Virus record (IMG/VR): IMGVR_UViG_2869970738_000002
Length of the DNA stretch: 10,901 nucleotides
DNA from: a virus
Lineage: Duplodnaviria > Heunggongvirae > Uroviricota > Caudoviricetes
Strand: one strand, 5' to 3'
Part shown: positions 1 to 10,901 of the stretch, one piece after another
Position numbering within the stretch: the first letter of the stretch is position 1
How the letters are laid out: every line of letters starts with the position of its first letter
Program-made: the position numbers and the translations under genes
Notes under the pieces: model-generated
Databases searched by the model: none
Told to the model about the DNA's origin: nothing
Seen by the model: only the letters and a program-made list of their open reading frames with translations

Positions 1-1119
1 TCAAATAACCAGCTTAACCCATTCCTGACCTCGAGTATCGTTATAGCGATCGGTGGTTGCCTGGACTTTATGTCCTAGTAATGTTTTTGTATCGATACCC
101 TGTGCACGGTACAGCCGTTCTGATAGAGAGCGTTGTTCATGAAATGTTGGCGGAGTTTTTCCTGCTGGTGGAATTATCCCAGCCAGATCCCGTGCTTTGG
201 CAAAGTAGTCGCTCAGGTTGTCTTTACTCATCGGCTTCGGTTGTTTCTGGTGCCGACTATGGATTAGATATGGACTTAATATTCTGTCTCGGCACCCATC
301 AATAACTTCTTTTAACGTTATCCCAATGGCATCACAGCGTAGTGTAAGCGGTAACGCCAGACGCATTCCGGTTTTTCCCTGGGTGATATGCAAGTGTTCG
401 TTCCACACATCTGAAAAACGCATGTGGCAAATGTCATCACGGCGCTGACCAGTAACAATCGCAAGAAGCATTGCGTTACGGATAAAGTGTTTTTCAGGCG
501 TTGCATTGTAAATTTTTTGCCAGTCTTCCATGGTGAGCCTGGCTCTGGTTACTTTAGGGATCGGTTTACGGGTAGCCTCCGGAGGATTCCATCCAGGAGG
601 AACTTCCCCTGCATGCTGTGCTTCTTTATAAATATCAACCCATAATCCACGATTTACTCTCGCTGTGCTGACCATGTCTTTATCCAGCCACTCATCCAGT
701 ATTAATGCAAAGTCTCTTACTTCCAGTTCTTTCAATGGGTGGTTTCCCAGACGGGAAACTAGGTATGCAGCCATTCGAGTTTTTTCTTTGTGAGTTGTAG
801 CTGCAATATCTCCATTTTTCAGTCGCGTGTCCTGTATTTTCAGATATCGATCAACCCATGCCTTTAATCTGATACCCCGACGTTTTGTTGCTGACGGACT
901 TTCATCAATTTTGCGCATGAAATATTCAGCTTCTGCTGCAGCTATTCGCTGATTGGCTGTGGAAGCGATTTTTTCTGCCTTACCTTTGTCTGTTCCGAGT
1001 CCGTGAAATTTTCCAGTCACAGGATTTTTATACTGGTAGTAAACTCTGCCAGTTCTGCGATCAAACTTTTCGTAAAGACCGGCTACGTCAGTGCTGTTTT
1101 TTTGTGGCCTCGGTGACAT
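1..1119 (-). CDS. int: Lambda-family tyrosine integrase (prophage Int), complete
   Basis: 372-aa ORF with ATG at 1119-1117 and TGA at 3-1. The C-terminal catalytic region (LLAIVTGQRRDD...PPTFHEQRSLSERLY...LLGH...TTDRYNDTRGQEW) aligns by eye with lambda Int (AVVTGQRVGDL...PPTFHELRSLSARLY...LLGH...QYRDDRGREW). The N-terminal YYQYKNPVTGKFHGLG resembles the lambda Int arm-binding region. Confidence 0.9.
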   Translation of the reverse strand: MSPRPQKNSTDVAGLYEKFDRRTGRVYYQYKNPVTGKFHGLGTDKGKAEKIASTANQRIAAAEAEYFMRKIDESPSATKRRGIRLKAWVDRYLKIQDTRLKNGDIAATTHKEKTRMAAYLVSRLGNHPLKELEVRDFALILDEWLDKDMVSTARVNRGLWVDIYKEAQHAGEVPPGWNPPEATRKPIPKVTRARLTMEDWQKIYNATPEKHFIRNAMLLAIVTGQRRDDICHMRFSDVWNEHLHITQGKTGMRLALPLTLRCDAIGITLKEVIDGCRDRILSPYLIHSRHQKQPKPMSKDNLSDYFAKARDLAGIIPPAGKTPPTFHEQRSLSERLYRAQGIDTKTLLGHKVQATTDRYNDTRGQEWVKLVI

Positions 1120-1335
1120 GAGTTAAAATCTCCTTCAGTGCATCATCATCGCCAGTATGAATTTCCGGCGCAATTCCCGTTTCACCAGGCCCAACAAATA
1201 CTGCTCGGCGATCTATCAGCCAACGCCCACGAATTTTTTGTGGTCTTGGAACGATGTATCCTAGTTTTCCGTATTTCACCAGGGTAGTGTTTGTTATTGG
1301 GAGACTGAACCGTTTTGGTTTCCACTCGTCGAGCG
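1088..1335 (-). pseudogene. Xis-like excisionase, 5'-truncated by IS1 insertion; 3' end overlaps int start
   Basis: The minus-strand frame gives ...LDEWKPKRFSLPITNTTLVKYGKLGYIVPRPQKIRGRWLIDRRAVFVG..., which resembles lambda Xis (LTLQEWNARQRRPRSLETVRRWVRECRIFPPPVKDGREYLF). The frame stops at 1088, overlapping the int ATG by about 32 nt as in lambda xis/int. The first 58 codons of the track ORF 1088..1510 are IS1 left-end sequence, and no native start codon remains. Confidence 0.5.
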
Positions 1336-1390
1336 GGTAATGCTGCCAACTTACTGATTTAGTGTATGATGGTGATTTTAAGGTGCTTGC

Positions 1391-1666
1391 GTGGTTTCCA
1401 TTTCCATCAGATGTCCTTCCTGCTCCGCGACTGAAGGCGTGGTGCGTAACGGCAAAAGCACTGCCGGACATCAGCGCTATCTCTGCTCTCATTGCCGTAA
1501 AACATGGCAACTACAGTTCACTTACACCGCCTCTCAGCCCGGTACGCACCAGAAAATCATTGATATGGCCATGAATGGCGTCGGATGTCGCGCCAGTGCA
1601 CGCATTATGGGCGTTGGCCTCAACACGGTTTTCCGTCACTTAAAAAACTCAGGCCGCAGTCGGTAA
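1391..1666 (+). CDS. insA: IS1 InsA (transposition inhibitor / N-terminal part of InsAB')
   Basis: 91-aa [46 protein letters not shown]..., highly similar to canonical IS1 InsA with its zinc-finger CxxC...CxxC motif. Confidence 0.9.
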
Positions 1667-2172
1667 CCTCGCGCATACAACCGGGCAGTGATGTGATTGT
1701 CTGCGCTGAAATGGACGAACAGTGGGGCTACGTCGGTGCTAAATCACGTCAGCGCTGGCTGTTTTACGCGTATGACAGGATACGGAGGACGGTTGCGGCG
1801 CACGTCTTCGGTGAACGCACTCTGGCCACACTGGAGCGTCTTCTGATCCTGCTGTCGGCCTTTGAGGTCGTGGTATGGATGACGGATGGCTGGCCGCTGT
1901 ATGAATCACGCCTGAAGGGAAAGCTGCACGTTATCAGCAAGCGTTACACTCAGCGCATTGAGCGACATAATCTGAATCTGAGACAACATCTGGCAAGGCT
2001 GGGACGGAAGTCACTGTCGTTCTCAAAATCGGTGGAGCTGCATGACAAGGTCATCGGGCATTATCTGAACATAAAACACTATCAGTGGATTTGCCCCTAT
2101 ATTTCCAGACATCTGTTATCACTTAACCCATTACAAGCCCGCTGCCGCAGATATTCCCGTGGCGAGCGATAA
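1585..2172 (+). CDS. insB: IS1 InsB frame, with a 28-aa C-terminal extension read into the inserted IS2
   Basis: The frame ...[58 protein letters not shown]...[12 protein letters not shown] matches InsB. The native TAA stop is displaced by the IS2 insertion after CACTATCAG, so the frame continues [11 protein letters not shown]... to 2172. Confidence 0.75.
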
Positions 2173-3002
2173 CCCAGCGCACTATGCGGATGCCATTCGT
2201 TATAATGTTCGAACGCCTCTGCAAGGTTCTTTGCTGCCGTTAACCCGTCTGGTTTGGGCATGATACTGATGTAGTCACGCTTTATCGTTTTCACGAAGCT
2301 CTCTGCTATTCCGTTACTCTCCGGACTCCGCACCGCCGTGTTCTTCGGTTCAAGTCCCAACATCCGGGCGAACTGGCGTGTTTCATTAGCCCGGTAGCAT
2401 GAACCATTATCCGTCAGCCACTCCACTGGAGACGACGGAAGATCGTTGCCGAAGCGGCGTTCCACCGCTCCCAGCATGACGTCCTGTACTGTTTCACTGT
2501 TGAAGCCGCCGGTAGTCACCGCCCAGTGCAGTGCCTCACGATCACAGCAGTCCAGCGCGAACGTGACACGCAGTCTCTCTCCGTTATCACAGCAGAACTC
2601 GAACCCGTCAGAGCACCATCGCTGATTGCTTTCTTTCACGGCCACTCTGCCTGTATGTGCCCGTTTCGATGGCGGTACAGCAGGTTTTCGCTCAAGCAAC
2701 AGCGCATTCTGGCGCATGATCCGGTAAACACGTTTGGCATTGATCGCAGGCATACCATCAAGTTCTGCCTGTCTGCGAAGCAGCGCCCATACCCGACGAT
2801 AACCATACGTGGGCAGCTCTCCGATAACATGGTGTATACGGAGAAGCACATCCGTATCATCAGTGTGACGACTGCGGCGGCCATCCATCCAGTCATCGGT
2901 TCGTCTGAGAATGACGTGCAACTGCGCACGCGACACCCGGAGACAACGGCTGACTAAGCTTACTCCCCATCCCCGGGCAATAAGGGCGCGTGCGCTATCC
3001 AC
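2097..3002 (-). CDS. insD: IS2 transposase InsD (OrfB)
   Basis: 301-aa [46 protein letters not shown]...; DDE-type IS3-family transposase lying inside the IS2 ends. Confidence 0.95.
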
Positions 3003-3325
3003 TTTTTTGCCCGTCCATATTCAACGGCTTCTTTGAGGAGTTCATTTTCCATCGTTTTCTTACCGAGCAGGCGCTGGAGTTCTTTAATCTGCTTCATGGC
3101 GGCAGCAAGTTCAGAGGCAGGAACAACCTGTTCTCCGGCGGCCACAGCAGTAAGACTTCCTTCCTGGTATTGCTTACGCCAGAGAAATAACTGGCTGGCT
3201 GCTACACCATGTTGCCGGGCAACGAGGGAGACCGTCATCCCCGGTTCAAAGCTCTGCTGAACAATTGCGATCTTTTCCTGTGTGGTACGCCGTCTGCGTT
3301 TCTCCGGTCCTAAGACATCAATCAT
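2960..3325 (-). CDS. insC: IS2 InsC (OrfA; helix-turn-helix regulator / N-terminal part of the InsCD fusion)
   Basis: Within track ORF 2960..3370 the protein starting [56 protein letters not shown] is 121 aa. It overlaps insD, as expected for a -1 frameshift pair. Confidence 0.9.
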
Positions 3326-3439
3326 CTGTACTCCAATGACTAGTCTAAAAACTAGTATTAAGACTATCACTTATTTAAGTGATACTGGTTGTCTGGAGAT
3401 TCAGGGGGCCAGTCTAATCAGTAAGTTGGAGTCATTACC

Positions 3440-4457
3440 CGCCGACTGCCTGGAATTTATCTGGTCGTTACCCGAAAATTCTGTTGACCTGATAGTCACG
3501 GACCCGCCGTACTTTAAAGTGAAGCCTGAGGGCTGGGATAACCAGTGGAAGGGCGACGATGATTACCTGAAGTGGCTGGACCAGTGTCTGGCGCAGTTCT
3601 GGCGGGTGCTGAAACCTGCCGGAAGTCTTTACCTGTTCTGTGGTCATCGCCTGGCATCTGATATCGAAATCATGATGCGTGAACGCTTCAGTGTGCTGAA
3701 CCATATTATCTGGGCGAAGCCGTCCGGACGCTGGAACGGATGCAACAAGGAAAGCCTGCGGGCGTATTTCCCCGCCACAGAGCGCATTCTGTTCGCGGAA
3801 CATTATCAGGGGCCGTATCGTCCGAAAGATGCCGGGTATGCGGCGAAGGGCAGTGCACTGAAACAGCATGTGATGGCCCCGCTGATTTCTTACTTTCGTG
3901 ATGCGCGAGCTGCCCTGGGGATAACGGCAAAACAGATTGCAGATGCCACAGGAAAGAAAAACATGGTGTCGCACTGGTTCAGTGCCAGTCAGTGGCAGTT
4001 GCCGAATGAAAGCGATTATCTGAAATTACAGGCGCTGTTTGCCCGGGTGGCAGAAGAGAAGCATCGGCGTGGTGAACTGGAAAAGCTCCACCACCAGCTG
4101 GTGGATACGTATACCTCACTGAACCGGCAGTATGCGGAGCTGCTGAGTGAATATAAACATCTGCGGCGGTATTTTGGCGTGACGGTGCAGGTGCCGTATA
4201 CCGATGTGTGGACGCATAAACCGGTGCAGTTCTATCCCGGGAAACATCCGTGCGAAAAACCGGCAGAAATGCTGCAGCAGATAATCAGCGCTAGCAGTCG
4301 TCCGGGTGACCTGATTGCAGATTTTTTCATGGGGTCGGGTTCGACAGTGAAAGCGGCACTGGCGCTCGGGCGTCGTGCAATTGGCGTTGAGCTGGAGACT
4401 GAACGTTTTGAGCAGACGGTTCGGGAAGTACAGGATTTAGTCAGCCAGAACGGATGA
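3440..4457 (+). CDS. Orphan DNA methyltransferase (N6-adenine/N4-cytosine class, beta-type motif order), 5' end replaced by IS1/IS2 sequence
   Basis: Motif IV DPPY (SVDLIVTDPPYF) lies near the N-terminus and motif I FxGxG (DFFMGSGST) near the C-terminus. The track ORF 3282..4457 starts at a GTG inside IS2, and native sequence begins at the IS1 boundary (3440) at ...ADCLEF. No restriction endonuclease gene is adjacent. Confidence 0.75.
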
Positions 4458-4459
4458 TA

Positions 4460-4488
4460 TTGAAGAATTAATTACGAGTCGTTATTAT
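4460..4488 (+). promoter_or_regulatory. Sigma70-like promoter immediately upstream of the tRNA cluster
   Basis: TTGAAG (4460-4465), a 17-bp spacer, then TATTAT (4483-4488); the first tRNA starts at 4498. Confidence 0.4.
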
Positions 4489-4497
4489 GCGGCTCCC

Positions 4498-4573
4498 GGC
4501 CCTTTAGCTCAGTGGTGAGAGCGAGCGACTCATAATCGCCAGGTCGCTGGTTCAAATCCAGCAAGGGCCACCA
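4498..4573 (+). tRNA. ileZ: tRNA with anticodon CAU (Ile2 lysidine-type or Met; ileZ-like of lambdoid phages)
   Basis: 76-nt cloverleaf folded by hand: acceptor GGCCCTT/AAGGGCC, D-arm GCTC...GAGC, anticodon loop CTCATAA, T-arm GCTGG-TTCAAAT-CCAGC, 3' ACCA. Confidence 0.85.
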
Positions 4574-4580
4574 TCACATA

Positions 4581-4657
4581 CCGCCATTAGCTCATCAGGA
4601 AAGAGCGCCAGCCTTCGAAGCTGGCTGCGCGGGGTTCAAGTCCCCGATGGCGGTCCA
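4581..4657 (+). tRNA. argN: tRNA-Arg (anticodon UCG; argN-like)
   Basis: 77-nt cloverleaf: acceptor CCGCCAT/ATGGCGG (unusual C1-G72 pair), anticodon stem CCAGC/GCTGG with loop CTTCGAA, T-arm CGGGG-TTCAAGT-CCCCG, 3' TCCA. Confidence 0.8.
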
Positions 4658-4670
4658 TTATCTGCATCAT

Positions 4671-4747
4671 GCGTTGTTAGCTCAGCCGGACAGAGCAATT
4701 GCCTTCTAAGCAATCGGTCACTGGTTCGAATCCAGTACAACGCGCCA
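4671..4747 (+). tRNA. argO: tRNA-Arg (anticodon UCU; argO-like)
   Basis: 77-nt cloverleaf: acceptor GCGTTGT/ACAACGC, anticodon stem ATTGC/GCAAT with loop CTTCTAA, T-arm ACTGG-TTCGAAT-CCAGT, 3' GCCA. Confidence 0.85.
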
Positions 4748-4762
4748 CACTTATTTTCCCTG

Positions 4763-4787
4763 GCTCGCTTTTGCGGGCTTTTTTTTT
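4763..4787 (+). terminator. Rho-independent terminator after the tRNA cluster
   Basis: Stem GCTCGC / GCGGGC with a TTTT loop, followed by a run of nine T (4779-4787). Confidence 0.6.
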
Positions 4788-5013
4788 AAATGTCTCACAA
4801 TTCAGACGGTTGACTGTTGTCTGGTTTGCGGGGAGTTTGTTAAAAGAAACTGGCATGGTGAATCCCCCTGTGCGGAGGGGCAATCAGCGAGTAGGTATAT
4901 GGGATAATCGCGGATTCAGGTGCTGGTACTGAATTCACCGGGAGGCACCCGGCACCATGCAATGGCACATAGCGCCACTCTCCAGCCCCTCTCCGGAGGG
5001 GCTTTCTTGTGGG

Positions 5014-5043
5014 CAAAAAAAGCCCGCGCTGGGAGACGCGGGC
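5014..5043 (-). terminator. Minus-strand Rho-independent terminator with no annotated upstream gene
   Basis: On the minus strand GCCCGCG-TCTCCCAG-CGCGGGC (7-bp GC stem) is followed by TTTTTTT; the plus strand shows AAAAAAA 5014-5020 before the hairpin 5022-5043. Confidence 0.55.
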
Positions 5044-5236
5044 GGCAAGGAATAAACAACAAAACGTGAAGTAATATTTCAGCTGGCGAATAATACCCCA
5101 TAGTAATCACTCTGCGCAACTGCGCGGTCTTTTTCGAATTGCGGGCTGTCGTCTCTCTTCTGCCATTGTCCTGTAACTTCCGGACTTCAGCCCGCTCCTC
5201 ATTTTACTCACAATATTATCCCGGCCGGGAGGATTC

Positions 5237-6625
5237 ATGGCTTTTAAACACTATGATGTTGTCAGGGCGGCGTCGCCGTCAGATCTTGCGGAAAAGCTGA
5301 CACATAAACTGAAAGAGGGCTGGCAGCCGTTTGGTAGTCCGGTGGCCATAACCCCTTATACTCTGATGCAGGCGATTGCAGCAGAAGGTGCAGTAATCAG
5401 CGCCACCAGCGACCCGGAGTATTACTTTGTTGTGGTTCTGGCAGGGCAGTCAAACGGCATGTCGTATGGTGAAGGCCTTCCGCTGCCGGGGACATATGAC
5501 CGTCCGGACCCGCGTATTAAGCAACTGGCGCGTCGCAGTACGGTGACACCGGGCGGTGCAGCATGCAAATATAACGACATCATTCCGGCGGACCATTGTC
5601 TGCATGATGTGCAGGACATGAGCCGTCTTAACCATCCGAAAGCGGACCTGTCAAAGGGGCAGTACGGAACCGTGGGGCAGGGGCTGCATATCGCCAAAAA
5701 ACTGCTGCCGTTTATACCGGCGAATGCGGGCATTCTGCTGGTTCCATGCTGTCGTGGTGGTTCAGCGTTCACCACCGGAGCTGATGGCACATACAGTGAC
5801 GCGAGTGGTGCCTCGGAGAATTCAACCCGCTGGGGTGTGGACAAGCCGCTGTATAAGGACCTTATCGGTCGAACAAAAGCGGCACTGGAGAAGAACCCGA
5901 AAAATGTGCTGTTTGCCGTGGTGTGGATGCAGGGGGAATTTGATTTTGGCGGTACGCCGGCAAATCATGCCGCACAGTTTGGTGCGCTGGTTGATAAATT
6001 CCGTGCAGACCTGGCGGATATGGCAGGCCAGTGCGTCGGTGGCTCTGCTGGCGGTGTTCCCTGGATATGCGGGGACACGACGTATTTCTGGAAGCAGAAG
6101 AACGAATCCACGTACCAGACGGTGTACGGCAGCTATAAAAATAAAACGGAAAAGAATATCCATTTCGTACCGTTCATGACCGATGAGAACGGGGTGAATG
6201 TGCCGACGAACAAACCGGAAGAAGACCCGGACATTCCGGGTATCGGTTATTACGGTTCGAAATGGCGTGACAGCTCAGCCACCTGGACGTCACAGGACAG
6301 GGCGAGCCATTTCAGTTCATGGGCTCGCCGTGGGATTATTTCCGACCGTCTGGCAACGGCGATTCTGAGCTGCGCGGGTAAGTCTTCTGCGTTTGTTAAT
6401 GGTACTGCCGGGGTGGTTGTTCCAGACAGGCCGGTTACCACCTCAGAGTCTGTAATTTTTTACGATGCCAAAAAAGCTACAGACAATCAGCTGAAACCTT
6501 ATGGCTGGGACGGTATGTATGGCAGACGCACACTGGTTGATGACAGCGGCAATAAAGCTCTGCGAATTGAGAAAAATAACAGCTCGAAATCTTGGTCAAT
6601 GTACTGTGAGGTGTACTGGCAATAG
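5237..6625 (+). CDS. Prophage NanS-p-like sialate O-acetylesterase (DUF1737-like N-terminus plus SASA/SGNH GQSN domain); 3' end fused to IS600, probably C-terminally truncated
   Basis: ATG at 5237 preceded by GGGAGG. Protein has the motif VVLAGQSNGMSYGEG and an N-terminal MAFKHYDVVRA...LKEGWQPFGSP module. Sits directly downstream of the ileZ-argN-argO tRNAs, as nanS-p does in lambdoid and Stx prophages. The last 19 nt (6607-6625), including the stop, lie inside the IS600 terminal repeat. Confidence 0.75.
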   Translation: MAFKHYDVVRAASPSDLAEKLTHKLKEGWQPFGSPVAITPYTLMQAIAAEGAVISATSDPEYYFVVVLAGQSNGMSYGEGLPLPGTYDRPDPRIKQLARRSTVTPGGAACKYNDIIPADHCLHDVQDMSRLNHPKADLSKGQYGTVGQGLHIAKKLLPFIPANAGILLVPCCRGGSAFTTGADGTYSDASGASENSTRWGVDKPLYKDLIGRTKAALEKNPKNVLFAVVWMQGEFDFGGTPANHAAQFGALVDKFRADLADMAGQCVGGSAGGVPWICGDTTYFWKQKNESTYQTVYGSYKNKTEKNIHFVPFMTDENGVNVPTNKPEEDPDIPGIGYYGSKWRDSSATWTSQDRASHFSSWARRGIISDRLATAILSCAGKSSAFVNGTAGVVVPDRPVTTSESVIFYDAKKATDNQLKPYGWDGMYGRRTLVDDSGNKALRIEKNNSSKSWSMYCEVYWQ

Positions 6626-6649
6626 CGGACACTACCATTTGTTCTTTTT

Positions 6650-7468
6650 TTAAGCAGCCATCTGATGATATTTTTCCCTGAAGGCTGCCGGGGAGATATT
6701 CCCCAGACGAGAGTGACGACGCTGACGATTGTAGAAAATCTCAATGTATTCCCGTATTACTGAGATGGCTTCATCCCGGTTATTAAAACGATAGTGGCTC
6801 AGGCTCTCATTTTTCAGCGTTCCCCAGAAGCTTTCCATCGGAGCGTTGTCGTAACAGTGACCTTTACGCGACATTGATGTTTTCAGACCAGACTGCTCCT
6901 GTATGACCCGGTAATCGTATGCGCAGTACTGTGAACCTCGATCAGAGTGGTGGATTAGCCCGGCAGGTGGGCGCTGGCTCCTGAGCGCCATAAACAGGGC
7001 TTTACCTGTCAGCTCTTTTGTCATGCGCTCTCCCATGGCGTAGCCGACAATTTCGCACGTATAAACATCTTTGATGCCAGCGAGGTACAACCATCCCTCC
7101 TGTGTGGCAACATACGTCAGGTCCGCCACCCAGACCTGATTTGGTGCTGTAGGAGCGAACGTCTGGTTCAGCAGATTTGGCGCAACTGGCAGATTGTGGT
7201 TCGGGTTCGTAGTCGCTCTGAACTTGCGTTTCTGCTTACAGCGTAGCCTTAGCTCCTTACGAAGACGTGCCAGTCGGTCACGACCAACGATGATGCCATT
7301 CTCTGCCAGCTCCGTCTGGAGCCGCCGGGTTCCATATGTTTCGCGAGTGCGGATATGTGCCACCTTAATCTCCAGTTTTAGCCGCTCATCACTTTGTTTT
7401 CTGTCTGAGGGTTCATGCTGTACCCAGTTGTAATAACCGCTCCTGGATACACCAAATACCTGACACAT
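6650..7468 (-). CDS. IS600-like OrfB (DDE transposase catalytic subunit; expressed as an OrfAB fusion by -1 frameshift)
   Basis: 272-aa ORF with IS3-family DDE transposase features (...WVADLTYV...HHSDRGSQY...). The orfB frame is open upstream through the orfA stop, with a CTGAAAAAT slippery-like run near 7511-7519. Confidence 0.9.
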   Translation of the reverse strand: MCQVFGVSRSGYYNWVQHEPSDRKQSDERLKLEIKVAHIRTRETYGTRRLQTELAENGIIVGRDRLARLRKELRLRCKQKRKFRATTNPNHNLPVAPNLLNQTFAPTAPNQVWVADLTYVATQEGWLYLAGIKDVYTCEIVGYAMGERMTKELTGKALFMALRSQRPPAGLIHHSDRGSQYCAYDYRVIQEQSGLKTSMSRKGHCYDNAPMESFWGTLKNESLSHYRFNNRDEAISVIREYIEIFYNRQRRHSRLGNISPAAFREKYHQMAA

Positions 7469-7503
7469 CGCTTCAATGGGAAATTGTTGTCGCCATTGTT
7501 CGA

Positions 7504-7806
7504 TTAACGCGTATTTTTCAGCGACTCCTGTGCAAAATACGCTGTTGCTTTTTTTAATATATCTCGCTCAAGGCGAGCTTCATTTAACGCCTTACGCAGT
7601 TGCAGAATTTCAGATTCCAGTTCAGCCACCGTGCGGGAACCAGGAGTACCGAGCCCTTTTCTGGCGGCGGTAACCCATTGTCCTAAAGTGCCTTCAGGAA
7701 GGGATAATCGGGAAGCGCCTTCACTGATCGAAAGTTGATTTTCAAGAACCGTTCTGACAGCTTCGGCTTTGAACTCTTTAGAGTAACGTTGGTTTTTTCT
7801 GCTCAT
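7504..7806 (-). CDS. IS600-like OrfA (helix-turn-helix transposase subunit)
   Basis: 100-aa ORF MSRKNQRYSKEFKAEAVRTVLENQLSISEGASRLSLPEGTLGQWVTAARKG...; identical protein encoded at 10599-10901. Confidence 0.9.
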   Translation of the reverse strand: MSRKNQRYSKEFKAEAVRTVLENQLSISEGASRLSLPEGTLGQWVTAARKGLGTPGSRTVAELESEILQLRKALNEARLERDILKKATAYFAQESLKNTR

Positions 7807-7870
7807 TATTAGCTCCTTCTGATGCCATTCTATTTCAGGAAGGAGTGTCCGTTAAACTCAGGCTACCTCA

Positions 7871-8359
7871 TATGTCGGGCGCTCATCCGGTATAAGGGAT
7901 CGCGTTCTTAATATCAATGAAACCGCTGATGTATGGTCTTATGCTTACGGTAATAATTTGCTAACTCTGTCATCAATATATAACCGAAGAATAATGGTTA
8001 TCTGCCTGGTGTTTGGTTGCCGACAGCAGGAGGCGAGGCTATCCACCTGGGACGAATGGGATTTAAAAAACTGGGTATGGACAGTCCCAAAAGAGCACAG
8101 CAAAAACAAGGAGGCTATAGTAAGGCCTGTTCCTGACGGAATAAAACAATGGATCGTTAATCTTTACGCAGAAACAAAAAATCGCGGTTATGTTGTCGGT
8201 TGTGCTTTGCAAAGGGCGACAATAACAGGGGCTGCAAACAGAATATGCAGGCGTCTTGGTCATGATACTAATGGCTTGTGGTGCATACATGATTTCAGGC
8301 GCACATTTTCCACTACGCTTAATGATATGGGGGCGGATCCTTATATTGTCGAACTTCTT
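7871..8359 (+). pseudogene. Internal fragment of a second, different tyrosine integrase, truncated at both ends by IS600 and IS1
   Basis: Frame is open from the IS600 boundary to the IS1 boundary. Encodes ...ICLVFGCRQQEARLSTWDEWDLKNWVWTVP...HDFRRTFSTTLNDMGADPYIVELLG, corresponding to the Int catalytic core (compare lambda AVVTGQRVGDLCEMKWSD...HELRSLSARLY...LLGH). The fragment ends before the LLGH histidine and the catalytic Tyr. Confidence 0.7.
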
Positions 8360-8414
8360 GGTGATGCTGCCAACTTACTGATTTAGTGTATGATGGTGTT
8401 TTTGAGGTGCTCCA

Positions 8415-8690
8415 GTGGCTTCTGTTTCTATCAGCTGTCCCTCCTGTTCAGCTACTGACGGGGTGGTGCGTAACGGCAAAAGCACTGCCGGACATCAGCG
8501 CTATCTCTGCTCTCACTGCCGTAAAACATGGCAACTGCAGTTCACTTACACCGCTTCTCAACCCGGTACGCACCAGAAAATTATTGATATGGCCATGAAT
8601 GGCGTTGGATGCCGGGCAACTGCACGCATTATGGGCGTTAGCCTCAACACGATTTTACGTCACTTAAAAAACTCAGGCCGCAGTCGGTAA
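8415..8690 (+). CDS. insA: IS1 InsA
   Basis: 91-aa [46 protein letters not shown]... Confidence 0.95.
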
Positions 8691-8734
8691 CCTCGCGCAT
8701 ACAGCCGGGCAGTGACGTCATCGTCTGCGCGGAA

Positions 8735-9112
8735 ATGGACGAACAGTGGGGATACGTCGGGGCTAAATCGCGCCAGCGCTGGCTGTTTTACGCGTATGAC
8801 AGGCTCCGGAAGACGGTTGTTGCGCACGTATTCGGTGAACGCACTATGGCGACGCTGGGGCGTCTTATGAGCTTGCTGTCACCCTTTGACGTGGTGATAT
8901 GGATGACGGATGGCTGGCCACTGTATGAATCCCGCCTGAAGGGAAAGCTGCACGTAATCAGCAAGCGATATACGCAGCGAATTGAGCGGCATAACCTGAA
9001 TCTGAGGCAGCACCTGGCACGGCTGGGACGGAAGTCGCTGTCGTTCTCAAAATCGGTGGAGCTGCATGACAAAGTCATCGGGCATTATCTGAACATAAAA
9101 CACTATCAATAA
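8735..9112 (+). CDS. insB: IS1 InsB frame (C-terminal part of the InsAB' transposase; the true product arises by -1 frameshift at 8664-8672)
   Basis: Track [95 protein letters not shown]...HYQ. A TAG at 8639-8641 in this frame lies upstream of the frameshift site and does not affect the fusion product. Confidence 0.85.
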
Positions 9113-9127
9113 GTTGGAGTCATTACC

Positions 9128-9521
9128 GGCGTTGCAGATGCTTGATGATGATGAAAAGGGAGTAAATTTAACTTACACCCCAGGAGGAAATCAGAATATG
9201 AGAATTATCTCTGAGTCAGGTTTCTACAAACTAATAGCCCGCAGCCGCAAAGCAACGACGCCTGGCACATTTGCTCATCGTTTCAGTAACTGGGTATTCA
9301 GAAATGTGATACCAGGTATCAGAAAAACGGGGACTTATGGTATCCCGTGGGGTGCATTACAGGATTTTTCCCGCCGTAAAGAGCAATATCAAATAAGTGC
9401 CAGCGAGAAGGGGAGGGAGCTACAGGCATGTAAGCGCAAAAAGCGTGAGCAGGAGGAAGAAGAAAAAACGCTGATACGTGAATATCAGCCTGAGTTTTAC
9501 TTTGGTAACCGCATTCAGTGA
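9128..9521 (+). pseudogene. Bro-N domain (phage antirepressor-like) protein, N-terminally truncated by IS1
   Basis: Native sequence begins at the IS1 boundary: ...LDDDEKGVNLTYTPGGNQNMRIISESGFYKLIARSRKATTPGTFAHRFSNWVFRNVIPGIRKTGTYG matches the conserved C-terminal half of Bro-N domains (pattern LDDDEKGV...IISE.GLY.L..RSRK...F..WV...V.P.IRK.G.Y). The first 5 codons of track ORF 9114..9521 are IS1-derived. Confidence 0.6.
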
Positions 9522-9551
9522 CAAAACAAAGGCGACCGCAAAAGGGTCGCC
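9521..9551 (-). terminator. Rho-independent terminator for the minus-strand two-gene operon, convergent with the Bro-N fragment
   Basis: Hairpin GGCGACC-GCAAAAG-GGTCGCC (9531-9551); on the minus strand it is followed by TTTGTTTTGT (plus ACAAAACAAA, 9521-9530). Confidence 0.5.
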
Positions 9552-9617
9552 AGTGGGAACAAGGGAAAACAAAAGCATCACCAACAATGCCACATTTGCG
9601 GCTGGTGGGCAATGTGA

Positions 9618-9797
9618 TCAGTCAGATTTGGTTCGTTCCAAGGTTTGCAACGAGAGCTTTTTCCTGTGCTCTTTAAGGAATTTCTCAAGAGCAAACGAAC
9701 AAGGTGCGAATCTTTCTGATTCATGTTCATGCGCTATATTTTTGCGTCGTCTCTTACGAGTTGGTGATGGTGTTTTGGTTGATTCTGTGTCGCTCAT
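9618..9797 (-). CDS. Hypothetical 59-aa highly basic protein, not in the supplied ORF track; second gene of the minus-strand operon
   Basis: Hand translation of the minus strand: ATG at 9797-9795, MSDTESTKTPSPTRKRRRKNIAHEHESERFAPCSFALEKFLKEHRKKLSLQTLERTKSD, TGA at 9620-9618. AGGA lies about 8 nt upstream of the ATG. It starts 57 nt after the stop of the 101-aa gene and ends 67 nt before the terminator. Contains AGA x2, CGA x2, AGG and ATA codons. Confidence 0.35.
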   Translation of the reverse strand: MSDTESTKTPSPTRKRRRKNIAHEHESERFAPCSFALEKFLKEHRKKLSLQTLERTKSD

Positions 9798-9854
9798 GGT
9801 GCTGTCCTGTAAAGCAATGCGCCTGCGTTCCTCAAACTATGGCGCTGATATTGG

Positions 9855-10160
9855 CTATTCATGCTCTTTGACCTTGCGTCGCTGGAGTTCTTCACGCGCG
9901 ACGGTGACGAGTTGCCCGATCTCCTCGGCTGCTTTGATGCCGATTTGTTCGACCTTAGCCAGGGCATCCAGTGACGACACAAGGGGATTTTCTCCGCTGC
10001 CTTCTGCTTGGCGGCGGGCCATTTCTCCGCGCATGGCGGTTACGATAAATCCGGCATTGCTTTCACCGTCCAGCTTAACGGATTCCATCCCTTGCATAAC
10101 ATCTAGTGGGACTCTGACAGTTGTCAGTTGTGATTTTGCGTTTTTGTTAGCCGTTGCCAT
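9855..10160 (-). CDS. Hypothetical 101-aa protein with an Arc/Mnt/CopG-like ribbon-helix-helix N-terminus (putative DNA-binding regulator)
   Basis: ATG at 10160-10158 with AGGAG 8 nt upstream. The N-terminus LTTVRVPLDVMQGMESVKLDGESNAGFIVTAMRGEMARR fits the RHH pattern of beta-strand, helix, G-x-S-x-N turn, helix (compare Arc ...FNLRWPREVLDLVRKVAEENGRSVNSEIYQRVMESF). The C-terminal half is predicted helical and charged. Confidence 0.55.
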   Translation of the reverse strand: MATANKNAKSQLTTVRVPLDVMQGMESVKLDGESNAGFIVTAMRGEMARRQAEGSGENPLVSSLDALAKVEQIGIKAAEEIGQLVTVAREELQRRKVKEHE

Positions 10161-10180
10161 TTCTGAAACTCCTAATCATC

Positions 10181-10260
10181 GGTGTGTTTCAGTATACACA
10201 AAAAAAGAAATACAAAAAGCCTTGACGTGTGTTTCATGCGCTCATAACATGAAACACACC
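10181..10260. promoter_or_regulatory. Divergent promoter region with three copies of GTGTGTTTCA (two direct, one inverted), a putative operator array
   Basis: GTGTGTTTCA at 10182-10191 and 10227-10236, with the inverted copy TGAAACACAC at 10250-10259. Copies 2 and 3 form a perfect 12-bp inverted repeat (10227-10238 / 10248-10259, 9-bp spacer) overlapping a plus-strand promoter TTGACG (10222-10227), 17 bp, TAACAT (10245-10250). Copy 1 lies between a minus-strand TATACT -10-like element and the RHH gene RBS. Confidence 0.4.
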
Positions 10261-10350
10261 GAAAGGATTGTTGAAATACAAAGAGCAACGCCCCGCAGTG
10301 CTGGGAACACATACGGGGCGTCTAACCAACAACGTAAACTAGGAGCCGTT

Positions 10351-10542
10351 ATGGTTGCTGTAAATCATATACCACACCTTGTACACACACAAACGGCCTT
10401 TGTGTGGCGTTTTCTGGCACTGAGTGCCGGAGAATCTCAAATCATCCACGTAACCGCCTGGACGGAACGCGAAGCGCGTAGCCGTTGCCCGTCCGGTTGT
10501 GTTGCTGTATTCGCTGCAAAAATCCGCCAGGGAGTGAGGTAG
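10351..10542 (+). CDS. Hypothetical small protein, divergent from the RHH gene; 3' end runs into IS600, probably truncated
   Basis: ATG at 10351 with AGGAG 5 nt upstream (10341-10345): MVAVNHIPHLVHTQTAFVWRFLALSAGESQIIHVTAWTEREARSRCPSGCVAVFAAKIRQG.... The last codons and the stop (10540-10542) are inside the IS600 left end, which begins at 10535. It is the 3' part of the long track ORF 9478..10542, whose upstream portion I consider non-coding. Confidence 0.35.
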   Translation: MVAVNHIPHLVHTQTAFVWRFLALSAGESQIIHVTAWTEREARSRCPSGCVAVFAAKIRQGVR

Positions 10543-10901
10543 CCTGAGTTTAACGGACACTCCTTCCTGAAATAGAATGGCATCAGAAGGAGCTAATAAT
10601 GAGCAGAAAAAACCAACGTTACTCTAAAGAGTTCAAAGCCGAAGCTGTCAGAACGGTTCTTGAAAATCAACTTTCGATCAGTGAAGGCGCTTCCCGATTA
10701 TCCCTTCCTGAAGGCACTTTAGGACAATGGGTTACCGCCGCCAGAAAAGGGCTCGGTACTCCTGGTTCCCGCACGGTGGCTGAACTGGAATCTGAAATTC
10801 TGCAACTGCGTAAGGCGTTAAATGAAGCTCGCCTTGAGCGAGATATATTAAAAAAAGCAACAGCGTATTTTGCACAGGAGTCGCTGAAAAATACGCGTTA
10901 A
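10535..10901 (+). mobile_element. Second IS600-like IS3-family copy, partial in window (left 367 bp), inverted relative to the copy at 6607-7870
   Basis: Starts TGAGGTAGCCTGAGTTTAACGGACACTCCTTCC..., identical to the reverse complement of 7870 downward; flanking sequence diverges exactly at 10535. Continues past the window end. Confidence 0.85.
10599..10901 (+). CDS. IS600-like OrfA (second copy)
   Basis: 100-aa ORF identical to the protein encoded at 7504-7806 on the minus strand; stop TAA at 10899-10901. Confidence 0.9.
   Translation: MSRKNQRYSKEFKAEAVRTVLENQLSISEGASRLSLPEGTLGQWVTAARKGLGTPGSRTVAELESEILQLRKALNEARLERDILKKATAYFAQESLKNTR

Follow-up and report, generated by a model that had tools for sequence, protein, structure and literature searches.

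An IS1-associated deletion joins truncated excisionase and DNA methyltransferase genes in a lambdoid prophage remnant of a Shigella lineage

Adjacent deletions promoted by IS1 are said to have been described classically by Reif and Saedler in 1975, for IS1 in gal and for IS1/Tn9, the element staying in place and the deletion starting from its exact tip. IS1/Tn9 is listed among the elements that typically give such deletions, and the surviving element is left without direct repeats (PMC9330008 section 5.2.1; PMC11708052). The enzymes M.EcoGI and M.EcoGII, to whose family the methyltransferase discussed below belongs, are non-specific adenine methyltransferases that prophages of E. coli O104:H4 encode (PMC5778455). 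In Shigella, IS1, IS2 and IS600 occur at pseudogene and rearrangement junctions (PMC7373316; PMC8072062). The stretch of 10,901 nucleotides analyzed here (the window) presents all three elements at one particular locus that does not differ in kind from this general decay, and its junction between xis and a methyltransferase gene is an ordinary example of insertion sequences eroding Shigella prophages. Comparison with collinear intact prophages supports the main inference of a preliminary description of this DNA, an IS1-associated deletion of the interior of a lambdoid prophage (the early, immunity and replication regions). We consider the chances about even that what remains here is the left stump of a lambdoid prophage integrated beside potC in an S. 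boydii-type chromosome, and that its interior was lost through an adjacent deletion made by IS1 transposase.

The prophage end adjoining potC is a complete lambda-type integrase gene of 372 amino acids (1-1119, minus strand; Pfam Arm-DNA-bind_1 and Phage_integrase) that is 99.8% identical to int of E. coli potC prophages, and the exact protein was found adjoining potC/potD in Shigella assemblies. It is followed by an excisionase remnant, xis' (1088-1335, minus strand; phrog_629), whose homologues in relatives are annotated as excisionase. Gauged against the 89 amino acid gene of phage vB_EcoS-640R1 and E. coli FDAARGOS_536, xis' lacks its first 22 nt (the codons for MSEQYLI, seven in all, and the first base of the following codon) along with all upstream sequence, and its match to phrog_629 begins at profile position 7, that of the intact gene at position 2. 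The alignment to intact xis bears out the earlier reading that the gene had lost its first few codons. That reading also held the remnant to be locked in place by the loss of Xis; as a cause this is over-determined, with the lysis, structural and attR side of the prophage missing as well.

The missing interval was mapped against intact related prophages, as had been proposed. In E. coli FDAARGOS_536 (NZ_CP033762.1), which has an intact prophage adjoining potC, window positions 1-1335 align at 99.85% identity and positions 3440-5003 at 96.6% identity in the same orientation, and 16,752 bp separate the two blocks. The breakpoints lie approximately 16.2 kb apart in the potC prophage of the O104:H4 strain 2009EL-2071 (NC_018661.1), so that order and orientation are unchanged across intact potC prophages and the spacing is 16.2-16.8 kb. 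The interval that is gone runs from exo through the Q antiterminator and contains exo, dicB, relBE, immunity and replication genes, hokD, rusA and Q. The window thus shares with the intact prophages its integration site, its int-xis segment (99.8% identical) and the order int-xis ... Q-methyltransferase-tRNA trio-esterase; it differs in lacking the 16-17 kb interior and everything past the esterase gene, and in having a methyltransferase module at only 96-97% identity. No relative was found in which xis and the methyltransferase gene are neighbors, which agrees with the earlier expectation that they are normally separated, although the distance is 16-17 kb and not the tens of kb suggested.

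On the right side of the junction lies a gene for a beta-class DNA N6-adenine methyltransferase of the M.EcoGI/M.EcoGII family (3440-4457, plus strand; Pfam N6_N4_Mtase, 149 bits), which lacks its first 41 nt, corresponding to 14 residues, MLNTVKISSCELIN. Its product is 96-97% identical in amino acid sequence to the 349 amino acid enzymes of E. coli potC prophages. The gene shows 94.7% nucleotide identity to the methyltransferase gene of phage 1720a-02, and it is through this phage gene, whose product has been called very similar to M.EcoGII (PMC5778455), that the link to M.EcoGII runs, rather than through direct comparison with the M.EcoGII sequence. Like M.EcoGI and M.EcoGII, the window enzyme has the beta-class motif order (DPPY, target-recognition domain, FxGxG) and is encoded by a lambdoid prophage gene with intact relatives of 349 amino acids; unlike them, it is without its first 14 residues, its own start and its upstream region.

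Between the two truncated genes lies an iso-IS1 of 768 bp in total, beginning at 1336 with GGTAATGCTGCC and ending at 3439 with GGAGTCATTACC, that has been split by IS2. Its nucleotides 1-750 (1336-2085, plus strand) comprise the left inverted repeat, insA and insB without its stop codon, which IS2 removed, and match the profiles Pfam Zn_ribbon_InsA, HTH_Tnp_IS1 and DDE_Tnp_IS1 and NCBIfam transpos_IS1. The last 18 nt, the outer part of the right inverted repeat (3422-3439, plus strand), are cut off from the rest by the IS2 copy of 1331 bp (2086-3416; transposase genes on the minus strand), which was identified by NCBIfam matches to IS2 TnpA (276 bits) and IS2 TnpB (728 bits), both over the cut-off. 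IS2 sits 18 bp from the right tip of IS1 and is flanked by a 5 bp target duplication, ATCAG (2081-2085 and 3417-3421); taking out IS2 and one ATCAG in silico regained an intact 768 bp IS1.

The 9 bp to the left of IS1, CGTCGAGCG (1327-1335), are native xis sequence, and the 9 bp to its right, CGCCGACTG (3440-3448), are native methyltransferase sequence. The two match at 6 of 9 positions (P approximately 0.01 by chance) and were considered as a target duplication, which we rejected because each 9-mer is found as native sequence in the corresponding gene of intact relatives; the earlier statement that the flanks are not duplicated therefore stands base for base. This absence is meaningful since the same IS1 variant has normal 8-9 bp duplications elsewhere in sister genomes (GAAAATCT and GTATGGTCT). 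Both junction 9-mers are G+C-rich, as against the three IS1 duplications of the lineage, all A+T-rich, making them a mildly atypical target choice for IS1. Of the window's four complete IS copies, three have no duplication.

The identical xis/IS1/methyltransferase junction is present in S. boydii CDC 3083-94 (CP001063) and S. boydii 600657 (CP049281) and in at least seven further assemblies, while a search of 5,426 complete E. coli genomes did not find it; the junction is common to a Shigella lineage. A second IS1 in the window, of the standard type and approximately 90% identical to the junction copy (8360-9127, plus strand), served as an internal control. In six sister genomes it is flanked by a perfect 9 bp duplication, GAACTTCTT. 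In the window the right copy of this duplication is gone along with approximately 660 bp, the loss starting exactly at the IS1 tip, and the lost interval holds no second IS1. This is a documented adjacent deletion whose precursor is preserved in the six sister genomes, a textbook case of the classical kind.

The xis/methyltransferase junction resembles the classical deletions in the retained element, the breakpoint at its exact tip and the lack of direct repeats, and differs from them in that a precursor was not found and the route, perhaps of more than one step, has to be deduced. We infer that the deletion was the work of IS1 transposase and not of homologous recombination, and likewise infer the order of the events. 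An iso-IS1 would have inserted into the prophage; intramolecular transposition of the replicative, cointegrate type, catalyzed by its transposase in one or more rounds, would then have deleted neighboring DNA and fused the IS1 ends to new targets. IS1 would have been left with codon 8 of xis at one end and codon 14 of the methyltransferase gene at the other, approximately 16-17 kb (exo through Q) being gone and no target duplication being present. IS2 probably entered later, with its normal 5 bp duplication, splitting the right inverted repeat, removing the insB stop codon and probably immobilizing IS1.

An IS1-IS1 route, in which RecA-dependent recombination between two directly repeated iso-IS1 copies, one in xis and one in the methyltransferase gene, excised the 16-17 kb and left one hybrid IS1 with half of each duplication, is possible, and we hold it with a lesser, tentative degree of belief. 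It predicts the very scar observed, in which no duplication is present and both flanks are native to their respective genes, and recombination between insertion sequences is listed as a frequent cause of missing duplications (PMC11708052). IS1 is abundant and active in the lineage, sister genomes having additional copies with duplications no more than a few kb away; in related E. coli prophages, independent simple IS1 insertions have struck the int/xis/exo region repeatedly; and an IS1 of one sister genome (L007) is a clean mosaic of two IS1 types, which indicates that copies recombine or convert here. Such a route nevertheless requires that one variant inserted twice into a single prophage, independently and in the same orientation both times. 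We looked in otherwise intact prophages for an IS1 at one or the other breakpoint flanked by a matching duplication; the 5,426 E. coli genomes, GTDB species representatives and JGI metagenomes, collections that are shallow in Shigella, yielded no single insertion of this kind. The junction IS1 is 99.3% identical to the simple-insertion copy of a sister genome, its five differences in 768 nt being scattered without a mosaic, although this would be expected anyway if the parents were of the same type. Traces of both processes thus lie nearby, the adjacent deletion at the second IS1 and the mosaic IS1, but their scars are identical and the evidence at the junction cannot separate them. Of the IS1-mediated adjacent deletion proposed earlier, the deletion at IS1 holds, and the adjacent route is one of two.

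Downstream of the methyltransferase gene, three prophage tRNA genes (4498-4747, plus strand; CAU of the ileZ type, Arg-UCG and Arg-UCU; ARAGORN, Rfam) are still in the order of intact relatives. The last prophage-derived sequence of the window is a nanS-p-type sialate O-acetylesterase gene (5237-6606, plus strand; Pfam DUF1737 and SASA), cut at its 3' end by an IS600 of 1264 bp (6607-7870, minus strand) that lacks a 3 bp duplication (CTG / TAT) and forms the right-hand boundary of the remnant. Beyond IS600 the chromosome runs into the che operon, not potB, the attR/potB anchor being missing because of the IS600 rearrangement. Without that anchor, the origin of both flanks from one and the same prophage cannot be proven. 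The flanks might come from two lambdoid prophages or distant sites, an IS1-IS1 inversion or translocation having brought the methyltransferase-tRNA-nanS module up to the potC int-xis stump and relocated the interior. Identity to E. coli potC prophages is 99.85% for the left flank, but the right flank matches no E. coli genome at more than 96.6-96.8%; a single E. coli genome can have methyltransferase-tRNA modules at as many as 16 sites; and the locus has undergone large IS-mediated rearrangement, as seen in the IS600 join to the che operon and the inversion of the IS600-flanked segment in CP026762; high rates of rearrangement are on record for Shigella (PMC8072062). However, lambdoid prophages are mosaic, so unequal identity between modules is normal, and the two flanks are ordered and oriented exactly as in one intact prophage. 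In 15 Shigella loci, the approximately 30 kb around the junction held no part of the exo-to-Q interval, and the two-source origin needs more events than a simple deletion; we regard it as improbable.

The preliminary description gave the methyltransferase gene a new start in IS-derived sequence, and the reading frame bears this out, being open upstream across the tip of IS1 and on into IS2, with in-frame GTG 3282, ATG 3336 and TTG 3426. Whether the junction thereby made a new expressed enzyme, through fusion to an IS-derived N terminus or through transcription from IS1/IS2, with the remnant now modifying the host genome, is a separate matter. The frame is unbroken in all Shigella loci examined (called products of 352-391 amino acids), the catalytic DPPY and FxGxG (FMGSGS) motifs are kept, and read-through from a promoter-like site of insA in IS1 (1343-1370) is conceivable. 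Against this, no promoter-like site was found on the plus strand of 1971-4460, nor any Shine-Dalgarno-like sequence 5-13 nt 5' of the three starts. IS2 presents its left end (IRL, orfA side) to the gene, whereas in IS3-family elements, IS2 among them, the -35 hexamer that points outward belongs to the right end, IRR (PMC9330008). Residues 8-14 (SSCELIN), among those lost, correspond in the alignment to an N-terminal stretch conserved in 9c3u, the closest homologue with a solved structure, and M.EcoGI and M.EcoGII were not expressed in lysogens and slowed growth when expressed constitutively (PMC5778455). The suggested expression as a fusion or from IS promoters thus finds no support and strikes us as very improbable; most likely the truncated xis and methyltransferase genes are inert leftovers. 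The private changes of the Shigella methyltransferase, six non-synonymous (including R22W, P230L and Q249L) against six synonymous, are suggestive of relaxed constraint, although the numbers are small. Pairwise dN/dS was 0.05-0.18 over the gene set and 0.05-0.13 among the three intact copies.

The IS1 copy at the left of the window joins two prophage segments whose breakpoints lie 16-17 kb apart in intact potC prophages, a result that supports the main inference of the preliminary description, an IS1-associated deletion of the prophage interior. To the left of the junction lie a complete lambda-type integrase gene (1-1119, minus strand; Pfam Arm-DNA-bind_1 and Phage_integrase) and a short xis gene, also on the minus strand, which shares 32 nt with the 5' end of int and has the PHROG excisionase family phrog_629 as its match (E = 1.7e-23). 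The junction IS1, with insA and insB (Pfam Zn_ribbon_InsA, HTH_Tnp_IS1 and DDE_Tnp_IS1), begins at 1336 (GGTAATGCTGCCAACTTACTG...) and is interrupted from 2086 by an IS2 of 1331 bp whose orfA and orfB are on the minus strand (NCBIfam IS2 TnpA and TnpB). The final 18 nt of IS1 (3422-3439) follow IS2 and a copy of ATCAG, and a beta-class N6-adenine DNA methyltransferase gene (Pfam N6_N4_Mtase, PF01555, 149 bits) starts at 3440 on the plus strand.

The same int-xis pair was present in 1,635 E. coli genomes, 1,211 of which carried it at an identity of at least 99%. In E. coli FDAARGOS_536, where an intact prophage adjoins potC, positions 1-1335 of the window correspond to 2470-3804 of the prophage locus (99.85% identity) and positions 3440-5003 to 20557-22120 (96.6%), on the same plus strand as the left block, with 16,752 bp between the two blocks, at 620304-637055 of NZ_CP033762.1. 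In the potC prophage of E. coli O104:H4 2009EL-2071, which keeps this order, the breakpoints are approximately 16.2 kb apart. Both flanks of the junction are collinear with the intact relative and in the same orientation as there, where they are separate, and xis and the methyltransferase gene are not natural neighbors in intact prophages, the arrangement that would have refuted the deletion, and lie 16.2-16.8 kb apart; their distance is 16-17 kb, rather than the tens of kb first supposed. The FDAARGOS_536 interval contains an exonuclease gene, dicB, relBE, cI/cro-like regulators, replication genes, hokD, rusA and a Q-type antiterminator, which bears out the proposed loss of the immunity and replication regions. 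None of this 16.75-kb interval was found in the approximately 30 kb around the junction at 15 Shigella loci.

The 9-mers bordering the junction IS1, CGTCGAGCG on the left and CGCCGACTG on the right, do not form an 8-9-bp target duplication, in agreement with the preliminary description. They agree at six of nine positions, a match expected by chance in about 1% of cases; a degenerate or decayed duplication as the source of this match was ruled out, because the intact relatives carry each 9-mer as native sequence of the respective gene. Two extra IS1 copies of the junction variant, found in sister genomes, bear normal 8-9-bp duplications (GAAAATCT and GTATGGTCT), and because the same variant makes normal duplications elsewhere, the missing one is meaningful: its absence marks a later rearrangement and does not count against the identity of the element as IS1. 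Once IS2 and one ATCAG are taken out, the element is exactly 768 bp long, has the approximately 23-bp terminal inverted repeats expected of the IS1 family (inverted repeat I3) and scores 143 bits against NCBIfam transpos_IS1 (cut-off 100). The three bases outside each IS1 end (GCG at 1333-1335 and CGC at 3440-3442) are reverse complements that extend I3 by 3 bp, probably by chance (1 in 64).

The interrupting element has the length of IS2, imperfect terminal repeats (I2), orfA and orfB, and a 5-bp duplication, ATCAG, at 2081-2085 and 3417-3421, all as in its family, and both of its proteins scored over the NCBIfam cut-offs (TnpA, 276 bits; TnpB, 728 bits). IS2 sequence replaces the insB stop codon, extending insB by 28 codons into IS2, and the right inverted repeat of the junction IS1 is split 18 bp from the IS1 tip. 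Because IS1 needs its terminal repeats, the junction copy is probably immobile. If the right IS1 end took part in the deletion, IS2 would have arrived later than the deletion.

The window xis follows the intact excisionase gene of phage vB_EcoS-640R1 through CGTCGAGCG and then gives way to IS1; the missing 22 nt, equivalent to MSEQYLI plus one base, confirm that the first few codons are gone, and the start of the gene and all upstream DNA are lost. The phrog_629 profile match begins at position 7 in the window copy and at position 2 in the intact gene, while searches of xis against Pfam and NCBIfam gave no match. That the loss of Xis locked the remnant in place is true but over-determined, since the right arm (lysis genes, structural genes and attR) is absent as well. 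IS600 ends the prophage DNA at 6606, and approximately 4.5 kb of prophage DNA survives in the window.

A single IS1 that lacks a target duplication and sits at a deletion junction can classically arise in two ways, by adjacent deletion or by homologous recombination between two directly repeated copies. IS1/Tn9 is named among the typical elements for adjacent deletion by intramolecular replicative transposition, in which the surviving copy lacks direct repeats (PMC9330008; PMC11708052). Both routes yield the same end sequence, so only precursors can decide between them. Neither the exact junctions nor the reciprocal ones expected of a precursor (IS1 right end, CGTCGAGCG and xis 5' end; methyltransferase 5' end, CGCCGACTG and IS1 left end) were found in the E. 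coli complete genomes, GTDB species representatives and JGI metagenomes, collections with almost no Shigella. E. coli places covering 71-100% of a synthetic precursor query (TW10598, HCP6S3_I2 and isolateI) were rejected as precursors, being independent IS1 insertions at other positions. These are simple insertions in xis, between xis and exo, and in int of related prophages, and the int-xis-exo corner of related E. coli prophages is repeatedly struck by IS1.

The second IS1 of the window, a standard-type copy at 8360-9127, served as an internal control. In six sister genomes (loci L005, L006, L007, L009, L010 and L011) it is bordered by a perfect 9-bp duplication, GAACTTCTT. In the window and in PTES01000002.1 the right copy of this duplication and approximately 660 bp are missing, the loss starting exactly at the IS1 tip; the missing interval holds an AlpA-like gene and a 46-aa ORF, with no second IS1 inside. 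This loss is a documented, textbook IS1 adjacent deletion whose precursor is preserved. An IS1 in CP026866 (locus L007, 18584-19351 in window orientation) is a clean mosaic: its first approximately 300 nt follow the second IS1 (one difference), its remainder the junction/GGTAATGC variant. The 9-bp duplication GTATGGTCT borders this copy, and the mosaic is evidence for recombination or conversion among IS1 iso-forms in this lineage. Both processes, adjacent deletion and IS1 recombination, have thus been at work in the neighborhood. For the junction scar itself we favor adjacent deletion, to which we give about an even chance; it may have taken more than one step and have proceeded from one IS1 end or both. 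Recombination between two IS1 copies is a tangible but lesser possibility. The junction IS1 showed no mosaic structure, which such recombination might have left, on comparison with a same-type copy, a comparison uninformative as to route. Taken together, the two routes make an IS1-associated deletion in situ highly likely.

To the right, a nanS-p-type esterase gene starting at 5237 is cut at 6606/6607 by an IS600 of 1264 bp (6607-7870), and its 462-aa ORF ends inside the IS600. The IS600 lacks the 3-bp duplication (CTG on one side, TAT on the other) and the esterase gene is truncated; this IS600 is therefore another rearrangement junction. Beyond window position 10901 (loci L018-L021), IS600 leads into cheA-cheW-tar-tap-cheR-cheB-cheY-cheZ and not into potB/potA, with neither the right arm of the prophage nor attR present. 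No anchor for the right side was found at potB/attR, since the chromosome passes via IS600 to the che operon; a large rearrangement has joined the pot region to the che region. The loss of this right-hand chromosomal anchor gives some room to a further explanation of the junction, in which IS1 copies in two different prophages recombined and so brought the flanks together; with both flanks collinear in single intact prophages, we regard this as unlikely, and less likely than an in situ deletion. Between two inverted IS600 copies, window positions 7871-10534 (a P4-like integrase fragment, the second IS1, a Bro-N gene and others) have the opposite orientation in CP026762 (loci L008 and L022), an IS600-mediated inversion that is polymorphic among strains.

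Alignment of the methyltransferase gene to its methylase counterparts in an Stx2 phage and in an E. coli prophage begins at CGCCGACTG. The first 41 nt (14 residues; MLNTVKISSCELIN) are gone, with IS1 in their place, and the gene has lost its own start, as the preliminary description held. Candidate starts in IS-derived sequence, which it had also described, are present: the frame is open via the IS1 tip into IS2, with an in-frame GTG at 3282, ATG at 3336 and TTG at 3426. The translation has the N6_N4_Mtase domain with an N-terminal DPPY and a C-terminal FxGxG (FMGSGS), and it matches RsrI and other beta-class structures. Intact relatives are 349 aa long; the window copy is 96-97% identical to them across 335 aligned residues, and 96% identical in amino acids to the 349-aa enzyme of the O104:H4 prophage. 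The closest phage match is phage 1720a-02 (94.7% nucleotide identity), whose gene has been called very similar to M.EcoGII (PMC5778455), and the likeness of the window copy to M.EcoGII is indirect, through the 1720a-02 gene and the O104:H4 prophage enzyme. M.EcoGII methylates adenine in any context, and M.EcoGI and M.EcoGII, both from O104:H4 prophages, are unexpressed in normal growth, constitutive expression giving slow-growing, unstable clones (PMC5778455). With non-specific methylation of the M.EcoGII type, a methylome would be expected to show motif-free m6A rather than the extra motif that had been suggested.

Expression of the methyltransferase as a fusion or from IS promoters, as had been suggested, gained no support. 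A consensus scan found no promoter-like site on the plus strand between 1971 and 4460, and no Shine-Dalgarno sequence was read at the GTG, ATG or TTG. The IS2 end beside the gene is the IRL, and in IS3-family elements, to which IS2 belongs, the outward -35 hexamer is part of the IRR (PMC9330008). The alignment of the intact protein to its closest solved homologue, 9c3u, covers residues 8-14 (SSCELIN vs SGIELHN), and the deletion therefore took out a conserved N-terminal segment. The ORF is uninterrupted in all loci examined. Private changes of the Shigella copy number six non-synonymous (R22W, Q223R, P230L, Q249L, A263V and V306I) and six synonymous; pairwise dN/dS was 0.05-0.18 for all copies compared and 0.05-0.13 when the three intact ones were taken alone, values that stem from few changes, with no near-identical intact allele to polarize them (best E. 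coli match 96.8%). These data hint at relaxed constraint, in a sample too small for proof. The open frame leaves a small chance of activity, and we regard an active methyltransferase as very unlikely. There is a still slimmer chance that the rebuilt protein might be weakly produced, for instance from transcripts running from the insA promoter across IS2 with translation beginning at an IS-derived start, and be active, in which case sparse, motif-free adenine methylation of DNA or RNA could affect gene expression or phage resistance in these S. boydii strains. Activity of the truncated M.EcoGII-like enzyme, if true, would be the only case with a biological consequence worth following. For annotation, the xis and methyltransferase ORFs here are best handled as truncated pseudogenes and not as the 352-391-aa "DNA methylase" of gene callers.

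Neither junction was found in 5,426 complete E. coli genomes. In assemblies such as CP001063 (S. boydii CDC 3083-94) and CP049281 (S. boydii 600657, clade 2), the exact integrase protein adjoins potC/potD, and PTES01000002.1 matches the entire window at 99.97%. Nine of the ten places returned by the integrase protein search have the int - IS1::IS2 - methyltransferase arrangement. The tenth, PUGO01000793.1, keeps the xis/IS1 junction, on which another rearrangement is superimposed: there (locus L003, 9691-11119) the junction IS1 breaks off 94 nt from its left end and continues into an IS66 fragment and the nrdAB region. With the arrangement in nine places and its xis/IS1 part in the tenth, the junction is therefore old enough to be common to a Shigella lineage. 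All of the components (IS1, IS2, IS600, a lambdoid prophage at potC and an M.EcoGI/II-type methyltransferase) are already known, and deletion and rearrangement driven by IS elements are well documented as the way in which Shigella genomes decay (PMC7373316, PMC8072062). Although real, and correctly read in its main point, the finding is ordinary and of little importance beyond bookkeeping. At this locus IS1, IS2 and IS600 have worn down a Shigella boydii prophage step by step; it is a clean, datable case and a possible lineage marker.

Between the methyltransferase and esterase genes, ARAGORN identified three tRNA genes (CAU, Arg-UCG and Arg-UCU; 4498-4747), and a strong match to the sRNA family STnc100 lies between this trio and the esterase gene (4824-5014, plus strand; Rfam, 139 bits against a gathering score of 47). 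A loss of stx or iraM between the tRNA genes and the esterase gene was ruled out by several E. coli genomes in which 3440-5236 aligns as a single collinear block. The retention of this part of the prophage might be due to its rare-codon tRNAs. The trio keeps a promoter-like site (4460-4488) and a terminator-like hairpin (4762-4779), and its first gene (CAU) is called Met by ARAGORN and tRNA-Ile (ileZ type) in RefSeq relatives.

Follow-up and report, generated by a model that had tools for sequence, protein, structure and literature searches.

A toxin-free moron-site module with two convergent small RNA genes in the remnant of a lambda-like prophage

The region between a methylase and an esterase gene in the virus record IMGVR_UViG_2869970738_000002 (positions 4458-5236 of the window, as we call the whole stretch of 10,901 nucleotides that was analyzed) very probably represents the 'moron site' module that is conserved in the late region of lambda-like (Stx-phage-type) prophages, here toxin-free and embedded in an IS-riddled remnant. 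The spacer between the tRNA terminator and the esterase gene carries two already-described convergent small regulatory RNA genes, a pair that is also located just downstream of the Shiga toxin genes in toxin phages. The identity and position of every part, the stx2 junction and the collinearity with Stx phages were established directly in this analysis. Transcription and Hfq binding of the sRNA pair are taken from the literature on near-identical copies, while expression in the strain of the window and the targets are inferred. Every element of the locus has already been described in the literature.

Table 1. Positions of the genes, signals and insertion elements identified in and around the module
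Feature	Position	Strand	Evidence or remark
Lambda-type integrase gene	1-1119	-	beyond IS1
IS1	1336-3442 (right end 3417-3442)		interrupted by IS2
IS2	2087-3417		inside IS1
DNA N6/N4 methyltransferase gene, 5'-truncated	3440-4457	+	Pfam N6_N4_Mtase, E 4e-43
pT-type promoter of tRNA operon, TTGAAG-17-TATTAT	4460-4488	+	consensus scan; position of the annotated pT of 933W
tRNA, anticodon CAT (ileZ)	4498-4573	+	ARAGORN; Rfam tRNA 72.5 bits; tRNA-Ile in RefSeq at 98%-identical locus
tRNA-Arg (TCG), argN	4581-4657	+	ARAGORN; Rfam tRNA 58 bits
tRNA-Arg (TCT), argO	4671-4747	+	ARAGORN; Rfam tRNA 70.1 bits
Intrinsic terminator of tRNA operon	4762-4788 (stem 4762-4779 + T9)	+	terminator scan; terminator annotated at matching position in 933W
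STnc100-family sRNA gene, EcOnc05 subtype	4824-5014	+	Rfam RF02076, 139.4 bits (threshold 47)
Convergent sRNA, EcOnc08/21/42 kind	5015-5084	-	terminator scan; EcOnc08 Hfq-CRAC peak projects onto 5017-5089; start at 5083/5084 predicted
Predicted promoter of minus-strand sRNA	5090-5119	-	-35 TTGCGC (5119-5114), 18-nt spacer, -10 TATTAT (5095-5090)
Esterase 5' leader and ribosome-binding site	5124-5236	+	94% identity with the 933W sequence that precedes its esterase gene; conserved in alignment A1
NanS-p-type sialate O-acetylesterase gene, 3'-truncated	5237-6603	+	Pfam DUF1737 and SASA

tRNA operon and truncated neighboring genes

Region 4458-5236 is the exact interval from the methylase stop (ORF 3282-4457) to the esterase start (ORF 5237-6625). 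The promoter, the ileZ-argN-argO tRNAs, the terminator and the NanS-p-type esterase that a sequence-only reading had described in this order were all found here (ARAGORN, Rfam, promoter and terminator scans, Pfam), and each of the three tRNA calls was supported by both ARAGORN and Rfam. Order and anticodons of the tRNAs (CAT, TCG, TCT) equal those annotated in Sakai Sp4 (ileZ1/argN1/argO1) and 933W. The CAT tRNA is labeled Met by ARAGORN, which goes by the anticodon, whereas RefSeq labels it tRNA-Ile in the 98%-identical locus. Within the pT-type promoter TTG and TATTAT were unvarying in five prophages, and the transcription start of the phage tRNAs has been mapped by dRNA-seq in Sakai Sp5 (PMC7547250). 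Transcription from this promoter would be constitutive, would include all three tRNAs and would stop at the intrinsic terminator behind argO, and the tRNAs would supply rare Ile and Arg codons.

The tRNA operon of 933W resembles that of the window in having its promoter, three tRNAs with equal anticodons and terminator in corresponding positions, but Q/PR'/tR' are located ~400 bp upstream of its tRNAs, while in the window the methylase gene directly precedes them. The latter arrangement had been considered unusual in the sequence-only reading. Q is indeed absent, but the layout as such is standard for many Stx2 phages and stx-free prophages; as in the window, the methylase gene lies immediately 5' of the tRNAs in Sp9 and many Stx2a phages. 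Prophages with this layout (Stx2 phages, Sakai Sp9 and toxin-free ones) carry Q or a Q-like gene 0.6-3.3 kb further upstream. In the window, homology of the methylase to its Stx2-phage counterpart starts at position 3440, corresponding to codon ~14 of a gene that in full would begin at ~3399, and the ORF called from 3282 enters the methylase gene out of the IS1 end. The absence of Q is thus explained by IS1 (carrying IS2), which replaced everything upstream of methylase codon ~14.

The esterase gene is damaged at its other end. IS600 (6604-7870) cuts it at 6603/6604, leaving ~456 native codons of an ORF of 462 codons (5237-6625), with esterase homology extending to about 6609. Both domains of a full-length NanS-p (DUF1737 and SASA, ~616-648 aa) are present in a product that falls short of this length, which makes it a truncated member. 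Past IS600 lie a fragment of an integrase, another copy of IS1 and genes belonging to a different element. The locus is a small island of prophage late region between IS-mediated deletions. An exact-protein look-up showed this arrangement on 17 NCBI contigs, with PTES01000002.1 being 99.97% identical over the whole window; the whole window was found in none of the 5,426 complete E. coli genomes searched, and two scans of species-representative genomes for its exact junctions gave no match. The load of IS1, IS2 and IS600 points to Shigella as a possible host.

Toxin insertion point

The tRNA-to-nanS-p order had been proposed to be collinear with the late regions of Stx phages, and alignment to Stx2a phages bears this out. 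Window positions 3440-4788 and 4791-6378 align to these phages on either side of stx2AB; the left block ends at the T-run of the argO terminator, the right block resumes 41 bp past stx2B, and the 1,332-bp stx2AB cassette is skipped between 4788 and 4791. The position of this junction reduces the toxin slot to a single point at the spacer's left-hand end. No stx-like ORF was detected in the window among the listed ORFs and Pfam domains. Cargo at the 4788/4791 point varied among the Sakai prophages (none in Sp4 and Sp9, a tciA/terB-like gene in Sp10 and Sp11). The Stx1 phage Sp15 lacks the tRNAs, and its stx1AB genes adjoin the sRNA module at about window position 4853. Where a prophage carries toxin or other cargo, such as stx2AB or tciA/terB-like genes, its place is most likely between the tRNA terminator and the plus-strand sRNA. 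This type of sRNA pair lies downstream of stxB in both Stx1 and Stx2 phages and is present with or without the toxin. The earlier description of the locus as a toxin-free cargo site consequently holds for the lack of toxin and for the known 'moron' insertion site, but not for the spacer, which is not itself the bay. The idea of a cargo site as such is correct and already the published view.

Alternatively, the locus could derive from an Stx-converting phage and never have been an unoccupied site, its stx genes having been removed by a precise deletion or through recombination with a prophage that had no toxin. In favor of this, both flanks show collinearity with Stx2 phages (94% on the left, 80-87% on the right) with a clean break at 4788/4791, and the same type of sRNA pair follows stx1AB on the 3' side in Sp15, as it does stx2AB in some Stx2a phages. 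We nevertheless consider it quite unlikely, since neither the stx promoter region nor the 41-bp 3' flank has left a trace, the sequences nearest to the spacer come from toxin-free prophages (Sp4, Nil3 and FDAARGOS_1059, 97%) while Stx phages reach just 71-88%, and the toxin-free layout is far commoner. At a coverage of at least 80%, this layout was observed in 902 of the 5,426 complete E. coli genomes and in eight phage records. Whether stx was ever present is a matter of the history of the locus and leaves the identity of its parts unaffected.

Convergent small RNA genes of the spacer

The spacer had previously been read as an empty or alternative cargo site. This reading does not hold, since an STnc100-family sRNA, a convergent minus-strand sRNA and the esterase leader fill it and the stx2 junction is the point at its left edge. 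The plus-strand terminator, the at least three further GC-rich hairpins and the minus-strand terminator that had been noticed in it are real, as confirmed by the terminator scan and the hairpin folds. Six terminator-like sites were detected in the region as opposed to 1.2 +/- 1.1 in shuffled sequences, among them 4762-4779 followed by T9, 4984-5003 and 5112-5127 on the plus strand and 5043-5022 on the minus strand, and the GC-rich hairpins beyond the tRNA terminator are located at 4865-4880, 4912-4936 and 4938-4952.

The plus-strand gene is a member of the STnc100 family, as judged from its sequence, and its expression in the host of the window may be expected from that of near-identical copies. 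The match at 4824-5014 spans model positions 1-206 of 206 (E 2e-31) and hence is not driven by the terminator. The GC-rich hairpins noted before fall within this full-length match and thus represent helices of the RNA, which are enclosed by a further one (4853-4860/4953-4960) and followed by the RNA's own terminator (4984-5003). Ten copies from different prophages were aligned; of 33 consensus pairs, five showed compensatory changes on both sides and none was systematically broken. In addition, the EcOnc05 northern probe, taken as its reverse complement, is identical to window positions 4882-4916, and the Hfq-CRAC peak of Sakai EcOnc05, an RNA with a northern size of ~222 nt (Tree et al. 2014, PMC4104026), projects onto 4885-4993 of the plus strand. 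Candidate 5' ends are the Rfam model start at 4824 and, as implied by the northern size, a position at ~4790 (4790-4800). No convincing sigma-70 promoter upstream of this sRNA emerged from the consensus scan. A conserved TTGAC(T/A) box (4810-4815), considered as a candidate -35 element, has no acceptable -10 at 16-18 nt; a -10-like TTAAAT (4786-4791) fits the northern sizes yet has no -35.

On the minus strand, a terminator (stem 5043-5022, U-run to 5015) faces the one at 4984-5003 with 18 nt between them, so that the back-to-back terminators characteristic of the convergent moron-site pair are present in the window. This terminator ends a known Hfq-bound RNA, as indicated by the projection of the EcOnc08 peak of Sakai Sp4 (Table 1). 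The fold of the 5015-5084 interval had a minimum free energy z of -2.3. We predict an RNA of ~70 nt running from 5083/5084 to 5015, which is consistent with the crosslinking peak. The published northern for the EcOnc08/21/42 kind detected ~271 nt with a probe upstream of the predicted 5083/5084 start (PMC4104026); given this size and probe position, there is also a longer transcript, which would extend to about 5285 and so run antisense to the start codon of the esterase gene. With its probe so placed, this northern does not display the predicted ~70-nt species. The probe matches window positions 5089-5123 at 30 of 35 positions (five mismatches) and at all 35 in the 97%-identical relatives. 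When read on the plus strand, the DNA of the predicted minus-strand promoter forms the hairpin 5112-5127 with its T-run.

The enrichment of terminator-like sites on both strands (six versus 1.2 expected) together with the varied cargo accepted at the site could be taken to indicate that the cargo site is empty and that its terminators or insulators act in cis only, as hairpins that halt or buffer transcription from the tRNA operon towards the esterase and lysis genes and yield no functional RNA product. Such a cluster is very unlikely to be the explanation: the three internal hairpins lack T-runs and form part of the full-length STnc100 match, compensatory changes preserve their pairs, near-identical copies including the reported Sakai Sp4 produce discrete Hfq-bound RNAs from both strands, and the module is kept downstream of stxB, where filler of an empty site would be senseless. 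The absence of an ORF from the spacer had been asserted as well and is right in substance, the overlapping ORFs being of the TTG-start type only (53-77 aa). The least probable alternative, that one or more small proteins are encoded by TTG-start ORFs (4699-4932 on the plus strand, 4840-5016 and 4916-5119 on the minus strand) or by a short ORF inside STnc100, can point to ORFs of 58-77 aa, some labeled 'hypothetical protein' in phage phi296, and to one EDL933 STnc100 copy with a raised ribosome-footprint ratio and a Shine-Dalgarno-like 'tatgggata' (PMC5331693; found at window 4896-4904), but was rejected because every candidate starts with TTG and crosses terminators, homologous copies in alignments A1 and A3 differ by frame-breaking gaps of 28, 15 and 1 nt (not multiples of three), the sole RefSeq call in the corresponding gap of a relative is a pseudogene fragment, and ribosome coverage is low on most STnc100 copies (PMC5331693).

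We compared the minus-strand member of the pair with the RNAs that occupy the same slot elsewhere. The models of AsxR and AgvB (Rfam RF02703 and RF02702), families with a conserved 3' region of ~42 nt, gave no match in 4995-5240 even at E <= 10, and membership of the window's RNA in these families was rejected on this basis; the same models do find the partner RNA in 933W, Sp9, Sp10 and Sp17. A match to OmrA-B was weak (23.7 bits, threshold 40) and was set down as a generic resemblance between sRNAs with terminators. Alignment A2 comprised the minus strands of nine sequences from the STnc100 terminator to the esterase start. All nine shared the -35 block AAAAAGGCCGCGCAGTTGCGCAG, within which TTGCGC was unvarying, and the -10 columns were common to all, reading TAAAAT in the AsxR/AgvB type, for which the starts have been mapped experimentally (TSS, PMC4104026), and TATTAT (5095-5090) in the type found in the window. 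Past the -10 the two types have unrelated bodies, and the terminator stem of the window type also differs from that of AsxR/AgvB. With position, orientation and promoter in common and no match to the models, the minus-strand RNA of the window behaves like an alternative cassette in the AsxR/AgvB slot and is not a member of these families.

The window-type minus-strand module was detected in 992 of the 5,426 complete E. coli genomes. Phage records containing the module numbered 54, and Stx2 phage records with the minus-strand RNA numbered 30. The EcOnc08/21/42 kind has no Rfam family and is unannotated throughout those E. coli genomes and phage records. A homologue, EcOnc42, has been reported to 'bookend' stx1AB in the Stx1 phage Sp15 (PMC7547250), and the presence of an EcOnc42-type RNA beside stx1AB was confirmed by sequence. 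The single-stranded 5' part of the minus-strand RNA contains an unvarying 11-nt stretch, UUACUUCACGU, which is identical to nt 40-50 of Spot 42, so that the RNA could mimic a portion of the surface with which Spot 42 binds its targets. Chance alone would give ~0.1 such matches among all known sRNAs, and the identity is no more than a lead. It is doubtful, if conceivable, that the minus-strand RNA is a third cassette of the short AsxR/AgvB-type sRNAs (~70 nt, Hfq-binding, with conserved promoter and unrelated body) that, by copying part of this surface, would tie prophage carriage to sugar or sialic-acid catabolism, its gene being adjacent to that of the sialate esterase.

Related modules and meaning of the locus

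For eight of the lambdoid prophages in Sakai, Tree et al. 2014 described sRNA genes that converge at the moron site, downstream of PR' (PMC4104026; reviewed in PMC7873438). The pair architecture of the window recurs in six reference prophages, including 933W, Sp9, Sp10, Sp17 and Sp15. The neighbors of the pair in the window are canonical (tRNA trio and esterase gene), while Q/PR' and the lysis genes were removed by IS1/IS2 and IS600. Closest in layout is Sakai Sp4 (EcOnc05/EcOnc08, PMC4104026), in which ileZ-argN-argO is followed by a gap of 489 bp at Sakai positions 1,179,669-1,180,157 and an esterase(-like) gene; the gap is 97.3% identical to that of the window without indels, and both RNAs were detected there (Tree et al. 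2014). Unlike in the window, with its methylase gene, an AraC-family gene lies upstream of the tRNAs in Sp4, and the prophage of the window is a remnant without Q or lysis genes. The two are not orthologous, as Sp4 is located beside tusE/ECs_1054 and the remnant beside potC/potD.

The EcOnc27/AsxR pair of Sp5 and 933W shares with the window the position relative to the tRNA trio and esterase gene, the convergent back-to-back terminators, the Rfam family of the plus-strand RNA as well as the -35 block and -10 columns of the minus-strand promoter. It differs in having stx2AB between argO and the plus-strand RNA, in the central part of this RNA, which is just ~70% identical to that of the window, and in AsxR (53 nt, 88 bits), the body of which is not detectably similar to the partner RNA of the window.

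STnc100 is the computational name for EcOnc27 (Sakai) and sRNA103 (EDL933), and work on OMVs places it 75 nt past the stx2 operon (PMC12370729). EDL933 has 11 annotated copies, all 11 of them with RNA-seq reads and one confirmed by northern (PMC5331693). The Salmonella STnc100 RNAs (founding members of RF02076 in Gifsy/Fels-type prophages) are likewise multi-copy prophage RNAs and match the same covariance model over its full length, but they reside in a different host next to different genes. PasD1 and PasD2 of EPEC E2348/69 are similar in being Hfq-dependent prophage sRNAs encoded directly 5' of a sialate esterase gene (PMC8550237; bioRxiv 10.64898/2026.05.13.724894), a likeness that we draw from published descriptions; they are reported to be structurally homologous to STnc100, too diverged for BLAST and with different seed regions (bioRxiv 10.64898/2026.05.13.724894).

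Most likely, the plus- and minus-strand RNAs are Hfq-binding regulators that act in trans by base pairing and that the prophage expresses in the lysogenic state. If the phage were intact, RNA polymerase modified by Q would start at PR' and pass each of the four terminators to transcribe nanS-p and the genes for lysis. With both PR' and Q gone, any contribution of this late-promoter read-through to the plus-strand RNA is lost in the window.

The occurrence of an EcOnc08/42-type RNA in the AsxR/AgvB slot, with the same promoter, an unrelated body and an 11-nt stretch in common with Spot 42, is mildly new, while the locus otherwise opens no new question. Overexpression of an Stx2-phage STnc100 copy has been reported to increase fimZ and espA transcripts, which links the family of the plus-strand RNA to virulence gene expression, and sequence variants just 3' of stx2B, inside the plus-strand RNA, were found by machine learning to predict haemolytic uraemic syndrome in O157:H7 most strongly (PMC12711010). 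That the tRNA-sRNA block is intact in a remnant that has lost half of its esterase gene as well as Q and the genes for lysis is compatible with, if no proof of, a usefulness at the level of the host. The significance of the locus is mainly that of a correction: gaps in lambdoid late regions that appear 'empty' hold regulatory RNA genes that are missed by an ORF-based reading and by most annotation.

The plus-strand sRNA start and the stx2 junction

According to published northern sizes of about 222 nt for EcOnc05 and about 235/247 nt for EcOnc27, the 5' end of the plus-strand sRNA, a member of the STnc100 family, falls at about position 4786-4800 of the window. This coincides with the junction at which the stx cassette is inserted in Stx2 phages, and the Rfam model begins about 35 nt further downstream. 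At this northern-implied end we noted the -10-like hexamer TTAAAT (TGTAAT in 933W), for which no -35 was found. In some prophages an additional 28-34 nt, ATTACAGGAAAGACAC.GGACAGTGAAATG, separate the argO terminator from the sRNA module. In the Sakai prophage Sp9 locus and the toxin-free phage phi296, this additional segment occupies the exact stx2AB insertion point of Stx2 phages (see table for coordinates).

In phi296 we also observed matches to isrK, the C4 antisense RNA and the c4 target (a1b1) at 2084-2279, upstream of the anti-repressor genes. Together they make up an immunity RNA module of the P1/P7 type within a toxin-free lambdoid phage.

The minus-strand sRNA and the esterase leader

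Among 5,426 complete E. coli genomes, 992 carry the EcOnc08/42-type module (window 5010-5125); the type strain ATCC 11775 and O104:H4 C227-11 are two of these carriers. The module also occurs in 54 phage records, 30 of which are Stx2 phages. None of the records listed annotates it, and it has no Rfam family. Within the short minus-strand sRNA predicted at 5015-5084, the 11 nt UUACUUCACGU match nt 40-50 of Spot 42 (spf, MG1655) exactly and were unchanged in all five aligned copies of the EcOnc08/42-type sRNA. Since about 0.1 chance matches of this kind are expected across all known sRNAs, we regard this match as a lead only.

The terminator-like hairpin in the esterase leader was strongly conserved in all prophage copies compared, with an invariant core. 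The DNA encoding this plus-strand hairpin is also the -35 region of the predicted minus-strand sRNA promoter, and a single element may therefore serve both strands.

IS elements and the prophage flanks

The right end of the IS2-interrupted IS1 adjoins the methylase gene at codon ~14, which accounts for the absence of the late antiterminator gene Q, the late promoter PR' and the whole early region. The distal stretch (7958-10542) also contains genes of another mobile element, represented in related contigs by AlpA- and Bro-N-domain genes.

Coordinates of features in the window and in two comparison sequences
Feature	Sequence	Position	Remarks
First IS1	window	1336-3442	split by IS2 at 2087-3417
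Hairpin CTGCGCAACTGCGCGG + T-run	window	5112-5127	plus strand
First IS600	window	6604-7870	truncates esterase gene
Second integrase fragment	window	7958-8386	
Second IS1	window	8360-9130	90% identical to first IS1
ORF with Icd-like C-terminus	window	9478-10542	
Second IS600	window	10535-10901	inverted; starts at window end
Extra 28-34-nt segment	Sp9 (L008)	1850-1885	
Extra 28-34-nt segment	phi296 (L002)	6326-6355	

The two IS600 copies were 100% identical over 367 nt. On the far side, related contigs run on into cheA/cheW, whereas the integrase side is located next to potC/potD/cobB; this points to an IS-mediated chromosomal rearrangement.

Follow-up and report, generated by a model that had tools for sequence, protein, structure and literature searches.

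The whole stretch of viral DNA that was analysed, 10,901 nt in length, is referred to here as the window. Between an IS1 copy and the left end of IS600 it holds a divergent module of a minus-strand operon and a plus-strand gene, flanked by what remains of its former neighbours. The features are listed by coordinates and strand.

7871–8359, plus: internal fragment of a tyrosine integrase gene (99.8% identity to positions 10587–11075 of the related locus L001, inside the annotated integrase)
8360–9126, plus: IS1 copy, occupying the gap between two blocks that match L001
9127–9521, plus: C-terminal remnant of a BRO-N domain gene, the "Bro zone" (Pfam Bro-N, 4.2e-08; no difference from the terminal part of the L001 BRO-N CDS)
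9475–10542, plus: 355-codon frame without stops, sharing its phase with the icd-like gene (stop count)
9551–9531, minus: terminator-like hairpin ending the RHH/small-ORF operon (7-bp stem, 6 GC pairs, T-run)
9618–9797, minus: small ORF of 59 aa, basic and helical, predicted to share a transcript with the RHH gene (ORF list)
9855–10160, minus: ORF of 101 aa, YlcI/YnfO family, candidate repressor (ORF list, profile match)
10179–10191, plus: candidate operator O1 (TCGGTGTGTTTCA), abutting the −10 of the RHH promoter and covering the predicted transcription start
10191–10196, minus: probable −10 hexamer of the RHH promoter, TATACT, conserved across genera
10222–10250, plus: promoter-like site of the icd-like/replication operon, TTGACG-17-TAACAT, analogue of P4 PLE
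10227–10238, plus: candidate operator O2 (GTGTGTTTCATG), directly after the −35 of the icd promoter
10248–10259, minus: candidate operator O3, overlapping the −10 and predicted start site (plus-strand reading CATGAAACACAC)
10288–10321, plus: leader hairpin of icd, followed by a conserved CT(A/T/C)ACCA motif (covariation, folding)
10351–10542, plus: Icd-like gene of the P4 Kil family, 63 codons (NCBIfam phage_ICD_like)
10539–10901, plus: left end of IS600 with the start of orfA (homology to L001 stops at 10538; ORF at 10599–10901)

Satellite context and family memberships

The minus-strand operon described by the first-pass annotation, consisting of the 101-aa ORF, the 59-aa ORF and a terminator, is present at its reported place; a gap of 57 nt separates the two ORFs, and the one terminator is common to both. 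Lacking a T-run in the plus direction, the hairpin at 9531–9551 was assigned as a terminator of the minus strand alone. Within IS1, InsA- and InsB-like ORFs were located at 8415–8690 and 8735–9112.

Comparison with other genomes placed the module in a satellite. Positions 7871–8359 and 9127–10538 are 99.8–99.9% identical to an element in APEC O2-211, which is inserted within a prophage portal gene and has the order int, HTH, BRO-N, YlcI/YnfO (on the opposite strand), Icd-like, DUF4222, primase, SSB, capsid and TerS. This agrees with the zone layout of Gram-negative PICIs as given in PMC10111431. Other E. coli carry the matching satellite uninterrupted, with int, AlpA-like, BRO-N, module, primase and capsid genes, and the intact relatives have the gene set and order of a PICI, namely int, alpA, primase/replication, and capsid with packaging genes. 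In genome surveys of E. cloacae cf-PICIs, a "YlcI/YnfO family protein" and "Icd" are given among the accessory genes. When complete genomes were scanned with a single protein as the query no locus could be confirmed, and a repeat scan with an alignment as the query yielded 10 loci; the module was found in about one-quarter to one-third of complete E. coli genomes. Judged by gene content and order, it is the regulatory zone of a Gram-negative PICI or P4-like satellite. Earlier it had been regarded as unassignable and as the best candidate in the window for an undescribed system; families and a satellite context were identified instead.

In the window, IS1 stands in place of L001 11076–11727, a stretch that comprises the integrase 3′ end, the AlpA-like HTH gene and the 5′ portion of BRO-N. 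The satellite parts left are an integrase fragment, the 3′ end of BRO-N and the regulatory module, and for this reason the copy was classed as a remnant. As the window has lost AlpA, the ends of the integrase and all that lay beyond icd, a switch at this site would be unable to serve the satellite life cycle; the genome in hand thus carries a decayed locus for which satellite function is unlikely.

For the divergent gene, which had been described as belonging to no known family, the NCBIfam model phage_ICD_like (NF033153) gave a match at 1.1e-17 (63.8 bits against a cut-off of 25), and the Kil ORF of phage P4 matched the same model at 1.6e-21 (76.1 bits). By profile, then, the gene is Icd-like and of the same family as P4 Kil. 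The kinship is visible at this level only, as BLASTP of the Icd-like protein against P4 Kil returned nothing; tblastn against the phage collection found a single record, an induced Escherichia prophage. The gene had also been thought badly truncated by IS600. It is indeed cut by the insertion, but only its last three codons are replaced, changing the end from ...IRQGVSHA* to ...IRQGVR*. An un-interrupted homologous locus, the search for which had been proposed, supplied the intact form of 65 codons ending in ...IRQGVSHA*. A conserved promoter, Shine-Dalgarno sequence and ATG delimit this short icd gene. The leader hairpin upstream of it appears in both the minimum free energy and the centroid fold; over 14 distinct sequences, pairing holds in 87% of cells and compensatory changes occur at two pairs.

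The 101-aa protein, likewise first held to be of no known family, belongs to the YlcI/YnfO family: residues 9–50 matched NCBIfam YlcI_YnfO_N (NF041551) at 6.5e-16 (58.1 bits against a cut-off of 30), and the protein matched phrog_6522 at 6e-64. The family is also present elsewhere in lambdoid prophages, and the literature searched assigns the YlcI/YnfO gene a function nowhere. No Pfam family scored above cut-off for the protein of the window; the regulator variant of L020 matched Pfam DUF3950 (28.3 bits against 25). The AlphaFold2 monomer has an extended N-terminus and helices at 19–28, 35–55 and 59–100 (mean pLDDT 80.7), with pLDDT of 83–89 over the N-terminus and first two helices. RHH domains superpose at about 2 Å, "Arc-like DNA binding domain" is the source name of some members of the regulator family, and hhalign to P22 Arc was in register but weak (E 0.004 for a single comparison, 8% probability). 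The protein is therefore probably of ribbon-helix-helix type, with a predicted RHH-like N-terminal domain and a long C-terminal helix. A weak helix-hairpin-helix match of the C-terminal segment in a PDB profile search (E 0.018) was dropped because AlphaFold2 predicts one continuous helix there. The long form of the regulator has a 42-residue helical insert, which the short variants lack.

The second gene of the operon encodes a 59-aa protein in which 15 of the 59 residues are K or R. All 10 E. coli loci keep this ORF open and preserve its AGGA-N7-ATG start; its dN/dS is 0.30, and it matched phrog_21027 at 5e-15. Its homologues form 29 protein clusters, all from Escherichia. No match was found in Pfam, PADLOC or PDB, where the sequence search gave only an insignificant hit (E 0.86), and the fold search was empty. 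Since it appears to be under selection at the protein level, the ORF is probably a real accessory gene, albeit one restricted to Escherichia. The first-pass proposal of a small partner gene co-transcribed with the regulator is plausible on the strength of the conserved start, this dN/dS and conservative replacements.

Repeats, promoters and the stop-free frame

The decamer GTGTGTTTCA occurs exactly three times, at 10182–10191 (plus), 10227–10236 (plus) and 10250–10259 (minus). With up to one mismatch there are five matches in the window against 0.83 expected, only these three being exact. Copies 2 and 3 extend to GTGTGTTTCATG and CATGAAACACAC, giving 12-nt arms with 9 nt between them, and copies 1 and 3 have 13 nt in common (TCGGTGTGTTTCA). 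The three copies of GTGTGTTTCA, the plus-strand promoter and the terminator all lie where they had first been placed. The palindrome has the 12-nt arms initially reported; it is not confined to the −35/−10 spacer, as had been supposed, since the arms reach the −35, the −10 and the predicted start site.

These positions are conserved well beyond E. coli. The −35, the −10 and the three repeat positions are kept from E. coli to Xenorhabdus, Photorhabdus and Serratia, and in the icd promoter a −35 of TTGAC and a −10 of TAAnnT at a spacing of 17 nt are conserved in all loci. The −10 of the RHH promoter is kept as TATACT, TATAAT or TATATT across genera and immunity types; this promoter was not called in a consensus promoter scan of the window, its −35 being poor. 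Nine regulator variants could be distinguished, each with its own repeat at identical promoter positions. The variant repeats include GTGTGTTTC, GTGTAAG, GTGTT(C/T)AACAC, GTGGGCCACACC, GTGGCTGACA, TGTGCGCACA and ATGGTAATTACC, together with ATGCACACC / ATACACACC in Pantoea and Lelliottia, and across the nine variants the repeat covaries with the N-terminal region of the regulator. It is because the positions are conserved across genera while the sequence changes with the repressor variant that the repeats are regarded as beyond chance. Variant-specific repeats at fixed positions fit a heteroimmune repressor/operator switch, and the regulator is a candidate for binding the repeated half-sites as a dimer or oligomer. 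The comparative data thus strengthen the earlier picture of a small, putatively DNA-binding RHH regulator with a shared operator region and a divergent promoter.

The stop-free frame at 9475–10542 overlaps both the small ORF and the RHH gene on the opposite strand, and crosses the operator/promoter region. Over 291 codons it has no stops, against 16 in each of the other plus frames. In control genes the equivalent antisense frame has 3.5% stops per codon and is stop-free in only one of 34 cases, and shuffling the intergenic region leaves the register of the long frame open in 2% of cases. The frame is open in all relatives examined, over 271–433 codons, and either runs in phase into icd or ends approximately 15–30 nt from the icd ATG. 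Its possible starts differ between loci: L012 and L016 have a Shine-Dalgarno sequence and ATG overlapping the upstream stop codon, L013 and L015 have both at a distance of 11 nt from the HTH gene that precedes them, in L020 a gap of 160 nt separates the upstream gene from the start of the frame, and in the window and L001 there are only GTG or TTG candidates lacking a clear Shine-Dalgarno sequence.

The minus-strand genes and the long frame share wobble positions, and counts of synonymous versus non-synonymous changes gave no separation of the strands (7 vs 6 for the small ORF; 38 vs 26 for the RHH gene). The quality of replacements by BLOSUM62 did separate them. Mean values were +0.09 for the RHH gene, against −0.93 for the long frame opposite, and +0.14 for the small ORF, against −1.12; by this measure the long frame is no more conservative than non-coding frames. 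For the part of the long frame without an antisense gene, differences were too few for dN/dS. The first-pass annotation had allowed that the 354-aa plus-strand frame might be conserved instead of the RHH gene. Openness of the frame was indeed seen everywhere, but selection on amino acids was found in the minus-strand genes and not in the frame, which points to an extra overlapping layer like P4 eta rather than a replacement of the RHH gene. In P4, translation of the long ORF of eta/kil stops termination of late read-through transcripts, as summarised in PMC10111431. Given this precedent, and selection for openness without selection on amino acids, we infer that the long frame is the counterpart of P4 eta and that its translation would prevent transcription termination.

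The proposed switch and alternative readings

The synteny, the family memberships, the three repeats, the covariation of repeat and regulator variant, and the conserved long open frame are established. Based on these, the region is likely to be the immunity/early-control switch of a Gram-negative PICI (helper-embedded or capsid-forming, P4-like), present here as a remnant bracketed by IS1 and IS600. In such a switch the YlcI/YnfO protein would sit as an RHH oligomer on O2 and O3, bracketing the −35 and −10 of the icd promoter, and occupancy of these sites would silence the Kil/Icd-like gene and the downstream replication operon. Binding to O1, at its own transcription start, would limit its own synthesis; the 59-aa protein would be an Escherichia-specific accessory product of the repressor operon. 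On helper induction, transcription of the AlpA/Bro operon would read through on the plus strand, where the stop-free frame would let ribosomes trail the polymerase, as with P4 Eta, and so prevent Rho-dependent termination. The protected read-through would pass the repressed promoter and collide head-on with the repressor gene, flipping the switch. A protein repressor would in this way replace the RNA immunity (cI/C4) of P4.

Two other readings concern the reality or role of the minus-strand genes. It could be argued that these ORFs are mere shadow ORFs in the frame that shares the wobble positions of the long frame, given that the latter is stop-free in all relatives examined, that PGAP annotates long or pseudo Icd-like CDSs over the region in several genomes, and that phrog_29966 is a family of 188 residues with the Icd domain at its end. 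We consider this extremely improbable. The replacement scores favour the minus-strand genes (+0.09 and +0.14 against −0.93 and −1.12), the N-terminal 291 residues of the long frame match no family and are unrelated between genera, and phase with icd has been lost through indels in five of about 20 loci (L002, L003, L010, L013 and L019); further, the RHH ORF has a family known elsewhere in lambdoid prophages and a confident fold prediction, and the short icd gene has its own conserved promoter, Shine-Dalgarno sequence and ATG. A type II toxin–antitoxin pair, in which the RHH protein would be an autoregulating antitoxin, the 59-aa protein a new small toxin and the divergent gene incidental, was among the architectures first suggested and would account for the classic gene order, in which the RHH gene precedes its small partner across a gap of 57 nt and one terminator serves both, and for protein-level selection on the 59-aa ORF. 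This reading is nevertheless very unlikely, as the RHH gene is conserved partner-less in five other genera, Xenorhabdus, Photorhabdus, Serratia, Pantoea and Lelliottia, with only 127 nt to the next gene in Serratia. The 59-aa protein, whose homologues are confined to Escherichia, matches no toxin or defence family and no solved fold, and antitoxin matches of the regulator reflect the common RHH fold only. Two of the three operators lie on the divergent promoter, so that they would control the divergent replication operon and not the regulator's own operon alone, which also speaks against the partition-like variant of the earlier suggestion. A partition system was ruled out by the lack of any ParA- or ParB-like gene and by the location of the repeats on promoters.

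The immunity switch must also be weighed against a more modest role for the same protein. In the E. coli PICI literature AlpA, an activator, is central to induction and a repressor is not reported, so the RHH protein may govern only Kil and the dosage of replication genes, not the whole element. Its role would then be a local one, holding the presumably toxic Kil/Icd-like gene in check, or that of a Cro-like regulator of the lytic phase, with AlpA alone governing induction. Published genetics show AlpA to be required and activating, deletion of the neighbours c1499 or c1500 in EcCICFT073 left transfer unaffected, and the cf-PICI study describes induction via AlpA only. We rate such a restricted role as rather unlikely, because the repressed promoter heads the complete icd-to-primase operon in every intact relative, and because operator and regulator have diversified into many specificities, as would be expected of immunity determinants.

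If the preferred reading of an immunity switch is extended, YlcI/YnfO- and Arc-type RHH proteins might supply the master repressors so far lacking for a large class of Gram-negative PICIs, with diversified heteroimmune specificities and genes antisense within an eta-like ORF for which openness alone would matter. Read-through of this ORF, protected by ribosomes and driven by AlpA upon helper induction, would bypass the promoter and, by head-on transcription, shut off the repressor. This extension is put forward tentatively, at somewhat less than an even chance; if true, it would amount to a protein-based reinvention of P4 RNA immunity with the repressor nested antisense. In the literature searched, no master repressor is established for Gram-negative PICIs, and the module offers a concrete candidate with built-in specificity variants. 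The antisense stop-free frame would extend the P4 eta principle, translation as anti-termination, to a large satellite group, and its conservation would account for the disagreement of annotation pipelines over the region.

Comparison with known control systems

The layout most closely followed here is that of P4 (PLL, vis/alpA homologue, eta/kil, cI RNA, epsilon and, further on, the alpha primase). As in P4, an ORF of 65 codons from the Kil/Icd family comes first behind the early promoter; it forms the in-phase 3′ portion of a longer ORF, which begins before the promoter beside an alpA/Bro gene, and the operon continues to a primase. This nested eta/kil arrangement is found in the window, where 10351–10542 is in phase within 9475–10542 and the promoter at 10222–10250 lies inside. 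The long ORF has 270–430 codons here, compared with 199 in P4. The two differ in immunity, which in P4 is RNA-based (C4/cI with seqA/isrK targets), whereas here there is a divergent protein gene with candidate DNA operators; moreover, the repressor gene, with the small ORF in Escherichia, lies antisense inside the long ORF and has no counterpart in the P4 annotation. Searches for C4, cI and isrK RNAs (Rfam RF01695, RF01394 and RF03163) found none in the window up to E 10 and none in 19 related loci; C4 and isrK were recovered in P4, the positive control, which scored 74.9 bits. The immI region of P1 (c4 RNA, icd, ant) is similar in having an Icd-family first gene under immunity control, as the NCBIfam model name indicates, and differs in its c4 RNA, which the window lacks.

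Among Gram-negative, helper-embedded and capsid-forming PICIs (EcCICFT073, EcCIEDL933, 11capE), the intact relatives share the int, AlpA-like, Bro-zone, replication and capsid/TerS zones, and one sits in a prophage portal gene; the window carries a decayed fragment only. The module also resembles Arc/Mnt of P22 immI, with a small putative RHH repressor, repeats overlapping a promoter and divergent transcription units, the similarity to Arc itself being the weak, in-register one noted above. A BRO-N gene lies near the regulator, and BRO-N domains are linked with antirepressors. In Gram-positive PICIs the master repressor Stl, and its removal by helper proteins, constitutes helper sensing; the YlcI/YnfO protein would be functionally like SaPI Stl, as a divergent master repressor.

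Genomic setting of the module

Sequence 9400-10538 was found at 99.8% identity in chromosomal loci of 74 complete E. coli genomes, and a genome search matched parts of it in 1388 of 5426 genomes; no close match was seen in the phage collection searched, and plasmid matches were partial and limited to four plasmids. The uninterrupted homologous locus that the first-pass annotation had called for was found in APEC O2-211, where an intact element interrupts the portal gene of a lambdoid prophage. It runs from integrase, HTH, BRO-N, YlcI/YnfO (opposite strand), Icd-like and small ORFs to DUF4222, primase, SSB, major capsid, decoration protein and TerS, which is the layout of helper-embedded or capsid-forming phage-inducible chromosomal islands (PICIs; PMC10111431). 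The corresponding features of the window are as follows.

7871-8359: internal integrase fragment, by homology to the intact element
8360-9126: IS1, replacing the integrase 3' end, the AlpA-like gene and the BRO-N 5' part
9127-10538: resumed homology to the intact element, ending where IS600 starts
9475-10542 (+): long frame without a stop codon, in phase with icd
9551-9531 (-): strong terminator-like hairpin (terminator scan)
9618-9797 (-): 59-aa ORF (ORF call)
9855-10160 (-): 101-aa ORF (ORF call)
10222-10250 (+): promoter-like site TTGACG-17-TAACAT (promoter scan)
10351-10542 (+): icd, the Icd-like divergent gene

Because IS1 fills 8360-9126 and homology stops at 10538 with IS600, the module is a decayed remnant bracketed by these insertion sequences. 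Two IS600 copies in inverted orientation (6650-7806, -; 10539-10901, +) flank the whole satellite remnant, comprising the integrase fragment, IS1, the BRO-N remnant and the regulator/icd module. Elsewhere in the window, a full-length STnc100 sRNA match (4824-5014, 139 bits) comes after three consecutive tRNA genes (4498-4744), and a weak OmrA-B-like match lies at 5015-5103 (-; 23.7 bits, under the family threshold). Among related loci, Photorhabdus, Xenorhabdus and Pantoea elements (L003, L004, L005 and L009) carry Rfam int-alpA RNA motifs (RF02996, 39-59 bits) ~3-3.8 kb away from the regulator gene, and a 16.6-kb Xenorhabdus vietnamensis contig holds two module copies (L007 and L008) in opposite orientation, ~5 kb or less apart, with differing regulator and operator variants.

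The candidate repressor operon and its predicted operators

The minus-strand operon of 101- and 59-aa ORFs with a terminator was recovered as described by the first-pass annotation; the module, which that annotation could not place in a known family, proved assignable. The 101-aa protein matched NCBIfam YlcI_YnfO_N (6.5e-16, profile search) and phrog_6522, the divergent gene matched an Icd-like model (1.1e-17, profile search), and the layout is of the P4/PICI type. Homologues of the 101-aa protein occur throughout Enterobacterales, and some are named "Arc-like DNA binding domain" at source. In the AlphaFold2 model (mean pLDDT 80.7) the N-terminus is extended and is followed by two helices and then a long helix at the C-terminus, and hhalign aligned the protein in register with P22 Arc; because that match was weak and a Pfam search returned nothing significant, the ribbon-helix-helix (RHH) assignment proposed earlier is likely but not proven.

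Short regulator variants of 59 aa lack a 42-residue helical insert, and in O157:H7 an Arc-like 57-aa variant holds the same position. The short YlcI/YnfO variants (L015-L019) consist of the predicted RHH domain and an RRQRRKAKE tail common with the 101-aa form; C-terminal tails are swapped among variants, with ELQQRGIEPKG on both Arc-like and YlcI-like proteins. A second family gene (77 aa, 5690-5923 of the APEC O2-211 locus) lies in the host lambdoid prophage, adjoining a DUF1398 gene and upstream of nohD; no icd-like gene lies beside it, so the family has at least two genomic settings.

The triple repeat reported at the divergent promoter proved exact, with exactly three copies of GTGTGTTTCA at 10182, 10227 and 10250 (the last inverted). 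Copies 2 and 3 extend into inverted arms of 12 nt with 9 nt between them, which bears out the palindrome noted over the plus-strand promoter, and copies 1 and 3 have 13 nt in common. Conservation of the intergenic region extends from E. coli to Xenorhabdus, Photorhabdus and Serratia and includes the -35 TTGACG, the -10 TAAnnT at 17 nt and the two repeats around them; the third repeat, also conserved, adjoins a conserved TATACT/TATAAT on the opposite strand. Both among E. coli loci and in the two genera furthest removed, a different repeat accompanies each regulator variant at the same positions. Heteroimmune repressor/operator pairs show this pattern, which provides the strongest evidence for regulator binding at the predicted sites O1 (10179-10191), O2 (10227-10238) and O3 (10248-10259). 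Coverage of the promoter core by O2 and O3 implies that their occupancy would repress icd, and coverage of the regulator's own predicted start by O1 implies putative autoregulation. A direct repeat, GAAATACAAA(A/G)AGC, lies either side of the icd promoter (10207-10220 and 10273-10286, 66 bp apart); the similar ATACAAA is found in Xenorhabdus and Photorhabdus loci and is absent in other E. coli immunity types.

In 10 of 10 E. coli loci examined the 59-aa ORF is open and keeps its AGGA-N7-ATG start; it lies downstream of every regulator type (long, short and Arc-like), matches phrog_21027 and is annotated by PGAP in some genomes. Homologues were restricted to Escherichia, the gene being absent from the other genera examined. 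Its dN/dS was 0.30 when read in its own frame, 0.39 when read antisense in the frame that shares wobble positions, and ~1 in other frames; the coding strand is settled by replacement quality (mean BLOSUM62 +0.14 versus -1.12 antisense). Structure prediction gave a helical product at moderate confidence; in searches of Pfam, PADLOC, the PDB and folds it resembled nothing known, as the first reading had suspected with regard to classic toxins. The ORF probably represents a genuine accessory gene in the repressor operon, specific to its lineage.

The long plus-strand frame and icd

The long frame contains no stops, against 16 in each other plus frame, and is stop-free in every relative examined (271-433 codons), over non-homologous sequence and every operator variant. 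Where indels break the icd phase, the frame still ends ~15-30 nt or less from the icd ATG. The equivalent antisense frame of 34 neighbouring control genes had 3.5% stops per codon and was stop-free in one, and shuffled intergenic copies left the long frame open 2% of the time. A Shine-Dalgarno sequence and an ATG open the frame at several loci, the ATG overlapping or just following the upstream Bro or AlpA-like gene. The possibility, raised earlier, that this frame is the conserved gene holds for its openness and not for its amino-acid sequence, which scored like non-coding frames (-0.93 and -1.12; RHH gene, +0.09). Direct reading of the sequence shows that the T-run of the minus-strand terminator lacks a plus-strand counterpart, so plus-strand read-through past it is plausible. 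PGAP's calls for this region are inconsistent across E. coli loci L012-L020, which the conserved open antisense frame explains. Some genomes have a small hypothetical protein called on the minus strand; others have either a pseudo fragment on the plus strand, labelled "hypothetical" or "BRO-N", or an Icd-like CDS of 116-157 aa overlapping the RHH gene.

The divergent gene is cut by IS600 as reported, with only the last three codons of the intact 65-aa form lost. Its leader contains a conserved hairpin (10288-10321, +; ACGCCCCG...CGGGGCGT, with GTG/CAC as the inner stem), and the nearly invariant motif CT(A/T/C)ACCA comes next, at 10322-10330. In a set of 14 distinct sequences representing six genera, 87% of cells were paired, with compensatory changes at two pairs; Rfam gave no match for this hairpin.

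Comparison with P4 and PICIs

P4 Kil, a 65-codon ORF closing the old P4 "cI protein" ORF, matched the same Icd-like model (1.6e-21). That old ORF (P4 8168-8584) is still named transcriptional repressor in RefSeq, and PHROG labels Icd/Kil-like proteins (phrog_1743, phrog_6196) likewise; because the true P4 cI is a C4-type RNA (8420-8507), the label is probably a propagated misannotation.

Fillol-Salom et al. (2018) regarded a global repressor in Gram-negative PICIs as unclear and AlpA as an activator, the cf-PICI (capsid-forming PICI) paper leaves a repressor unmentioned, and in a 2026 survey YlcI/YnfO and Icd appear simply in the list of accessory genes. The literature searched contained no link between PICIs and RHH proteins.

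The system is a P4/PICI early-control region; the kind is therefore known, and what survives of the earlier suggestion of an undescribed system is a variant without prior characterization. PMC10111431, citing Forti et al. (1999), describes P4 Kil as a shortened Eta. In this account Eta starts upstream of an internal promoter, with coupling to the alpA homologue, and translating it keeps late read-through transcripts from terminating. The long frame and icd match this arrangement; unlike in P4, the repressor operon is nested antisense inside the eta-like frame, a new feature here. P4, as positive control, gave clear C4, isrK and c4-a1b1 matches, and none was found in the window, permissive threshold included, or in 19 related loci. 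P4 immunity is RNA-based, whereas here a divergent protein repressor with heteroimmune operators is predicted in place of the immunity RNA.

Follow-up and report, generated by a model that had tools for sequence, protein, structure and literature searches.

Results

A short open reading frame follows ylcI in the remnant of a phage satellite

We analyzed a 10,901-nucleotide stretch of DNA (IMG/VR record IMGVR_UViG_2869970738_000002; hereafter the window). Positions 7871–10538 hold the remains of a phage satellite of the Gram-negative PICI type, broken up by IS elements. This remnant keeps only an internal fragment of the satellite's integrase gene (7871..8359, plus strand; 100% identical to positions 9857–10345 of the intact copy L001), the 3' portion of a gene with a BRO-N domain (9127..9521, plus strand; Pfam Bro-N, E = 4e-8; 5' end cut by IS1; boundaries from BLAST to L001), a two-gene cassette on the minus strand, and an icd-like gene; alpA is deleted. 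The 99.9%-identical intact copies, L001 and L002, are inserted in the portal gene of a lambdoid prophage and have the order int, HTH, BRO-N, [ylcI, ORF59], icd-like, DUF4222, primase, ssb, capsid, terS. Other copies lie in the chromosome close to cspD, ilvL, and roxA.

The first gene of the cassette, ylcI (10160..9855, minus strand), encodes a 101-aa RHH protein of the YlcI/YnfO family (NF041551, E = 6.5e-16; phrog_6522, E = 6e-64). The second is a 59-codon open reading frame, ORF59 (9797..9618, minus strand), that runs from an ATG start to a TGA stop and specifies a basic protein of 59 aa, 7.0 kDa, and pI 10.0 (MSDTESTKTPSPTRKRRRKNIAHEHESERFAPCSFALEKFLKEHRKKLSLQTLERTKSD). As read from the sequence, a Shine-Dalgarno-like AGGA (9805..9808, minus strand) lies 7 nt 5' of the ATG, and the CAGG core of this ribosome-binding site is unchanged across 22 variant spacers. 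A spacer of exactly 57 nt separates ylcI from ORF59 in the window, as it does at every homologous locus with a ylcI match. Within it is a conserved inverted repeat (9819..9845, minus strand; 9 bp in most variants, 5 bp in the window), with pairing in 91.5% of cells and a fold z-score of about –1.9; in a covariation test of this hairpin no pair was altered on both sides, leaving it without covariation support. The ylcI-ORF59 transcript has an intrinsic terminator at 9521..9551 (minus strand; stem at 9551–9531, GGCGACC-loop-GGTCGCC, then TTTGTTTTGT). The same or an equivalent hairpin and T-run is present in most homologues, and the 3' UTR of ORF59 has a fold z-score of –3.3. The original prediction had called the ATG, the Shine-Dalgarno, the gap after the RHH gene, the downstream terminator, and six rare codons among the 59, all of which we confirmed.

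The opposite strand carries a long reading frame that is kept free of stops

Antisense to both ORF59 and ylcI is a frame of 354 codons (9478..10542, plus strand) of the eta/kil type, which ends as an Icd-like/Kil domain. The icd-like gene itself, encoding a P4 Kil-type cell-division inhibitor (10352..10542, plus strand; NF033153, E = 1.1e-17), lies within the long frame, at its 3' end, and has an AGGAG 5 nt 5' of its ATG. In the window, IS1 has removed the natural upstream partner of the long frame, the downstream IS clips the last codons of the frame, and the start of the frame overlaps the last 44 nt of the BRO-N fragment. In most loci the overlap with a called upstream ORF is 10–71 nt, and in L093–L095 it is 37–61 nt with alpA; such overlaps would permit translational coupling. 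In distant loci the long frame extends to between 422 and 805 codons and begins within the 3' end of alpA.

In every homologue the long frame runs open to the icd start or beyond. Stop-codon counts, given for the long frame and then for each of its two alternatives, were 6/148/158 in the DNA between ylcI and icd, 0/20/72 in the spacer, and 1/66/75 at loci without a match to the ylcI query. Across 79 loci sampled through the RHH gene, the median open length was 345 codons for the long frame versus 36 and 35 for the other antisense frames. Of 34 sequences, 28 show the long frame continuing in phase into icd, and in five of the other six its stop falls 19 nt short of the icd ATG; the frame of L083, although in phase with icd, stops ~100 nt upstream. 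We conclude that selection keeps the long frame stop-free across antisense ORF59, antisense ylcI, and intergenic DNA.

ylcI and ORF59 share not only a strand but a reading frame, because the antisense frame imposes in-frame-only indels. A YlcI-ORF59 fusion made by stop-codon read-through was considered and set aside, the spacer in the window having a second in-frame stop.

Two features of the locus, the selected reading frame on the opposite strand and the derivation from a phage satellite, were absent from the original prediction.

ORF59 is conserved as a protein-coding gene

The original prediction held that frameshifts or stops tolerated at homologous loci would speak against the gene. In 56 of 56 distinct homologous regions ORF59 is intact, with its ATG and stop kept and no frameshifts; these regions contain 33 distinct coding sequences, with indels in-frame only. 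The dN/dS was 0.31 in the ORF59 frame, 0.48 in the coincident antisense frame, and 0.7–1.4 in other frames. On a tree, changes that are silent in ORF59 and replacing in the antisense frame numbered 25 per 31 opportunities, versus 11 per 41 for the reverse class (P = 0.002), and the same two-frame test gave the same signature for the control genes icd-like (P = 0.0014) and ylcI-101 (P = 0.027); these are parsimony counts on a neighbor-joining tree of recombining, related sequences, and the counts are small.

This pattern has to be weighed against the reading that ORF59 is non-functional and that its openness and apparent conservation are a by-product of selection on the overlapping eta-type frame and of in-frame-only indels. 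The third codon positions of ORF59 and the antisense frame do coincide, the antisense frame is open in 33 of 33 variants, and, given an open antisense frame, a stop-free 59-codon frame appears in 34% of codon shuffles; the 46 codons 3' of ORF59 are likewise stop-free in its frame. PGAP, moreover, makes no call for ORF59 in the closest genomes, and in others it places a pseudogene antisense to it. Openness by itself is therefore not beyond chance, but conservation and the substitution pattern exceed it. The ATG, the Shine-Dalgarno core, and the stop position are kept while flanking codons vary, the core motif is invariant, and the terminator lies at a fixed distance 3' of the stop; selection acts on the amino acids of ORF59 rather than on the antisense ones, as strongly as in accepted genes. 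We consider a by-product very unlikely. The analysis establishes the coding status of ORF59 and its synteny, and the idea that a real small gene lies in the same orientation as, and 3' of, the RHH gene is borne out by the conserved frame and the substitution pattern. The locus offers a clean natural case in which antisense reading frames overlap over a long distance and selection can be distinguished strand by strand.

ORF59 belongs to a narrow family and is an optional partner of ylcI

Residues 5–46 of ORF59 align to positions 4–45 of the 65-position profile phrog_21027 (E = 5.2e-15), a family without function, so that membership adds only an earlier sighting in phage-like DNA. There were zero matches to ORF59 in Pfam, NCBIfam, and PADLOC scans and zero in a tblastn search of GenBank phages. 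A profile search of 1.84 billion protein representatives returned nine matches, eight of them true relatives and one a spurious repeat protein. Proteins matching ORF59 form 29 clusters at 66–100% identity, in Escherichia only, and the ORF59 region matches 1709 of 5426 complete E. coli genomes. PGAP annotates the protein as WP_172806454.1 in one genome and elsewhere gives "hypothetical" or nothing. A clear call would improve an annotation that across genomes is now inconsistent: absent, "hypothetical," or an antisense "Icd-like pseudogene."

An AlphaFold2 model of moderate confidence (mean pLDDT 68.6, pTM 0.34) predicts helices at residues 12–29 and 31–58. It had no meaningful structural match in BFVD, and a sequence-profile search of the PDB yielded noise only. 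The original prediction offered two functions for the protein. One, a small membrane or toxic peptide, is unlikely: with a GRAVY of –1.42 and a top 15-residue Kyte-Doolittle value of 0.23, ORF59 has a computed hydropathy too low for a hydrophobic transmembrane segment. The other, nucleic-acid binding, would draw on an N terminus whose net charge is +5 over the first 22 residues. The stretch RKRRRK is present in most Escherichia members and is missing from the divergent P0035 and from alternative ORFs described below; nucleic-acid binding is weakened because the arginine-rich N terminus is unconserved in the wider family. What is conserved is a core motif, AP-C-x-F-A-L-E-x-F-L-K-E.

ORF59 was found in 36 of 73 distinct ylcI cassettes. 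About eight further cassettes have a different ORF at exactly +57, which has in common with ORF59 only the motif AP-x-x-F-A-L-[ED]-x-F. Some database copies of ORF59 are frameshifted in the last third or middle (P0002, P0007, P0018, P0029, P0032, and P0034). Given these frameshifted copies and its absence from half of the cassettes, ORF59 is dispensable. It also does not track repressor specificity, with one ORF59 variant pairing with differing RHH and icd types.

These properties bear on the possibility that ORF59 is a cargo effector carried on a lysogeny-state repressor transcript (compare rex and sie), with its helix motif docking on a host or helper-phage protein. Such an effector might hold the neighboring Icd-like division inhibitor in check, hinder the helper, or keep other phages out. 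A cargo gene would be expected to look much like this one: optional, placed last in the cassette (3' end), found with differing RHH and icd types, free of any DNA-binding fold signature, and replaceable at +57 by ORFs that share just a short helical motif. Against the idea, ORF59 matches no PADLOC defense model and no functional family, and its ALEKFLKE bears at most a putative resemblance to the FtsZ C-terminal peptide. On balance we regard the cargo role as a minority possibility.

The rare codons of ORF59 show no link to the tRNA genes in the window

The six rare codons of ORF59 are AGA (two), CGA (two), AGG, and ATA, and the window contains three tRNA genes (4498–4747; ileZ-argN-argO) with the anticodons CAU, UCG, and UCU, which read them. 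Hence the original prediction that ORF59 is a phage gene adapted to these tRNAs, its product binding nucleic acid through the arginine-rich N terminus or acting as a membrane or toxic peptide. Had it held, the idea would have joined unrelated fragments of the window. It has some footing: the tRNAs do read these codons, the codons are conserved in most homologues (AGA29 in 32 of 33, ATA21 in 30 of 33), the N terminus is positively charged, and ORF59 has 10.2% rare codons versus 3.8% in the intact satellite, a nominal and marginal enrichment (P = 0.025, uncorrected).

The surroundings of the tRNA genes point the other way. They sit in a fragment resembling the late region of an Stx phage, with three IS copies between it and the satellite remnant, and no genes in the window use rare codons less than those that flank the tRNAs (1.0–1.9%). 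Integrase genes reach 8–11% rare codons, and so match ORF59, without special explanation. In the helper prophage of a 99.9%-identical intact copy, no tRNA genes are annotated in the 13 kb that follow the holin gene and extend by way of Q into the early region, and many satellite copies occupy chromosomal sites away from prophages. Together with the lack of a hydrophobic segment and the unconserved arginine-rich stretch, these observations make the adaptation account unlikely. We conclude that the rare codons reflect AT-rich mobile DNA and do not indicate tRNA dependence; low expression is possibly a further cause. Thus the real small gene with a conserved frame survives from the original prediction, whereas its link to the tRNAs is not supported and a membrane or toxic peptide is unlikely.

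Operator-like repeats between ylcI and icd vary with the probable repressor

Between ylcI and icd, the window has three exact copies of GTGTGTTTCA (10179..10262; at 10182 and 10227 on the plus strand and at 10250–10259 on the minus strand). Among these operator-like repeats is a 13-bp perfect inverted pair, and they overlap a promoter-like site that faces icd. This site, a sigma-70-like TTGACG-17-TAACAT (10222..10250, plus strand), is a match to consensus only and a candidate counterpart of P4 PLE. A consensus promoter scan found none for ylcI. Across loci, the intergenic repeat sequences co-vary with the residues of the RHH β-strand in at least 11 types; this co-variation of the operators is established by the analysis. 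Because the operator-like repeats co-vary with its DNA-reading strand, YlcI is probably a type-specific repressor.

An RHH gene followed at a tight, fixed spacing by a small basic partner is also the layout of a type II toxin-antitoxin pair, here with an RHH antitoxin and ORF59 as the toxin, stabilizing the satellite, and the operator repeats are compatible with the autoregulation of such a pair. However, ORF59 matches no toxin family in Pfam, NCBIfam, or PADLOC, half of the RHH genes are without the partner, frameshifted copies of ORF59 occur alongside intact ylcI, and the overlap of the operators with the icd-facing promoter fits a switch and not simple autoregulation. We therefore hold a toxin-antitoxin pair to be highly improbable.

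Discussion

Our preferred reading, which we regard as fairly probable, is that ORF59 is a genuine gene that forms an optional second cistron with the RHH repressor gene ylcI, placed in the P4-like eta/kil leader of a Gram-negative PICI-type satellite of which the window holds an IS-disrupted remnant. From the arrangement of the locus we infer every regulatory step of the following model, as well as the role of ORF59. The cassette opposes the main operon of the satellite (int, alpA, Bro, icd-like, primase onward) and lies wholly within the long frame of the opposite strand. In the quiescent state, it would be transcribed from the ylcI-icd intergenic region as far as its own terminator, and YlcI, bound to its type-specific repeats over the icd-facing promoter, would keep icd and the replication genes off. 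When a helper phage turns on alpA, transcription coupled with translation of the long frame would cross the cassette. As with P4 Eta, such coupled read-through would prevent premature termination and silence the convergent cassette. In the window, the alpA driver is deleted, and the read-through that the model proposes therefore cannot take place.

Within the model, ORF59 is most likely an accessory protein-binding factor of a lysogeny-expressed module and not a DNA-specific element. A bolder proposal, which we advance only tentatively and think somewhat doubtful, is that ylcI and ORF59 form the protein immunity switch of many Gram-negative PICI-type satellites, their "missing" repressor, placed antisense in a translated eta-type leader such that read-through and cassette transcription are mutually exclusive, with ORF59 as a docking-motif link to a conserved partner. 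The global repressor in Gram-negative PICIs has been described as unclear (PMC6092414), and the cassette would be a concrete candidate for it; neither PMC6092414 nor PMC10111431 mentions an antisense RHH cassette or ORF59. If the immunity-switch proposal were true, the partner of ORF59 might be, for example, the conserved tail of YlcI, AlpA, or the Icd-like division inhibitor or its cellular target, and three selected frames (two genes and one leader) would share ~500 bp on opposite strands.

Several known systems resemble parts of this arrangement. The YlcI/YnfO (DUF3950) proteins of the E. coli K-12 prophages DLP12 and Qin belong to the same family as the upstream gene of the cassette, yet K-12 ylcI, unlike the locus in the window, is not followed by an ORF59 homologue; searching the literature on YlcI, YnfO, and DUF3950 brought up no study of function. 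Phage immunity switches offer a second comparison, with Arc/Mnt and the sar antisense RNA in P22, and c4-icd-ant with Lxc and Coi in P1. There, too, RHH repressors guard an icd- or ant-type promoter, transcription is antisense or convergent, and small proteins modulate the repressor. Those small proteins have no sequence or fold relationship to ORF59, and it is in architecture alone that the systems are alike.

The satellite as a whole resembles both the Gram-negative PICIs (GN-PICI, e.g., EcCICFT073) and the helper-embedded ones (HE-PICI; PMC6092414, PMC10111431), which have integration, Bro, replication, and late zones in the same order and orientation and AlpA as the activator.

The closest parallel is phage P4, for which nested eta/kil genes, CI-RNA immunity, and the eta mechanism have been described (PMC10111431). 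P4 Kil matches the Icd-like model NF033153 (E = 1.6e-21), the same model that identifies the Icd-like protein of the window. In P4 (NC_001609), eta overlaps the end of vis, and here, likewise, the long frame characteristically starts inside the 3' end of an alpA/vis-type gene and ends as a Kil/Icd-like protein of ~65 aa. Both have a constitutive-type promoter, in the satellite a candidate one, within the long frame and 5' of kil/icd. In both, too, the frame stays open, as would be expected if translation shielded the read-through transcript from termination. Judged from these shared sequence features, the long frame in the window is the counterpart of P4 eta/kil. The two differ in how control would be exerted. 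An Rfam scan of 9100–10600 returned no C4, isrK, or other RNAs at E ≤ 1, and P4 eta has no opposite-strand gene annotated inside it, although unannotated ORFs of 43–102 aa exist on that strand. P4 uses same-strand RNA control, in which CI pairs with seqA and seqC, whereas the satellite described here has a protein cassette of RHH and ORF59 on the opposite strand, wholly inside the long frame.

ORF59 is conserved as a reading frame and as a protein

ORF59 (9797..9618, minus strand) runs from an ATG to a TGA stop, encodes 59 aa and carries a Shine-Dalgarno-like AGGA 7 nt upstream of its ATG. It follows ylcI, an RHH gene of the same strand (10160..9855; NF041551 (YlcI/YnfO) match, E=6.5e-16), at a spacing of 57 nt and precedes a terminator predicted from the sequence (hairpin 9551-9531, then TTTGTTTTGT, minus strand). 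Six of its codons are rare (two AGA, two CGA, one AGG, and one ATA), and ARAGORN places tRNAs with CAU, UCG, and UCU anticodons at 4498-4747. The original prediction had described all of these features, from start codon to tRNAs, correctly, while omitting the strand. The ylcI-ORF59 spacer also holds a conserved inverted repeat (9819-9845, minus strand), after which comes AUUGCUUUAC. Its G-U pairs occur on the ORF59-sense strand only, and a search of this repeat for compensatory changes found none; it is a candidate for either a processing site or a weak attenuator.

The comparison draws on 90 homologous loci, taken from E. coli genomes, IMG/VR, and a single Shigella genome. The ATG and stop position are kept in 56 of 56 distinct sequences (products of 57-60 aa), and length differences among the 33 distinct ORF59 coding sequences are solely in-frame indels, so the reading frame, whose conservation the original prediction had left to be checked, is intact among homologues. 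Pairwise differences at codon positions 1, 2, and 3 are 0.127, 0.115, and 0.203, and dN/dS is 0.31. The antisense frame over ORF59 is also open, and the third positions of both frames coincide. Because ORF59 is stop-free in 34% of codon shuffles given the open antisense frame, we tested which of the two strands has its protein sequence protected, counting substitutions on a tree by their effect in ORF59 and in the antisense frame. Substitutions silent in ORF59 and replacing in the antisense frame occurred 25 times per 31 opportunities, about the doubly silent rate, while those replacing in ORF59 and silent in the antisense frame occurred 11 times per 41, about the doubly replacing rate (P=0.002 for the asymmetry). 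Controls showed the same asymmetry (icd-like, P=0.0014; ylcI-101, P=0.027), more weakly for ylcI-59 (P=0.083). The SD core CAGG is unchanged across 22 variant spacers, and a terminator lies 75-95 nt downstream of ORF59 in most loci. We conclude from these comparisons that ORF59 is under purifying selection and very probably translated, and we regard the coding call as established at the level of comparative sequence. ORF59 matches phrog_21027 (E=5e-15), and its 29 clusters in Escherichia are named "hypothetical"; PGAP calls it WP_172806454.1 in one genome and omits it in the closest genomes.

The rare codons show no specific link to the tRNAs

The rare-codon fraction of ORF59 is 10.2%, compared with a mean of 3.8% for the intact satellite (binomial P=0.025, uncorrected); the intact satellite's integrase reaches 8.0% and the integrase fragment in the window 11.3%. 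The original prediction had tied these codons to the tRNAs. Those tRNAs are part of a late region resembling that of Stx-converting phages (3282-6625, plus strand: DNA methylase, three tRNAs, nanS-p/yjhS-like esterase). IS copies stand between this region and the satellite remnant, to which it is unrelated, and the genes adjoining the tRNAs use few rare codons (methylase 1.0%, nanS-p-like gene 1.9%). The gap between tRNAs and esterase is only ~490 bp and contains no stx genes. The closest intact copy has a helper prophage in which the 13 kb past the holin gene, running through Q to the early region, contained no annotated tRNA genes; other satellite copies have inserted near cspD, ilvL, or roxA. 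Homologues retain the rare codons, perhaps because the sequences have diverged little or because low expression is favoured. The observation behind the original prediction stands and its interpretation is partly supported, but the tRNA link is not.

ORF59 encodes an optional, basic protein predicted to be helical

The predicted protein (7.0 kDa, pI 10.0, GRAVY –1.42) has no hydrophobic segment. In the AlphaFold2 model (mean pLDDT 68.6), the N-terminus is disordered and residues 12-29 and 31-58 form helices. The invariant residues are grouped in E-x-E-x-E-R-F-A-P-C-x-F-x-L-E-x-F-L-K-E; what is conserved is this short helical motif rather than the Arg-rich stretch. The family is narrow: a set of 1.84 billion proteins contains eight true representatives. 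ORF59 is present in 36 of 73 distinct RHH cassettes, and its variant is independent of RHH and icd type. About eight further cassettes (among them L140-L145, L156, and L161, loci from IMG/VR) have an ORF of 69-75 aa whose start is exactly +57 from the RHH stop and which shares with ORF59 only AP-x-x-F-A-L-[ED]-x-F-[LV]; these ORFs may form a distant family branch. In the remaining cassettes, a terminator directly follows the RHH gene. Some database copies of ORF59 are also frameshifted. ORF59 is thus an optional accessory. As a best guess only, we infer a protein-binding accessory of a lysogeny-expressed module; the main rival reading is a cargo effector. The conserved motif at residues 36-43 (ALEKFLKE) may loosely resemble the FtsZ C-terminal peptide (DIPAFLRK). 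ORF59 adjoins a division-inhibitor gene.

The cassette lies antisense within a long open frame

On the plus strand, a frame of 354 open codons (9478-10542) ends in an Icd-like domain. In 34 distinct sequences, the open stretch of this long frame extends from upstream of the ORF59 stop across both genes in antisense (ORF59 and ylcI), the spacer between them, and the intergenic region between ylcI and icd. It is continuous into icd in 27 of the 34; in five it shifts frame and then stops 19 nt short of the icd ATG. At one locus (L083), the long frame shares the icd frame yet stops ~100 nt upstream, and at another (L059), the nearest Icd-like match is in frame and the long frame extends ~560 nt past it. 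By frame alone, 28 of 34 sequences are in frame with icd, and in every fused case the intergenic length is 1 mod 3.

Stops in the long frame, frame +1, and frame +2 number 6, 148, and 158 in the ylcI-icd intergenic region, 0, 20, and 72 in the spacer, and 1, 66, and 75 in loci without a match to the ylcI query. The median open length is 345 codons versus 36 and 35 for the other antisense frames (79 distinct loci, sampled via the RHH gene rather than ORF59). The stop counts and open lengths show that selection keeps the long frame open, and we regard these frame statistics as established. In the two-frame test, its amino-acid sequence is unprotected where it overlaps ORF59 and ylcI. In most loci, it starts 10-71 nt inside the upstream gene; in divergent loci, it spans 422 and ~800 codons and starts within the alpA 3' end. 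Plus-strand PGAP pseudogene calls of "Icd-like, partial" are traces of it. Two E. coli assemblies (L094 and L095) carry tandem antisense modules (an ORF59-like ORF of 81 aa plus YlcI-101), with a second ORF59-like ORF of 65 aa in L095, all inside a single ~800-codon antisense frame beginning in the alpA 3' end.

The window holds a remnant of a widespread satellite

The 801 nt surrounding ORF59 are 99.9% identical to chromosomal loci of many E. coli genomes. In two of these, the annotated order is integrase, HTH (alpA-like), BRO-N protein, ylcI (opposite strand), Icd-like, three small ORFs, DUF4222, primase, ssb, major capsid, decoration protein, HTH, and small terminase; the portal gene of a lambdoid prophage harbours the complete element. 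When the window is aligned by BLAST to an intact copy, only two pieces are recovered: an internal integrase fragment (7871-8359, 100% identity) and the 3' part of BRO-N through icd-like (9127-10538, 99.86%). An IS1 copy (8360-9126) splits them, and an IS3-family element flanks them on both sides as inverted, 100% identical copies (7504-7870 and 10535-10901). The alpA gene is missing, as is the 5' half of BRO-N, and the right-hand IS3-family copy takes the place of icd-like's final codons. The window holds a degraded copy of the cassette-in-leader locus of a widespread satellite family. Elsewhere it carries another integrase gene, different from the first (1..1119, minus strand, 372 aa), followed by a further IS1 copy (1336-2084, 90% identity to the IS1 at 8360-9108) and by IS2-like orfA and orfB (2097-3370); its IS density is unusually high.

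The cassette may act as a repressor switch

Three exact GTGTGTTTCA copies, at 10182 (+), 10227 (+), and 10250-10259 (–), lie in the ylcI-icd intergenic region (repeat span 10179-10262), and no further exact copies occur in the window. Among them is a perfect inverted pair of 13 bp, and the copies overlap a promoter-like TTGACG-17-TAACAT directed toward icd. Across loci, the repeated 9-mers vary in step with the RHH beta-strand residues; for example, QLTTVRVP accompanies TGAAACACAC, KKLEARVP TGGCTGACAC, and QSVTARIA TGTAAGACAC. A type-specific repressor and its operators would be expected to co-vary in this way; we offer the regulatory model as a hypothesis. Across the window (9855-10160, minus strand; 101 aa) and other loci, L026 and L036 among them, YlcI itself has two forms, of 59 aa and 101 aa; the long form is the short one plus a 42-aa insert directly before the conserved tail RRKAKEQE.

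Comparison with known satellites

The element's gene order follows the four-zone arrangement described for Gram-negative and helper-embedded PICIs (PMC10111431). The global repressor of Gram-negative PICIs is described as unclear (PMC6092414), and neither article mentions an antisense RHH cassette. P4 Kil matches (E=1.6e-21) the same Icd-like model as the window's Icd-like domain and forms the end of a 214-codon frame overlapping the end of vis, the same design as the long frame and icd here; the long frame is the counterpart of P4 eta/kil. A search of the ylcI/icd region with Rfam found no C4, isrK, or other RNA. The main interest is architectural: a conserved two-gene cassette sits antisense within a P4 eta-type leader frame that is under selection, and the position of P4's CI RNA is taken here by a protein cassette on the opposite strand.
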